Of a stretch of DNA of 64,000 bases, positions 1 to 64,000 are shown piece by piece. The notes under the pieces were generated by a model. It was not told the DNA's origin, searched no databases, and worked only from the letters and a program-made list of their open reading frames with translations. The translations under genes and the position numbers were made by a program. The DNA lies in contig JAZDDX010000007.1 of assembly GCA_043809315.1 (NCBI GenBank), positions 32,001-96,000 of the forward strand. The letters are read 5' to 3'. This DNA is from Pseudomonadota bacterium (GTDB taxonomy: Bacteria; Bdellovibrionota_G; JALEGL01; DATDPG01). Numbering within the stretch: the stretch's first letter is position 1; each line of letters begins with the position of its first letter.

Positions 1-311
1 AAGTGTTCGTTTCCCCCGTCTTCAACGTTGATCGCCTGCCAGACCAGATTTCCGTTCTTCATCTCCTTACCGAAGTTCTCCTGAATCGCCTCGCGGGCGA
101 GGTTTTCCAGCTTGTGACATGTGACGCATCGTAGGGAACCGTGGAAGTAATAAACGCGGACAAAGTGTGCCTGGACAGGAATCTTGGGAGCATTCGATTG
201 CGCCGCGGTTTGGGGTAGCTCCGTCCGTTTCGGACGCTGGCCCACCAAGAAAAAGGCGATCCCCAAAACGAGCAAGACGGTCGTCTGAAAAACAATGTCT
301 TTTCGACTCAT
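1..311 (-). CDS. ArsF-like thioredoxin-fold protein with N-terminal membrane anchor (3' truncated; not in the supplied ORF track)
   Basis: Manual translation MSRKDIVFQTTVLLVLGIAFFLVG...VRVYYFHGSLRCVTCHKLENLA...; YYFHxxxRCxTC motif; ATG overlaps the upstream TGA (ATGA). Confidence 0.7.
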   Translation of the reverse strand, partial: MSRKDIVFQTTVLLVLGIAFFLVGQRPKRTELPQTAAQSNAPKIPVQAHFVRVYYFHGSLRCVTCHKLENLAREAIQENFGKEMKNGNLVWQAINVEDGGNEH

Positions 312-727
312 TCCAATTCCTTTCCGGTCAGCCGTTCTTGGCAACCGACGTCGCGCAGAACCGTCTCCATCCGCTCTACAACGGCATCGACGTGGGAGCG
401 GACCACCGGGGTTTCCCCCTTGACCATACCCAGGTTTGTCAGGCGAAGGTGGCGCACTTCGGCAAAGCCTTTTTGTTCCAGCAGGGTGCGGGCGCAATCC
501 TTCTCGCACCCGTCGATCGCCGCGATCGACTCGGCCCCTCGGGCAGCATCCAGGTACATTGGAATTCCGGCACCAATCGCCGCGAGGCAACCGAGACGAA
601 CTTTTTCATGGCGCCCCAGAGCCCGACCGGCCTGATCGGCGATCGCCCCCAGATTCGATGCTCCCGAGCATACGTACAAAAGTGTGACTGCGGTGCCTCC
701 GCACGAACAGGTCGTCCCACCAGCCAC
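308..727 (-). CDS. Putative zinc-binding DGC-domain protein
   Basis: CSGASN, GCLAAIG and AIDGCEKDCA motifs; GTG at 727 just after the upstream stop (ORF track start 760). Confidence 0.8.
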   Translation of the reverse strand: MAGGTTCSCGGTAVTLLYVCSGASNLGAIADQAGRALGRHEKVRLGCLAAIGAGIPMYLDAARGAESIAAIDGCEKDCARTLLEQKGFAEVRHLRLTNLGMVKGETPVVRSHVDAVVERMETVLRDVGCQERLTGKELE

Positions 728-729
728 GT

Positions 730-978
730 TTATTTCTTTGCCGCTGCGTTCATCAGCCATGTCACGATCTCCGATGTTTCCGGAATTCTCCCGGCCGATT
801 TCACCTCGCCGTCCACCACGAGCGCGGGCGTCATCATCACGCGGAATTTCATGATGTCAGCCATGTTCTCCAATTTTTCCAGCTCCACCGTCAACCCCGA
901 GGCCGCCACGGCTTTCTCAGTCTCCGCGTACAGCTTCTTGCACTTTGTGCATCCCGGTCCCAATACCTGGATCTTCAT
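730..978 (-). CDS. Small thioredoxin-like redox-active disulfide protein
   Basis: MKIQVLGPGCTKC...VMMTPALVVDG; GAGG RBS upstream. Confidence 0.9.
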   Translation of the reverse strand: MKIQVLGPGCTKCKKLYAETEKAVAASGLTVELEKLENMADIMKFRVMMTPALVVDGEVKSAGRIPETSEIVTWLMNAAAKK

Positions 979-986
979 CGTTCCTC

Positions 987-2441
987 CTATAAGAGAATGT
1001 TAAACACATATCCGACCACTATGATTCCCGCGCCCACGACGGCTGCGAATGTCACAATGAGCGGAACCTTCAGAACTTTACGTAAAATGATCATCTCCGG
1101 CAGCGACAGGCCGATGACCGACATCATGAATGCCAAGGCCGTGCCCAACGCCGCCCCCTTACCCAACAGCGCCTGCACCACGGGAATGATTCCGGCTGCA
1201 TTGGAATACATGGGAATGCCGATCAGGACGGCGAGCGGAACCGACCACCAGGAATCCTTGCCCATGATGGAAGCCATGAAGTCTTGCGGCACATAGCCGT
1301 GAATCCCAGCACCCACTGCAATACCGGCCAACACGTAGGGCCAGACTCTTCCGACGATCTCTTTGACGGCGTCGCGCCCGAACCTCGCGCGGTCCTCCCA
1401 AGTCACGTTGGTTTCGGCTCCAACAGAAGCTGGTTGTCCCGCGTCGTCCGTCGTCCGATAGACCCATTCCTCGACCCACTTTTCCAAGTGGAGTCTTCCG
1501 ATGACCCACCCGGCTACCATCGCAATGGCTAGGCCGGTACCGAGATAAAGTGCGGCGACCTTCCAGCCAAATAGGCCGAACAGGAGCACCAGCGCCACCT
1601 CGTTGACCATGGGAGCGGAGATCAAGAAGGAAAACGTCACCCCTAGCGGCACCCCGCTGGTCACGAAGCCGATAAAGAGCGGCACGGCGGAGCAGGAGCA
1701 GAACGGCGTCGGGATGCCTAAAATCGCAGCCAGAACATTGCCAACGGCCTCCCGTTTTCCGACCAGGATCCGGCGCGTGCGTTCCGGCGTGAAAAACGAC
1801 CGCAAAACCCCCACTCCGAACACAACCAAGGTGAGCAGCAGGACTACCTTTGGAGCCTCGAATACAAAAAACTCCACGGCAGCGGCTATGTGGCTGCCTG
1901 AAGACATGCCGAGCATCTGGTACGTGAAGAACTTTGAGAAAACCTCAAGATGTCGGTAGACCGCCCACCACACAACGACACCAAGACAAATGAGGAGTAC
2001 CTGAAGCCATCGTCGTGGTGGTTGGTCCTTAGTCGTAAGGAACGCTTCGATGCGGCGGCGTAGCTCGTCCCGTGTCTTTCGGAAAGCGTTGAGCCGATCC
2101 TCTTCCGAGCCTGTCACAGCTGCCGGATCGGGGAGCCCCCAATGGAGACGGCGGGCATTTCCCAGGAATACGGGGCACTCCTCTTCGGCGCACAGGGTGA
2201 TGACCGTATCGACCTCACCGGTGGGTACCTCCGCAACAGCTTTGGAACGATGACCCGAAATATCAATCCCGATCTCCCGCATAATGGTGATGGCTTCCGG
2301 GCGGACAGCGGTCGGCCTCGATCCAGCGGACCAGACTGGAACCGAGGAAGGCAAAATGGAACGTGCAATTCCTTCCGCCATTTGGCTCCGGGCCGAATTC
2401 GCCACGCAAAGGAAAAGGATTCGAGATTCCCGCTCAGTCAC
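987..2441 (-). CDS. Fusion of LMW-PTP-type arsenate reductase (ArsC) and ArsP/DUF318 permease
   Basis: N-terminal [12 protein letters not shown] (CX5R), [17 protein letters not shown]-terminal multi-TM region with [10 protein letters not shown] and GIPMYSNA. Confidence 0.85.
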
Positions 2442-3528
2442 AGGTAGCGCACCTCACGGATTCGACTTTGGCCTTGTCCGACGGGAAGTAACGTGACCGG
2501 AGCCGGAGCGCGACGTTCACCAAGCCGATCAATACTGGCACTTCGACCAGGGGACCGATTACCGCCGCAAAGGCCGCCCCGTGATTGATGCCGAACGTGG
2601 CGATAGCCACAGCGATGGCCAGTTCGAAATTGTTCGATGCCGCGGTGAAGGAAAGGGTTGCCGATTGACCATACGTCGCACCCACCTTCTTGCTCATGAA
2701 GAAGGAGACGAAGAACATGACGACGAAGTAGATGAGGAGCGGGATCGCAATCCGCACCACATCGAACGGGAGTTGCACGATGTACTCCCCCTTGAGCGAG
2801 AACATCACGACGATGGTAAAGAGCAGGGCAATGAGCGTGATCGGGCTGATCTTCGGAATGAACTTTTCGTGATACCAAGTCTTGTTCTTCCACTTGATCA
2901 GCACAAAGCGCGTCGTCACCCCCGCAAGGAATGGAATCCCCAGGTAGATAAAGACGCTCTTGGCGATCTCTCCGATGGTCACATGGACCGCCACGCCCTT
3001 GAGGCCGAACCAGGTCGGCAGCACGGTGATGAATACGTAGGCGTAGACCGAAAAGAAGAGAACCTGGAAGATCGAGTTAAACGCCACCAGACCCGCGCAG
3101 TATTCGGTGTCGCCGTCCGCCAGATCATTCCAGACGATGACCATAGCAATACACCGCGCCAAGCCGATCATGATCAACCCGACCATGTACTCGGGCTTGT
3201 CATGCAAGAAGAGAACGGCGAGACCGAACATCAGAATAGGTCCTACGACCCAGTTCTGAACCAAAGAGAGTGAAAGGACTTTCACATTCTTGAAGACCGG
3301 CCCCATGTCCTCATAACGGACCTTGGCTAGCGGCGGGTACATCATAAGAATAAGGCCGATGGCAATTGGTATTGACGTGGTTCCAACACTAAGACGGTTT
3401 AGCGCCGGAACGACACCAGGAACCAAATAGCCGAGAAACACCCCGAATCCCATCGCAAGAAAGATCCAGAGCGTGAGGAAACGATCTAAGAACGAAAGTG
3501 CTGCAAAAGCTCCTGATTTCACTCTCAC
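2434..3528 (-). CDS. acr3: ACR3-family arsenite efflux transporter
   Basis: [52 protein letters not shown]. Confidence 0.95.
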
Positions 3529-3980
3529 TTTACCCTCCCTGCATCCGCAGACTGCCTAATCGGCTTTGTCGTTCCGCTCTCAAAACAGTCAAGAACCCTG
3601 CAACAGGTTGCTGAAAGGTCTCTCGCTTCGACCGTTGCGGACAATTTTCTGAGCGAAGCCCTTATGCGTTTAAGGTCCCGGATCTTTGCTTCCACCTCAA
3701 CCAGCTTTGCATCGGCCGTTGTTTTCAAATCCCCGCAGGTTCCCCTGGGGCTTACGTTGAGTTCCAGAAGTTCCTTGATCTCCTTCAACGTGAATCCAAG
3801 CTCTTGGGCCCGCTTAACGAACTCGATTCTCCGGCTGTCATCCGGAGCATATTGCCGGTATCCGGTGCCTTTGGACGGTTTTCGGATGATCCCCTTTCGC
3901 TCGTAGAAACGGACCGTTTCCACGCCGACGCCGGATTGTTTTGCTAGATCACCAATCGTGAACTTTCGGCCCGAAGACAT
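3525..3980 (-). CDS. MerR-family metal-responsive transcriptional regulator
   Basis: [46 protein letters not shown]; Cys82, Cys126, Cys127, Cys132. Confidence 0.92.
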
Positions 3981-3986
3981 GGCCGA

Positions 3987-4018
3987 ATGTTACACCCCGT
4001 ACTAAGGTACGGAGTCAA
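3987..4018 (-). promoter_or_regulatory. MerR-type promoter/operator: -35 TTGACT, dyad CCGTAC-N4-GTACGG (3997-4012), 20-bp spacer, -10 TAACAT
   Basis: Minus strand reads TTGACTCCGTACCTTAGTACGGGGTGTAACAT, closely matching the Tn501/Tn21 merT promoter. Confidence 0.85.
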
Positions 4019-4077
4019 GAGGTCAAAACAAAGACATTGGATGTATCGACAATAAAAAGTCAGTTCGATTCGATAGA

Positions 4078-4090
4078 AATCAAAGAATTG
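4078..4090 (+). promoter_or_regulatory. Putative IHF-binding site
   Basis: AATCAAAGAATTG is an exact match to WATCAANNNNTTR. Confidence 0.35.
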
Positions 4091-4102
4091 CGACCGTCAT
4101 TC

Positions 4103-4807
4103 TCACTTCCGTCGGATTCCTTTGAAAAATTCCCTTCGTCGGTGTTTTTCAGTTTCCTGAAAAGCTTCCAACGATTTGAGAAAGGTTTCGCCAAAGCGTT
4201 TCTGGAGCGCCTCGTATACGAGTTTTTCGTGGAGTGCCCCGACACTCAGATGCAATTCGTTCGCTAACTGCCGCACGAAAGAGCTGATTTCCCGGCTATG
4301 GTACCGAGCGATCCCAATCAAAGCCGGCTTCTTCGTGTAATCGAGACGCTTCGCCCTGCCCTGATTCTGCGGCTTCTTCTTACGACGTACATAGACCTCG
4401 GGAGGATTCTCCAGCTCATCAACCAATACCCTTCGAATCACTTCGGAAAGACTGACCGCGTTCTTCTTTGCAACCCCTTCCAATTGACCTTGGGTCCGTT
4501 CATTGATAACCACCCGTAAATTCACGGTCTTATTCTGATTTGACCATTGAGGAGATGGGCCCTTGGGAAGTGATTCTCCCCATCTCATCCCCGTTTCATG
4601 ATCGACCAGGGTTGCATAGATAAACTCCGTGATCGTCTCCCCATAATCCAGCGCTCTCTCACCGAGCGCATTCCGGAATTCCGGCTCCAGCCGAAGAGTC
4701 ATAAAGAGCTTCCGTATGAGCGCGGTGGATAGGCTTGGAAGGATCTGAGTCCGCCGAAGAACCAGGTAATCGGAAAAAGTTGGCTTTTCCTTGGGTGCCC
4801 CCGTCAC
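4103..4807 (-). CDS. Hypothetical DNA-binding protein with ribbon-helix-helix-like segments
   Basis: KTVNLRVVINERTQGQLEGVAKKNAVSLSEVIRRVL is CopG/RHH-like; divergent from the integrase. Confidence 0.55.
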   Translation of the reverse strand: MTGAPKEKPTFSDYLVLRRTQILPSLSTALIRKLFMTLRLEPEFRNALGERALDYGETITEFIYATLVDHETGMRWGESLPKGPSPQWSNQNKTVNLRVVINERTQGQLEGVAKKNAVSLSEVIRRVLVDELENPPEVYVRRKKKPQNQGRAKRLDYTKKPALIGIARYHSREISSFVRQLANELHLSVGALHEKLVYEALQKRFGETFLKSLEAFQETEKHRRREFFKGIRRK

Positions 4808-4899
4808 AGACCCATAAATCTAAAGGAATTCAAGGAGATGCACAATGCACAGAGTACAGACTCTTGTGGCCTTGCATTCGATCTATCGTGGCCGTATGT

Positions 4900-6141
4900 A
4901 TGACTCATAAATACATGCACCTAGTTCGACGAGAGATTGCAACTCGACCCCCGAAAGAGCGGTGGATTCGAATCCATAACCACCCAGGAATTGCCCGCCT
5001 GGAGAAGTGGAACCCTGTTTTAAAGCGATGGATCGATCCACGCCATGATGCCTACTGCCGCCTGAAGGTATTTTGCGCCTACCGGCGAATACGCGTCCTA
5101 GGCAAGAGCACACTCCAAAAGAAGCACTTCCAAACTATTCGCGAAGCCAAAGCCTGGCGGCTGGAGGCCAATCCCGAGCCGACAGCTCGCAAGGCGATCC
5201 AGGTAACGGTTGGGGACGCGATCGAAGGGTGGAGGGAGTGGTCCAAACCTCCAAGGTTTCGAAAGACTTCCTGGCTTCAATACGCCAAAGACGTTCGCCA
5301 CGCGGAGTCCCTCAAAGATGCCCCGATCGAAGGACTGACTGCACAGGATATTGACCGCTGGCTCCAGCACCTCAAAGATCCGTCATATCCCAAACAGAAG
5401 ACACGGGTGTCGTTCGAACGCGAGCTCAGCACACTTCAGACGATCTTCCGATGGTATCGGGAACGTCGAAATGAGAAGTTTCAGCACCCGATCCTGGCCC
5501 GACACAGGCAGGACTCGTACTTTCGGGATCCTCCCCTCGGGGGCATCGAGGTTCTCTCCGCCCATCAGGCGGAGGAATTCTTCGCCCGAATCTCCGCCAG
5601 ACATTCACCCGTCTTTCAGCGGACCGCGGCCCTACAACTCTTCGCCGGCTTACGAATCGGCGAGGCGTGCGGTCTTTATTGGGATTGCGTCGATTTCGAA
5701 GGAAGAACAATCACGGTTCGTCGGTCGTGCATTTGGCCCCAGCCTGCGATGAGGGCAGAGATCCAGGACACGACCAAGACCAGCTCGGTCCGAAGCATCC
5801 CGATCGTAGACCGCCTCTACGATCTTATAGTGACATGGAAAGCCGAAGACGGAGAGATGGAGATCGTCTGCCATAAGGCCGGGCGGCTGATCCGGCGGAA
5901 TACCGTGGCCGGAGCCTACGGGAAGGTGTTCCGACAGCTTGAACTTCGGGTCAAGAGCGTCACCCACATTCTCCGCCGGACGTTTGCCACCCTTCACGCC
6001 GAACAGACCCGAGACCTGGCTGCCACTCAGGCGCTCCTGGGACATACTGACATTCAGACGACGCAGATTTACGCGAAGGTAACAGATGGAGCCGTAAGAA
6101 GGTCGATGCCTGATTTCGCGTTCGGCCGGAGAAAATCCTGA
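4900..6141 (+). CDS. Tyrosine recombinase / phage-type integrase
   Basis: GLRIGE (R), TTKT (K), HILRR (HxxR), LGH, TQIY (Y); start uncertain (4900 or 4915). Confidence 0.92.
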   Translation: MTHKYMHLVRREIATRPPKERWIRIHNHPGIARLEKWNPVLKRWIDPRHDAYCRLKVFCAYRRIRVLGKSTLQKKHFQTIREAKAWRLEANPEPTARKAIQVTVGDAIEGWREWSKPPRFRKTSWLQYAKDVRHAESLKDAPIEGLTAQDIDRWLQHLKDPSYPKQKTRVSFERELSTLQTIFRWYRERRNEKFQHPILARHRQDSYFRDPPLGGIEVLSAHQAEEFFARISARHSPVFQRTAALQLFAGLRIGEACGLYWDCVDFEGRTITVRRSCIWPQPAMRAEIQDTTKTSSVRSIPIVDRLYDLIVTWKAEDGEMEIVCHKAGRLIRRNTVAGAYGKVFRQLELRVKSVTHILRRTFATLHAEQTRDLAATQALLGHTDIQTTQIYAKVTDGAVRRSMPDFAFGRRKS

Positions 6142-6164
6142 GACCTGTTACCTTTTGTTACCTT
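6076..6164. repeat. TGTTACCTT repeats: direct at 6146-6154 and 6156-6164, inverted at 6076-6084 (candidate integrase arm sites)
   Basis: Read directly from the sequence; located at the integrase end next to the tRNA att site. Confidence 0.55.
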
Positions 6165-6218
6165 AATGGTGTTTTGGGTGAGTGTGATCTGAATGTTTTC
6201 AACTGGTTAAGAATTTTT

Positions 6219-6310
6219 TGGCGGAGGAGGAGGGATTCGAACCCCCGATACGAATCTCTTCGTATGCCGGTTTTCAAGACCGGTGCCTTCAACCACTCGG
6301 CCACTCCTCC
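6219..6310 (-). tRNA. tRNA-Ser(TGA)
   Basis: GGAGGAGTGGCCGAGTGG...CCGGT-CTTGAAA-ACCGG, long variable arm, GGTTCGAATCC, encoded CCA. Confidence 0.97.
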
Positions 6311-6446
6311 GCTACCCACGGTTTTATCAGGACCACCCGAAAATGACACCTCAGCCGGACCCCGCCGAGCCGCCAGGTTCGCGGCGCCGGGGGCCGACCC
6401 CCGCCCCATTGCATTGCGTTACGAATGTGGTAAATCGACTTCTATT

Positions 6447-6947
6447 ATGACCTACTCTCGTACCCTTCTCGTGATTGCGATTCTCTCGATGGCCGGAACC
6501 GCGGCTGCCGCGGATTGCTCGTACCGGCTCCGCGCCGCCCCCGAAAAATTCTGGAGCCTCGATAACCGGAAGCACGACGCGCCGAACGATGCGCCTTGGA
6601 AGACCGAGAAGGACACGGGGCTTCTCGGCTGCATGAAGCTCGCTGCCGTAGATTACGCGGATAAACTCGGAACGAAGAAAGGCGATCTCACGATCGGCGC
6701 CATCGACTTCAAATGGGAGGGGGACAACGTCACTTGGACCGGCTGGATTCTCAAGAACACGGAGGGGCGGAGCAAGGCCGTGAAACCGTGTCTGACTACC
6801 GAGTTGCAGGGGATCCTCGACACCCTCTTCCAGTACTCCGAACAGACCGGCTACAGTGGGCTCGACTGCGCGGACTGGCTCAGCTGGGTTCAGACTTACA
6901 GCGGCATCGGCGACGTTCTGATCGAAATTACCGCCAAGCCGAAATAG
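6447..6947 (+). CDS. Hypothetical secreted protein
   Basis: Signal peptide MTYSRTLLVIAILSMAGTAAA; four Cys; GC3-biased codons. Confidence 0.65.
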   Translation: MTYSRTLLVIAILSMAGTAAAADCSYRLRAAPEKFWSLDNRKHDAPNDAPWKTEKDTGLLGCMKLAAVDYADKLGTKKGDLTIGAIDFKWEGDNVTWTGWILKNTEGRSKAVKPCLTTELQGILDTLFQYSEQTGYSGLDCADWLSWVQTYSGIGDVLIEITAKPK

Positions 6948-6951
6948 ACGC

Positions 6952-8232
<1,281 letters not shown>

Positions 8233-11232
8233 TCACCACTCCTGTTCCAGCTTGCGGATGACTTCCTCGATATCCTCGCGTTCCTTCGATTGCGGATCGA
8301 GCTTCAGATATTTCCGGAACGCGAGAATCGCCGCTTTTTTCTGACTGATCTCCCGGTAGATGAAGCCGAGCAGCTTGTACGGCTTCGGGTTGTCCGGGTC
8401 GGCGGCCTGCGCCTGTTTGTAATACCTCATCGCCAGGTCCCGGTTCTGCCCCTCCTCCGCAAGGAGCCCCATCCCGACGAAAGCATCCGCGGCTCTCGGG
8501 TCGATCTTGATCGTTGCCTCGAAAAATTTCTTCGCCAGCTTCAGCTTCTCGTCGTTCCGGTACGACTCGGCCAGTTTCAGAAGAAGGGAGGCGTTCCGGG
8601 GATCGATCTTCCGCGCACGTTCGTAATACTCGGCGGCATTCCCGTACATGTTCTTGCCCGTATAAAAATCCCCCAGCGCCAGCATCGGGTCGATGAACTT
8701 CGGATCGAACTTGACCGCGTTCTCCATCGCCTTCTCGGCGTTCGGGAGGTCGTTCCGGTAGATGTGCGTGATCCCCAGGTGGTAGTAGGCCTCCGCGGCC
8801 TCCGGCCGGGTCGCCAGAGCTGCGTTCAGGGACTCGAGGCTTGCCTCGAGATCGCCGACCCCCCGCCAGGCGATCCCCAGATTGAACTTGGTCGGGTAAT
8901 ACCCCGCCTTGTACTTCGACGCCTCCTGAAGCTCGGCGATCGCCTCTTGAAACGCCCGCTGATCGATCAGGACTTCCGCAACTTTGGCCCTGGTAGCGTA
9001 GTCCTTGGGGCGCATCTCCAGGACCTTCCGATAGGTTTCCAGCGCTTTCGTGTACTCCTTTCGCTTGTGCTGGAGCTCTCCCAGAGCCACCTGCGTATCG
9101 ACGCGGGTCGGGTCGATCGCCAGCGCCTTCTGGAAATAACTGGAAGCCTGATCGATCTTTCCGATCGCCAGATATGTTTTTCCCAGGTTCGCAAGGACCG
9201 AGACGTTGTTCGGGTCTTCCTGCTCCCCGGCTTTGAACTCGGTCAAAGCTTCGTCCCATCTTCGGGTCGCGAGCAACACCGATCCCATCGCGTCGTGAGC
9301 CCGCACCGACTTGGGGGATAAGGCAAGCGCTGAGCGAAGCTGGGTCTGGGCCATGTTGAAGTTATCCTTTTCGGCGTACAATTCCCCCAGAACGATCATC
9401 GAATCGATATGCCGGGGGTCGGTCTTGAGCGCGTTCTCGAGTGAGGTGACCGCCTCGTCGACACGGCCCAATTTTCTCTGGGTAAGCGCCAGCTGGTACA
9501 GCGCCTCCACGCTTCCCGGGGCCTTCTCCACCGCTTTCGTCCCCTCGATCAGCCCCTCCTCTGGTTTCCCCGCTTCCCGCAACGCCCGTCCCAGGAACAT
9601 TATGTACTCCGGCGTGTCGGGAGAAAGAGAACAGATCCGGCTGAACTGCGCGGCTGCCTTGTCGAACTCGTTCCGTTCCAGGTAGAGCTGGCCGAGATGA
9701 AACCCGTTTGCATGGTTGACCGGGTCCTTTTCGATCGCCGCTTCCATCGCCGTGATCGCTCCGGCGATGTCTTTCGTCGCCTCGGCGATCTCCGCCAGAT
9801 AACGCCAGGCTCTCCCGAGATCGTAGTTCCCCAGGGTCGTTGATTTGGTCTTGACGAGCGCCTCCAGCCCGGCACGCGCTTCATCGACCTTTCCGCGGAT
9901 TGCGTACGTCAAACGCCAGAGTTCCACCTCGGACCTCGGGTGGGGCAGCGATCCGGAAACCAATCCCCGCAAGATCTCCTCCGCGGCATCCGCTTTCCCC
10001 TGCTGCAGATCAACCACCGCAAGGGAATATTTCGCTCTCGGGGCGGCCGGGTTCGCTTCGACCGCACGGCCGAACTCCTGCGCGGCGTTTTCCCAATCCC
10101 CTCGGGCGATCGCGATCTCCCCGAGCAGCGTGATCGTGTCGACATCTTTCGGATTGAGGGTCAGTGCCCTTCGGGCGAGTGACTCGGCCTGCGCCAGCTG
10201 ATTGAGCGACAGAGCCCCTCTAGCCCGGGCACGGACTGTCTCGAGGATCCCGGGATGGTACTGCTCGCTCTGTTTGAGGAGATTCTCCGCCCGTTTTCTC
10301 GATTCAGTGTCGAGCGACTTGTCCCGCATCAGGAAGAGCGTCTCCGCGAGCCGGGCATCGGTCGGGCTGTTCCGCGGATCGGTCTTCAGGATCTCCTCGA
10401 ACTCCGAGACCGCTTTTCGGTAGTCTTCCTGGCGATCGGTGACGAGAAACGCCGAGGCCGCGACATATTTCTGGTTCAATTGTTCGAGCACGCGCGCGTT
10501 GGGGGGTTCGTATCCGTCCGCCGCCTTCTGGCTGAACTTGAAGCCGAAGAACCCCGCCGGCGTGAACCGCGCCATCACGACGGCGGCCAGCGCGATCACA
10601 CCGATCGCCGCCGGAACCGCGACTTTGACCGCTTTCGGCAGCTTGAACTTCCGTTGTTTGTATTCGATCCCCAGACCCGATTCGAGGGCCTCGCCGCTTT
10701 CCGCCGCCTCTTCTTCGGAGACCATGGGACCTTTTCCCGACACTTCGGCGAAGAGATCCTCCAGATCCTGGGCCGGCTGGCTCGGCGTCGTCACGGGGGA
10801 AGGGGACCGCTCGACGCGAGGAGGTGGAGGTGGCGCGGCTTTCGTCACCGGCTGGGCCGGGGCAGCCGGTCTCGGCGGCGTCTTCGGTTTGGCGGCGTCT
10901 TCGGTCTCTTCCGGCAGGAAATCGTCGAACAGATCCTCGATCGTCTGTTCCTTAGGGGCAGGAGGTGGGGCCGCCTTTGTCTCGGGAGGCGGGGAGATGG
11001 CCGGTTCGGACGGAGGGGCCGAAGCCTCCGGAGTCGGGGCTTTCGTGGCTTCGTCGAAGAGGGCGTCGAAATCTCCGAGAAGCTTGTCGTCCGTTTTTGG
11101 ATCCGCCGCGATCGGTTCCGTCGGGATCGGTTTTCCCGGCTTCGGTTTCGGTTCCGTTTTCTTGTCCTGCTGGGACGGAGTCGGATTCCCCTTGTCGTCT
11201 TCGAGCTCAAAAAACTCGTCGAAATCGCCCAT
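8233..11232 (-). CDS. Membrane-anchored multi-TPR protein with acidic Pro-rich N-terminus
   Basis: About 200-aa low-complexity N-terminus, one TM (VAVPAAIGVIALAAVVM), long run of TPR repeats. Confidence 0.85.
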   Translation of the reverse strand: MGDFDEFFELEDDKGNPTPSQQDKKTEPKPKPGKPIPTEPIAADPKTDDKLLGDFDALFDEATKAPTPEASAPPSEPAISPPPETKAAPPPAPKEQTIEDLFDDFLPEETEDAAKPKTPPRPAAPAQPVTKAAPPPPPRVERSPSPVTTPSQPAQDLEDLFAEVSGKGPMVSEEEAAESGEALESGLGIEYKQRKFKLPKAVKVAVPAAIGVIALAAVVMARFTPAGFFGFKFSQKAADGYEPPNARVLEQLNQKYVAASAFLVTDRQEDYRKAVSEFEEILKTDPRNSPTDARLAETLFLMRDKSLDTESRKRAENLLKQSEQYHPGILETVRARARGALSLNQLAQAESLARRALTLNPKDVDTITLLGEIAIARGDWENAAQEFGRAVEANPAAPRAKYSLAVVDLQQGKADAAEEILRGLVSGSLPHPRSEVELWRLTYAIRGKVDEARAGLEALVKTKSTTLGNYDLGRAWRYLAEIAEATKDIAGAITAMEAAIEKDPVNHANGFHLGQLYLERNEFDKAAAQFSRICSLSPDTPEYIMFLGRALREAGKPEEGLIEGTKAVEKAPGSVEALYQLALTQRKLGRVDEAVTSLENALKTDPRHIDSMIVLGELYAEKDNFNMAQTQLRSALALSPKSVRAHDAMGSVLLATRRWDEALTEFKAGEQEDPNNVSVLANLGKTYLAIGKIDQASSYFQKALAIDPTRVDTQVALGELQHKRKEYTKALETYRKVLEMRPKDYATRAKVAEVLIDQRAFQEAIAELQEASKYKAGYYPTKFNLGIAWRGVGDLEASLESLNAALATRPEAAEAYYHLGITHIYRNDLPNAEKAMENAVKFDPKFIDPMLALGDFYTGKNMYGNAAEYYERARKIDPRNASLLLKLAESYRNDEKLKLAKKFFEATIKIDPRAADAFVGMGLLAEEGQNRDLAMRYYKQAQAADPDNPKPYKLLGFIYREISQKKAAILAFRKYLKLDPQSKEREDIEEVIRKLEQEW

Positions 11233-11252
11233 GATTCGGAAAGTTATCCCTC

Positions 11253-12122
11253 CTAGAAGTAGAGCTCAACGTTTGCTGCGTATACTTCGCTCGTCGGGTT
11301 GAGACGCTCCGAGAACGCGAAGACCAGCGACACTTTCGGACCGACCAACGCCGCACCGACCGCGTAAAAGTTGTTGTCGCGCACACGGTCGAGACCGAAT
11401 CCGCCACGCAGGAAAACCCCCTCCGTCGCTCGCAGTTCAGCGCCAAAATAGCCGTTCATCCCGTTCGCCCGGTCGGTGGCGAAATCTTTCTCCAGGTCGA
11501 TCGCCAGGCGCGCGTAGGGCGGAAGCGTGAGCCCGATCCCAACGCCGAGAATCGTCGGAAACTCCTTCCGATTCCCGCCCTGGATCACGTTCTGCCCGGT
11601 CAACGCAAAGGAGACCATCGGGATCGGCTTGATCAGCAGGCCGAGATCGCCGTCGATTCCGCTGGGACTGTCCTGGAACGCGGAGTTGACGCTCGTGAAG
11701 TACCCCTTGGTGGTCGCGCCGATGAAGAGAAGATCGTCGAAGGTCATCGCCGCCCCAAGTGTGACCTGCTGAACCGTCGTGCCGATCCCTCCGATCGTCG
11801 GGTTGTCGCGGTCGTACGAAACCCCGACCGCCATCCCCGGAATCGCCTGCCCGTCGACCACCGAGGCACCAATCACGGTCGAATGGGTCACTCCCACATG
11901 CGCGTATTCCCCTCCCATCCCGACGGTCCCCTGCCGTTGCGCCATTCCGGCCGGGTTATAGAGGATCGCCGCGTTCCCATCGGCCAGTGCCCGATACGCG
12001 CCGGCAAAGCTCAGCTGGATCCCCTTGAGCATAATGCCGCGAGTCCAGTCGACGGTCTGGGGAGTCTGCGCCGAAGAGAGGGCCGGAACCAAGAGAAGGA
12101 GGAGAAGAACCGAACGTCGCAA
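11253..12122 (-). CDS. Outer-membrane beta-barrel protein (PorV/FadL-like N-terminal motif)
   Basis: Signal peptide from TTG 12122; AGAYRALADGNAAILYNPAGM; amphipathic strands; C-terminal Phe. Confidence 0.65.
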   Translation of the reverse strand: MRRSVLLLLLLVPALSSAQTPQTVDWTRGIMLKGIQLSFAGAYRALADGNAAILYNPAGMAQRQGTVGMGGEYAHVGVTHSTVIGASVVDGQAIPGMAVGVSYDRDNPTIGGIGTTVQQVTLGAAMTFDDLLFIGATTKGYFTSVNSAFQDSPSGIDGDLGLLIKPIPMVSFALTGQNVIQGGNRKEFPTILGVGIGLTLPPYARLAIDLEKDFATDRANGMNGYFGAELRATEGVFLRGGFGLDRVRDNNFYAVGAALVGPKVSLVFAFSERLNPTSEVYAANVELYF

Positions 12123-12123
12123 A

Positions 12124-12903
12124 TCAGTTCCCCGAGAGGAGTTCCGCACAGGCGCCCGCCAACTCCCGCATCTCCTTCTGGGCATCCCCTGTGGCGGGAA
12201 TCCGCTTCGTTTTCTCCAGAACGAACGTATTCCGGTCTTTTCCCAGGAACTTGATCTGGAAGAAGCGGTTCGCTCCGACGGGGCTCGACACCTTCCCGAC
12301 GAACAATCCATCCAGGCGATTCGCCTGAATCACTTTTCGGATGCTTTCGGGCGACTCGATCGTGGCTCCGCCCGCCGCGACCCCCCCGATCACCTTGAAC
12401 TTGCCGGCGGTCTGGATCGCCGACGAGAAGGCCGAAAACAACCCCTGCCCGAACGTGTCGCGAGGATCGGACCCGAAAAACGGAAGAACTGCGATCCGCG
12501 TGTATTTCACATGGCGCTTCGACGGTGGGGAATAGACCGTCTGCTCCGCGATCTGTGATTCGGTCGTCCCGGAAGCACCCGCGCCACCGCTCACTTCGTG
12601 ATACTCCCGATACCGCTGGACGTTCTTGCTCTCGATCCAGCCGATTCCGGCGTCGTCGCCGGCCGCTCGTGAGATCCGGACCCACCCTTTCTTCTTCGTC
12701 TTCGGGTGGGTGATGATGAAGATCTTATCCCCGACCCCGAGGCGGTCGGCGAGGAGCGAGCCGTCGTCGGCGGTGATATCGACGTTCGGCGCCGTGATCA
12801 ATCCGGGAACCACATCCGGTTCCTCCTGGGCCCCGGCGGTCGGAATCACCGCCAGCGTCAGAAGAGCGGTCACCCCGAGGACAAAGGATACGGTTCGAAT
12901 CAT
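12124..12903 (-). CDS. Secreted protein with SH3-like N-terminal domain
   Basis: Signal peptide; KKGWVRI...GWIESKNV SH3 pattern; RIAVLPF in the C-terminal domain. Confidence 0.6.
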   Translation of the reverse strand: MIRTVSFVLGVTALLTLAVIPTAGAQEEPDVVPGLITAPNVDITADDGSLLADRLGVGDKIFIITHPKTKKKGWVRISRAAGDDAGIGWIESKNVQRYREYHEVSGGAGASGTTESQIAEQTVYSPPSKRHVKYTRIAVLPFFGSDPRDTFGQGLFSAFSSAIQTAGKFKVIGGVAAGGATIESPESIRKVIQANRLDGLFVGKVSSPVGANRFFQIKFLGKDRNTFVLEKTKRIPATGDAQKEMRELAGACAELLSGN

Positions 12904-13307
12904 TCTTTCCATTCCAACGTCTCCCCGGCTTTCATTTGATGGGACACGAGCACGTCTTTGATGAACTCGGCATCGTACGGAACGTCGCGACCGAGAACCC
13001 GCCGGTGACATTTGTCACACGTGAGAGCGATATACGCGGGCTGTTGCGGCGCCCGGACCATCTCGAAGTGCCCTTCCTCCAAGTCTTCCGCCCACGGATT
13101 TCCCCGGTGGCAGGTGTCACACCGGTAGTTGTGATTCCGCGCAATCGGTTTCTGATAGATGTGGCAGGGGAGACAGACCCGCTCGCTCCCCCAGAGTTTT
13201 TCCGCTTTGTCTTTGTCTCCCGTCGGTCCCGCTTTGCTGCACGAGAAAACGAGCGCGCTTCCGGCCACGAACGCAAAAACCACAAGCCATCTGTTTCTTC
13301 CCGACAT
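12900..13307 (-). CDS. Triheme c-type cytochrome, probable lipoprotein
   Basis: CLPCH, CDTCH, CDKCH; lipobox-like VFSC. Confidence 0.8.
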   Translation of the reverse strand: MSGRNRWLVVFAFVAGSALVFSCSKAGPTGDKDKAEKLWGSERVCLPCHIYQKPIARNHNYRCDTCHRGNPWAEDLEEGHFEMVRAPQQPAYIALTCDKCHRRVLGRDVPYDAEFIKDVLVSHQMKAGETLEWKE

Positions 13308-13416
13308 GATGAACGCTAACCCTCCGGGTTGACGGGGGAAAGCTTAACAAATCCAGTGGAAAGATGCCCAACGAAAAAGTCGGCGCGTGATATACTTCCG
13401 ATCCGTACCCATTCGC

Positions 13417-15030
13417 ATGGAGCCGCACGAAACGACGTACCCATGCCCGCACTGCGCGGAAGCGATCCAGCGCCAGGCGGTGAGCTGCCGGTTTTGCGGG
13501 AGGGACGTCGTCTGGAACGTCTCGATCTCGCGCAAACCGCCACCCGCCTCCTTGCCCGCCGTCTTGAAGGAGCTGTTCGAGCGGATGGGAAAGAAGCGGT
13601 TCCCCAGCTACGGCTCGATGCGGAAGATCGCCGAGCTTCCGGATCACGTCCTCCTGACCGGCCTGAGCCGCGAAGAGGCGGAAACCGCGGGAACGATCCT
13701 CTCCGCAGGCGGAGGGGGGGCCCGCCTCGACCTCGACCGGACCGAGTTCATCACCCCCCCCGAGCCGCCGAAGAAAAAGCGCCCTGCGGTGCAGTTCCTC
13801 ATCGCGGCAGCCGCCCTGATCTCCTGCGCGGCGTTCTTCTTTCTTCGGAAACCACCGGTGATCCCCTCTTCCCCTCCGCCCGTCCGAGAAGTGCCAGTCA
13901 TCCTCGAACCTCTCGTTCCCACAAAAGAGGAACCCAGCGTGCCCCCTTCGGCCAAAGAGGATGTCCAGAAGCATCTGAAGTCGCTCATCGAGGCGACCGC
14001 CACGCTTTCGGGAAACGGCGTGACCGGGTCGGCGTTCTTCATTTCGTCCAGCGGGTATCTCATCACCAACAACCACGTGACCGAGCGGATGCGGAACATC
14101 TCGGTGCAAACCTCGGATGGGGTGACAAGACCCGGCCAGCTCGTCCGCTCCGATCCCCGCCTCGACCTCGCCCTCGTCAAAGCGGACGGGGGCCCCTACG
14201 CCGTCCTGAAGCTCGGCGACGCAACGGTCCTGGAACAAGGGGAAACGGTCTGGACGATCGGAGCCCCGCACGGCCTCTCGTTCACCGTGACCCGCGGGAT
14301 CGCCAGCTTCATCGGACGAAACGTGAACGGCCGGGCTTTCATCCAGGCCGACGTTGCGATCAACCCCGGGAACTCCGGAGGTCCGATGATCAACGAACGG
14401 GGAGAGGTGGTCGGGATCAACAACTTCATCGTCTCGAACGCCGTGGGTCTGAACTTCGCGATCCCGATCAATTACATCCACATGGGGTCCGATTCGATCG
14501 CGAACGACATCATCCCGATCCAGCCGGATAACGCCGTGATGGCGAAGTGGCGATCGTACACGAACGGGGATTCGAGAGCATCCGCGCAAGCCCGGACGGC
14601 GGACGAGCCGGTGACCGACGAGCTCCAACGTCTGGTGCAACGGTCGAGCGAACTCCAAACACAATTCAATCAGAAGAAGAGTCAAAGGGAGAAGACGATC
14701 GCCCGCTTTCAATCCCAGTTGACGGAGCAACAACAACGCTACCAAGGGGGGGGAGAGACGATCTCCCAGGAGACCGCCCGCGGCGCCCAGGTTCGAAACC
14801 TGACCCAGCAGCTGCTGAAGGAGCAGATCGCCCTGGCGGACGAGATGCTCGAGTATTGCGGCCAGCAGGAATCTCTTCTAACCGAGATCCGGAACTCGGC
14901 TGGCGGGGATCCGCTCTCCGAACAGGCATCGGCCCAGATCGGCAAGATCCGAGAGCTCCGTACCGCGACGGAAAGTTCCAAGAACAAGATCCTGTCCGAT
15001 CTCCGGGACACGCAGGAGCAGATGTACTGA
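13417..15030 (+). CDS. Membrane-anchored trypsin-like (S1C) serine protease with N-terminal zinc ribbon and C-terminal coiled coil
   Basis: CPHC...CRFC; TM; TNNHV, DLAL, GNSGGP catalytic motifs; no PDZ. Confidence 0.85.
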   Translation: MEPHETTYPCPHCAEAIQRQAVSCRFCGRDVVWNVSISRKPPPASLPAVLKELFERMGKKRFPSYGSMRKIAELPDHVLLTGLSREEAETAGTILSAGGGGARLDLDRTEFITPPEPPKKKRPAVQFLIAAAALISCAAFFFLRKPPVIPSSPPPVREVPVILEPLVPTKEEPSVPPSAKEDVQKHLKSLIEATATLSGNGVTGSAFFISSSGYLITNNHVTERMRNISVQTSDGVTRPGQLVRSDPRLDLALVKADGGPYAVLKLGDATVLEQGETVWTIGAPHGLSFTVTRGIASFIGRNVNGRAFIQADVAINPGNSGGPMINERGEVVGINNFIVSNAVGLNFAIPINYIHMGSDSIANDIIPIQPDNAVMAKWRSYTNGDSRASAQARTADEPVTDELQRLVQRSSELQTQFNQKKSQREKTIARFQSQLTEQQQRYQGGGETISQETARGAQVRNLTQQLLKEQIALADEMLEYCGQQESLLTEIRNSAGGDPLSEQASAQIGKIRELRTATESSKNKILSDLRDTQEQMY

Positions 15031-15032
15031 AG

Positions 15033-15665
15033 ATGCCGAGAAGGAAACGTAAAGAGGTTGAAAAGAGCGTGTTTCACACGCTCCAAGGGTTCGCGAAGAC
15101 ATTGGAGGCCAAGGACCAGTACACCGCGGGACACTCCGGTCGCGTGGTGCTCTACACGTCGATGATCCTGGACGGACTTGGCCTCAAAGGGATGGATCGG
15201 GACCTTCTTCTCGAAGGGGCCGCGATGCACGACATCGGCAAGCTCTGCCTCGACCTCTCGGTCTTGAACTCGCCCAAACCGCTCAACCCGGAGCAGGTGG
15301 AACTGTTCCGTTCCCACCCGGTCCGCGGCCGCGAAATCCTGGAGCCGATCACGTTCCTGAACGATCTGATCCCGATCGTCTACTCCCACCACGAGTATTT
15401 CGACGGAAGCGGCTATCCGGAAGGGTTGAAGGGGGAAGAGATCCCGCTGGAAGCCCGCGTGGTCGCGGTGGCAGACAGCTACGACGCGATGACCAGCGCC
15501 CGCTCCTATCGCCGGGCGATGAAACACGTAACGGCGGTCCGGGAATTGACCCAGGGGAGCGGAACTCAGTTCGACCCGGAGATCGTGACCGTCTTCCTCG
15601 CCCAGATCGAGGGCTACCTCCATGACAGCGAGATTTCCAGGCTCTTGAACCACATCCCGACATAG
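15033..15665 (+). CDS. Stand-alone HD-GYP c-di-GMP phosphodiesterase
   Basis: YTAGHS, HDIGK, HHEYFDGSGYP, VADSYDAM. Confidence 0.92.
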   Translation: MPRRKRKEVEKSVFHTLQGFAKTLEAKDQYTAGHSGRVVLYTSMILDGLGLKGMDRDLLLEGAAMHDIGKLCLDLSVLNSPKPLNPEQVELFRSHPVRGREILEPITFLNDLIPIVYSHHEYFDGSGYPEGLKGEEIPLEARVVAVADSYDAMTSARSYRRAMKHVTAVRELTQGSGTQFDPEIVTVFLAQIEGYLHDSEISRLLNHIPT

Positions 15666-15694
15666 TTGCAACCGTACCGACGCATCATTAGAGT
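15666..15694 (+). promoter_or_regulatory. sigma70-type promoter of radA (TTGCAA-17-TAGAGT), 6 nt before the GTG
   Basis: Canonical spacing; no SD sequence. Confidence 0.55.
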
Positions 15695-15700
15695 CGCGGC

Positions 15701-17056
15701 GTGGTCCGTTCCCGTTCCCAGTTCGTCTGCCAACAGTGCGGCTCCACCTCCGCCAAGTGGTACGGTAAGTGTCCCGAGTGCCAGGCGTGGAACAGTTTCG
15801 TCGAGGAGGTGGTTTCGTTCACCCCCTCCAAGGGGAACAACCGCTCGGTCTCGGGCGACACCCATCCCATGCGCCTGAACGAAATCAACGACGAGCGGAT
15901 CCCGCGGATCGCGCTCCCGTTCCCGGAACTGAACCGCGTTCTCGGGAACGGACTCACTCGCGGATCGGTGGCGCTTTTGGCCGGCGACCCCGGAATCGGG
16001 AAGTCGACGCTTCTCCTCCAATTGCTCGGGGAGTTGGGACGGAAGGAGGGCCCGCCCCTTCTCTACGTCTCGGGGGAGGAATCGGCCCGGCAACTCCGCC
16101 TCCGATCGGAACGTCTCGGCATCGACGGAAGTAGGATCTTCGTTCTCGCCGAGACCGATCTCTCGGAGATCCTGGGACGGATCGAGGAACTCAAGCCGGA
16201 GATCGTCGTCATCGATTCCGTGCAGACGCTCTATTGGCCGGAGCTCGACTCGGTGCCGGGAAGCGTGAGCCAAGTGAAGGAGGTTGCCGATCGGTTGATC
16301 CGTCTGGCGAAACAGCGAGACTTCACGGTCTTCTTGGTCGGGCACGTGACGAAGGATGGGAGCATCGCAGGACCGATGGCGCTCGAGCATCTGGTCGATA
16401 CCGTCCTCTACTTCGAAGGGGAGCGGGGACAGCCGTACCGGATCCTGCGCGCCGCGAAGAACCGCTTCGGACCAACCGACGAGATCGCGGTGTACGACAT
16501 GCACGAGGAGGGGCTCAAAGAGGTCTTGAACCCCTCCGAGCTCTTCCTGCGGGACCGTCCGATCGCCACCCCGGGGACCGTCGTCTTCCCCGCGATGGAG
16601 GGATCGCGCCCGCTCCTCGTCGAGATCCAGGGGTTGGCGACCCGGAGTTCGTACGGTGTCCCGCTCCGAGCTTCCGTCGGATTTGACAAAAACCGTCTCA
16701 CGATGCTGCTGGCGGTACTCGAGAAGCGGGCCGGCCTTCATCTCTCGGGGGAGGATGTCTACGTCAACGTCGTGGGGGGGGTCCGGATCACCGAGCCGGC
16801 GGCCGATCTCGCGGTTGTTGCTGCGGTGGTCAGCTCTTTCCTCGGCAAGGTCTTCCCGAACGACTCGGTGATCTTCGGTGAGGTGGGGCTCGCGGGAGAG
16901 ATCCGCGGAACCAGCCGTTTCGAACTCCGGATGAAAGAAGCCTTGAAGCTCGGCTTCCGCTCCGCATTCGCGCCATCGACATCGGAAGCCCGGGGAGGCT
17001 CTCTGCGACTTGTTCCGGTCAAGTCGGTCGGCGAACTCGTTGACTCCCTCCGATAA
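15701..17056 (+). CDS. radA: DNA repair protein RadA/Sms
   Basis: C4 zinc finger, GDPGIGKSTLL, KNRFG. Confidence 0.97.
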   Translation: MVRSRSQFVCQQCGSTSAKWYGKCPECQAWNSFVEEVVSFTPSKGNNRSVSGDTHPMRLNEINDERIPRIALPFPELNRVLGNGLTRGSVALLAGDPGIGKSTLLLQLLGELGRKEGPPLLYVSGEESARQLRLRSERLGIDGSRIFVLAETDLSEILGRIEELKPEIVVIDSVQTLYWPELDSVPGSVSQVKEVADRLIRLAKQRDFTVFLVGHVTKDGSIAGPMALEHLVDTVLYFEGERGQPYRILRAAKNRFGPTDEIAVYDMHEEGLKEVLNPSELFLRDRPIATPGTVVFPAMEGSRPLLVEIQGLATRSSYGVPLRASVGFDKNRLTMLLAVLEKRAGLHLSGEDVYVNVVGGVRITEPAADLAVVAAVVSSFLGKVFPNDSVIFGEVGLAGEIRGTSRFELRMKEALKLGFRSAFAPSTSEARGGSLRLVPVKSVGELVDSLR

Positions 17057-17089
17057 CGGGGCAAGATAGACGCAACCTAGGGAGGATTT

Positions 17090-17683
17090 ATGCTCTACGT
17101 CGTCCTCATTCTTTTGGGTCTCTTCGTCGTCGCCATCCTCTATGTCGTCGGGATCTACAACCGGCTCGTGAGCCTCCGAAACCAGTTCAAGAACGCCTTC
17201 TCCCAGATCGATGTTCAGCTCCGTCGCCGGTACGACCTGATCCCGAACCTCGTCGAAACAGCGAAGGGGTACATCAAGCACGAACGCCAAACGCTTGAAG
17301 CGGTAATCTCGGCTCGGAACAGCGCCGTGACCGCCAACCAGAAGGTGGGGGCCAACCCGGCCGACGCTTCGGCGGTCAAGGGGCTTCTCGGCGCCGAGAC
17401 CGTTCTCTCCGGGGCGTTGACCCGCTTCTTCGCCCTCGCCGAAGCGTACCCCGATCTCAAAGCGAACCAAACGATGATGCAGCTCTCCGAGGAACTCACG
17501 TCGACCGAGAACAAGGTGGCGTTCGCCCGGCAGGTATATAATGATGCCGTGATGTCGTACAACACGGCGATCGAGATGTTCCCGAACGTCCTGATCGCGG
17601 GGCCGTTCCAGTTCGGCGCGGCGCAGGCATTCGAGATCCAGAACGAGGCGGAGCGAGTCGCCCCCAAGGTTTCGTTCGGATAA
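17090..17683 (+). CDS. lemA: LemA family protein
   Basis: IDVQLRRRYDLIPNLV, EAYPDLKAN, ENKVAFARQ. Confidence 0.95.
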   Translation: MLYVVLILLGLFVVAILYVVGIYNRLVSLRNQFKNAFSQIDVQLRRRYDLIPNLVETAKGYIKHERQTLEAVISARNSAVTANQKVGANPADASAVKGLLGAETVLSGALTRFFALAEAYPDLKANQTMMQLSEELTSTENKVAFARQVYNDAVMSYNTAIEMFPNVLIAGPFQFGAAQAFEIQNEAERVAPKVSFG

Positions 17684-17689
17684 GCCGGC

Positions 17690-19525
17690 TTGAATTTCTT
17701 CGAGCGCGAAGAGCGGTCCCGAAAAAAGACCCGATGGCTCGTCGTTATCTACGCCATCGCGGTTGCTCTGATTCTCGCCGCCGTCTACTCCGCCCTTCGA
17801 ATCACCTACCTCTTCATGGAGATTCACCACGGACACAGCTCGGAACTCCCGGACTTCCGATTCTTCGATCCCCGCTTTTTCGCCTGGACCGCCGCGGGAA
17901 CCCTGGCGGTGATCGTCGTCGGGAGCCTGGTCAAGATCTCCGCCCTCTCGGATGGCGGGAGCGCCGTCGCCGAGGATCTGGGGGGGACAAAGATCGAGCC
18001 GAACACCCGGGATCTGGATGAAAAGAAGCTCCGGAACGTCGTGGAGGAGATGGCGATCGCTTCGGGGTTGCCAGTTCCCGAGATCTTCGTCCTCACGAAC
18101 GAGCCGGCCATCAACGCCTTCGCGGCCGGGTTCACCCCCAAAGACGCAGCGATCGGCGTCACTCGCGGCACGATGATGAAGCTCAACCGGGATGAGCTCC
18201 AAGGGGTGATCGGCCACGAGTTCAGCCACATCTTAAACAGCGACACGCGCCTGAATCTGCGTTTGACCGGTCTTCTCGCTGGAATCTTCTTTCTCTCCCA
18301 GATCGGGTACGGGATCCTCCGAGGAAGTGGACGGTCCAAGGGGGGAGCACCGATCGGTCTTTTGGGATTTCTCCTCCTTGTGATCGGCTACATCGGCGTC
18401 TTCTTCGGCCGGTTGATCCAGGCCGCCGTCAGCCGCCAGCGGGAGTTTCTGGCGGACGCCTCCGCCGTGCAGTTCACACGAAATCCGGGGGGGATCGTTT
18501 CGGCGCTCCGGAAGATCGGGGGGGAGGCGGGCGGGTCGTTCCTCAAGGATCACCACGCATCCGAGTTCTGTCACATGACCTTCGCAACGGCGATCGGCTC
18601 CCGTCTCATGGCCCTCTTCGCCACGCACCCTCCCCTCTCCGAACGGATCCGCGCGATCGATCCGACGTTCCGGGGGGAAGTGACCGATCTGCCGGAGTAT
18701 CTGGAGACGGAGAAGATGCAGACGGCTACGCTCCTCGCTTCGGCCGGGCATTCCTCGGCGAAGAATCTTTCGGATGCCTCGACCGTCCTTGCGTCTCGTC
18801 CTCCTTTCATCGAAACGGCGCTGACCGATCCGATCGGGGCACGCTCCGTCGTCTACGCGCTGGTCGCGGCGGAGGGAACCGATTCCGCCCGCTTGGCCGA
18901 AATCGTAACGTCGAACGATCGCGCCGCGGCCGGACGTTTGTCGGAAGTTCAAACCGGCCTCGCCTCCTGGGCGAACCGGGACCGCCTTGCGATCTTGAAC
19001 CTCGCGATTCCGGCGCTTCGGCGCCTGTCGCCGGCGGAAATGATTTCGCTCCGAACGACGCTGGAAAAACTCGTCCGCGCGGACGGGAAGGTCAGCACGT
19101 TCGAGTACCTGTTGGTGAAGTCGCTCGAGCGCTCCTTGAAAAGTCGCGTGGGATCACCGGACCGGGGGAGAATTTCGTTCCGCACGTTGGGGCCGATCGA
19201 ATCGAAAGCGGCCAACCTTCTTGCTTTCTTGGCGCACAGCGGATCGGACCAGACGGCTTCGGTCGAGACCGCTTATCGGAATGGGCTCAAGCGACTGACC
19301 CGCAACATGTACCCGGTCCTGCCGAAAGAGAACTGCGACGCTCAAACTCTTCACGACAGTCTGGAACCGCTGGCGAACGCTGCGCCTCTCTTGAAACAGG
19401 AACTTCTCGAGGCGTGCGCCGCCACCGTCGAAACGGACGGGAAGGTGACGAGATCGGAGGCGGAACTCCTCCGCGCCGTCGCCGACACCCTCGGCGTTCC
19501 GTTACCACCGCTTCTGACAATGTAG
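17690..19525 (+). CDS. M48 (HtpX-like) zinc metalloprotease with C-terminal TerB-like repeats
   Basis: INAFAAG, GHEFSH, SRQREFLADA, THPPL; DGKV..E motifs. Confidence 0.9.
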   Translation: MNFFEREERSRKKTRWLVVIYAIAVALILAAVYSALRITYLFMEIHHGHSSELPDFRFFDPRFFAWTAAGTLAVIVVGSLVKISALSDGGSAVAEDLGGTKIEPNTRDLDEKKLRNVVEEMAIASGLPVPEIFVLTNEPAINAFAAGFTPKDAAIGVTRGTMMKLNRDELQGVIGHEFSHILNSDTRLNLRLTGLLAGIFFLSQIGYGILRGSGRSKGGAPIGLLGFLLLVIGYIGVFFGRLIQAAVSRQREFLADASAVQFTRNPGGIVSALRKIGGEAGGSFLKDHHASEFCHMTFATAIGSRLMALFATHPPLSERIRAIDPTFRGEVTDLPEYLETEKMQTATLLASAGHSSAKNLSDASTVLASRPPFIETALTDPIGARSVVYALVAAEGTDSARLAEIVTSNDRAAAGRLSEVQTGLASWANRDRLAILNLAIPALRRLSPAEMISLRTTLEKLVRADGKVSTFEYLLVKSLERSLKSRVGSPDRGRISFRTLGPIESKAANLLAFLAHSGSDQTASVETAYRNGLKRLTRNMYPVLPKENCDAQTLHDSLEPLANAAPLLKQELLEACAATVETDGKVTRSEAELLRAVADTLGVPLPPLLTM

Positions 19526-19538
19526 ATGTAGAAAAAAG

Positions 19539-19847
19539 TTACGAACCGCTCGGGTTCGATGCGCCGGCGGCCCGGTGATCGACGATCTCTTTGAGCTCTT
19601 TCCCGACTTTGAAGAACGGGAGTTTCTTGGAACGCACTTCGACCTTGTCCCCCGTCTTCGGGTTCCGGCCGACGTACGGCTTATAATGTTTCACTTTGAA
19701 GCTTCCGAAGCCGCGGATCTCGATCCGGTCTCCGGCTTTCATCGCTTCCGTCATGGAGTTGAAAACGTGATCGACGATCGACTCGGCCTGCTTCTTTGAC
19801 AGCTTCCCTTGCTCGGCCAGTTTTTCGATGAGATCGGACTTGGTCAT
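19539..19847 (-). CDS. ihfB: Integration host factor beta / HU family protein
   Basis: MTKSDLIE, RIEIRGFGSF, GRNPKTG. Confidence 0.85.
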   Translation of the reverse strand: MTKSDLIEKLAEQGKLSKKQAESIVDHVFNSMTEAMKAGDRIEIRGFGSFKVKHYKPYVGRNPKTGDKVEVRSKKLPFFKVGKELKEIVDHRAAGASNPSGS

Positions 19848-20018
19848 CGGTCGGCTCCTTACGGGCGGATCAGGCTCCTCGAATTCACTAATTAAATCGG
19901 CATTTTGTAATGCCGCACTGAAGACTATTCTAGCCTAACACCTTGAAATTACGAAAGGAAATTCCGTACCCCGGACACAATCCGGCGGTCGCGCGCAAGT
20001 TGCTGAAATTACGGTGCT

Positions 20019-21266
20019 TTACTGATTCATCGAATCGAGGAACTCCTCGTTCGACTTCGTTTTCGTGAACTTGTCGAGCAGGAATTCCATTGCATCGACA
20101 CCGTTCAGCGGTTGCAAAAGCTTCCGCAAAATCCAAACGCGGTTCAACACCGAGTCGGAAAGAAGGAGCTCTTCCTTCCGCGTTCCCGACTTGTTGATGT
20201 CGATCGCCGGGAAAATTCGCCGGTCGGCCAGTTTTCGGTCGAGGTTGATCTCCATGTTGCCGGTTCCTTTGAACTCTTCGAAGATCACCTCGTCCATCCG
20301 CGAGCCGGTGTCGACCAGCGCCGTCGCGACGATCGTCAGGCTCCCGCCCTCCTCGATGTTCCGCGCGGCTCCGAAGAATCGCTTCGGGCGGTGGAGCGCG
20401 TTCGAGTCGACACCACCCGAGAGGATCTTCCCCGACGGGGGGACGACGGAGTTGTAGGCGCGAGCGAGGCGCGTGATCGAGTCGAGAAGGATCACGACAT
20501 CTTTCTTGTGTTCGACCAGCCGTTTGGCTTTTTCGATCACCATTTCCGCCACTTGGACGTGTCGTTGCGCCGGCTCGTCGAACGTGGAGCTGACGACCTC
20601 CCCTTGGACGGTCCGTTCCATATCGGTCACTTCCTCGGGGCGTTCGTCGATCAGAAGAACGATCAGGACCACTTCCGGGTGGTTCGCCGTGATCGACTTC
20701 GCGATGTTCTGCAGGATGATCGTTTTCCCGGCGCGCGGCGGGGAGACGATGAGGCCTCGTTGCCCTTTCCCGATCGGGCACAAGAGATCCATGACCCTCG
20801 TCGTGTATTCCTTGCCGTTCGATTCGAGTTTGAGCCGTTCATTCGGGTAGAGGGGGGTTAGGTTGTCGAACAGGATCTTGTCCCGCGCGACGTCGGGGGC
20901 ATCGAAGTTGACCGAGTCGACCTTCAAGAGGGCGAAGTACCGCTCGGAATCTTTCGGGGGACGGATCGTCCCTTTGATCGTGTCGCCGGTCCGTAAGTTG
21001 AACCTGCGGATCTGCGAAGGGGAAACGTAGATGTCATCCGGCCCGGGGAGGTAGCTGTAGTCCGGAGCCCGGAGGAACCCGAAGCCGTCCGGCAGGATCT
21101 CGAGAACCCCTTCCGCCTCGATCGCGCTGTCGGTCTGCGAAGCGGCCTGGAGGATCGCGAAGATCAGCTCCTGCTTCCGCAGCCCCGCCGCGTTCTCGAC
21201 GTTCATCTCCTTGGCGAGAGCCGCCAGGTCGTTGATTTTTTTCTCTTTCAGTTCTCGTAGATTCAT
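20019..21266 (-). CDS. rho: Transcription termination factor Rho
   Basis: [38 protein letters not shown]. Confidence 0.98.
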
Positions 21267-21412
21267 AAAACCCCCAAGGGACACCCAAGACCGGAGCCGG
21301 TTACCGCGAAGACATCAAGTCGTTGTCGAATGCCGAAGCTTGCTGGCTGGGTGCTGCTAGATGCGCGCGGATCATGCCACGGACGTGCCGCGTGTCAAGC
21401 GGCCAGCTCAAT

Positions 21413-21489
21413 TGGTCGGGGCGACGGGATTTGAACCAGCGACCTCTTGGTCCCGAACCAAGCGCTCTACCAGGCTGAGCTACGCCCCG
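21413..21489 (-). tRNA. tRNA-Pro(CGG)
   Basis: CGGGGCGTAGCTCAGCCTGGTAGAGCG; CTTGG-TTCGGGA-CCAAG; GGTTCAAATCC; CCA. Confidence 0.97.
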
Positions 21490-21630
21490 ACCGTCCTTGA
21501 AGAAGAAAGGGCAATGGTTTCGCAACCCTGCGCCAGGCCCCTTTCAAGGGAACGGGACACTAAACAATTCGCCCCCCGACGTAAACAGGTTTCTCGGGTC
21601 GGCTCCCCCCTGTGATAGAATCGCCGTCAT

Positions 21631-22494
21631 ATGAGGTTTTCCGCCGCGCCGTACCGGATCCTCGCCGTTGCGGCCCTTTTCCTGGTTGTCTCCCCTCTCT
21701 TTGCAGCCGGATCGAAGTCGTCCGACCCCAAGCCGGGCGAAGCCGGCGACTATCTCGAGGCGGTCACGCGTGCCAAAGAGATGGAGGTGGGCGATCAGAT
21801 CGACCTCTGGCGCCGCTTCCTCGACAAGCATCCGCAGACCTCGTTTCGGGACGAGATCGAGGGAAACATGCGGAATCTGGACGAGCTTTTGACCGAAACC
21901 GATCCGATCCGGAAGCGGGAGCAGAAAGATTCGGACCGGTATCTCCGGGCGGTCGAGTTCTCGCGGAAGATCCCGACCGACGATCAGATCGATCTCTGGG
22001 AACAGTATCTGGAGGAGCGTCCGAACACGATGTACCGGAAGGAGATCGTGCAACGCCTCGAGGAACTGCGTGCCAAACAACCGAAGACGAAGCCGCAGCC
22101 GGCGCCGGGAAAACCCTCCGCGGCGGTCGGACCGGTCGCGAAGCCGGCTGAAATCCCGATCAACCCCCGACTGCCGTTCAAGGACAAACAGACGGCGATC
22201 CTACTTGGGACGTTCCCCGGCCTCATCGTGCCGGGACTCGCGCACTGGTACACAAAGGACTATGTGATTGCCGGAACGTTGACCGGCCTTCGAGTCGGCG
22301 GATTGGCGATCGGGATCCCGGGGATCGTCGGCGGGAACAAGGTCATGATCGCGGCCGGTGCGATCATCGCGGGGTTCAGTTACCTCTTCGACGTGGCCGA
22401 CGCGCCGTACGCCGTCGACCGGTACAACGAGGATCTCGAGCAGAAAGCGAAGAGTTCGCCCGGGATGTCGGTCAGCTTCTCATTTCGGTTTTGA
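21631..22494 (+). CDS. Hypothetical exported protein with an internal helical duplication
   Basis: Signal peptide; two DQIDLW..F/YL...P repeats; C-terminal hydrophobic segments, ends FSFRF. Confidence 0.7.
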   Translation: MRFSAAPYRILAVAALFLVVSPLFAAGSKSSDPKPGEAGDYLEAVTRAKEMEVGDQIDLWRRFLDKHPQTSFRDEIEGNMRNLDELLTETDPIRKREQKDSDRYLRAVEFSRKIPTDDQIDLWEQYLEERPNTMYRKEIVQRLEELRAKQPKTKPQPAPGKPSAAVGPVAKPAEIPINPRLPFKDKQTAILLGTFPGLIVPGLAHWYTKDYVIAGTLTGLRVGGLAIGIPGIVGGNKVMIAAGAIIAGFSYLFDVADAPYAVDRYNEDLEQKAKSSPGMSVSFSFRF

Positions 22495-23220
22495 GGCCGG
22501 GGCCGGTTCCTTCACCAGCTGGTCCAGCAGCTCCGTCAGTCGGTCATCCTTCATCAACGCCTCGACCTTTTCGTTTTTCGCAAGCTCGTCGAAATCGCCG
22601 GTCCGAACCGCTTCGACGAACTTTTTTTCGTCGAGCGCCCCTTTGAGGTCGTATTGGGAGAGGATCTTTTCGATCTGATCTGATCGCGCAAGCCGTTCCG
22701 CCTGCTTCGGATCGATCATCGTCGTCCGGAGACGGCGCATCCGCTCCAGCATCGCCTGTTTCCCCATCGGGTTGTGTTTCGCCGCGAGTTGAAAGGCGCG
22801 GCTTTCCGGAAGTTTCGGGAACCAACCCCGGACCTGTTCCGACGGAATCAGGGCGAGAAAGCACAGAACAATCGCCAGGATCGCGGCCGTCTTCAGTGCG
22901 CCAAAGATCGCCCCGCCGAGACGGTTGACCGTTCGGAATGCCTTCACCCGACCGACTACCGCCTTCTCGATGCCGTATCCGATCAAGCGGCAGGCGAGAT
23001 AAATCGCCACCCCGACGAAGAAGATCGAGACCTTCTCCGCCATGAACTTCGAACACCCGAGCTGCCCCTGGACGAAACCGGCGGCCAACCGCCCCCATCC
23101 GGGAGCGAGAAGATAGGCCGCCACGAGCCCCAGAATCCCCATGATCTGGCTGACAATGCCGCGGATCAGGCCGAAGACCGCCGAGACCCCAATCAACCCG
23201 AGAATGATGCCGTCGACCAT
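22480..23220 (-). CDS. cvpA: CvpA (colicin V production) family membrane protein
   Basis: DGIILGLIGVSAVFGLIRG; NRLGGAIFGALK. Confidence 0.85.
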   Translation of the reverse strand: MVDGIILGLIGVSAVFGLIRGIVSQIMGILGLVAAYLLAPGWGRLAAGFVQGQLGCSKFMAEKVSIFFVGVAIYLACRLIGYGIEKAVVGRVKAFRTVNRLGGAIFGALKTAAILAIVLCFLALIPSEQVRGWFPKLPESRAFQLAAKHNPMGKQAMLERMRRLRTTMIDPKQAERLARSDQIEKILSQYDLKGALDEKKFVEAVRTGDFDELAKNEKVEALMKDDRLTELLDQLVKEPAPASKPK

Positions 23221-23228
23221 GGAATGCC

Positions 23229-24687
23229 TCAGTACGTAAACGCCACGAAGAGGGTGTCCTGCCCCCTCTTGAGCAGAAGGAGGACGGAGTCCCCTTTCTT
23301 GAGTCCGGAGATCGCGGAGAGATACGAGGCGCGGCTCTCGATCGGCTTCCGATTCACCTCGAGAATCAGATCCCCCCGACGGATCCCCTTCGCCCCCGCC
23401 GCACCGTTCGCATCGACCGCGACGACCGCGGCTCCTTTCTCCGTTCCGGGGAGATCTTTCACCAGAAGCCCCAGCTTGTCTTTGTCGGTCGGTTCCGGCG
23501 TCCCCTTTTCCGCCTCCGGATCCTCGAGCTTCGCAATCTCGACCGCGAACGTCTTCCTCTCCCCGTCGCGGATCACGACCACCTGCGCTTTTTCCCCGAT
23601 CTTCGCGTCGGCGACCGCCGCCGGAAGCTCATGCCAATCCTTGATCTCCCGCTCCTTGAATCGGACGATCACGTCCCCCGTCTTGATCCCCGCCTTGAGC
23701 GCCGGGGAGTTTTTCGCGATGTCCGACACCAACGCGCCGCTGGCGCCGGGAAGTTTGAGCGCCGTCGCCGCTTCCGGCGTGACTTTCTGGATCACGACTC
23801 CGAGCCAACCGCGGACGACTTTCCCGCTCTCTCGAAGCTTGAGCAAGACGTTCTTCGCCAGATTGATCGGGATCGCGAATCCGATCCCCTGCCCCGATGC
23901 GACGATCGCGGCGTTGATGCCGACCACCTCGCCCCTCAAGTTGAGAAGCGGCCCTCCGGAATTCCCGGGGTTGATCGACGCGTCGGTCTGGATGAACTCG
24001 TCGTACGGCCCCACCCCGATCGTCCGCTCCTTGGCGCTCACGATCCCCTGCGTCACCGTGTGCGAGAGACCGAACGGGTTCCCGATCGCGACCACCACCT
24101 CTCCCACCTTGAGTTCGTCCGAATCGCCCAGAATCACACTTCGGAGCGGTTTGGGACTTTCGATCTTCAAGAGCGCGACGTCGGTTTTCGGATCCCGGCC
24201 GATCACCTTCGCTTTGAGTTCCGACTCGTCGTGAAGGATCACCTTGATCTCGTCAGCGCGTTCCACCACGTGATTGTTCGTCACGACGTATCCCTCGGCA
24301 TCCAAAATGAACCCCCGAACCGAGACTCGACTGGCGGATCTCCTCCTGCGGCTCCCGGTTCGGAAGGCCGAAGAAACGGTCGAAGAAATCGTCCCCGAAG
24401 AGATCCCCCGGGTTCTCCATCCGGGGCTTCGGTCTCCCGCCGCGGTTCCCGAACGGCATCGGGAAGATCCCTCCGTGGGGGTTCTTGATCACCTGCACGG
24501 TTGAGACGTTCACCACCGCCTCGTCCACCTTTTCCGCGACCCGGATGTACACATCGGGGCTCAACGCCTTCAGATCGACGTTCACCCGTTCGTTCGGACG
24601 GTCCTTCCCCTCGACCCAGAGAGGGGATTCCGCCGAGACAATTCCGGAAACGGAAATGAGCAGTGCCGCAAGCCAAAGATATCGCAT
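23229..24687 (-). pseudogene. degP: DegP/DegQ (Do) serine protease with two PDZ domains, split by a +1 frameshift
   Basis: ORFs 24253-24687 and 23229-24305 join into SLGSGFILDAEGYVVTNNHVV if one base of the C5 run at 24312-24316 is removed; may be a sequencing error. Confidence 0.85.
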
Positions 24688-24742
24688 GAGATCCTCTACT
24701 TTCCGGCGTCTGGATTAACCGCCGGGGGGTGAAAGTCAAGTC

Positions 24743-26245
24743 TCAGGTTCGGGATTCACGGGTCAGACCGTACTTCTCTACCTTTCCGATCAGCGTCGCC
24801 CGACAGATCCCGAGTTCCCGCGAGAGTCTCGACTTATTCCAGCGGACGCGGCGCAACCCCTCGAGGAGGACTTGTCTCTCGACCTGTTCCAGCGTGTCCC
24901 GTAAGCGCCCCCCGAGTTTGAGTTGTGTCGAAGGTCCGGTCGACGCCAGGACCGGTACCGAAAGCATCTCATGCTCGATCACTCGTTTGCGCGCGGCCAT
25001 CACCATCGCCCGCTGCACTTCGTTCTCCAGCTGCCGGACATTTCCTGGCCAGTTGTAGGCGACCAACGCGTCCATCGCCTCGTCCGCGAACTGCTTTTCC
25101 CGGTCGACATCCGTGTGCGCATACTTTTTGAGAAAATGGTCCGTCAAAAGAGGGATGTCGGCCCGGCGCTCGCGCAGGGCGGGAACTTGGATGTTGATGA
25201 CGTTGATCCGGTAGAACAGGTCCTCGCGAAATCTCCCCTCGTCCACCATCTTCCGAAGATCCCGGTGGGTCGCCGCGATGATCCGGACATTCACTTTCTT
25301 CGGCTGCGTCCCTCCGACGGGAGTGAACGTCCCGTCCTGAAGGAACCGCAACAGCTTGACCTGGAGTGTTGCGGACATCTCGCCGACCTCATCCATGAAG
25401 AACGTCCCGCCGTCGGCCACCTCGAACAACCCCTTCTTGTCCCGGATCGCTCCCGTGAACGATCCCTTCACGTGCCCGAACAGTTCGCTCTCCAGGAGAT
25501 TCTCGTTGAACGCGGAACAGCTCTGCGACACAAACGGCCGCGCCCGCCGCAAGGAGTTGAGATGGATCGCTTTCGCCACCATCTCTTTGCCGGTCCCGTT
25601 CTCCCCCTGGATCAGGAGCGTTGATTCGCTTTCCCCCAGTTTGTCCAAGAGATGGTAGAGCCTCTGCATCGCGGGAGCCCGGCCGACGATGTCGTGAAAC
25701 CCGTGGCGGTCGACCCAGGCGTTATCCAGCCCGCCCGTTCCCCGTTGATCCGCCAGCTCGCCGTGATAGCGGCGGATCTCGCCGAGCCCAAAATTGACCA
25801 GCTCGAAGAAGTACCGGAGTTCCGTCGGTGATAGAAAAGAAGCGTCGGCCCGCGACGTGGGTTCGGTCGCGAAACTGCTCGACACGAGCGCCCCGACGAT
25901 CCGCCCCTCCAACAGGAGGGGCGCAGCCAGCGTTTTGAGCCCACCGCGACAGATCTCGAACAGACCCCCGCGCGGATAGTTCCCGAGAGAAAGCTTTTCT
26001 AGGATCTCGCCGACTCCCCGTCCATGGCCGCGTTCCGCTTCACTCTCTCCGCTGAGACAGATATGGCAGACCGGGTTGCATCCGGCGCGATCGGACTCCC
26101 AGTCCGGATCGAGCACCAACCCATCCAGATCGACGAGACACAGGTCCAAGCGCCACAGGCGCCGGACCAGATCCCGAAGACTGAGAACGGTTTTGAGATT
26201 CCGATACGACTCCACCAAACGATGGGCCGCGTCTTGTTTTGCCAT
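24743..26245 (-). CDS. Sigma-54-dependent enhancer-binding protein with PocR-like sensor domain and Fis HTH
   Basis: GENGTGKE, ESELFGHVKGSFTGA, FREDLFYR, WPGNVRQL; N-terminal NPVC...C..GL...PL. Confidence 0.9.
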   Translation of the reverse strand: MAKQDAAHRLVESYRNLKTVLSLRDLVRRLWRLDLCLVDLDGLVLDPDWESDRAGCNPVCHICLSGESEAERGHGRGVGEILEKLSLGNYPRGGLFEICRGGLKTLAAPLLLEGRIVGALVSSSFATEPTSRADASFLSPTELRYFFELVNFGLGEIRRYHGELADQRGTGGLDNAWVDRHGFHDIVGRAPAMQRLYHLLDKLGESESTLLIQGENGTGKEMVAKAIHLNSLRRARPFVSQSCSAFNENLLESELFGHVKGSFTGAIRDKKGLFEVADGGTFFMDEVGEMSATLQVKLLRFLQDGTFTPVGGTQPKKVNVRIIAATHRDLRKMVDEGRFREDLFYRINVINIQVPALRERRADIPLLTDHFLKKYAHTDVDREKQFADEAMDALVAYNWPGNVRQLENEVQRAMVMAARKRVIEHEMLSVPVLASTGPSTQLKLGGRLRDTLEQVERQVLLEGLRRVRWNKSRLSRELGICRATLIGKVEKYGLTRESRT

Positions 26246-26322
26246 TCGGTTTTCCCCCTGACCCGAAAGGACCCTTCCTGCTGTATAGGCCTTTCGCTTT
26301 CGGCGTGTCAATCGGTCGGGTC

Positions 26323-26420
26323 TTGACGCAGATAACGCGTTGTGTTATATAGCCGGCACAGTGAGTGACTGGACCAAACGGCTTAAAATTATTGACTTTT
26401 TCATGATTCGGGGGTATTAA
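26323..26420 (+). promoter_or_regulatory. Two tandem sigma70-like promoters (TTGACG-17-TATATA; TTGACT-17-TATTAA) upstream of the PilZ pair
   Basis: Motifs at 26323-26351 and 26392-26420. Confidence 0.45.
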
Positions 26421-26429
26421 GCGACTACT

Positions 26430-26846
26430 ATGGCATCGTTCCGAGAACAGCAATCCCAAGAACGTTTCGAAAAGCGGAAAATCCCCCGTTTCCCGGTCCA
26501 GCTTCCGGTCGAACTCGGGTATGGCGGAGAGGATCTCGCATCGATCTGCACCAACTTGAGCTCGGAGGGCGTTTCGATCGAGACCGCATGTCAGATCTCG
26601 GTCGGAGAGCGTCTTTCCATCCGGGTTACGATCGCACCGGAAGAGGATCCGCTCCGGATGATGGGACAGGTGATCTGGAAACGGGAAATCGGGGCGGTCA
26701 CTACCGACGCAAAGCCGATTCACGAGATCGGGGTCCGCTTCCTCCGTCCGCTCCCCTCGCCTTGGAAAACCCAGAACGAGCCGGAATACTCTGCCGATCC
26801 CACCGGGGAGGAGGAGATTCCCGAGCTTCCTCCGATGCCCCTCTAG
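26430..26846 (+). CDS. PilZ domain protein
   Basis: RKIPR (RxxxR) and NLSSEG. Confidence 0.85.
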   Translation: MASFREQQSQERFEKRKIPRFPVQLPVELGYGGEDLASICTNLSSEGVSIETACQISVGERLSIRVTIAPEEDPLRMMGQVIWKREIGAVTTDAKPIHEIGVRFLRPLPSPWKTQNEPEYSADPTGEEEIPELPPMPL

Positions 26847-26852
26847 AAGGAC

Positions 26853-27278
26853 ATGAGAACGGCGAGCCAAGAAGATTTTTATCTGAACCGCCGAGGCGGA
26901 CTGCGGGTCGATTTTCGCCACGCAATCCGGTTCCAGTCGAACCCCGACCGGCGGTTCCAGCTTGCGCACGCCATCACACAGAACCTCTCCCTCCGCGGGA
27001 TGCAGGTCTTGAGCGCCACCATCCTGGATTCCCGAAAGAAGTTTGAGGTCTGGATCCCGATCGACGGAACGACCGTCATTCCGGCCATCGCCCGGACCGA
27101 ATGGATGACCGTCGAGGACACCCTCGCCGATTCACCCTACTGGGTGCGCGGAGGGCTGTCGCTGGCGTTCCCGAAAGAGAAAGATCGGAAGCTTTACGTG
27201 GAAACCGTCCTCAAGCGCGTCGACATCGATCGTCTCAAGAAAGAGGCCGAGAGCTCCAAAGTCGGTTTCGTGTTTTAG
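26853..27278 (+). CDS. PilZ domain protein
   Basis: RGGLR and NLSLRG. Confidence 0.7.
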   Translation: MRTASQEDFYLNRRGGLRVDFRHAIRFQSNPDRRFQLAHAITQNLSLRGMQVLSATILDSRKKFEVWIPIDGTTVIPAIARTEWMTVEDTLADSPYWVRGGLSLAFPKEKDRKLYVETVLKRVDIDRLKKEAESSKVGFVF

Positions 27279-27296
27279 CTGGAATCGCGGTTCGCT

Positions 27297-27866
27297 CTAT
27301 TTAACCGAAACTTTCTTCATCTCGATCCGGTCGAGCGGATTGTCGTTCGAGTCGCGTTTCACGGCGACGATCTTGTCGGCGACGTCCAGCCCCTCGGTCA
27401 CGCGGCCGAAGACCGTGTACTGACGGTCGAGAAACGGCGAATCGTTCACGACGATGAAGAACTGGCTCCCGGCGCTGTTCGGATCCTGCGAGCGGGCCAT
27501 CGAAACCGCACCGCGGCTGTGCCGCTCGGGGTTAAACTCCGCCGGAATCATGTACCCGGGCCCTCCCCGGCCGTGCGTCGAGCGATCGGCGTTCTTGGAG
27601 TTCGGATCCCCTCCCTGAATCATGAACCCGGGAATGACCCGGTGGAACGTTGTCCCGTCGTAGAAACATTCGTTGGCAAGCTTCTTGAAATTGGCGACCG
27701 TTTTCGGCGCCACACTCGGGAGAAACTCGATAACGATTTTTCCCATCGAGGTTTCGAGGACCGCCGTGTTCCCGTCGTTCGGGGTTTTCATGGTCGAACA
27801 CTCCTTCTTGGTACAGGCGCCGAGGAACAACATGGCAACGAGAATTGTAAGTACAGATGATTTCAT
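27297..27866 (-). CDS. Cyclophilin-type peptidyl-prolyl isomerase, lipoprotein
   Basis: LGAC lipobox; FHRVIPGFMIQGGDP; SAGSQFFI. Confidence 0.93.
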   Translation of the reverse strand: MKSSVLTILVAMLFLGACTKKECSTMKTPNDGNTAVLETSMGKIVIEFLPSVAPKTVANFKKLANECFYDGTTFHRVIPGFMIQGGDPNSKNADRSTHGRGGPGYMIPAEFNPERHSRGAVSMARSQDPNSAGSQFFIVVNDSPFLDRQYTVFGRVTEGLDVADKIVAVKRDSNDNPLDRIEMKKVSVK

Positions 27867-27882
27867 CGTGATGATGGGAACG

Positions 27883-28128
27883 TTAGTTTTCTGGACGACT
27901 CTGTTTGTACAGGTCTCGGAGCTGTTTTAAAAGTCGTTCGCGTCGTTCGGTTTCCGCAGGGGAAAGATGGGTTTCTTTGACCTGCTGCACTTCGGGGCGT
28001 TTCGTCCGGGTCTCCGCCTGAACCTGCGCTGGAATCTGAGACGAAATCAATACGATTCTCGCGGCACGGGCGATCTCCGCGCAAAAGACCCCGGAAAGCA
28101 GGAGGAGAATGCCGAAAGCATTTCTCAT
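27883..28128 (-). CDS. Small hypothetical exported protein
   Basis: Signal-like N-terminus MRNAFGILLLLSGVFCA. Confidence 0.45.
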   Translation of the reverse strand: MRNAFGILLLLSGVFCAEIARAARIVLISSQIPAQVQAETRTKRPEVQQVKETHLSPAETERRERLLKQLRDLYKQSRPEN

Positions 28129-28206
28129 GATCGCGTTATAACTCTTTCGGGCTGTTGGAGTAAAGGCCTGGCGCCCCACGTCTAACTTATTGAAATAACA
28201 ACGGCA

Positions 28207-28842
28207 TTAAACGACGGAGGGGGAGGCTAATTTGAGAAAATTGTTCAAGCCCCGGGTAGCCAGGAATGAATTTCCCTGTTTCTCCATTCCGAGGGTGGAG
28301 GTGCATTCAGGGCCGTAGTGGTGGCCCGGGCAGAGGATGAGGGAGTCGTCCAGCTGACGGATCTTCTGGAAGCTTTCGAACAGCTCCTTGGCGCTTCCCC
28401 CCGGAAGATCGGTTCGGCCACAGGCACCTACAAAAAGCGTATCCCCCGTCAGGAAGTTCTCTCCCGCGATGAGACAGACCGAGCCGGCGCTGTGCCCGGG
28501 GGTGTGGATCACGGAGACGGAAATCTCGCCGATCGAGATCGTTCCCCCCTCGTACGGGCGGATCTTCGTCCGAAGGTCCTTGAGCCAGAAGCTTTCCGCC
28601 GGATGTGCGTAGACCTCCGCCCCCGTGGTCGATGCCAGCTCGTCGACGCCGTTCGCATGATCCGGGTGCCCATGGGTCAAGAGAATCCGCGTGATGCGAT
28701 AGCCGTCGTCCTCGGCGGCCTTGATGATCCGCTTCACATCCCAGGCCGGATCGACGACCGCCGCGGTCTTCGTTGCGGGATCCCCGAGCAGGTAGACGAA
28801 GTTGGCCATCGGCCCGATTTCCATCTGTTTCAAATGGAACAC
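28207..28842 (-). CDS. MBL-fold metallo-hydrolase (glyoxalase II-like)
   Basis: THGHPDH, HTPGHS, TGDTLF, PGH. Confidence 0.92.
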   Translation of the reverse strand: MFHLKQMEIGPMANFVYLLGDPATKTAAVVDPAWDVKRIIKAAEDDGYRITRILLTHGHPDHANGVDELASTTGAEVYAHPAESFWLKDLRTKIRPYEGGTISIGEISVSVIHTPGHSAGSVCLIAGENFLTGDTLFVGACGRTDLPGGSAKELFESFQKIRQLDDSLILCPGHHYGPECTSTLGMEKQGNSFLATRGLNNFLKLASPSVV

Positions 28843-28863
28843 GCTCTCCGTATACTCCTTCCG

Positions 28864-29325
28864 ATGCTTGAGAAGAACCTAACGAAGCATATCGAGACTT
28901 CCAGCGCCCTCTGGATTCCGTTCCGGCTCGAAGGGATCGAGTACCTCCCCCTTCGTACCGACGTGGACGAGCGAAGAGGAACGTTTCTGTTTCGGATGCC
29001 GGCCGGGACCACCTACCCGCGCCACCGCCACCCCGCGGGGGAGGAGATCCTGGTCCTCAAAGGGGAAATGATGGCAGGGGAACGGAGACTCAAAGCGGGG
29101 GATTTCCTTTATTCCCCCCCGGCCTCGGTTCATGAACTGATTACCAAAGAAGGGTGTGTCTTTCTCGAGATCCTTCCGGAGCCGATGCAGGTGCTGTCGA
29201 CGATGACGATCGATGAGATCGAATCGATTCCGGACATCGCGGAATCAGGAGGGGCGCCGGCAAGCGACGAGCCGTTCGATCCTTCCTTACGCGAGATCCC
29301 GACGGAGGAAGAACCAAAAGCGTAA
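28864..29325 (+). CDS. ChrR-like cupin domain protein
   Basis: YPRHRHPAGEEILVLKG; PPASVH. Confidence 0.8.
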   Translation: MLEKNLTKHIETSSALWIPFRLEGIEYLPLRTDVDERRGTFLFRMPAGTTYPRHRHPAGEEILVLKGEMMAGERRLKAGDFLYSPPASVHELITKEGCVFLEILPEPMQVLSTMTIDEIESIPDIAESGGAPASDEPFDPSLREIPTEEEPKA

Positions 29326-29327
29326 GT

Positions 29328-30287
29328 TCAGAGCGGAAGGGAGATCACCGTCGCCGGGATCGCCCGTGCGGCGGAGATGACCGTCAGTTCCGTGCCGGGC
29401 TCGAACACCGCCCGGGGAAGCATCGCGAGCGCGAGACGCGAACCGAGTTTCGGCGATTCGCAAAGGCTCGTGATTCTACCGACCTCCTCTGCCCCGGAAT
29501 GAACGGGACACCCGACCGCGGGCCCGTCCTCTCCACCCGGAATCGCCAACCCCATCATCCGCCGCGCGACGTTGTTCCCGCGCGCGCGGAGCCGGGCGAT
29601 CAGCTCCTGTCCCAAAAAGCATCCCTTCGTGTACGAAACGTACGCCTCGAGTGAAGGGATCTCGGGAAGGAGGTTCTCCTCGGCGAAATCGATCCCGTTG
29701 ATCGCCTCTCCCGCTTCGATCCGTAGAGCGTCGAACGCCTCCGGGCCGATCATTCGAATCTCGGCCGCCGAACATATTCCAGGGAAATTCACCCCGTGCT
29801 TAACGTAGATCTGAAACGTCAGATCTACCGGAGTCGCGAGAGCCAGCACGCACGCGGAACCCGTACCAACAGGAAATTCACCACAAGCACCGCTCCCCGG
29901 CGAAGCCGGGAAGAGTTCCCGGGCCGTGGGCCCCAAGAGCGTCCAGACCTCGAGATCCGGAAGACCGGAGATCGCAACATCATCGGCAATGACATGTTTT
30001 TCGAGGATCTCCCGAAGTTTCTCTTTCTCGGAACTCCCGGTTTCGATCCAGAAAAGATCCCCCCGATTCAGGATTCGGAGAACCGCGCGGATCCTCCCTT
30101 TGGCGTCGAGCAAACAAGCGGGGAGATGATGGCCGACGGGAAGTCTCTTGACGTCGTTGGTCAACATCGCCTGAAGAAAACGGGTCCGGTCGTTCCCGGC
30201 GACCGCGAGAAGCGCCCGATCGCGGCGCTCGAACAACGCCGCGCGCTCGGTCGCCCATCGATATTCGTCGTGAAAGCGGGATGACAT
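29328..30287 (-). CDS. ygfZ: YgfZ/GcvT-family folate-binding protein
   Basis: GNDRTRFLQAMLTNDV; KGCFLGQE motif. Confidence 0.88.
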   Translation of the reverse strand: MSSRFHDEYRWATERAALFERRDRALLAVAGNDRTRFLQAMLTNDVKRLPVGHHLPACLLDAKGRIRAVLRILNRGDLFWIETGSSEKEKLREILEKHVIADDVAISGLPDLEVWTLLGPTARELFPASPGSGACGEFPVGTGSACVLALATPVDLTFQIYVKHGVNFPGICSAAEIRMIGPEAFDALRIEAGEAINGIDFAEENLLPEIPSLEAYVSYTKGCFLGQELIARLRARGNNVARRMMGLAIPGGEDGPAVGCPVHSGAEEVGRITSLCESPKLGSRLALAMLPRAVFEPGTELTVISAARAIPATVISLPL

Positions 30288-30341
30288 GGGGAGCGGGTTT
30301 CTGTATATAGCACCCCCATTTCGGGGGCAATCGGCCCACAC

Positions 30342-30986
30342 ATGCGAACCCTGGATCTCATCATCTTCGACCTCGACGGCACGCTGGTCGATTCCCGTCT
30401 CGACCTGACCCACTCGGTCAACGCGGCTCTCCGAGATCTCGGTCTCCCGCTCAAGACACCGGAACAGATCATCGGAATGATCGGAAACGGCACGCGGGCT
30501 CTGGTGGAGCGCGCCGTCGGAGGGGAGCGACAACAGTTCGAGCGAGCCTTTTCGATCTTCACAAAAGATTACGGCGAACACCTCCTCGACCACACGAAGC
30601 TCTACCCGGGCGCGCGTGAAGCACTCGCACGCCTCGAGGGAAAGAAGTTGGCGGTGATGAGCAACAAGCGTCAGCGCTTCTGTGATGCGATCCTTCGCGG
30701 ACTCGACGTGGACCGACTCTTCGCGATGATCCAGGGCGGGGATGCGCCGCACGGAAAAAAACCGAACCCGGCGCCTCTTCTCGAGATCGCGCGTCGACTC
30801 GGTGTCCCGCCCGCGCGGGCATGCATGGTCGGGGACAGCCCCGTCGACGTCGCGGCGGGGAAGGCCGCAGGAATGCGGACCGTGGGCTTAACCGAAGGGT
30901 TCACGCCCGCCGGCCAGATGGCAACGACAGGGGCCGATCTCCTCCTTTCGACAATTGCCGGCCTATCTCAAGCCTCAATTCCATAA
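30342..30986 (+). CDS. HAD hydrolase (phosphoglycolate phosphatase-like)
   Basis: FDLDGTLVDS, KPNP, MVGDSPVD. Confidence 0.9.
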   Translation: MRTLDLIIFDLDGTLVDSRLDLTHSVNAALRDLGLPLKTPEQIIGMIGNGTRALVERAVGGERQQFERAFSIFTKDYGEHLLDHTKLYPGAREALARLEGKKLAVMSNKRQRFCDAILRGLDVDRLFAMIQGGDAPHGKKPNPAPLLEIARRLGVPPARACMVGDSPVDVAAGKAAGMRTVGLTEGFTPAGQMATTGADLLLSTIAGLSQASIP

Positions 30987-31245
30987 GATCTCCGGAAAAC
31001 CATATCTGAAGCTGTGTGGGGCATGATGTCGTCGAAATCCCATGAATTTATAAGGGCATAAGCAAGGTGCGGTTGGGTAACCATCTTGTTCCAAGGCTCC
31101 GGGCGGCAGTCGGCGGAGCAACCGACAAGGCCGGGAAGCGCCGCCCTCCGCGCCGCCCCCCCACGGCTTATGCATTTCTCGGCCCCAACAACGGCAAACA
31201 CCCGTCGAATCCACGACTTACGAAAATCGTCACGCGCCACCCTAG

Positions 31246-31261
31246 GCTCTACATATTGATT
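31246..31261 (+). promoter_or_regulatory. Possible NrdR box
   Basis: Core CTACATATTG resembles CwAtATaTwG; lies upstream of nrdJ. Confidence 0.35.
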
Positions 31262-31479
31262 AAGCGTTCCTTAATGGACTAAATCGATTCTCTTTAGTTT
31301 CCTCTTGAATCTCGAAAAGAAGTGGCAATAACGTAGGGGCGAGCACGTTGCCATACACTACTGGCAACACTACCAAGACAGACCTTCGGGTTGTGCGCTT
31401 CGGTGTCTCGGACGACGGTTCCGCGGGTGGGATTTTCGTTTCGTGAATGTGGAACGGTGGGATGTAGAGGGGGAGCAGA

Positions 31480-34245
31480 ATGGGCGTGGATGTAGTAAAG
31501 GGGAGCAACGGACACATGCAGCCGCACATCACCAAGAATCCGAGAACCCGCAAGGAAGCGCGCGGGACCGGCCTGACCTTCACACGCTATTTCACCCAGA
31601 GCGGCGTCCATCCGTTCGACGACATCGACTGGGAAACGCGCGAAGCGACGATCACCAACGAGAAGGGGGAGGTCGTTTTCTCGCAAAAAGGGATCGAGGT
31701 CCCGAGATTCTGGTCGGCGCTCGCCACGAACGTCGTCGTTTCGAAGTATTTCCGGGGACCGCTCGGGACGCCGCAACGGGAACGATCGGTCAAGCAGCTC
31801 ATCGGCCGCGTCGCGGACACGCTCGCCGAGTGGGGGCGCAAACAGAACTATTTCGCGACGGAAGAGGATGTCGTCGCGTTCCAGAACGAACTGACCCATC
31901 TCCTGGTCCACCAGAAGATGGCGTTCAACTCCCCCGTCTGGTTCAACGTCGGGATCGAAAGACAACCGCAGTGCTCGGCCTGCTTCATCAACTCGATCCA
32001 CGATTCCATGTCGTCAATCCTCGACCTCGCCAAGACCGAGGGGATGCTCTTCAAGGGGGGCTCCGGGACCGGGACGAATTTCTCCCCGCTCCGCTCCTCG
32101 CGCGAACTTCTGACGGGCGGTGGCCAGCCGTCCGGGCCGGTCTCGTTCATGAAGGGGTACGATGCCTTCGCCGGCGTGATCAAATCGGGCGGTAAAACCC
32201 GCCGCGCGGCAAAAATGGTGATCCTGAACATCGATCACCCCGACATCGTCTCGTTCATCCGTTGCAAGGAACTCGAGGAGAGAAAGGCGTGGGCCCTAAT
32301 CGACGCCGGATACGATCCGTCGTTCAACGGGGAGGCGTACGGCTCGATCTTCTTCCAGAACTCGAACAACTCCGTCCGCGTAACCGACGAGTTCATGCGG
32401 GCCGTCGAGGACGACCGCAACTGGACGACGTTCGCGGTCACCGACCGGCGGCCGATCGATACCTGCCGCGCGAGAGACCTGATGAAAATGATCGCCGAGG
32501 CGACCTGGGTCTGCGGCGATCCGGGGGTCCAATTCGACACGACGATCAACGACTGGCACACCTGCGCGAATACGGCGCGGATCCACGCCTCGAACCCCTG
32601 CTCCGAATACATGTTCCTGGACGACACCGCCTGCAATCTGGCGTCGCTCAACCTGATGAAGTTCGTGACCCCGGAAGGAAAATTCGACGTCCCCGCCTAC
32701 CGGGCGGCGCTCCGGACCACGATCCTCGCGCAGGAGATCATCGTCGACAACGCCTCGTATCCGACGCCGGCGATCACCGTGAACAGCTCGGAGTACCGCC
32801 CCTTAGGGATCGGCTACGCCAATCTCGGAGCATTACTCATGTCCGAAGGGCTTCCGTACGATTCCGACGCGGGTCGGGCGTACGCCGCCGCGGTCACCGC
32901 GATCATGACCGGCCACTGTTACCGCGTTTCCGCCGAGGTCGCCGCCGACCGCGGCCCGTTCGGCTCGTATTCGAAGAACCGCGAACCGATGCTCCGCGTG
33001 ATCCGGAAACATGCCGATTCGGTCAAACGGATCGACCGGAACCTGATCCCGCCCGACCTCTACCAGGCGGCATCGGAAGACTGGGAGACCGCCTACGACG
33101 TCGGGAAGCGGTTCGGATACCGCAATTCGCAGATCAGCGTCCTCGCCCCGACCGGAACGATCGGGTTCATGATGGATTGCGATACGACCGGCGTCGAGCC
33201 GGACATTGCTCTCGTGAAGTACAAGAAGCTGGTCGGCGGCGGCTTCCTGAAGCTCGTCAACCAGACCGTCCCGATGGCACTCCAGAAGCTCGGCTATACG
33301 ACAGGCGAGCGGGAGACGATCTTAAAACAGATCGACGAACGGGAGACGATTGAGGGAACGACCGCGCTCAAGCAGGAACACCTGCCGGTCTTCGATTGCG
33401 CGTTCAAGCCGCTCAACGGCGAGCGGTTCATCCATTACCTGGGACATCTCCGGATGATGGCGGCGGTCCAACCGTTCATCTCCGGCGCGATCTCCAAGAC
33501 CGTCAACGTCCCGAATGACGCCACCGCCGAAGAGATCGCCGAGACCTATCTGCAGGCATGGAAGCTCGGCATCAAAGCGATCGCCGTCTATCGCGACGGC
33601 TGCAAGCGGTCGCAACCGCTCAACACCTCGAAAGCGGAGGAGAAGAGCACCGTTTCCGGCGCGCGACAACCGTACCGCCGGCGTTTACCCGACGAGCGGA
33701 CCGCGATCACGCACAAGTTCACGATCGGCGGGCACGAAGGGTACATCACGGTCGGCACTTACGAGGACGGGACCCCGGGGGAAATCTTCCTGGTGATGTC
33801 GAAGGAGGGGACCGTCGTCTCGGGGTTGATGGACTCGTTCGCCACCGCTATCTCGCTGGCGCTCCAGTACGGTGTCCCCTTGAAGGTCCTGATCTCCAAG
33901 TTCAGCCATACGCGGTTCGAGCCGTCGGGGATCACGAACAACAAGGAGATTCCGTTCGCGAAGTCGGTGGTCGACTACATCTTCCGCTGGCTCGCCTCGA
34001 AGTTCCTCTCGAAGGAGGAAGCGGAGCTGGTGGGGTTGGTGAGCCGTGCGGAGATCCTGACCGCGACCCCGACCCTCCCCCCTTCATCCTCGGGAATGAC
34101 CGGCGCATCGCTCGACCTGTCGCAGAAGTGGTCGTTCCACCCTCAGGAGGACTCACCTCCCTGTCCCGATTGCGGCGAGATCATGGTCCGGAACGGCATC
34201 TGCTACAAATGCGTCAACTGCGGAACGACAAGCGGGTGTTCCTGA
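31480..34245 (+). CDS. nrdJ: Class II adenosylcobalamin-dependent ribonucleotide reductase
   Basis: FNSPVWFN, QCSACFI, SNPCSEY, APTGTI, GAISKT; C-terminal TSCPD-like domain and CPDC..CVNC. Confidence 0.96.
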   Translation: MGVDVVKGSNGHMQPHITKNPRTRKEARGTGLTFTRYFTQSGVHPFDDIDWETREATITNEKGEVVFSQKGIEVPRFWSALATNVVVSKYFRGPLGTPQRERSVKQLIGRVADTLAEWGRKQNYFATEEDVVAFQNELTHLLVHQKMAFNSPVWFNVGIERQPQCSACFINSIHDSMSSILDLAKTEGMLFKGGSGTGTNFSPLRSSRELLTGGGQPSGPVSFMKGYDAFAGVIKSGGKTRRAAKMVILNIDHPDIVSFIRCKELEERKAWALIDAGYDPSFNGEAYGSIFFQNSNNSVRVTDEFMRAVEDDRNWTTFAVTDRRPIDTCRARDLMKMIAEATWVCGDPGVQFDTTINDWHTCANTARIHASNPCSEYMFLDDTACNLASLNLMKFVTPEGKFDVPAYRAALRTTILAQEIIVDNASYPTPAITVNSSEYRPLGIGYANLGALLMSEGLPYDSDAGRAYAAAVTAIMTGHCYRVSAEVAADRGPFGSYSKNREPMLRVIRKHADSVKRIDRNLIPPDLYQAASEDWETAYDVGKRFGYRNSQISVLAPTGTIGFMMDCDTTGVEPDIALVKYKKLVGGGFLKLVNQTVPMALQKLGYTTGERETILKQIDERETIEGTTALKQEHLPVFDCAFKPLNGERFIHYLGHLRMMAAVQPFISGAISKTVNVPNDATAEEIAETYLQAWKLGIKAIAVYRDGCKRSQPLNTSKAEEKSTVSGARQPYRRRLPDERTAITHKFTIGGHEGYITVGTYEDGTPGEIFLVMSKEGTVVSGLMDSFATAISLALQYGVPLKVLISKFSHTRFEPSGITNNKEIPFAKSVVDYIFRWLASKFLSKEEAELVGLVSRAEILTATPTLPPSSSGMTGASLDLSQKWSFHPQEDSPPCPDCGEIMVRNGICYKCVNCGTTSGCS

Positions 34246-34775
34246 CGAAGATCTACACGAAGAGCGGGGATGCCGGAGAAACAAGTCTGGGAAACGGGCA
34301 ACGTCTCCCCAAGAATGACCCTCGAATCGAAATTCTCGGCATCGTCGACGAGTTGAATTCCCTTCTCGGGATCGTTCGCGCCCGTCCCCTCCCGAACGAA
34401 ACCGACCGCAAGATCGAACGAGTCCAACGGGAGCTGTTCGGGTTGGGGGCGGATCTCTCGTCGGCAAAGAAAGATGAAGTCCGCACCGAGTGGGTCGAAC
34501 GTCTCGAAAGCGAGATCGACGCACTCGAAAAAAATCTTCCCCCTCTCCGCGAGTTCATCCTCCCCGGAGGGTCGGTCGCTTCGGCACATCTTCACTTCGC
34601 CCGCACGGTCTGCCGCCGCGCCGAACGGCGGCTCGCTCCGCTTGTTGCCCGCGGGGAAGCAAATTCCACGATTCTCGTCTATCTGAACCGTCTGTCGGAC
34701 TGGCTTTTCGTTCTCGCGCGCCATGTTTGTCGAGAAACCGGCGGTTCGGAAACGACCTGGATTCCGGATCGTTAG
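34236..34775 (+). CDS. PduO-type cob(I)alamin adenosyltransferase
   Basis: KIYTKSGDAGET, DELNS, FILPGG, RTVCRRAER, YLNRLSDWLF; GTG start overlaps the nrdJ end. Confidence 0.92.
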   Translation: MFLTKIYTKSGDAGETSLGNGQRLPKNDPRIEILGIVDELNSLLGIVRARPLPNETDRKIERVQRELFGLGADLSSAKKDEVRTEWVERLESEIDALEKNLPPLREFILPGGSVASAHLHFARTVCRRAERRLAPLVARGEANSTILVYLNRLSDWLFVLARHVCRETGGSETTWIPDR

Positions 34776-34914
34776 CCCCTCACGACGTCGCGTGAGGGGA
34801 ACTTGGGTTTGCGATTTCCGAGATTTCAAACTGCAACTTATTGATCCGTATACATAAAGGTAAAATTTCAGTTAGAATGATTATGATAAGGATTATAGTC
34901 AGGAGGCTTCGCCG

Positions 34915-37900
34915 GTGAGGAAACCCCGCTCTTCACAGATCGGTTTCACAATTACCGAACTTCTGGTCGGCGCGCTGGTCGTTGCCGTGATCGGCGCCGC
35001 CACGTACCGCATTCTCACCTCCAACGTTCGCGTTCACGTCGGCGAGATGGCCGCGGGCGAACGGGGGAAACAATCGATCAACGCGCTGGCGCAGTTCGAG
35101 GACGACGCCCGTTCCGGCAACCCGACCTGGGCACGCCAGGGAATTCCGGTCGTTTTCCCGCATCAGGGGTTGGGACCGTTCGATGCCACGACCGGCCGCA
35201 ACGCGATGGGGTACTGTGCGACGGCGAACGCCAAGATCTCTCCAAGCGGACCTCTCAATCAGGTTGAATGGTGTGACGTCCAGAGCGACGGCGTCACGTT
35301 CATGGCGGTCAACCGGGTGAAGCGGCAGATCTACATCCCGACAAAGCCGGTTGGATACGCGTCGGATTGGGCCACGGCCACCGAAGACGGATTGCCGATT
35401 AACGTCAAATCCGCGAACACGAGCTCCCCGCCGGATCTCGGCGACATCATGTTGATCTACCAAGCCCACAAGTGGGCGCTCGCCAGAGTCTCGGGCCCCG
35501 CGGTTGTCCCCACCGCAGGAGGGCCCCAATCCATAGGCCAAGCTCCGGCCCCTTCGTGGGAAGACGTCATTGGAATTCGGTCGGCATATGCCGTCGGTGG
35601 CGAGTGCGATCCGGATTTGGGGTGCGAGGCGACCAACACACCGGCCCCACCGACCAACACACCGAACTACACACAGACCGCCATTGCTCGCGTCACCCAA
35701 ACCGCCGTCGCGGCCGTCACCCAAACCGCCATTGCTCGCGTCACCCAAACCGCCGTCGCGGCCGCCACCCAAACCGCCGTCGCGGCCGCCACCCAAACCG
35801 CCGTTGCTCGCGTCACACAGACCGCGGTCGCGGTAGCGGCAACATCCACCGCGGTCGCGGCCGTCACGGTAACCGCCCGAGCCCAGATCACGGCAACCGC
35901 TGCTGCCATCGTCTCGGCAACCGCCGCAGCCGGAGCCACGTCAACCGCCATCTCCGCAGCTACGGCAACCGCTAACGGCGCCGCGAATGCCACGGCGACC
36001 GCGGGTGCCCCGACCGCCGCCCCGATGGTTTCCGTAGGTAGCTGGGGAAGCGCCGCGCTGTCGTCCGCCGGCCGCCAGAGACTGCGGAACAACGGCAGCG
36101 TCGCCCTGGGATACGAAGTGATCCAAGCGGGTCCCCCGGTCGCCGGCGGCCCGTTGGACGAGCGGAGCGACGTCGGAGCGGACGGAGTCTTTATCCAGAC
36201 CTCATCCACCTATCGCCCGACCCCGGCCCCTTCCGGAGAAGAGCCTGTCAACGACATGGTCTTCAGCGGAAACGCCACGGCGATTGAAAATGTCTGCTTC
36301 CACACCTATCGGGGGCGCTTCGTCACGAAGAGCGGCGAGATCCTCCAGACCCTAGCCGACGCGACCAGCGCCGGAAGCGAGATCGCGGCGAATTCGGCGG
36401 GGGTGCCGCAGCTCTACCTCGTCCGAACCAGCTGGTGCAAGGACGACCCCGAAACCGGGCCGGCGTTTGAACACCAGGTTCTGATGCCGATCGAAAGCTT
36501 CACGCTGACGTACGACGTTCTCAAGTCGGTCGATGCTCAAGGATACGAGGTCACGGACCGCCTGGACGACACCTACGTGATGGGCCACTCGGGAACTCCT
36601 ACCCCCGTGGGGGCAACATACAGCGGGGAGATCTGGCGTGATATCGGACACAGCCGGGCCGCGACTCCTGCCAATCCGATGGATCTCACGCTTTACAGCA
36701 GCGACACGCCGAACCTCCCCAGTTCCGCGGCCGCGAACTATCACTCCAACTTGAACAAGATCGTCGCCGTGAGCGCCCACATCGCCGGCGTCGACCCCTC
36801 GACCGGGCGGACCAGCGACCAGCGGATCAAAGCTTCGATCCAGGAAGCGGCCATGAGGCTTCAGTATCAGGGGGGAACGATGTCGGTCTCGATCTCGAAC
36901 AACCTCCTCGCCCCAAAGACCGGAAAACCGGCCATCGTCCCGTATGCCGACGGTTCAGTGGAGGTTCTGGTCCCGGTCATCGAGCCGTGCGGTTCGACCG
37001 ACGGGGTCAACTGCAATGCCACGCCGAACCCGGACACCGTCCGCCCCGAAATGGGGGTGGGATCGATTCAGATTCGGAGCGAATCGGGAGCCTTGGTCGA
37101 CACGATCACAGGATTTCTCCTGCCGGACATTACCTTCACGGCTCCCGGCGGCCTTATGTTGTCAAACGCCGGCATCACCGGGAAAGGGCTCACGTTCTAC
37201 CCGAGCGCAATCTCCGTGGGGGGAGGAGTCCCGCCGAAATCGATCTTTGTCGGCGGTTATGCCGTCGGCAGAAACGCCTCCAACAATCTGCAACGGCTCC
37301 CCGCGATCGCGGTCCTTCGAACGAACGGAAAAAAGGTGTCGGATGTGGCCGGCGAAATGTACCCCTGTACGTCTCTCGGTGGGACAAAAAGTTATGCGGA
37401 GAGTCAGGCGGCTGAGAGTTGCGAAGTCTGGGCGGTCCCGACACAGCCCGGCCTGTACGACACCGCGGCCGGAATCACCATCCTTCCTATGCCCAAAGCG
37501 ATCGCGGTTTGGTCGGGGACCGCAACCAAGGTCCAGGTGGCGGCGACCTCCCTCCTGGCGATCGGATCGGTGTCCAAGATGACTCCGACCGATCCGATCT
37601 ACGTCTACCTGGCGACCATGACCGTTTTTGACGACGTTACCTGGAAGATCCTCTTGGGTACTAACTATGACTACAATCGTTGGTCGATTCCGACGCCGAC
37701 CGCGTCGCCGACGCCGGCTGCGACTCTGACTCCGCCGACCCCGACCCCGATCTCGACCCCGTGCCAGACGAACGACTGCGACGGGCAGATCCTGACCTCT
37801 CTTTCGACCCAACCGCTTCAGCTCAACCAAAACCGGTACATCGGTGCCGCGGTCGGGAACAAGAGCGACGGGCCGCCTCCACCGTTCGGCGTGGGAGATG

Positions 37901-38937
37901 TCCCGTTGACCGGCCAGATCTGGATCAAAAAACTCCAGAACTCCAGTTCGTTCAGCGCAAGCGTGCCGGGGCGGCTGATCGCGGTTCACAACTCCCCCTA
38001 CGTCCGAGGGATCGAGTCGGTCGGGACGAACATCGCGCTCGCCGGAATCAAGGGGGTTCAGATCATCCCCGATCCCAAGAGATTCGAAGTCGGGGCGGGC
38101 ACCCCCACCCCCGCCCCGTTCAAGGTCTATCTGGATGAAATCACCTGCAACCGGGCCTCCTCCAACGACGACCTGGGGTACCCGGAATTCCTGGACGTCG
38201 ACAGCCGATTCATCCTCCCTCCGGGGCAGTCCGTCGCAACCTCACAACAGATCTACCTCTCGACCGGCGTCGGGATCTCGTCCATTGACATGCTGAACGC
38301 CGACATCATCCTCGCGAACGAATTCCAGTTGACCGGCACTGCCGTCAGGCACAACACGTCGCTGACGCGCACATCACTCAGCGGATACTATTCGCGGTTG
38401 CTCGCGGCGGTCGAGCCCCAACAAGGGGGGAGCGTGACGAACCGGAATGCCGATCTGGTCCATATCCGGAGAATCGAAAGCGCCAATCTCGGGTTCTTTT
38501 CGATCGTTGCCTCGAACTGCGCGAATCCGGCAAACGACGTCTTCCGACAAACGAACAACTTTTATTCGATCGTTCCTCCCGGGCTCTTCTCCACCCCGAA
38601 ACCGACGAGCGTTCCGTACCGGCGCGCTCTCCTGCCTAATTCCCTCCTCTCCGGTGACGCCCTCGAAAAAGCGTGGTTCATGACGTTCCTGGAGGTCAAG
38701 ACGGCGAACGGCCCGGCTCCCGGCGCGTTCGACCCCCCTCTCGGCGTCGTCCCCGCCAATCCGACACAGACGCCGACCGGCTCGATCCCGACCTCAACTC
38801 CCAGCCCGACGCCGATCACGGCCACGGCGACGCCGATACCGACGAACACGCCGATTCCCGGCGGTAGCAGCAGCAGTGGCAGTGGCGGTTGTGGCTGCTC
38901 TAAGAGTGACCCCGATTGCCCACCATGTCATTCGTGA
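34915..38937 (+). CDS. Giant type IV pilin-like (PilW-type) protein, 1340 aa
   Basis: Class III signal peptide RKPRSSQIG|FTITELLVGALVVAVIG with Glu5; Thr/Ala and Thr/Pro linkers; beta-rich, Cys-containing domains. Confidence 0.8.
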   Translation: MRKPRSSQIGFTITELLVGALVVAVIGAATYRILTSNVRVHVGEMAAGERGKQSINALAQFEDDARSGNPTWARQGIPVVFPHQGLGPFDATTGRNAMGYCATANAKISPSGPLNQVEWCDVQSDGVTFMAVNRVKRQIYIPTKPVGYASDWATATEDGLPINVKSANTSSPPDLGDIMLIYQAHKWALARVSGPAVVPTAGGPQSIGQAPAPSWEDVIGIRSAYAVGGECDPDLGCEATNTPAPPTNTPNYTQTAIARVTQTAVAAVTQTAIARVTQTAVAAATQTAVAAATQTAVARVTQTAVAVAATSTAVAAVTVTARAQITATAAAIVSATAAAGATSTAISAATATANGAANATATAGAPTAAPMVSVGSWGSAALSSAGRQRLRNNGSVALGYEVIQAGPPVAGGPLDERSDVGADGVFIQTSSTYRPTPAPSGEEPVNDMVFSGNATAIENVCFHTYRGRFVTKSGEILQTLADATSAGSEIAANSAGVPQLYLVRTSWCKDDPETGPAFEHQVLMPIESFTLTYDVLKSVDAQGYEVTDRLDDTYVMGHSGTPTPVGATYSGEIWRDIGHSRAATPANPMDLTLYSSDTPNLPSSAAANYHSNLNKIVAVSAHIAGVDPSTGRTSDQRIKASIQEAAMRLQYQGGTMSVSISNNLLAPKTGKPAIVPYADGSVEVLVPVIEPCGSTDGVNCNATPNPDTVRPEMGVGSIQIRSESGALVDTITGFLLPDITFTAPGGLMLSNAGITGKGLTFYPSAISVGGGVPPKSIFVGGYAVGRNASNNLQRLPAIAVLRTNGKKVSDVAGEMYPCTSLGGTKSYAESQAAESCEVWAVPTQPGLYDTAAGITILPMPKAIAVWSGTATKVQVAATSLLAIGSVSKMTPTDPIYVYLATMTVFDDVTWKILLGTNYDYNRWSIPTPTASPTPAATLTPPTPTPISTPCQTNDCDGQILTSLSTQPLQLNQNRYIGAAVGNKSDGPPPPFGVGDVPLTGQIWIKKLQNSSSFSASVPGRLIAVHNSPYVRGIESVGTNIALAGIKGVQIIPDPKRFEVGAGTPTPAPFKVYLDEITCNRASSNDDLGYPEFLDVDSRFILPPGQSVATSQQIYLSTGVGISSIDMLNADIILANEFQLTGTAVRHNTSLTRTSLSGYYSRLLAAVEPQQGGSVTNRNADLVHIRRIESANLGFFSIVASNCANPANDVFRQTNNFYSIVPPGLFSTPKPTSVPYRRALLPNSLLSGDALEKAWFMTFLEVKTANGPAPGAFDPPLGVVPANPTQTPTGSIPTSTPSPTPITATATPIPTNTPIPGGSSSSGSGGCGCSKSDPDCPPCHS
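35671..35838 (+). repeat. Seven 24-nt tandem repeats encoding TQTA(I/V)Axx octapeptides
   Basis: Units such as acccaaaccgccgtcgcggccgcc and acccaaaccgccattgctcgcgtc. Confidence 0.92.
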
Positions 38938-38985
38938 CCTTTCGCGGCTGAGTCGGTTATAGTGGTCCTTCTTCCGGAGGATCCC

Positions 38986-39843
38986 TTGAGACATCCGAAA
39001 AAAAATCGAGGCGTGGCTCTCATCCTTTTGCTCATCGTTCTGATCGTGGCGACGATGATCGGCGTCTTCGGCCTCCGGATGTCGACGTTGGGGATCTTCC
39101 GGGCGGGTGGAAAGGCGGCGGAGGGCCGCCTGGTGCTCCTCGCCGAGGAAGGCCTCCAGACTACGCTTCACCGCTTCAGGCAGATCGCGAACTATTCCGG
39201 GGCCGAGAACGATACCATCGCACCGAAAAACGATTCGACGGTCCTGACCAACCGAGCACTGGCCTGTTCCGGGCAAACCATTTCCTCGGTCACCCTTTCT
39301 CTTCCAGGGGGGAGAGGGTTGCAGTGTATTTGTCCGCCTATCGATTCGGGGTCGAGCGTCTGTGAGTCGAACACGCCGCCCTATAACAACCCCTATTGCT
39401 CCGGGAATGACTGTTCGAGCGCCCCCTGTCCCGATTACTTCGACACCACCGAGCAGTTCGACGAGATCCGCCCCGGCGCCGACAATGTCTGGTGCAACTT
39501 CATGGGGACCGCGCTCAAGAACACGCAGGTCATCGTCGTCCGCCAGCCGAACGTCTATTTCACGGCTTCCAACGAAAAAAACGCCGTTTTCCTCGTGAAC
39601 GTCATCGCCCGCGATTCATCCGACCGCCGACAGCTGGTCCAGGGGGTCATTGTCGCCCCCTTCAGCAACGACTCGGTGGCGATCGCCTTGGCTGACCCGT
39701 ATCTTGCGACCGTCACGAAGCGGGCCGACCTCGGTCTCTCCGGTGCCGGTGTCGCAACGGCGCTGCCGACCAACACCGGCGTCAGTAGCAGTACGAGCAG
39801 CACCAGCAGCACGAGCAGTACCAGCGGTAAGGGCGGATCATAA
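38986..39843 (+). CDS. PilX-like minor pilin
   Basis: GGAGG RBS then TTG; KKNRG|VALILLLIVLIV lacking Glu5; LAEEGL motif; Cys-rich; (SST)n tail from 9-nt repeats at 39787-39822. Confidence 0.75.
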   Translation: MRHPKKNRGVALILLLIVLIVATMIGVFGLRMSTLGIFRAGGKAAEGRLVLLAEEGLQTTLHRFRQIANYSGAENDTIAPKNDSTVLTNRALACSGQTISSVTLSLPGGRGLQCICPPIDSGSSVCESNTPPYNNPYCSGNDCSSAPCPDYFDTTEQFDEIRPGADNVWCNFMGTALKNTQVIVVRQPNVYFTASNEKNAVFLVNVIARDSSDRRQLVQGVIVAPFSNDSVAIALADPYLATVTKRADLGLSGAGVATALPTNTGVSSSTSSTSSTSSTSGKGGS

Positions 39844-39844
39844 A

Positions 39845-40693
39845 TCAGTCAGCAACGAGACCCTTTAGAACGAAGAAGACGTTCTCTTTCCGCTCCCGCA
39901 GGCGGCGCATGAAGTACGGGAGCCAATGCGACCCGAACGGGACGTAAGTCCGGACCTGGAATCCGTTTTTTGCCAGCTCCCGGGCGCGTTTCCGACGCAG
40001 GCCATAGAGCATCTGGAACTCGAACCGGTCGCGGGGAATCTTCTCCTCACCCGTCCACTCGATCGCCCAGTCGATCAGCCGGTCGTCGTGCGTGGCGATC
40101 CCGACTTTCGATCCCCCCCGGAGGAGGATCTCGACCATCGTCCGGAACGAACGGCGGATGTCGTCCATGTTCTTGAAGGCGATGCTCTGGGGCTCCTTGT
40201 ACGCCCCCTTACAGACCCGAACCGGGGCATGAAGTGCCGCCAGATCCCGGGCATCTTTCTCGCTTCGATAGAGATACGACTGAAGAACGATCCCGACGTT
40301 CGGATGGTCCCGATACAAACGGTAGTAGACGTCGAGCGTCGACTGCGTCAGCGCCGAACTCTCCATGTCGATCCGGACGAAGTTTTCCTGTTGGCGGGCT
40401 TTTTCCAGGATCGCGTGCATCTGGGAGAAGCAGAATTCGGTGTCGATCTCGAGCCCCATCTGGGACAGCTTGATCGAGACGTTCCCCGCGATCCCCTGAC
40501 ATGCGATCTCGTCGAGCAGCCGGAGGTAATCGTGTGCAGCCCCCTCCGCCTCGTTCCGGTCGGTCACCGCCTCCCCGAGGACATCGAGCGAGGCGAGGAT
40601 CCCGTTTCCGTTCAACCGGCGGACCGCTTCCACAGCGTCCGACATCTCTTCCCCGGCGACGAACCGCCGGGCCAGATAGGTGAGAGCACGCAT
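39845..40693 (-). CDS. Monofunctional proline dehydrogenase
   Basis: RFVAGE, SIKLSQMGL, RIDME, RVCKGAY, IATHD, FEFQMLYG, YFMRRL. Confidence 0.93.
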   Translation of the reverse strand: MRALTYLARRFVAGEEMSDAVEAVRRLNGNGILASLDVLGEAVTDRNEAEGAAHDYLRLLDEIACQGIAGNVSIKLSQMGLEIDTEFCFSQMHAILEKARQQENFVRIDMESSALTQSTLDVYYRLYRDHPNVGIVLQSYLYRSEKDARDLAALHAPVRVCKGAYKEPQSIAFKNMDDIRRSFRTMVEILLRGGSKVGIATHDDRLIDWAIEWTGEEKIPRDRFEFQMLYGLRRKRARELAKNGFQVRTYVPFGSHWLPYFMRRLRERKENVFFVLKGLVAD

Positions 40694-40756
40694 GGGGCGG
40701 TAGTTAACCCGTTTTTTCGGAGGTGGGAAAGACGAAATTCGAGAAGGACTGATCTT

Positions 40757-41239
40757 TCAGTCGACCTTGATCCCGATGATCTCGAGTTCCCGACGGCCGC
40801 CGGGGACCTGCGCTTCGACGACATCCCCGACGTTCTTCCCGATTAACGCTTTCGCGATCGGGGAGTTGACGGAGATGTACCCTTTCCCGAGATCGGCTTC
40901 GAGTTCACCGACGATCCGATACGACAACTCTTTGTCCGCGGAGGGATCGTACAGGCGCACCGTCATTCCGAAGATCACCCGGGAGGGGTCCATCCGGCTC
41001 GGGTCGATCACCTCGGCGCGGGAGAGTTGGTCCTCCAGAAAACGGATCCGCGCCTCCAGCTGCCCCTGCCGCTCTTTCGCGGCGTGATACTCGGCGTTCT
41101 CGCTCAAATCCCCGTGGCTCCGGGCCGTCTCGATCTCGGCGACGATCTTCAGACGTTCGGCCGTCTTGAGCTTGCTCAGCTCCTCGACCAGTTTCGTTTT
41201 TCCGTTGGGCGTCATCGGGACTCGGATTTGAACCGGCAT
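40757..41239 (-). CDS. greA: Transcription elongation factor GreA
   Basis: ARSHGDLSENAEYHAAK; ISVNSPIAKAL. Confidence 0.97.
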   Translation of the reverse strand: MPVQIRVPMTPNGKTKLVEELSKLKTAERLKIVAEIETARSHGDLSENAEYHAAKERQGQLEARIRFLEDQLSRAEVIDPSRMDPSRVIFGMTVRLYDPSADKELSYRIVGELEADLGKGYISVNSPIAKALIGKNVGDVVEAQVPGGRRELEIIGIKVD

Positions 41240-41248
41240 CTTCTCTCC

Positions 41249-42061
41249 TTACCGGTTGGAGTCCGCGATGTTCTCGCCGCCGTCGACGCCGATCACGTTC
41301 CCCGTGATCCATCGGGCGTGCGGGAGTGAGAAGGCGACCAGCGCGTCCGCTACATCCTCGGGGGTCGTGAGGCGCCGGTGGGGATTCCGTGCCGTCGCCA
41401 ACCCGATCATCCGCTCGTTCCCCGGGATCTTCCGGAGAGCCGGCGTGTCGGTGACCCCGGCCCGGATCGCATTGGCCGTGATTTTTTTCGGGGCAAGTTC
41501 GAGGGCAAGCTGCCGGACATGCGACTCGAGGGCCGCTTTGGCCGCGGAAACCGCTCCGTAGTTCGGCCAGACCCTCTCCCCTCCCGCGCTCGTCATCGCG
41601 AAGACTCTTCCCCCCTCCTTCAACAGGTTCCGGGCAACCAGATCCTGCGTCCAGTAGACGAGGGAGTGCGCCATCACGTCGAGCGTCATCTCGAGCTGCG
41701 ACCGGTTGATCGCCTCTCCCGGAGGACCGAAGTACGGTTTCAAGGCACCGAACGCCAGCGAGTGCATCAGGACATGCACCGTTCCGGTCGGGCCGAGTTT
41801 GGCCGCAAGAGAGGTCATGACCTCGGCCTGCTGGTCCGGGTCGGCGGCGTTGACGTTGAAGAAAAGTGCTTCCCGTCCCGCCTCCCGGATCGATCCGATG
41901 ATCCGGTCGACATTCTCCAGGGTCGCCTTGCGATCGAGATGGACGCCGCAAATATGCATGCCGGCACGAGCCAGGGCGATCGACGTCGCCCCGCCGAACC
42001 CGCTCGACGAACCCAGAACGACGGCCCATTTCCCGTCTAACTCTTTGAAATAATTGGCCAC
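41249..42061 (-). CDS. SDR oxidoreductase, enoyl-ACP reductase (FabL-like)
   Basis: GSSSGFG; YGAVSAAK (Yx6K). Confidence 0.8.
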   Translation of the reverse strand: MANYFKELDGKWAVVLGSSSGFGGATSIALARAGMHICGVHLDRKATLENVDRIIGSIREAGREALFFNVNAADPDQQAEVMTSLAAKLGPTGTVHVLMHSLAFGALKPYFGPPGEAINRSQLEMTLDVMAHSLVYWTQDLVARNLLKEGGRVFAMTSAGGERVWPNYGAVSAAKAALESHVRQLALELAPKKITANAIRAGVTDTPALRKIPGNERMIGLATARNPHRRLTTPEDVADALVAFSLPHARWITGNVIGVDGGENIADSNR

Positions 42062-42169
42062 AGAAGAACCTCAGCCGAGAGAGGCTCTCGGCTGGTGGGA
42101 GGATGGTACCGATCCCGATACGATTCGCAAGGGGTTCGGGGGGATTTTTTCCTGTGGTAGGGTGTGCGA

Positions 42170-42976
42170 ATGAAGGTCACGCGCGAGACGGTTGTTATCG
42201 TAACAGGAGCTTCCGGGGGGATCGGGAAGGAAACGGCGCTCGAGTTCGCCCGAAAGGGGGCAAGGGTCGTTCTGGCCGCCCGGAATCTGGCCCGCCTCGA
42301 AGAGGTGGCAAAGGAGATCGCAGCGATCGGGTCGGAGGCGCTGATCGTTCCCTGCGACGTCTCGAAAGAGGCGGAGTGCAAGCAGATGGTCGCCAAGGGG
42401 ATCGACCGGTTCGGGAAGATCGACATCCTGGTCAACAACGCAGGGTACGGCCATTACGCGGCGGTCGAGAACCTCGTGGCAGAGGATCTTCACAAGATCT
42501 TTTCGACCAACCTCTACGGGGCGATCTGGTGCGCGCAGGCGGTGATCCCTCATATGAAGGCCCGGCACACAGGGCACATCGTGAACGTCTCGACGGTGAT
42601 CTCGTTCCGCTCGATGCCGTACATGACCGCCTACTGCATGACGAAGTTCGCGATGAACGCGATGGACGAAGGGTTGCGTCTCGAGCTGCGGCCGTTCGGA
42701 ATCGGGGTCACGCTTCTCTGCCCGGGCCTCACCGCGACCGACTTCCAGACGAACGCCGACAAAGTGGGGTACGCCCCGCCGATCCGGAGCCGGGGAGGGA
42801 TGTCGGCGATCCGGGTCGGGAAGCTCCTGGTCCGGGCCGTCGAGAAAAAACGGCGCCGCGTGGCGCTCACGTTCTCCGGGAACGTTCTGATGTATCTCCA
42901 GCGGATCTGTCCGGCGATGGTCGACGAGATCTTGAGCCTGGTCTTCTCCCGGAAACTGGGTCCGAAGACGACGTAA
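42170..42976 (+). CDS. Classical SDR oxidoreductase
   Basis: TGASGGIG, NNAG, YCMTK. Confidence 0.92.
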   Translation: MKVTRETVVIVTGASGGIGKETALEFARKGARVVLAARNLARLEEVAKEIAAIGSEALIVPCDVSKEAECKQMVAKGIDRFGKIDILVNNAGYGHYAAVENLVAEDLHKIFSTNLYGAIWCAQAVIPHMKARHTGHIVNVSTVISFRSMPYMTAYCMTKFAMNAMDEGLRLELRPFGIGVTLLCPGLTATDFQTNADKVGYAPPIRSRGGMSAIRVGKLLVRAVEKKRRRVALTFSGNVLMYLQRICPAMVDEILSLVFSRKLGPKTT

Positions 42977-42979
42977 CCG

Positions 42980-44185
42980 TCAGCCGCTCTTCAGCTCTTC
43001 CGCTTTGATCCGCAAGCTCTCGGCCTGAGCCAGGTCGCCGAGATCCTCGACGTGGTATGCGCGTGCCTCCAAGGCCGAGGCAAGTAACGGATCGAGGCCC
43101 GAACTCCGCGCCGCTTCCTCGAACGTATCGAGGTCGGCCGCGGCTTCCGAAACCATCCCGACCGCCCGGAGGATCATCGCCCTCAACCGAATCGGTCGGT
43201 CGAAGAGCATCCCCGCTCCGAGAGGGATCCAGCCGACCGGCCCCCCCAGAACCGAGTTCACGGTTTCGAGCGCCGCCTCGGCGCTCCGCTCGATCGCCTC
43301 GAGATCGGCGAGCCCGAGAAGCGCCTCCCCCAGCTCGACCCAGCGCTGACCGTCCCGCATCCGTTCGAACTCCTCCCGAAAGACGTTCCGCGACTCGTCG
43401 GTCCGCAGGAGACTCGGCACCGGCTTCAAGAACTCCTCCTGTCCGAGGCGGCTCCGGAGCGTCTTTTGCAGATTCTGCATCTGGAACACGGAGGCGATCG
43501 AGATCACCGCCCTTCCCGCTTCCGCGGAAAGCGCCTTCTTCTCCTTCGCCGCCAGCGACATCGTGAGCAGGGCATCCGTGGGACGAAGACGGATCAGATC
43601 GGCCCAAAAACGGAGTTCCGGATCGGAGAACGTGGTCAGAACTTCCGAAAGAGGCCGGTCGGCCACCGACTTGGGGATTGCGATCTCCCCGATCCCGCTC
43701 AAGAGCGTTTCCTCCGATCCCACTTCCTTCCAGTCGAGCTTCGAAATCGCATCGACCGGGGGGAGAACGATCGAATCGTCCGCCCCTTTCCAGAGCTGGG
43801 ATGCCTGCGAACGAAGCCTCCCCGCGACCGGGAACGACTCGAGCCAGAGAAGGGTCCAGGTCGCCGTCCGCTCGAGCATCCTCCGTTCGACCTGGATGCG
43901 TCTCAGCACCTCGTCCCCGAACTTGTCGTAGAGGTGTTCCAAGCCGGTCAGGACGAAGAGGGTCGAGTTGAAATGCGACCCCTCGTGCCGCTCGAAAGCG
44001 CGCGGCCAGAGTTTCGGAGCCGCGAACGGTTCCTGGACGAGTTGAAATCCGCGTTCCCCGAGATACTTACAGAGTGTGTCCCGCTGCGCGATCGTTCCGA
44101 CGCCGATGAAAAAACGGGGCATCGCCCCCGCCGTGGAAGCCGAGTCGTGGAAGCGCGTCGCCGCTTTCGCGAGGCCGTCGTCCAC
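42980..44185 (-). CDS. Hypothetical protein
   Basis: Long ORF with genome-typical codon usage; GTG overlaps the upstream stop; helical C-terminus. Confidence 0.6.
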   Translation of the reverse strand: MDDGLAKAATRFHDSASTAGAMPRFFIGVGTIAQRDTLCKYLGERGFQLVQEPFAAPKLWPRAFERHEGSHFNSTLFVLTGLEHLYDKFGDEVLRRIQVERRMLERTATWTLLWLESFPVAGRLRSQASQLWKGADDSIVLPPVDAISKLDWKEVGSEETLLSGIGEIAIPKSVADRPLSEVLTTFSDPELRFWADLIRLRPTDALLTMSLAAKEKKALSAEAGRAVISIASVFQMQNLQKTLRSRLGQEEFLKPVPSLLRTDESRNVFREEFERMRDGQRWVELGEALLGLADLEAIERSAEAALETVNSVLGGPVGWIPLGAGMLFDRPIRLRAMILRAVGMVSEAAADLDTFEEAARSSGLDPLLASALEARAYHVEDLGDLAQAESLRIKAEELKSG

Positions 44186-44994
44186 TAGAAGATGACGCGG
44201 AAGTCCCCGACGATGAGAAGCCCGAATACACCGCGTGCCGGCTGCCGGAACGGGGCCAGGAGATGGACCCCGAACGACATCTCGTAATCCTGGAAACGGA
44301 AGCCGGGGCCGGCATAAAGCTCGGTCTGCTTGTTCCCCCCCGAGATCGTCGAGTACCCCCCCATCTCCACCGTCCCCCAAAGATTCTGGTCAATCGACAT
44401 CGCAACCGCCGCGTCGTACGAGATGATGTCTTCGATCTTGTCCCTCGAGGGATCCGACTTCGTGAAAATCTGAAGATCGTTCCCGAGATCGAGGGAGAAG
44501 GTCAAACGATCACGAATGTAACTGACCGCAACGTAGGGGGAGATCGCCGCCTGATCTTTGGCGTACGAAACGACCGGCCTCAAGAACGTCCCGAGCCTCG
44601 CCCCGGTCTGCGCCGTCGGGAGGGCAACGTCCGCACCGACCGCGAAACGGAACCGGTCGAACGGGGTCACGTACTTCGCACCGATGACGATGTTTCCAAT
44701 CCCGTAATCGTCCGGCCCTTTCGAGAGCGTCCCCGCAAGGGGCAGGCCGATCGAGATCTCCCAATCGGGAGTCATGGCGTACTCGACGCCGAAATAGTTC
44801 GTGATCGGCGACCCTCGCCCGCCGGTCAGCCCCGGTTTTCCGAGCCAGCCGACCCCGAGTTGGGCGCGAAACGCCGTCTCGACCGAGGTCTCCCGCGCCA
44901 TCAGGAACTGGGCCTCCGTCCCCCCTTCCGCCGCTCGGGCGGAGCCGATCAGGGCCAGAGAGATCACCGTCACAGCCGAAAGATTCCGGATCAT
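44185..44994 (-). CDS. Outer-membrane beta-barrel protein
   Basis: Signal peptide; GIGNI..GAKY and ALPT motifs; C-terminal Phe. Confidence 0.65.
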   Translation of the reverse strand: MIRNLSAVTVISLALIGSARAAEGGTEAQFLMARETSVETAFRAQLGVGWLGKPGLTGGRGSPITNYFGVEYAMTPDWEISIGLPLAGTLSKGPDDYGIGNIVIGAKYVTPFDRFRFAVGADVALPTAQTGARLGTFLRPVVSYAKDQAAISPYVAVSYIRDRLTFSLDLGNDLQIFTKSDPSRDKIEDIISYDAAVAMSIDQNLWGTVEMGGYSTISGGNKQTELYAGPGFRFQDYEMSFGVHLLAPFRQPARGVFGLLIVGDFRVIF

Positions 44995-45842
44995 ACGAAC
45001 CCTCCCAAATCACCGTAAAACTGTTCGAGTGTCGTCGAAAGATAGGTGAACGCCTCTTTCGGCGTATCGCAATATTTGAGGTAGCTGAGGTCCTCCGGCG
45101 AAAGAACCCCCCACCGGACCATCTCCTTGAAGTCGATCACCTTGTTCCAGTACTCCGACCCGTAGATCACGACCGGGATCTTTTTCCGGAGTTTCTCCGT
45201 CTGGATCAAGGTCAGGAGCTCCGACAGCTCGTCGAGCGTCCCGAACCCGCCGGGGAAGATCACCAGCCCTTTCGCCATGTAGGCGAACCAGTATTTGCGG
45301 ATGAAGAAGTAATGGAATTCGAAGTTCAGCTCGCGGGAGATGTACGGGTTCGGGAGCTGCTCGAACGGAAGCGAGATGTTGAAGCCGATCGAGAGCCCGC
45401 CGGCATCGTGCGCCCCTCGGCTCGCCGCCTCCATGATCCCGGGACCCCCTCCCGAACAGACGATGAACCGTCTCTTGCCACGCCCGAGCCCTTTCGACCA
45501 AACAGTCAAGAGGCGGGCCAGTTCGCGGGCGTCCTCGTAATACTTCGACATGTAGAGAAAGCGCTCGGCCCGCTCGATCTCCGCTCTCCCCTTCGCCCCA
45601 AGCGGCTTCGCTTTCTTCCGTGTCTCCTCCAGCTGTTGCTTCGCGATCTCGGTCGGTTGGATCCGGGCGGAGCCGAAGAAGACGACCGTGTCGTGGACGC
45701 GGAACTTGCGGAACCGGACCTGCGGCTCCAGAAACTCGGAGAGGATCCGGACGACGCGGGCGTCGGGGGAGTCGATGAAATGTTCGTTCTTGTACGCCTT
45801 CACCGGCTTGCGGATCGGATGGTGGTTCGAGTCTTGTCCCAT
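44991..45842 (-). CDS. LOG family nucleotide monophosphate nucleosidase
   Basis: FFGSAR, SGGGPGIMEA, PGGFGTLDE. Confidence 0.92.
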   Translation of the reverse strand: MGQDSNHHPIRKPVKAYKNEHFIDSPDARVVRILSEFLEPQVRFRKFRVHDTVVFFGSARIQPTEIAKQQLEETRKKAKPLGAKGRAEIERAERFLYMSKYYEDARELARLLTVWSKGLGRGKRRFIVCSGGGPGIMEAASRGAHDAGGLSIGFNISLPFEQLPNPYISRELNFEFHYFFIRKYWFAYMAKGLVIFPGGFGTLDELSELLTLIQTEKLRKKIPVVIYGSEYWNKVIDFKEMVRWGVLSPEDLSYLKYCDTPKEAFTYLSTTLEQFYGDLGGFV

Positions 45843-45905
45843 AGGTTTTCCGAAAAGAGACGCGAGTATACCCGAAACCCTCTCTTTTCCGTATGATGAA
45901 AGGAG

Positions 45906-47132
45906 GTGGAGCGGAAGCGGAAACTATTCTGGATCGTCGTCCTGTATCTCTCCCAGGGGTTCCCGTTCGGGGTGATCACGTTCCAGCTTCCGTTCTATTT
46001 CCGCACCCACGGCCTCTCCCTCGACTTCATCGGCCTCCTGGCCCTTCTTCAGCTCCCCTGGAGCCTCAAGATGATCTGGGCTCCGCTCGTCGACCGGTAC
46101 GGTCAGCGGAAACACTGGGTCGCGGCAATGCAGGGGGTGATGGCGTTTTTCTTTTTCCTGCTGCCGACCCAGGACGCCGCTTCCCCCACGCCACTCCTTT
46201 TTCTCGCGTTGATCGCACTTCCGTTCGCTTCCGCCACGGCCGACATCGCGATCGACGCCTACACGATCGAGATCCTCAAGAAGGACGAAGTCGCCTCCGC
46301 CAATGCGGCCCGGATGATCTCGTGGAAAATCGCTTATGTTTTTGCAACCGGCATCGTGGGGACAGTGGCATCCCGCTTCGGTTGGAATTGGGCCTATATC
46401 TTTTGCGGCTTTTTCCTCGTCTGGCTCATCCCGATCACGCTTGCCGCCCCCGATAGCCGTCTCGAAATCGCACCCTCAGAGACACGCACCACCGCGTCGT
46501 TCTTTTCCTCCCGTTTCTGGCTCGAGGGGTACGGCACGTTGATGGGGCGCTCGGGGATCCTCCTCGTCCTTCTCTTCGTTCTCACCTACAAGCTCGGAAG
46601 TGCAACGATCGGGCCGATGATCTCCCCGTTCTGGCACGACCGACACTTTTCGCCGCAGGAGACCGGCTGGGTTTCCGGAGCGGTGGGTTCCCTGGAATCG
46701 ATTGCGGCTCCGCTCGTGGCCGCCTGGTTCATCTCGAAGCTCCGTCTCTTCCACGCGCTCTGGGTCTTCGCATTTCTTCAGATGGCCCCCGCTCTCCTGT
46801 ACGCCGCGGTGGCGCATTGGGATCTGGGAAGGCCTGCGATCTACGCGGCGTCGCTAAGTCAGAGCTTCGACCTGAGCCTCGCCAACGTCGCCTTCGCGAG
46901 TTTCTTGATGATGATTTGCGATAAGAAGTACGCCGCGACTCAGTACGCGATGCTTACCTGCCTCTTCGCCCTCACACGATCGGTTGCAGGGGGGCTCGGC
47001 GGATTCGCGGCACAGAGAATGGGGTACGCCCCCTTCTTCCTCGCCGCATTCTTCTTGGGCTTTGTTTCGTTCCTTTTTCTCCCGGCGGTCCGCCGGTGGA
47101 TCGACGCGGCCTCGAAGCCGCCCGCGCCCTGA
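45906..47132 (+). CDS. ampG: AmpG-like MFS transporter
   Basis: LYLSQGFP, PWSLKMIWAPLVD, ATADIAIDAY, ATQYA. Confidence 0.82.
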   Translation: MERKRKLFWIVVLYLSQGFPFGVITFQLPFYFRTHGLSLDFIGLLALLQLPWSLKMIWAPLVDRYGQRKHWVAAMQGVMAFFFFLLPTQDAASPTPLLFLALIALPFASATADIAIDAYTIEILKKDEVASANAARMISWKIAYVFATGIVGTVASRFGWNWAYIFCGFFLVWLIPITLAAPDSRLEIAPSETRTTASFFSSRFWLEGYGTLMGRSGILLVLLFVLTYKLGSATIGPMISPFWHDRHFSPQETGWVSGAVGSLESIAAPLVAAWFISKLRLFHALWVFAFLQMAPALLYAAVAHWDLGRPAIYAASLSQSFDLSLANVAFASFLMMICDKKYAATQYAMLTCLFALTRSVAGGLGGFAAQRMGYAPFFLAAFFLGFVSFLFLPAVRRWIDAASKPPAP

Positions 47133-48347
47133 TCAGGAACTTTTCTCGAGCGTGCAGAAATAGAAGCCGTCGCACCCTTCGACGTCGGGGCGGACGGTTC
47201 GCGCCTCCCCGCGCATGCGGAACCGCTTCTCGTCGCTCAGAAATGCTTCCACCACCCCTTCGTTTTCCGGCGCGTGAAGCGTGCAGGTGACGTAGCAGAG
47301 CGCTCCGCCTGTCTTCACCCACTGCGAGTATCGCCGCAGAAGGGTCAGCTGTTTCGCCGGTATCCGGTCCGCGATCTCCGGAATCAGGTTCCACTTCATC
47401 CAGGCCCGTCGCCTAAGTGTCCCCAACCCCGAACAGGGAGCGTCGACGAAAACGAGATCGGCCTTCTCCCGGAACGCCGAAAGCGGCATCGGGTCATCCG
47501 GCGCCACCCAAGCCGTCTTGACGATCGTCGCCCCGGCCCGTTTTGCCCGTTCGGAAAGTTCCTCGAGCGGCCGGGCGTCCGAGTCGGTCGCCAGGACCGA
47601 TCCCTTGTTTTCCATTGACGCCGCGAGCGCGAGCGATTTCCCCCCCGCCCCCGCACAGGCGTCGATGACGGTTTGCCCTGGCTGGGCGCCGGCGGCCAGG
47701 ACAGAGAGCTGACTCCCCTCGTCCTGGATCTCGAACAACCCCTGTCGGAACGCGCGCGTCGAGCGGAGGTTCTTCCGATCCGGAAGATGGAGCGCCACGG
47801 GGGAGTGACTCCCCTCCGTCACTTGAAGCCCCTCCTCGTCGAGGCGGTGGATCAGGTCGGAACGGGTGACCTTGAGCGTGTTCACACGGAACGTGACCGG
47901 CGCCGGCTCGTTGAGGGAGAGCGCCAGCGACACCGCGGAAGAAAAGCCGAACTGCTTCACCCATCGGTCGATGATCCAGGTCGGGTACGAAAGTTCGCGT
48001 GCAAGGGTATCCATCGTCTGCGACGACCAGCGACCGACCGGAGGATTCCCTTTCAGATTCCGCGCCTCGCTTAAGCTCGCGAGGAAACGTCCTTCCTCCA
48101 GATGGGTCGGGGAGATGTCGCCGAAGATCCTCCGACGCCAACGGATCGAATCGTGGAGAAGGGCCGTCAGCTCGCGGCGCGAGTCGGAACGAAGGGATCG
48201 ATTGCGCGTGACCTTCTCGTCGACGAGCCCGGGGAACGAGCCGGGACGCTCGAACGAAACCGCCAGGATCTGTCGCACGGTTTCGAAGTCGGTTTTTCGA
48301 AGCTCCACGACTCCCGAGATCATCTCCCGATCAGGAGGGAGGGTCAA
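47133..48347 (-). CDS. RsmB/NOP-family RNA m5C methyltransferase
   Basis: IQDEGSQ, DACAGAGGK, DAPCSG, YVTC, ENEGVV; start uncertain. Confidence 0.9.
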   Translation of the reverse strand: MTLPPDREMISGVVELRKTDFETVRQILAVSFERPGSFPGLVDEKVTRNRSLRSDSRRELTALLHDSIRWRRRIFGDISPTHLEEGRFLASLSEARNLKGNPPVGRWSSQTMDTLARELSYPTWIIDRWVKQFGFSSAVSLALSLNEPAPVTFRVNTLKVTRSDLIHRLDEEGLQVTEGSHSPVALHLPDRKNLRSTRAFRQGLFEIQDEGSQLSVLAAGAQPGQTVIDACAGAGGKSLALAASMENKGSVLATDSDARPLEELSERAKRAGATIVKTAWVAPDDPMPLSAFREKADLVFVDAPCSGLGTLRRRAWMKWNLIPEIADRIPAKQLTLLRRYSQWVKTGGALCYVTCTLHAPENEGVVEAFLSDEKRFRMRGEARTVRPDVEGCDGFYFCTLEKSS

Positions 48348-50232
48348 TCCAACGACCGTTCCGCCGGATCAGGTCGATCAGGCGGCCGTCCGCCTCGGAC
48401 TCCGGGATCTGCCGTTCGATGCACTCCCGGCCGACATACAGGTTGATGTGGCCGGGGCCGGAACCGACATACCCGAAGTCGGCGTCCGCCATCTCCCCCG
48501 GTCCGTTCACGATGCACCCCATGATCGCAATCTTGAGACCTTTCAAGTGTCCGGTTTGGGAGCGGATCCGCGCCGTCGTCGTCTGGAGATCGAACAGCGT
48601 CCGGCCGCAGGAAGGGCAGGCGATGTACTCGGTCTTCGACATCCGGACGCGCGCGGCTTGCAGGACACCGAACGAAAGACGGTGGTTGAACGAAACCTCC
48701 TCCCGCGAGGAGACCTCCACGCTGTCGCCGATCCCGTCGCAGAGAAGCGATCCGATCTCGGTCGGAACGCGGATCAGGAGGTCGTCCGCCGTGTCTTGAG
48801 AGGAAGCCGTATACCGGAGATGGATCGGCGGCCGGAGCTCTTCCTCGGCCAGCTTCGCCACGGCACTCCGCCCGAGCGAGATCAGCTCTCTCCCTTCGAG
48901 CTCGAGCCCCGCCTGGATCTTCCGGAACCCCCTCAAGAACCGGATCGCCTGGTCGACCTCTTCTTCCTTTGCGGCGCGGATCCAGACGATTCGACCTTCG
49001 AGAGAGTGCGCAAGCTTCTCGGCGTACGCCTTTTCCAGCCAAGCGTTCGACGGACGGATCGATAACTCGTTCGTCCGGAGAGTGGGGGACCTCAAATCCA
49101 GAGGGCGATCGGAGTCGGGGCGTAAAACCGACGAGCAACGGTCGGGAAGATCGATGGGGGAGTCGACTACGGCCGCTTCGATCGGCGGCTCGAGGGTCAC
49201 GAATCGTCCCTTCGGAAGTTCGGTCCGGACCCGGACCGTCTCGCGACCGCCGACCGATTGCGGACCCGCATGGAGCGCCTCGCTCAGACGACGGGCGTAC
49301 GAATAAGGATCCCAGGTCGGATGAACCTCCTTCGTCCCTTTCGATTCGAACCCCCGCTCGTAATGACGAAGGAGCGTGCGAGCCACGGGGATTTCAGCCT
49401 CCGATTCTTCGGTCAGAGAGACCCGGATCGTGTCGCCGAGACCGTCGGACAGGAGGGCGCCGATTCCAAGCGCCGACTTCACCCTGCCCTCTTCCCCGTC
49501 CCCCGCCTCGGTCACGCCGAGATGGAGCGGGTAGTTCATTTTCTCGTCATCCATCCGGGCGACCAGAAGCCGGTAGGCCTGGATCATGACGACCGGGTTC
49601 GAAGCCTTCATCGAGATTACGATTTCGTGAAACCGTTCCTCTTCCGCGATCCGGACGAACTCGAGGGCCGATTCGACCATCCCGAGCGGCGTGTCGCCGA
49701 AGCGGTTCAGGATCCGGTCGGAAAGCGAGCCGTGATTGGTGCCGATCCGGAGCGCCACCCCCCGCTCCTTCGCGCGCCGGACGATCGGAAGAAATGCCGT
49801 CCGGATCCGTGCCAGCTCGCTCTCGTATTCCGAATCGGTGTACTCCCGCGTGACGAATTTTTTCCGGTCGGCCAGGTTCCCCGGGTTGATCCGGACTTTT
49901 TCGACCAAATCACATGCGCGAAGGGCAAGTTCGGGAAGAAAATGGACGTCGGCGGCGAGCGGGACCGTGATCCCGCGTCGTTTCATCTCGACGCGCAGGT
50001 TGGGGAGGTTCTCGACATCCGCCACCCCCGGAGTCGTCACGCGAACGATCTCGCACCCGACGTTCACGAGCCTCTCGATCTGATCGACCGTCCGGATCGT
50101 GTCGGTCGTCGGGGTCGTCGTCATCGACTGAACCACGACCGGATGTTTCCCGCCGATCACGACATTTCCGACCCGGACTTCGCGCGTCAACCTGCGGATG
50201 GGGGAGAGAAACGATGGAACGTATGGGCGCAT
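48331..50232 (-). CDS. ispG: HMBPP synthase IspG (long form)
   Basis: VQSMT, RINPGN, RIGTNHGSL, HLGVTEAG, CPSCGR, MGCIVNGPGE. Confidence 0.96.
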   Translation of the reverse strand: MRPYVPSFLSPIRRLTREVRVGNVVIGGKHPVVVQSMTTTPTTDTIRTVDQIERLVNVGCEIVRVTTPGVADVENLPNLRVEMKRRGITVPLAADVHFLPELALRACDLVEKVRINPGNLADRKKFVTREYTDSEYESELARIRTAFLPIVRRAKERGVALRIGTNHGSLSDRILNRFGDTPLGMVESALEFVRIAEEERFHEIVISMKASNPVVMIQAYRLLVARMDDEKMNYPLHLGVTEAGDGEEGRVKSALGIGALLSDGLGDTIRVSLTEESEAEIPVARTLLRHYERGFESKGTKEVHPTWDPYSYARRLSEALHAGPQSVGGRETVRVRTELPKGRFVTLEPPIEAAVVDSPIDLPDRCSSVLRPDSDRPLDLRSPTLRTNELSIRPSNAWLEKAYAEKLAHSLEGRIVWIRAAKEEEVDQAIRFLRGFRKIQAGLELEGRELISLGRSAVAKLAEEELRPPIHLRYTASSQDTADDLLIRVPTEIGSLLCDGIGDSVEVSSREEVSFNHRLSFGVLQAARVRMSKTEYIACPSCGRTLFDLQTTTARIRSQTGHLKGLKIAIMGCIVNGPGEMADADFGYVGSGPGHINLYVGRECIERQIPESEADGRLIDLIRRNGRWIDPPS

Positions 50233-50321
50233 GATCCCTTCTGCGGCTCCGCCGCCAGGGGAGAAAACACCATCTCTCCCCCTTTTGTAAAGGGGTCCGA
50301 GCCGGGGTACGATCCGCCGCC

Positions 50322-50915
50322 ATGAACCTCCCGCTCAAAGAAGGATCGAAAGATTGGTGGGCCCAGCATTACGCGAAGTCGACCGACCTCCTGTACGGCA
50401 AAGCCCCTTCCCCATTTCTCGCCGACAACCTCTCTCTTCTGCGGAGAGGAGAGACGCTCGATGTCGGATCCGGGGAAGGGAGGAACGCGGTCTACCTGGC
50501 GCAAAAAGGGTTCACGGTGACCGGCCTCGATTTCACCGAGACTGCGATCGAACGGGCGAAAAAACTGGCCGTCGAGACCGGGGTTGCGGCCGAGTTCAAA
50601 TCGCAGGACCTCGATTTCTTTCTGATTCCGCTGATGAAGTACGACACGATCGTGGTTTGCGACTACCACCCGCAGCTGACGCTCATGAAGAATCTCGCCC
50701 GCGGCCTCAATAAGGGGGGAACGCTGCTGGTCGAAGGGTACACCGTGGAACAGCTCCGTCTGGAGCAGGGGATCAAGCCGGAACCGTTCGAATGCTTCCG
50801 GCCGAACGAAGCGCTCGAGCATGTCCGCGAACTGCACTTGGTTTTTTACAACGAACGACAGATCTCGCCGAAAGAGGCGCGCGTCCAGCTGATCGCGCGC
50901 AAGCCGCTCAGGTAA
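50322..50915 (+). CDS. Class I SAM-dependent methyltransferase (TehB-like)
   Basis: LDVGSGEGRNAVYLA. Confidence 0.85.
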   Translation: MNLPLKEGSKDWWAQHYAKSTDLLYGKAPSPFLADNLSLLRRGETLDVGSGEGRNAVYLAQKGFTVTGLDFTETAIERAKKLAVETGVAAEFKSQDLDFFLIPLMKYDTIVVCDYHPQLTLMKNLARGLNKGGTLLVEGYTVEQLRLEQGIKPEPFECFRPNEALEHVRELHLVFYNERQISPKEARVQLIARKPLR

Positions 50916-51309
50916 CCGCTTCGAGCCGCGGCGTAAACGGCGATTCGTTCACGAGCCAGACCGATTTCGGCCGGATCTCCCGCCCCGCGATCTTCGTCTC
51001 CAGAAGGTTCTTTACCGCCGATTCCGTCACCGCGATGTAGAACTCCCACTTCTTCTCCGCGCAATATTTCGACAATGCTTCCAAACGCGGGATCTCTTCG
51101 TCGTCTTCGAACGAATCGGGGGCAATCACTTCGATCAGAAGGCGAGCCTTTCCCTCTTTCCGGAGTGTCGTCACGTCGGGGTAGAACCTCCCGATCAGGT
51201 CGGTCTTCACGTCACTGGAAGGGATCGTGTACTTGAGGAGCCCGTAGCCTGGGTCTCGGTCGATCGTAAGCGCCAGCTGCTTCACATATCCGTCGTGGTC
51301 CAGGTTCAT
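50908..51309 (-). CDS. Hypothetical protein
   Basis: ATG at 51309; YPDV...LLIEV pattern reminiscent of PD-(D/E)xK folds (weak). Confidence 0.5.
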   Translation of the reverse strand: MNLDHDGYVKQLALTIDRDPGYGLLKYTIPSSDVKTDLIGRFYPDVTTLRKEGKARLLIEVIAPDSFEDDEEIPRLEALSKYCAEKKWEFYIAVTESAVKNLLETKIAGREIRPKSVWLVNESPFTPRLEAVT

Positions 51310-51356
51310 GGGGTCTGTCGCTATCAGGGGGAGACTCCGGAAGTCAAAGGGGGCTG

Positions 51357-51659
51357 TCAGTCGCCATTCCGGCTTCCGGCTTTTCCAATCAACCGGATCG
51401 TCAACCGACAATCGACGTATCGCGCAGCTTTCGCCATCGTTTCGAGTGAAATCCCCGTGTGGTCGTTGAACAGCCGTTCCGTCGTGCTGGAACTCCTGAA
51501 GAGCCGCCGGAGACCGCTCTTCTTCTTGTGCATTAACTTCATTCTTCTGTGAAGTTGGTAGGCGAACGCCTTCTTGGCCGCCCTGGCAGCCACCTCCGCG
51601 GATATTCCCTCCTCTTCCAGAAACGTTTCGAACGACGTTCCGACGTGCCTGTGCTTCAT
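51357..51659 (-). CDS. Type II antitoxin, XRE/HigA-like HTH
   Basis: HVGTSFETFLEEEGI; ISLETMAKAA; overlaps the toxin stop. Confidence 0.8.
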   Translation of the reverse strand: MKHRHVGTSFETFLEEEGISAEVAARAAKKAFAYQLHRRMKLMHKKKSGLRRLFRSSSTTERLFNDHTGISLETMAKAARYVDCRLTIRLIGKAGSRNGD

Positions 51660-52075
51660 CTTCTTTCACCCTTCTTTCGATCATTCTCCCGAATCGCTTG
51701 CTGAAGGTTCATCCACAGCTTCATTCGCTTCCACGCCAATTCGATTGTTCCATCGGGTAGTTTTCGACTCTTCTTTGGAACAAAATGCACGAGAATCATT
51801 CGATTCTCATAGACGAAGAACAGTGTGCGATATTCGTTGCCATCGACCCTATGTCGGACTTCATAGACGGTCCTTTCCGTTCTCCGATTCCCCGACCGCA
51901 AACGATCCACATACGGCCGGTCTACTCTCCAGTGTTCCTCTACAAACCGGATATCCGACCCAATTTCCGTACTCGCCGGCTTACCGAGAGCTCTGATCTC
52001 CTCCCGAACCGGCTCATTCCCCGCTTCCGTGCGAAAGAACTCCGCATGGATCTTCTTATCCGTCCGTTCAACCAT
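51656..52075 (-). CDS. Type II toxin, RelE/ParE (Gp49-like) family
   Basis: FFRTEAGNEPVRE, YEVR, YRTLF, LVHFVPKKSRKLP. Confidence 0.82.
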   Translation of the reverse strand: MVERTDKKIHAEFFRTEAGNEPVREEIRALGKPASTEIGSDIRFVEEHWRVDRPYVDRLRSGNRRTERTVYEVRHRVDGNEYRTLFFVYENRMILVHFVPKKSRKLPDGTIELAWKRMKLWMNLQQAIRENDRKKGERR

Positions 52076-52125
52076 TTCGATTGTCCTTTAAAAGAGACAT
52101 CTCGTCAACCCCCTGGCATTACTCC

Positions 52126-53622
52126 TCAGGCGCGGTACTGCAACGCCTCCGCGACATGGGGATGGGAGACTTTCTCGACCTCTTCCAGGTCGGCGATCGT
52201 CCTCGCTACGCGGAGGATCTTGTCGACGCCGCGGGCGGAAAGACCGATCTTCTCGATCGCCCCTTCGAGCAATTTTTCCGACGTCCGATCGAGCGTCACC
52301 TCCTCACGGATCTGCCGGGGGGTAAGCATCCCGTTCCAGAGCGGTTCCCCTTTTCGTCGCTCGAATTGGCGTTCGCGAGCCCGGACGATCCGTCGACGAA
52401 TCACCTCACTTTTTTCGGCGGAGGAGTTCCCCCAGATCTCCCGCCAGGCGGGACGGGGAAGGCTCACGAAGAGATCGAGACGATCGCGGATCGGGCCGGA
52501 GACGTGGTTCCGGTACCGGTCGAGAACGGGGGGAGGACAGACACACGGTTTTGTCGGATCCCCCAAGCCACCGCACGGACAGAGGTTCATCGCCCCGACC
52601 AGAAGAAACCGTCCTGGAAGGCGATGGCTCATTTCCGCACGGCTGACCGTGACGATCCCCTCTTCGAGCGGCTCCCGGAGCGCTTCGACGACATCCCTCC
52701 GGAACTCCGCCATCTCGTCGAGAAAGAGAACCCCGCGGTGCGCGAGGGTGAACTCCCCCGGGCGGAACGGCCTGCCGCCGCCGATCATCCCGGCGATCGA
52801 AGCGTGGTGGTGCGGTGCCCGGAACGGGGGAACCCCCGAGCGGGGGAAAGCCGAATCAAACCCTGCGACGCTATAGATCCGCCGAACGTCGTTTCGCTCC
52901 CCATCCGTCAGCGGAGGAAGGATCGTCGGCAACCGCCGCGCCAGGAGCGTCTTCCCCACCCCCGGCGGCCCTCCCATCAGAACGTTGTGCGCGCCGGCTG
53001 CTGCGATCTCGAGCGATCGCTTCGCGATTTCCTGCCCCCCGACTTCGGAGAAGTCGACCGTGAACGGTTCCGCCGGAGCCTCGAACACGGGCGAAACCCG
53101 GGGGCACGGGATCTCCCCGCGCAACGAGCAAACCAGCTCCCGCAACGAAGTCGGTGCGACGACGGAAATCCCCCCGACCAGCGACGCCTCGCCCGCGCTC
53201 GGTCGCGGGAGGACGATCCCCTTCCACTCGTTCCGCCTCGCGAGATCGGCGTAAGCGAAAGCGCCACGGATCGGACATAGCGTACCGTCCAAGGAGAGCT
53301 CCCCGAGGGCCAGATACCCGTCGGTCGAAGAGGGCGGAATCTCAGACACCGCCAGGAGAAGCCCGAGGGCGATGGTCAGGTCGAGCGCCGCCCCCTCCTT
53401 CCGGATCGACGCGGGGGCCAGGTTCACCGTGACCCGTTTCGGCCCCCAGAAGAAGCCGCTTGCCCGCAGCGCCGAGAGGACCCGATTCCGCCCCTCCTGC
53501 ACCGAGCTGTGCGCCAGCCCGACGATTTCGAACTTCGGAAGTCCCCGGGCGACGTCGGTTTCGACCGTCACAACGAACGGTTCGACCCCTCCTAGGCCCG
53601 CCCCGTAAATCCTGGAGATCAT
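52126..53622 (-). CDS. comM: YifB/ComM Mg-chelatase-like AAA+ ATPase
   Basis: VTVNLAPA, GELSLDG, GPPGVGKT, PFRAPHH, LAHRGVLFLDE, ARTIADL. Confidence 0.93.
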   Translation of the reverse strand: MISRIYGAGLGGVEPFVVTVETDVARGLPKFEIVGLAHSSVQEGRNRVLSALRASGFFWGPKRVTVNLAPASIRKEGAALDLTIALGLLLAVSEIPPSSTDGYLALGELSLDGTLCPIRGAFAYADLARRNEWKGIVLPRPSAGEASLVGGISVVAPTSLRELVCSLRGEIPCPRVSPVFEAPAEPFTVDFSEVGGQEIAKRSLEIAAAGAHNVLMGGPPGVGKTLLARRLPTILPPLTDGERNDVRRIYSVAGFDSAFPRSGVPPFRAPHHHASIAGMIGGGRPFRPGEFTLAHRGVLFLDEMAEFRRDVVEALREPLEEGIVTVSRAEMSHRLPGRFLLVGAMNLCPCGGLGDPTKPCVCPPPVLDRYRNHVSGPIRDRLDLFVSLPRPAWREIWGNSSAEKSEVIRRRIVRARERQFERRKGEPLWNGMLTPRQIREEVTLDRTSEKLLEGAIEKIGLSARGVDKILRVARTIADLEEVEKVSHPHVAEALQYRA

Positions 53623-53637
53623 TCCGATTCGTCGGAA

Positions 53638-53654
53638 AGCAGAAAGGATGCCAA
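53638..53654 (-). promoter_or_regulatory. Putative sigma-54 promoter of comM
   Basis: TTGGCATCCTTTCTGCT = GG-N10-GC. Confidence 0.55.
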
Positions 53655-53718
53655 CCATTCCGTGCGAACGGCGGGAAAGGAGGGGGCGGTTTCCGGTCCC
53701 CGCGGTCCGGATTCCGTC

Positions 53719-54156
53719 CTACTTCTTCTTTTTCTTGGAAGGCTTGTTCTTGAAGATCGGGATCGTGAGCCCCGGGTGGGTCGATTCCTCGCGCGGGGCG
53801 AATTCGACCTCAGCTTCAGTCCGCTCCGACTGTTCGATCGACCGGAGAACCTCCTCGGAGGAGTAATCCTCGAGGCGGACCTCCACGGTCACATCCCCGA
53901 GCTGGAGCCGATCCCCGTGCTTAAGAACCGCCTTGGCCACCCGTTTTCCGTTCAGGATCACGCCGCTCAGGCTCTTCAAGTCGTAAATCGTGTACCCCTC
54001 TTCCCGCTTTTTGACGTGCGCGTGCTGGCGGGAGACCGAGGGATCGCCGATACAGATGTCGTTGATCGACTGGATCCGCCCAATGAAGATGTCCTCGTTC
54101 TCGGTGGAAAACGCGGTTTCCCCTCCGTTCGGCAGGCGGATGATGAATTTCGGCAC
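53719..54156 (-). CDS. FHA domain protein
   Basis: IGR, SVSRQHA, DLKSLSGVILNG, LKHGD. Confidence 0.88.
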   Translation of the reverse strand: MPKFIIRLPNGGETAFSTENEDIFIGRIQSINDICIGDPSVSRQHAHVKKREEGYTIYDLKSLSGVILNGKRVAKAVLKHGDRLQLGDVTVEVRLEDYSSEEVLRSIEQSERTEAEVEFAPREESTHPGLTIPIFKNKPSKKKKK

Positions 54157-54233
54157 GGGAGGATTCTCCCCGGCCTCCCTCCTCTTTGTCAAACCTTCCA
54201 ACCCCCGCGGTTCGGAGGTAGATTGAAGCCCCG

Positions 54234-54641
54234 ATGCGTATCATTCGAACATTCTTCTGGCTCATGACTGCGGCGGTCCTGGTCGGTTCAGGGATCGTCT
54301 TCTACTGGCAGAATTCCCAGGAAATCGTTCTGAAGTTCGCCCACTGGACCTCCCCGCCGAGACCTATGGCTCTCGCAATGATCGTCGCTTTCGCGATCGG
54401 GGTCGTGGCGGCCGGGATTTATTTCTTGATCGACATCCTCCGGTTGCGGGCCCAGCTGCGAAAGGCGCGCCGGTTGGGCGATCTGTTGCAGCGCGAGTTG
54501 GACGCTCTCCGGAACGCCCCCCTCTATGACGAACTCCCCATCCCCTCGGCCCCGGGGCCGGGACCGTTCGACCAGCACTTAACGCACGAGGGACAACCGG
54601 AGGCATCGATCGATCTCATCGACCGGAAGAGGTTCCGGTAG
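54234..54641 (+). CDS. lapA: LapA family membrane protein
   Basis: Two TMs with QN..IVLKF; C-terminal ELDALRN. Confidence 0.75.
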   Translation: MRIIRTFFWLMTAAVLVGSGIVFYWQNSQEIVLKFAHWTSPPRPMALAMIVAFAIGVVAAGIYFLIDILRLRAQLRKARRLGDLLQRELDALRNAPLYDELPIPSAPGPGPFDQHLTHEGQPEASIDLIDRKRFR

Positions 54642-54707
54642 ATGCTTCGGATCGTATCGAAGCGCCCCGACACCTCCCGGCTCCCGATCGAACCGCTCGG
54701 AGGGAGG

Positions 54708-55763
54708 ATGTCGATCTCGTACCGCACCGCCGGGCAGCTCGGGATCGTGTCCGAACTGGAGCCGGTGATCGCGACCCTGATCGCCCGCGTGGAAAAAGAC
54801 CGCGACGCGATCGAGGATTACATTCTGATCGGGCGTCTCCTCCGGATCCGCGGGGAGGCCCGGCGCGCCCTCCGCCTTCACCGGAACCTCACCGTGCGGC
54901 CGAACCTGACCGGCGCGCAGAAGATCTTTCTCTTCACGGAGATCGGGCTCGATGTCGCGGCCTGCCGGGTCAAAGACCGCGGCGAATCCTGGTTCCTGAA
55001 AGCGCTCGCCCTCTCGAAGAGCCATGTCCCCGCCCTCGAAGGGCTGGCCCGCACCTACGAACAGCTCGGATCGCACGACAAGGCGGTCGAGATTCTCGCG
55101 CGCCTGATCCGTCTCGGACGGCCGGAACGGAGCCACCAGGCTCACGTTCTCTGCGAGCTCGCCCTCGCGCATCTCGGCCGGGGAACTGCGGGGCGCGCCA
55201 GGAGAGCGGTCGAGCGCGCGATCCGTTCCGACCCGAACTGCGCCTACGCCTACGTCGTTCTGTCGGACGTCTTCATCGCCGCCCGACGGTACGATCGCGC
55301 GATCGCCGCGCTCCGGTCGTTTCTCGAGCGGTGGCCGGGCTTGAGCTTTCTCGCCCTCCGGCGCCTCGAGGATGTGCATTACCGGATGAACAACTTCCCG
55401 GGATACGAGGACACGCTCCGGTCGATGATCCGGACTTCTCCCGACAATTTCTACATCTACTTTTCCCTGGCGCGTCACCTTCGGAAAAAGCACCGCGACC
55501 GCGAGGCACTGGAATTTCTGAAACGATCCCTCGAGATCAACCCTCTCTACGTGAACTCCCTCCGGGACTCGATTCAACTCTTGGCCGGGGAGAAATCGGG
55601 GGACCTGACGGAGCAAACCGAATCGTTCTTCGAAGCGTTCAAACGCTCCCGAAGATTCGTCTGCCCGAAATGCCTCGAGCGGTACATCCCCGTGACCTGG
55701 AACTGCTCCAAGTGCGGCCACTGGGGATCGTTCGACATCCGCTACGAGCTCCCGGCCCCCTGA
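54708..55763 (+). CDS. lapB: LapB-like TPR protein with C-terminal rubredoxin-like zinc ribbon
   Basis: GEARRALRLHRNL; TPRs; FVCPKC...WNCSKCGHWGS; start uncertain (54642 or 54708). Confidence 0.75.
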   Translation: MSISYRTAGQLGIVSELEPVIATLIARVEKDRDAIEDYILIGRLLRIRGEARRALRLHRNLTVRPNLTGAQKIFLFTEIGLDVAACRVKDRGESWFLKALALSKSHVPALEGLARTYEQLGSHDKAVEILARLIRLGRPERSHQAHVLCELALAHLGRGTAGRARRAVERAIRSDPNCAYAYVVLSDVFIAARRYDRAIAALRSFLERWPGLSFLALRRLEDVHYRMNNFPGYEDTLRSMIRTSPDNFYIYFSLARHLRKKHRDREALEFLKRSLEINPLYVNSLRDSIQLLAGEKSGDLTEQTESFFEAFKRSRRFVCPKCLERYIPVTWNCSKCGHWGSFDIRYELPAP

Positions 55764-56329
55764 TCCGGATCGGGGACCGGTCTCTGGATCGCCAGCAGGT
55801 TCCCGAAGTTGATTGCGAAGTGCATCACCACCGGTGCCAAAAGATTCCCTCGCCAGGCATAGAGACCCCCGAGTGCGAACCCGAGCGTCACGGCGAACAA
55901 CGTCCAGGGGATGAATTTCCGTCCCGGGCCCACGTGAAGGAGGCCGAAAAAGACCGAGGTCGGGACGAATCCGATCACTGCCTGCAGGAAGCCGCGGAAA
56001 AAGAACTCCTCCGCAACGGCGGAAAAGGCCGAAACGAGAAAGATTTCTTCCCGATTCAAGGGGCCCAGAATCTCCCGAAAGAGACGGGCCATCTCACGGA
56101 AGGCGGAAACCCGGCGGGTCAGAACCCGGGTTGCGAAGATTACGATCGCGGCGGCCGCCAGGGCCAGAATCAGGTCGATCCCGTAACGCGCGAGCCGATC
56201 CGGTCCTGCTTCGGGGAAACGGAAACGGTTTTTCGTTCCTCCCAGCCAGACCGCCGCTACGAACAAAACGAAATAGATCCCCCCGAGAAGCCGGACGTTC
56301 ATGCGGGATCCGGAGGGGGATGCGGTCAT
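55742..56329 (-). CDS. CPBP/CAAX intramembrane glutamic endopeptidase
   Basis: AEEFFFRG, FGLLH, MHFAIN. Confidence 0.88.
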   Translation of the reverse strand: MTASPSGSRMNVRLLGGIYFVLFVAAVWLGGTKNRFRFPEAGPDRLARYGIDLILALAAAAIVIFATRVLTRRVSAFREMARLFREILGPLNREEIFLVSAFSAVAEEFFFRGFLQAVIGFVPTSVFFGLLHVGPGRKFIPWTLFAVTLGFALGGLYAWRGNLLAPVVMHFAINFGNLLAIQRPVPDPDQGAGSS

Positions 56330-57657
56330 GCGATCGAGCGGAGGGCCCCGAGAAGGAGACGGCTTTCCCGTTCGTTTGCGGGAACCCGCTTCCAAACTGC
56401 CCGGAGAATCGCACGTTCTCCGCGTGAAAAATCCGAACGATCGGCCAGCCTTCGTCCGAGGCGATACCCGATGCTGTGAGCCGCCTCCCACGAACTCCGC
56501 GGTTCCTCCTTCGGCCCGGAGAACCGGCGACCCGGGACGATCCAGGCGCTCGCGAAAAATGCGAGCGCCTCCTCCAGGGCCGCACGGTAGGGACCGAACG
56601 AAACCGAACGGACCCCGGCGAGGCGGACGAAATGGGCGGCCTCCTCCGCCAGATTCGCCCGGTCGAGGGTCGACATCAGGACGATCCGTTCGGAGGGGAT
56701 CACGGCACTCTCTCCGCGAATCAGACGCTGCCAAAGAAACCGTTTCACCCCCGGCCGTCCTTTTTTCCCGGCAAGAAAGCGGAAGACGCTCCCGTCGAAC
56801 GGCGTCAAGAACGCTCGGGGAGGTCCCGGAGATCTCCCCTTTGATCGTCGGACGATCTTCTCCACGGCGTTCGTGAACGCGGCGCGGAGTTCGGAAGGGT
56901 CGATCAGCGGCCCCTCTTTCGCACTCCAGGCCCGATGCCCTTCCAGAGTGACGAGGGGAGAACGTCCTACGAATGCGAACGTGTCGGGGAAAGGGCGGAT
57001 CCATCCGTTCGTTCGCCCGCACCTCCAGCGGGTCTCCGCCGCCTCGAGAAGGACGAACCCGGCCTCGATTCTACGGCGGACGAGGAGTTTCGGAAGATGA
57101 TCCGGTGCAAGCCGCAGGGCCCCGGTCCATACGACGATCCGGTCCCCGTTCTTCGTTGTCCGGGAGATTTCACGGACCAGTCGCTGGTCTTGCTGTGCGA
57201 ACGAACTTTCTCCCCCGCACGGAACGATTCGCCACTTGCGCCTTTTTGCCATGTCCAGAATGAGGGCGGCTCCACCCTCGGGGAATTTGTCGCTCCGCTC
57301 CTCGAGCTTGAGCCCGCGGAGAATTTCCCTACAACCTCCGTTTCGAAAGTAACGGTGAATCGCGGAAGCTTTCGCTGCCGGAAATCGGTCGGTGATCAGA
57401 ACCGTTCCGGGTCCCAAGTGCAGGGAAGAGGAAAGCGCGATCAGGATCTTCTGATCGTCCGGCAGAAGCCGGTCGTCGCCGAAGACAACTGTTCGGCAAT
57501 TTCGAAGGAAGCGAATCACCTGTGCGGTGGAAACCACCGGCCCGGTCGCTCGGAAAGCGGCTCGCGCCCGTCGTTCGTACGTTCCTCCGGCATCCTCGCG
57601 AAAAAGTTCGCGCCAGACGGAGTAAAGCGCTCGTTCTAGACCAAGGGGGGTTCGCAT
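56326..57657 (-). CDS. Hypothetical protein, ChaN/EreA-like fold suspected
   Basis: TVVFGD; IVVWTGALRLAPDHLP; C-terminal LAEEAAHF. Confidence 0.5.
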   Translation of the reverse strand: MRTPLGLERALYSVWRELFREDAGGTYERRARAAFRATGPVVSTAQVIRFLRNCRTVVFGDDRLLPDDQKILIALSSSLHLGPGTVLITDRFPAAKASAIHRYFRNGGCREILRGLKLEERSDKFPEGGAALILDMAKRRKWRIVPCGGESSFAQQDQRLVREISRTTKNGDRIVVWTGALRLAPDHLPKLLVRRRIEAGFVLLEAAETRWRCGRTNGWIRPFPDTFAFVGRSPLVTLEGHRAWSAKEGPLIDPSELRAAFTNAVEKIVRRSKGRSPGPPRAFLTPFDGSVFRFLAGKKGRPGVKRFLWQRLIRGESAVIPSERIVLMSTLDRANLAEEAAHFVRLAGVRSVSFGPYRAALEEALAFFASAWIVPGRRFSGPKEEPRSSWEAAHSIGYRLGRRLADRSDFSRGERAILRAVWKRVPANERESRLLLGALRSIA

Positions 57658-58703
57658 TGAGATTGAGGTTGGGCGTCCCGCTCCGTCGCGGCTTCCGTAT
57701 AAAGGTTGCGCACGGGAGTCGCCAGGAACGGAGCAAAGGCCAGCCCGGCACCGGTCACGTAAATCATGTTGATCGCGTACATCACGAGGGAATAGGCAAG
57801 CCCGACCGATCGCGATACGCCGAAGAGGGAGAGCGAAGCCTGCATGAAGAGCTGATACGTTCCGACGAATCCCGGAGGCCCCGGGATCATGACGCCGATC
57901 GCGGAGATCCCGAGGATGCAGAACGGCGCTCCCCAGGGAAGGTCCAGACCGAATGCACGGAGGCCGAGCCAGTAGGCCACGATCATCACCCCCCAGACGC
58001 CGAGCGACTCGAACAGAATCCAAAGAAAACTCCAAAGGTTCGGGAGAGAGCGAAGTCCCTCGAAAAAATTCTCCACGATCTCCCGGATTCGCCTGCGAAA
58101 CCGCGCCGGGACAGCCCGCAAACAAAAATCGCACACGCGCAAGGCTCGATCGCGCTGGGTGATCGCCAGGAGCAGGAAGATAAGCGTCGGGACGAAGATT
58201 AAGAGCGCGGAGATCGCCAGCGCATGAACTCCGACGGGTAAGAACGACATCTCCCCCTGTCCTTTCGGGATCGAAATCATCCCGACGAACAACAGGCCCA
58301 CGGCGACTAGGCCGTCGAAGACCCGTTCGATCGCCACGCACGCCATCCCGGTCGACATCGACACCTGCTGGCGGCGTTTCAAGAGCAGAGGACGGGTGAA
58401 CTCCCCGAGCCGGAACGGGAAGAGGTGGATCGAGAGAAAGCCGACGGCGTTGATCGCGAACAACTCCAGCAATCCTACGCGACGTAGGTGACGGAGGAGC
58501 ACGCCCCAACGCCGCGCACGGAACCAATGGGTGGCAACCATCATCAGGAAGATGCCGAGGATCGGCGCGACCTTGAGCTGCGCCCAGCTTCCGAGAACCT
58601 CCCCCCAATTGATCCCGCGTAACGCCAACCATAAACAGACCGCTCCGAGTAGAAGACCGAGCCACAGCTTTATTCCGCGCACGGATGAACGGTAGGAAGT
58701 CAC
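57636..58703 (-). CDS. Lysylphosphatidylglycerol synthase TM / flippase-like protein
   Basis: RARRW, PFRLGEFTR, ERVFD, PGPPGFVG. Confidence 0.88.
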   Translation of the reverse strand: MTSYRSSVRGIKLWLGLLLGAVCLWLALRGINWGEVLGSWAQLKVAPILGIFLMMVATHWFRARRWGVLLRHLRRVGLLELFAINAVGFLSIHLFPFRLGEFTRPLLLKRRQQVSMSTGMACVAIERVFDGLVAVGLLFVGMISIPKGQGEMSFLPVGVHALAISALLIFVPTLIFLLLAITQRDRALRVCDFCLRAVPARFRRRIREIVENFFEGLRSLPNLWSFLWILFESLGVWGVMIVAYWLGLRAFGLDLPWGAPFCILGISAIGVMIPGPPGFVGTYQLFMQASLSLFGVSRSVGLAYSLVMYAINMIYVTGAGLAFAPFLATPVRNLYTEAATERDAQPQSQCEPPLV

Positions 58704-58751
58704 AAGGAGAGTGTCAAGGAGCCGCTTTCGAGGGTATCATCGGCTCCGGCG

Positions 58752-59570
58752 ATGGTCGTCATGTGTGAACGGTGCGCGTCCGCGTTCCGGGTCGATCCTT
58801 CGAAGATCGGACCGACGGGAGCGAACGTCCGTTGCGGTAAATGCGGGTATGTGTTCTTCACCTCTCCGGGCAAATTAGACTCCGTTCCCTCGGCGGGTTC
58901 GCCTCCAGAGCCTACGGAACTCGAAGGATTGGTTTCGTCGGTCAGCGATCAGCTTTCCATGGTCCATGTGCCCTCCGATCCGGCGGAATCCGCCGAACCG
59001 GCGCCCGTTCCTCCTCCCCCGAAAGAAGCCGCACCCCGGGAGGAGAGAATTCCCCGCGCCCCGAGACTGCTCAAAGCCACCCCTCCGCCGCTGGCAAAGG
59101 CACCGACACCGCGGTCCCGGCCGTTCGTTGCACGATCGATCCCTCTGGCCGACCGAATCCGCCGCGGCACGGTCGTCACCGCACTGATTCTCCTCGGGAT
59201 CCTGTTCGGGCTCTTCGCAATGGGGGTAAAACCGCTCTCGCGCGACCTACGCTTCCTTCTCCAATACGGGAAAAAAGCGGTGCCGCGGGAAGTGCAGATC
59301 CTGAGTTACCGCGGTCGGCTGCAGGAGACATCCGCGGTCGAGCGGGTTTTCTTCATCTCCGGCGAGATTCTGAACAGTTCCGACGAACGTCGGTTGTCTC
59401 CCAAACTCCGCCTCGACCTCTTCGCCCCGAGCGGTGAGTTCCTGCAAAACAGTTCGTTTTCCTCCGGTTCCCAGCACCTCCCTCCGGGATCGATCACCCC
59501 TTTCTCCGCGGAGATCGACGCGAGCCGGATTTCCGCGGTCGGTGCTTACCAGGTGTCCATTGAGAAGTGA
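58752..59570 (+). CDS. MJ0042-type zinc-ribbon / DUF3426-like membrane protein
   Basis: CERC...VRCGKCGYVF; Pro-rich linker; TM; ISGEILN. Confidence 0.8.
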   Translation: MVVMCERCASAFRVDPSKIGPTGANVRCGKCGYVFFTSPGKLDSVPSAGSPPEPTELEGLVSSVSDQLSMVHVPSDPAESAEPAPVPPPPKEAAPREERIPRAPRLLKATPPPLAKAPTPRSRPFVARSIPLADRIRRGTVVTALILLGILFGLFAMGVKPLSRDLRFLLQYGKKAVPREVQILSYRGRLQETSAVERVFFISGEILNSSDERRLSPKLRLDLFAPSGEFLQNSSFSSGSQHLPPGSITPFSAEIDASRISAVGAYQVSIEK

Positions 59571-59574
59571 AGCC

Positions 59575-60333
59575 GTGAAGTCGGTCGTCTCGGAGGAAAC
59601 GTTCCCTGCCGCCTGGTGCTCCGAGCTGATCTCTTCCGCGCGCGGCATCCCCGAACCGAAACAGCGGGTGGTAAAAATTCTGACGGTGCTGGCGGCCAAA
59701 GACGCCGAGTCGATCGCGACGTTTCTGCGGCACATCTCCGACCCGCAATGCCAGCGGAACCCATCCGTGAAGCGAACTCACCTCGATCTCGTCCGCTGTC
59801 GAACGGAATTCTTCCGCCTCGGGTACGACCGCCTCGCCGAAGTCTATGCCGTGGCGATCGAGCGGACTTGGGAGGATGTCGCGGCCCTTCTCCGCTCCAG
59901 CCCGGCCTTGCGATCGGTCGGAGAAACCCTCCCGGAAGGGTTCGCCAAACGCCTCGGCCGCCTTACGCTTGGACGGCGCAAACAACTGGGTCGCGACCCT
60001 CGTCGCAAGAACATCGAGCTCCTGGTCTTCGATGCCGACCCGGCGGTCATCCGCGAGCTTCTGAACAACCCGCGGATCACGGAACGTGACGTCGTCCGGA
60101 TCGCCGCACGGCACCAGGCCCCACCGGCGGTTCTGGACGAGGTCTGCCGCTCCGACCGATGGATCACCCAGTACAGCATCAAAAAGGCGCTGGTTTTCAA
60201 TCCCAGAACCCCTGCCGCGTTCGCCGTCGGGTTGTTGAACCATCTGCGCGAGGAGGATCTAAGGCTGATCCTCTCGGGCGGGACCTCGAGACAGAATCTG
60301 ATTGCCGCCGCCCGCAAGAGACTCGGGGAATAG
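59575..60333 (+). CDS. Hypothetical helical-repeat protein
   Basis: DPAVIRELLNNPRITE, ALVFNPRTP repeats. Confidence 0.65.
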   Translation: MKSVVSEETFPAAWCSELISSARGIPEPKQRVVKILTVLAAKDAESIATFLRHISDPQCQRNPSVKRTHLDLVRCRTEFFRLGYDRLAEVYAVAIERTWEDVAALLRSSPALRSVGETLPEGFAKRLGRLTLGRRKQLGRDPRRKNIELLVFDADPAVIRELLNNPRITERDVVRIAARHQAPPAVLDEVCRSDRWITQYSIKKALVFNPRTPAAFAVGLLNHLREEDLRLILSGGTSRQNLIAAARKRLGE

Positions 60334-60335
60334 GG

Positions 60336-61421
60336 ATGCTGGATTCGAAGGTAAAGCTGAAGGAGGTCCGGAGCGGGCGGGAGTTCCTCCTGCTGGTCGT
60401 GAAGATGAACCTCAAAGGGCTCCTCGTGCGATCTCCTCATCCGGTCGAGCCAAACGCCCCTCTCCTGCTTTCCTTGCAGCTGAGCGAGGACGCTCCGTCT
60501 GTGGAGCTCCGTGCCGAGGTACACAAGACCACGCCGTACCCTAACGGGAGCCACGGCGTAATCGTCCGATTCTTAAACCCGCCCAACTCGGCCCTCGCGA
60601 AGATCGCCCATTACATGGAGGAACATGAGATCGGCGCCGACGGCCGTCCGCTTCAGAAACCGACGCCGCCGTCGCGGGAACGAACGGCGATCAACGAGAT
60701 TGCGAGCTACTCGAAACTGCTGGCGCGCGCGCCCGAACCGGACGGCGTGGCCGTCCCGACCCCCGTCGATGAGGAGGCGTTGCACGACGCCGATCCCGGA
60801 TTGGCGGGGCGAACCCGCATCTTCGACGTCCCCAAGCGCGGCCGACGAAGACGGCCCCGGGGCCGACGAAATCCTTTCCGGGTCGGGGTGCAGTGGGCCG
60901 GATTGGCCGCGATTCTTCTGATTCTCGGGATGCTGTTTCTCCGCCCGCTGGTCCGTTATCTCGACGAGCGCTTCGGTCTGCGTCCGTCGGTCCTCCCCGA
61001 ATCGTTCAGTATTCTCCCATCCCCGGAACCGGTCATCCCGACGCCCCCGACGCCGACACCAACCGCAACCCCGCCCCAGATGTCGCCGATACCAACGGTC
61101 GTGGTTCGGGCCGAGATCACTCGGTACGAAATCATCCGGTCGAAGAGTTTCGTCAAACTGGTCGTCCATGGCACGGGGGATCTCTCCCGCTTCACCGTAT
61201 CCCGCGCCTCCAACCCGCGGCGCCTCCTCGTCGAGTTGAGCTCGGTGGGATCGTTTCGCGTACCCGACAGTGTTGCGGTGGGGAGAAGCCCTCTTCGCCG
61301 GATCCGGACCCGCTCGGCGGGGCCGGGAACGCAGATCATCCTCGACCTGTACCCGGTCGAATTCCCGAGATATCAGGTCCGTCCCCATCCCGGATCGCTC
61401 GACATCGTCCTGCAACGTTGA
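60336..61421 (+). CDS. Degenerate PilZ - TM - Pro/Thr linker - AMIN domain protein
   Basis: VELRAEV...GVIVRF PilZ-like; TM; SNPRRLLVEL, RRIR, QIILDL AMIN-like. Confidence 0.65.
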   Translation: MLDSKVKLKEVRSGREFLLLVVKMNLKGLLVRSPHPVEPNAPLLLSLQLSEDAPSVELRAEVHKTTPYPNGSHGVIVRFLNPPNSALAKIAHYMEEHEIGADGRPLQKPTPPSRERTAINEIASYSKLLARAPEPDGVAVPTPVDEEALHDADPGLAGRTRIFDVPKRGRRRRPRGRRNPFRVGVQWAGLAAILLILGMLFLRPLVRYLDERFGLRPSVLPESFSILPSPEPVIPTPPTPTPTATPPQMSPIPTVVVRAEITRYEIIRSKSFVKLVVHGTGDLSRFTVSRASNPRRLLVELSSVGSFRVPDSVAVGRSPLRRIRTRSAGPGTQIILDLYPVEFPRYQVRPHPGSLDIVLQR

Positions 61422-61489
61422 ATTGTATCCGGCGCAAAAAACGTTTACCCTCCGGGCGTAGGTTTCCTCTCTAACCAAAGGAGAAAAGA

Positions 61490-61777
61490 ATGGCGGCTCG
61501 TAAGGGTAAACCGAAGAAAAAGGGCGCGAAGATGAACTCGTTCATGAAGCCGATCACCCCCGATGCAGCTCTGGCTGCGATCGTCGGGTCCAAGGCGATT
61601 CCGCGCACCCAAGTGACGAAAAAGACCTGGGCTTACATCAAGCGGAAGAAGCTGCAGGACAAGAAGAAGCGGATCATGATCAACCCCGACGCCCTTCTCG
61701 GAAAAGTTTGCGGAGGAAAGAAGCAGGTTTCGATGTTTGAACTCACCAAGTGGGTGAGCCGACATCTGAAAGCGTAG
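61490..61777 (+). CDS. SWIB/MDM2 domain protein
   Basis: LAAIVG..RTQVTKKTWAYIK..LQD, INPDALL, VSMFEL. Confidence 0.92.
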   Translation: MAARKGKPKKKGAKMNSFMKPITPDAALAAIVGSKAIPRTQVTKKTWAYIKRKKLQDKKKRIMINPDALLGKVCGGKKQVSMFELTKWVSRHLKA

Positions 61778-61821
61778 CCCCCGCCCGACGATACGTTGTC
61801 AGGTCGCAGGGAACGTGCCGG

Positions 61822-62355
61822 TCAGCGGTACGTTCCCGCGACCCTGGCATAAGCAAGCGAAGAAATCACCGTCATCCCCGTCGAGACCCAAATCATCACG
61901 GGAAGGGCTTGATCTACCCGCGAGTGGAGGGGCGTTAAGATCGCGGCAAGGATCGTGAGATTCTGGAATACCGTCGCCAACTTCCCGGACAGAAGCGGAC
62001 GGATTCGGATCTTGGTACCGAAAAAGAGCAGGACCGATACACCGATCACGAGACCGAGATCCCGGCCGATCGTAACCAGGCAATACCAGATCGGGAGATA
62101 ACCCTTCGCCGTCAACGTCACGAGGCACGTCGTGATCAGGGTCTTGTCGGCGGCCGGATCCAGCCATGCGCCGACCGCGGTACGCCACCCGAATTCGCGC
62201 GCAAGATACCCGTCCAAGAGATCGGTGATCCCCGCCACGAACAGGAGCAGAAGCGCCCCGAGAACGCGATCCTGCCAGAGCAGATAGACCAGTGGAATCG
62301 CCAGCGCCAGACGGAGCAGAGTAAGCGACGTCGGTAGGTGCCGGGCCCACTTCAT
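61822..62355 (-). CDS. CDP-alcohol phosphatidyltransferase
   Basis: TDLLDGYLAR...GAWLDPAADK. Confidence 0.93.
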   Translation of the reverse strand: MKWARHLPTSLTLLRLALAIPLVYLLWQDRVLGALLLLFVAGITDLLDGYLAREFGWRTAVGAWLDPAADKTLITTCLVTLTAKGYLPIWYCLVTIGRDLGLVIGVSVLLFFGTKIRIRPLLSGKLATVFQNLTILAAILTPLHSRVDQALPVMIWVSTGMTVISSLAYARVAGTYR

Positions 62356-63398
62356 CGGATCTCCCCTGCGACTTCCGTTTCCGTCACCGCCGTGACCAGG
62401 ATCCGACCCTCCGTGAGTGCAAGAAGCCCGAGCGCACGTCCCAGTTCCGCGGCCGACCCGTTGAAGACCACGGCGAACGTCGCCCGCGAGGGAGCGTAGG
62501 CTTTCTCGATCGCCGAAGAAAACCCTCCACGGCCGGAGTTCAGGTAGTCGCGTACCTCCGAATACTGGCGATACGATTTCATCCCCGACAGGATGATGCG
62601 GTAGTCCCTCCCCTCCCCGATCGATCGGAAGTACGCCGGGAGGACGTTCTCGAGCAGCGCGCTCGCCATCAGCCCCGCCGCCTGATCTTCCCCTGATTCG
62701 AGAGAGAAGCTCCCTTGTGCGCGGGCTAACTCGGCCGGTGGTTTCACGCGATAGCCGCTCAGGCTCCCGGTTACCGTTTTTCCGCCCGCGAACGTGAGGG
62801 CTCCAGTGATCTCGATCTCATGACTTTCCGTTCCCGGAGATGCACTCTTCCGAGCCTCGGAACCGAGCTCGTCGACGGTAAACCCTAAGCCTACAAGGCG
62901 CCGAGCGACTTTTCGGGTCCAATCGGACGACGGGACCCCCTTCCGGGAGCCGGGCGCCCGTTTCTCGAGGTTCTGTAGGCCGAGTCGCGGCCGGGTCGTC
63001 CGGTCGTAGAGAATCCCCCACCGTACAAGATCACTACGAAGTTTCTCCACACGGGGGACGGCGCTCACGCTCAACTTCATCGCATCCCTGGACCTCTCCT
63101 CCTTCAGCACACGGAAATCCTGGATGTACGGTTTCGGGTCGACCGAGAGTCGGGCGAGGACGATGTCCTGATTCGCCGTCCAGAGTGCGGGCGGAATCAG
63201 GACTTGGGATTGGGTCATGCAGGCGGAGATCAGGGCTTTGTCAAGCGCCGCCTCCCGGGCCGTAGCGGCGTTCGCCTTCGCGATCGGCGAATCTCCGGAA
63301 GCCGTGATCGGCACCGGCGCATCATTCGTTTGCGCAGACACGACTCCGACGAAGAGCGCGCAGAGGATCCCGACGACCGTCAACACCCGGGCCCGCAT
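62352..63398 (-). CDS. Hypothetical exported protein (FlgT N-terminal-like)
   Basis: Signal peptide; AREAALDKAL motif. Confidence 0.55.
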   Translation of the reverse strand: MRARVLTVVGILCALFVGVVSAQTNDAPVPITASGDSPIAKANAATAREAALDKALISACMTQSQVLIPPALWTANQDIVLARLSVDPKPYIQDFRVLKEERSRDAMKLSVSAVPRVEKLRSDLVRWGILYDRTTRPRLGLQNLEKRAPGSRKGVPSSDWTRKVARRLVGLGFTVDELGSEARKSASPGTESHEIEITGALTFAGGKTVTGSLSGYRVKPPAELARAQGSFSLESGEDQAAGLMASALLENVLPAYFRSIGEGRDYRIILSGMKSYRQYSEVRDYLNSGRGGFSSAIEKAYAPSRATFAVVFNGSAAELGRALGLLALTEGRILVTAVTETEVAGEIR

Positions 63399-63406
63399 CG
63401 ATCGGC

Positions 63407-63853
63407 TCAGTTCGTGCCCCGTTTTCCGACCAACAGCGTGAATGTTCCCTCCTGGACGACCTCCTCGCGTTGGTTCAAGAGCTTCCGTTCGACCATCACG
63501 ATCCCGCGGTCGGCGCCGGTCTCTTTCTTCCGTTTGACCTCGCTCACGCACGCGACGGTGTCACCGATGAAGATCGGTTTTGTGAATTTCCAGTCGAGCG
63601 ACATGAACGCGAGAATCAGCCACGGCGTCTCGTTCGTCGGGAGCCCGCTCGAGATCGAAAGCCCGAGCAGCCCGTGCGCGATCCGCTTGCCGAAGATCCC
63701 TTTTTTGGCGAACTCCTCGTCCGTATGAAGGGGGTTGAAGTCGCCGCTCAACCCCGCGAAGGAAACGATGTCCGCCTCGGTCATCGTCCTCCGTTGCGAC
63801 ACCGACCGCCGACCGATTTCAAGATCTTCAAAACACAGGGTTTTTTGTTCCAT
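63407..63853 (-). CDS. MaoC-like dehydratase
   Basis: FEDLEIG, FAGLSGDFNPLH, IAHG, PIFIGDT. Confidence 0.92.
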   Translation of the reverse strand: MEQKTLCFEDLEIGRRSVSQRRTMTEADIVSFAGLSGDFNPLHTDEEFAKKGIFGKRIAHGLLGLSISSGLPTNETPWLILAFMSLDWKFTKPIFIGDTVACVSEVKRKKETGADRGIVMVERKLLNQREEVVQEGTFTLLVGKRGTN

Positions 63854-64000
63854 AGATCCGGCTGGTTTACCCTGAACCGACGCGGTGATCAATTGAGAAA
63901 GAGAGTCCTTACCGGTCGGGACCGTTTTGCGGTAAGAGCATCTCGATGAGGGAGGGTAGGACTCAAACGAAACCTTCCGGCCAGCTCCGCGAACGCGCGC

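Follow-up and report, generated by a model that had tools for sequence, protein, structure and literature searches.

A MerR-family regulator in ArsR's place at the head of an arsenic-resistance operon: probably an arsenic sensor of an undescribed kind

The window, i.e., the whole stretch of 64,000 nucleotides that was analysed, carries at its left edge an arsenic-resistance operon that continues past that edge on the same contig (C7), together with its predicted promoter and part of a mobile island, as follows:

6219..6310, minus strand: tRNA-Ser(tga), found by ARAGORN
4735..6141, plus strand: tyrosine recombinase (island integrase), 468 aa, Pfam Phage_integrase 1.5e-21
4103..4807, minus strand: island ORF between the integrase and the operon, 234 aa, with below-cut-off ribbon-helix-helix-type matches
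3987..4018, minus strand: predicted MerR-type promoter/operator, read from the sequence
3525..3980, minus strand: merR-like regulator, 151 aa, Pfam MerR_1 9.7e-20, MerR-DNA-bind 1.1e-19 and also MerR
2434..3528, minus strand: acr3 arsenite efflux carrier, 364 aa, GTG start, TIGR00832 at 456 bits against a cut-off of 282.8
987..2441, minus strand: arsC::arsP fusion, 484 aa, Pfam LMWPc at residues 8-135 and ArsP_1 at 185-481
730..978, minus strand: MTH895/ArsE-family thioredoxin-like protein, 82 aa, TIGR00412 at 102 bits against a cut-off of 62, Pfam Thioredoxin_3
308..760, minus strand: DGC-domain (Cys-rich) protein, 150 aa, Pfam DGC 6.3e-23
1..311, minus strand, continuing to C7 31829: 5' part of arsF, NF040494, full protein at 115.6 bits against 60
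C7 31143-31931, beyond the left edge of the window: arsG, the seventh operon gene, NF040495 at 263 bits against 200

On the minus strand, the order is merR-like, acr3, arsC::arsP, ArsE-type thioredoxin, DGC, arsF and then arsG, and the junctions, read from the sequence, are a GTGA overlap between the regulator and acr3, an 8-nt overlap between acr3 and arsC::arsP, an 8-nt gap containing GGAGGA before arsE, a 31-nt overlap between arsE and DGC and an ATGA overlap between DGC and arsF. The unit from the merR-like gene to arsF is a translationally coupled operon, and it has the composition of an ars operon, with an Acr3 efflux carrier and an LMWPc arsenate reductase in one unit with coupled start and stop codons. 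In the fusion protein, an arsenate reductase of the low-molecular-weight-phosphatase type (Cys 12, 84 and 89) forms the N-terminal part and an ArsP-type permease the C-terminal part. The first-pass annotation had described six co-oriented, coupled genes at this place, and all six do lie on the minus strand with such overlaps or a short gap; its view of the extent needs correction, as the operon has seven genes, with arsG outside the window, and is carried by an integrative island. The end coordinate given there, 4018, marks where the -35 hexamer begins.

The operon sits on a tRNA-Ser island of approximately 9.2 kb, whose right-hand att repeat is the 3' end of the tRNA gene (window 6218-6235), with the left copy outside the window at C7 29002-29019 and a second, degenerate copy at C7 27690-27717. 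The 234-aa island ORF has weak matches to DUF6290, RelB and MobA, all below cut-off. An arsR gene in the rest of the island had been named as an observation that would speak against control by the merR-like protein; there is none among the island ORFs, nor is there an ArsR-sized HTH_5/HTH_20 protein in the whole assembly (genome 96% complete), where the best matches to HTH_5 and HTH_20 reach 24 and 32 bits, both in one 365-residue open frame.

Regarding the promoter, it is composed of a -35 hexamer TTGACT (4018-4013), a 20-nt spacer (4012-3993) and a -10 hexamer TAACAT (3992-3987), with an alternative reading of a 19-nt spacer with GTAACA. The spacer dyad is a 9-nt inverted repeat, ACTCCGTAC / GTACGGGGT, with arms at 3994-4002 and 4007-4015, 89% complementary and separated by 4 nt. 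Such an over-long spacer (19-20 nt) holding a dyad operator is characteristic of the MerR family, and a standard scan for sigma-70 promoters with 16-18-nt spacers returned none in 3400-4900. The regulator ATG follows the -10 hexamer by 6 nt, so the mRNA is probably leaderless. The promoter motif occurs once in its own genome at zero mismatches.

The regulator has the architecture of a MerR-family protein, an N-terminal winged helix-turn-helix followed by a long dimerisation helix, as seen by Pfam and by an AlphaFold model (mean pLDDT 80.7) with helices at 9-16, 20-28, 46-60, 65-76 and 82-118, a loop at 119-128 and a short helix at 129-134, with predicted disorder past residue 136. Its PDB sequence matches at E <= 0.001, 19 in number, all belong to the MerR family, and the best Foldseek matches of the model are CadR (6jyw/6jgx), PbrR (5gpe), MerR and CueR; CadR, PbrR, ZntR and CueR share its loop-plus-short-helix sensor region. 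The Tn501/Tn21 Hg(II)-responsive MerR (PDB 5crl; sequence match at E 6.3e-23) shares its fold, domain order, a 19-20-nt spacer and 42% identity in a structural alignment, as well as an operator dyad of the TCCGTAC-N4-GTACGGA class. Nevertheless, the regulator is below every NCBIfam equivalog cut-off, including those of CadR, PbrR, ZntR and CueR, whose regulons are metal pumps rather than ars genes, and that of MerR (TIGR02051, 120 bits against 150.85), below which three other members of its clade also score (128-138 bits). It also heads ars genes and is not linked to mercury transport or reductase genes (merTPA).

Its cysteines are found at positions 82, 126, 127 and 132, with a valine at 117. 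In an ungapped HMMER alignment to 5crl, C82, V117, C126 and C127 pair with C82, C117, C126 and P127 of Tn501 MerR, respectively, exactly as claimed earlier for the two retained cysteines and the valine; C82, C117 and C126 (Tn501 numbering) are the three Hg(II) ligands of MerR. The protein therefore lacks one such ligand and has C127 and C132 in addition. Both of these were described earlier as gains of this regulator, and both are present, but C132 is a hallmark of a whole clade rather than a private gain, being found in 97% of the clade (n = 145) versus 1% of the remaining homologues (n = 127).

The clade was recognised from 160 loci labelled by tblastn with chosen queries (77 loci, many on short contigs, are unlabelled), where 152 loci, the window and three database proteins gave a quick tree of 156 rows, eight loci (seven unlabelled, one mer) having been dropped by an ORF-length filter. 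The regulator falls in a clade of 28 rows with an SH-aLRT of 99, "clade" meaning one side of a branch because the tree is unrooted, which consists of the window's four-member group, 22 loci labelled ars, one with ars and thioredoxin matches (L010) and one without ars (L067). The other 128 rows include all 55 mer loci, 69 unlabelled, three labelled both and a single ars locus, labelled so because of an ArsP-like match at 24% identity. Linkage to ars genes within 3 kb was found at 23 of the 24 public clade loci, in nearly every case immediately downstream and co-directional, versus 4 of the 128 rows on the side of the mer-linked MerRs (Fisher's test, p = 4e-22, for related sequences that are not independent); at the exception, L067, ars genes are missing even within 6 kb. 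A lack of such linkage among homologues had been proposed as evidence against the regulator's role, and the opposite was observed. The same clade is returned by a careful tree of 87 rows, comprising all 28 clade rows and 59 labelled others with the unlabelled rows left out (UFBoot 99/SH-aLRT 91), and by FastTree on 272 rows, where it has 145 members (support 99), including all 116 further database homologues; genomic context covers 26 of these 145. Cultivable carriers of clade members include Bdellovibrio bacteriovorus (record AHI06547.1) and Bacteriovorax sp. BSW11_IV. Locus L005 lies within the larger clade, its mer label coming from a thioredoxin/MerC-type match alone.

The window's promoter motif also precedes the regulator gene at 21 of the 24 ars-clade loci and in G004, a genome of a second genus in the same family. 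Mer-linked MerRs share this operator (69 of 132), and, being common to both groups, it does not distinguish them. What does differ is the sensor site, where the clade signature is C82, C117-x9-C127, C132 and a cysteine in the tail, the last present in 121/145 clade members and 4/127 of the rest. The x9 loop occurs in 131 clade members, compared to an x8 loop in 94 of the rest, and a proline follows the second cysteine in 15 versus 112. All three MerR Hg(II) ligand cysteines (C82, C117 and the C126 equivalent) are kept in 97% of the clade.

Regarding the genes accompanying these regulators, 67 co-directional downstream ORFs from 21 clade loci were surveyed with Pfam, matching 44 families, among them LMWPc (16), SBF/Acr3 (13), Glyoxalase (11, being ArsI/CadI by NCBIfam), MIP (5), FMN_red (ArsH, 5) and ArsA, ArsD, ArsP and Thioredoxin_3 (1 each); neither HTH_5/HTH_20 nor mer families are among the 25 most frequent. 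The loci show about nine different ars gene orders, indicating that the link between the regulator and ars genes is kept through rearrangement. In the set of 135 flanking ORFs, every family is seen at most twice, and two ORFs belong to the ArsR family, one of them (L033:680-997) lying some 450 nt upstream in divergent orientation, while ArsR-family genes lie elsewhere in the genomes of five other clade carriers.

Considering these features, it is likely that the regulator, as judged from its sequence, is a MerR-family DNA-distorting factor standing in ArsR's place as the arsenic sensor of the operon. As relatives in many other bacteria also precede arsenic genes, it probably represents a kind of arsenic sensor not described before, and the first-pass annotation's statement that no characterised example is known agrees with a literature search, which found no description of an arsenical-sensing activator of the MerR type. 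According to the proposed mechanism, a regulator dimer would sit on the mer-type dyad within the over-long spacer of its own promoter and, without effector, keep it shut. Binding of a trivalent arsenical by thiolates would then make the regulator under-twist the spacer, allowing RNA polymerase to initiate and giving one probably leaderless transcript of the regulator, acr3, arsC::arsP, arsE, DGC, arsF and arsG. We infer activation rather than plain repression, As(III), perhaps also Sb(III) or trivalent organoarsenicals, as the effector, and, as liganding residues, C126, C127 and C132 in the loop and short helix past the dimerisation helix, probably joined by C82 of the partner subunit.

Since all three Hg(II) ligands are kept in 97% of the clade, its members may respond to Hg(II) or other thiophilic metals. 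It could be argued from this that the regulator is still a mercury or soft-metal sensor (Hg, Cd, Pb, Zn), with the ars genes co-expressed in a general thiophilic-metal response, the more so as the nearest solved relative is the Hg(II)-responsive MerR, the operator is of the mer type, and the frequent neighbour ArsI/CadI belongs to a family named in part after a cadmium-induced protein. This is very improbable, however, given that the partners (ArsC, Acr3, ArsH, ArsD/ArsA, ArsP and ArsEFG) are arsenic-specific families, with mer families missing from the 25 most frequent, that the clade sensor site is unlike that of mer-linked MerRs, and that the regulator itself scores below the MerR, ZntR, CadR and CueR models and lacks C117 in a genome without merA (best match at only 28% identity).

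Another explanation concerns the window's own branch. The first-pass annotation had suggested examining V117 and the CCx4C motif in homologues, and, whereas C132 is clade-wide, the combination of V117 with the vicinal C126-C127 and no tail cysteine is restricted to a sub-branch of 4 of the 145 members. Compared to the clade signature, the window regulator has C82, C127 and C132, lacks C117 and the tail cysteine and has C126 instead; with the otherwise nearly invariant C117 missing, it could be a weakened sensor. Its decay to an autoregulating repressor or constitutive factor of the mobile island would agree with the losses being confined to this sub-branch and with the predicted disorder after residue 136. 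Such decay is very doubtful, since G004 has the same operon and promoter, with different flanks and an 87%-identical regulator, so that two genera have retained the complete operon along with C82, C126, C127 and C132, and since the gained C126 beside C127 places three thiols in a span of seven residues, resembling the three-cysteine As(III) site on a single chain described for AfArsR (PMC11212059). In the alignment, the four cysteines are likewise kept in the regulator's three relatives (74-87% identity). A thiol/redox switch, in which the four to five cysteines would form disulfides when cellular thiols are depleted by arsenic or oxidants and arsenic would be sensed only indirectly, is very improbable, as the linkage is specific to arsenic rather than general oxidative-stress genes, the SoxR model scores 59.6 bits against a cut-off of 116.9, and the cysteines occupy the positions of the metal-binding loop in metal-sensing MerRs, despite the Cys-rich C-terminus with its vicinal pair, the thioredoxin-type genes in the operon and the existence of MerR-family redox sensors, SoxR and NmlR being among the weaker matches.

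Returning to the regulator as an arsenic sensor, its layout has a parallel in Gram-positive (Bacillus) mer operons, where merR is co-transcribed as the first gene, as opposed to Tn501, where merR is divergent. The Bacillus megaterium MB1 MerR (4ua1/4ua2; match at E 3e-22) is thus alike in being the first gene under its own MerR-type promoter and differs in its effector-site cysteines and in the genes under its control, the alignment to 4ua1 ending at residue 115, before the sensor loop. ArsR acts by de-repression and MerR by activation through DNA distortion. The regulator may work like ArsR as a sensor, yet it is not a member of ArsR/SmtB, having no HTH_5/HTH_20 Pfam match and a MerR fold unrelated to the HTH_5 winged helix. 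A 2024 review describes ars operons as controlled by ArsR/SmtB repressors (PMC11672702). One such repressor, AfArsR from Acidithiobacillus ferrooxidans, is described as binding As(III) and Sb(III) through three closely spaced cysteines of a single chain (PMC11212059), to which C126-C127-x4-C132 is a comparable cluster by sequence; the job proposed for the regulator, sensing arsenic in front of ars genes, is the same.

If a metalloid-sensing MerR clade holds true, it would extend a well-understood allosteric mechanism to a new class of effectors. To our knowledge, all characterised metal-sensing MerRs respond to metal cations or redox signals. The three-thiolate Hg(II) site would then be re-tunable by a loop longer by one residue, the loss of the Cys-Pro pair and the addition of C132 and a tail cysteine. 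It would also explain the control of arsenic resistance in bacteria without ArsR, such as this genome and many Bdellovibrionota and Nitrospirota (affiliation as in database records), and offer a low-background, activator-type part for arsenic biosensors.

The window's mobile-island variant may differ in selectivity. ArsEFG and ArsP are organoarsenical resistance genes, reportedly from work by Chen, Zhang and Rosen in 2019 and Chen et al. in 2015, and the described systems are controlled by ArsR. The window operon resembles them in having ArsE, ArsF, ArsG and ArsP family members above NCBIfam/Pfam cut-offs and differs in the MerR-type regulator in front, the fusion of ArsP to an arsenate reductase and the inserted DGC gene. 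Judging by sequence features, it is conceivable, though rather unlikely, that the sub-branch is an activator selective for trivalent organoarsenicals, which may be methylarsenite or reduced aromatics of the roxarsone/nitarsone type, instead of inorganic arsenite; this selectivity would match an operon of arsP, arsE, arsF and arsG and, if true, make its regulator the first positively acting organoarsenical sensor. As a separate observation, the sub-branch operon carries organoarsenical genes. DGC has no tblastn match in the otherwise syntenic operon of G004, and the arsC::arsP fusion is also found there.

The 151-residue MerR-like regulator heads a single, tightly coupled operon of seven genes, running from the merR-like gene to arsG, as follows:

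window 3525-3980, minus strand: MerR-family regulator, 151 aa
window 2434-3528, minus strand: Acr3
window 987-2441, minus strand: fusion of 484 aa, low-molecular-weight-phosphatase-type arsenate reductase (LMWPc) plus ArsP permease
window 730-978, minus strand: ArsE-family thioredoxin
window 308-760, minus strand: DGC-domain protein
from window 311 past the window edge, minus strand: ArsF, full-length on contig C7
C7 31143-31931, outside the window: ArsG, next after ArsF

Taken in order, neighbouring genes overlap at GTGA, overlap by 8 nt, stand 8 nt apart with GGAGGA in between, overlap by 31 nt and overlap at ATGA. A look-up of sequencing runs for window 300-4100 returned none. The same operon is found in G004, a genome of another genus of the same family, on the contig encoding the relative P0003; there the promoter is the same, the regulator is 87% identical, the flanks are unlike those of the window, and the integrase is absent. 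The reductase-ArsP fusion (in the window and at L175 3572-5029, minus strand), with the LMWPc cysteines at 12, 84 and 89, is common to this related genus and may couple reduction to efflux. The DGC gene, Cys-rich and putatively zinc-binding, is placed between arsE and arsF in the window, and tblastn did not match it anywhere in the G004 operon, which is otherwise syntenic.

Regarding the promoter, the -35 hexamer TTGACT (4018-4013) is separated by a 20-nt spacer from TAACAT (3992-3987), or by 19 nt if read with GTAACA, and the dyad ACTCCGTAC-N4-GTACGGGGT lies inside this spacer. A standard promoter scan with 16-18-nt spacers found none in the region. As judged from the sequence, this anatomy is that of a MerR-controlled promoter. 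The regulator ATG is 6 nt past TAACAT and has no Shine-Dalgarno sequence. The promoter/operator pattern occurs once in the genome at 0 mismatches, and at up to 3 mismatches only at the operon's own promoter and at one site on contig C35. A second acr3, 84% identical (C28 38638-39657), and another arsC-type gene (C26 26445-26987) were considered as extra targets; neither has an adjoining regulator, and the operator pattern has no match there.

ArsR is absent from the open reading frames of the island, and across the 96%-complete assembly the HTH_5 and HTH_20 profiles reached top scores of only 24 and 32 bits, inside a 365-residue open frame. In the same genome merA was not found, the top match having 28% identity.

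The regulator belongs to the MerR family and, as seen by HMMER, aligns without gaps to Tn501 MerR (PDB 5crl; E 6e-23), pairing C82 with C82, V117 with C117, C126 with C126 and C127 with P127, followed by C132. The first-pass annotation, which had described Cys82 and Cys126 as kept, Val at position 117 and additional cysteines at 127 and 132, is therefore exact on these residues. The protein falls under every NCBIfam equivalog cut-off, with 120 against 150.85 for MerR, and is also under those of ZntR, CadR/PbrR and CueR. The AlphaFold monomer model (58-sequence alignment, mean pLDDT 80.7), which gives topology and not the geometry of the dimer site, predicts a MerR topology, with a long helix (82-118) bearing C82 at the start and V117 at the end, a loop (119-128) that includes C126 and C127, a short helix (129-134) with C132, and disorder beyond residue 136. 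Foldseek matches to this predicted structure were CadR, PbrR, Tn501 MerR and CueR.

The protein search returned 2248 matches, of which the best 120 were inspected. V117 together with the vicinal pair was common to only three of the matches listed (P0002, P0003 and P0004), at 74-87% identity in the tool's alignment, while the other aligned relatives, at 50-63% identity, carry C82, C117, C127 and C132, in most cases with a further Cys at the C-terminus. Proteins from a plasmid collection were also considered as relatives and yielded only mer-type MerRs of at most 51% identity; H10, a MerR encoded by a small arsenite-oxidiser plasmid, was set aside, its neighbours being an MFS pump and a separate gene of the ArsR family.

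Loci with context were fetched from species genomes (80, in a scan that excludes near kin) and from metagenomes (80), the latter set lacking the contig of P0002, the closest JGI homologue. Their neighbourhoods were labelled by tblastn with the ars proteins of the window plus ArsD, ArsA, ArsI/CadI-type VOC, ArsH, aquaporin, MerA and MerC/thioredoxin, the added queries coming from the loci themselves after identification by Pfam or NCBIfam. This resulted in 23 ars, 56 mer, 4 both and 77 unlabelled loci, of which an ORF-length filter removed eight (seven unlabelled, one mer). The quick maximum-likelihood tree of 156 rows is divided in two at SH-aLRT 99. The side holding the regulator, here the ars clade, comprises 28 rows, namely the group of four that includes the window, 22 ars loci, L010 (ars plus a thioredoxin match) and the unlabelled L067. 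The other side has 128 rows, with all 55 mer, 69 unlabelled, 3 both and a single ars label, the latter an ArsP-like match at 24% identity. A more careful tree of 87 rows, excluding unlabelled outsiders, recovered the same 28-row clade (UFBoot 99, SH-aLRT 91, the bootstrap not being fully settled). In a FastTree of 272 rows, the 116 additional proteins from the database all join the clade, giving 145 members at support 99, among them L005, labelled mer from a thioredoxin/MerC-type match alone.

The first-pass annotation had named homologs lacking ars linkage as evidence against its reading; ars genes were found within 3 kb of 23 of the 24 public clade loci, compared to 4 of the 128 outside. The Fisher p of 4e-22 is too favourable, since related loci do not count as independent, and the variety of arrangements is more telling than the p value. 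Judged by record titles, the clade covers Bdellovibrionota, Nitrospirota/Manganitrophaceae, MAGs labelled Pseudomonadota and one Flavobacteriaceae MAG. The gene orders following its regulators include acr3-arsC, VOC-acr3-arsC, VOC-arsC-acr3(-arsH), VOC-aquaporin(-arsC), arsC-acr3(-arsH), arsC-aquaporin-arsH, arsD-arsA, arsE-arsP and the window's own order. Among 67 co-directional downstream ORFs, Pfam families are led by ArsC-type (16), Acr3-type (13), glyoxalase (11), MIP (5) and ArsH-type (5), and no ArsR-type or mer family is among the 25 most frequent. In the 135 flanking ORFs each family appears at most twice, with two ArsR-family members, one of them L033:680-997. The commonest immediate neighbour of the clade regulators is a VOC (glyoxalase-fold) protein of the ArsI/CadI family, directly after the regulator in L003, L004, L006-L013, L044 and L082. 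It accounts for 11 of the 67 partner ORFs, all three tested exceed the NCBIfam cut-off, and it may be a C-As lyase.

The sensor site of the clade can be compared to that of the remaining sequences as follows:

Cysteines of the sensor site in the ars clade (n=145) and in the rest (n=127)
C82: ars clade 99%, rest 86%
C117: ars clade 97%, rest 99%
C127 (equivalent of Tn501 C126): ars clade 97%, rest 99%
C126: ars clade 21%, rest 0%
C132: ars clade 97%, rest 1%
Tail Cys within 16 residues: ars clade 121/145, rest 4/127

Furthermore, the loop that separates the second Hg-type Cys from the third is x9 in 131 clade members versus x8 in 94 others, and Pro follows the third Hg-type Cys in 15 clade members versus 112 others. 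These counts indicate that in the clade the trigonal thiolate site of MerR was retained with a longer loop, the Cys-Pro motif disappeared and two cysteines were gained. In the window's sub-branch of four, C117 and the tail Cys were subsequently lost and C126 is present; C82, C127 and C132 of the conserved set are kept, plus the vicinal pair. Outside the clade, the MerR at L046 8001-8378, whose neighbours are of the merA and thioredoxin types, also has Cys at the C132 position (CPIIDCF), so that C132 alone is not fully diagnostic.

The motif TTGACTCCGTAC-N4-GTACGG precedes 21 of 24 clade regulators versus 69 of 132 others that have sufficient upstream sequence; the operator is not where the ars clade departs from other MerRs. 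With start codons assigned by a script heuristic (L002-L082), the clade start lies 16-18 nt past this motif in 14 of 21 loci, and about 6-8 nt past the -10 hexamer in most, while for most mer-linked loci the distance from the motif is 25-41 nt, with a Shine-Dalgarno-like GGAGG. The short distance in the clade suggests leaderless mRNAs.

The best-supported reading is that of a MerR-type activator, which would take trivalent arsenicals as its effector through its candidate ligands and drive its own operon. The analysis establishes the family, the promoter and operon structure, the lack of ArsR and the linkage of the clade to ars genes, whereas effector, ligands and activation are inferred. A retained response to Hg or a soft metal is improbable, given that the partner genes are arsenic-specific, that mer genes are absent and that four cysteines are conserved in both genera. 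The same three observations count against an indirect thiol-redox switch and against a decayed sensor, both slightly less probable still. Regarding novelty of an arsenic-sensing MerR, no NCBIfam release 20 model claims the clade proteins, which databases name MerR-family, Hg(II)-, Zn(II)- or copper-responsive regulators. No such sensor was found by full-text literature searches, mostly outside subscription journals and supplements, nor in passages from PMC1526738, PMC11672702, PMC7965956 and PMC10832572. The window newly contributes the V117, CC-x4-C form of the sensor, a set of genes of organoarsenical type (ArsP, ArsE, ArsF, ArsG) and a tRNA-Ser island as the carrier.

This island is small and integrative, with a tyrosine recombinase gene (4735-6141) abutting tRNA-Ser(tga) (6219-6310). 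The tRNA 3' end TTGGCGGAGGAGGAGGGA (window 6218-6235) is repeated at C7 29002-29019, about 9.2 kb leftward (18/18 identical), and a degenerate second copy lies at C7 27690-27717 (26/28 identical). The presence of two att-like copies left of the operon suggests that islands are nested or in tandem, and a 357-aa ORF (C7 27796-28869) lies between the two copies. An AbiEi-like/AbiEii toxin-antitoxin pair is located at the far end of the island (L001 13663-15105, that is, C7 29663-31105), AbiEii scoring 125 bits and AbiEi_4 falling under its cut-off. Finally, a 234-aa ORF (window 4103-4807, minus strand) has weak ribbon-helix-helix-type matches to DUF6290, RelB and MobA, all sub-cut-off, and its 5' end shares 73 nt with the start region of the integrase ORF.
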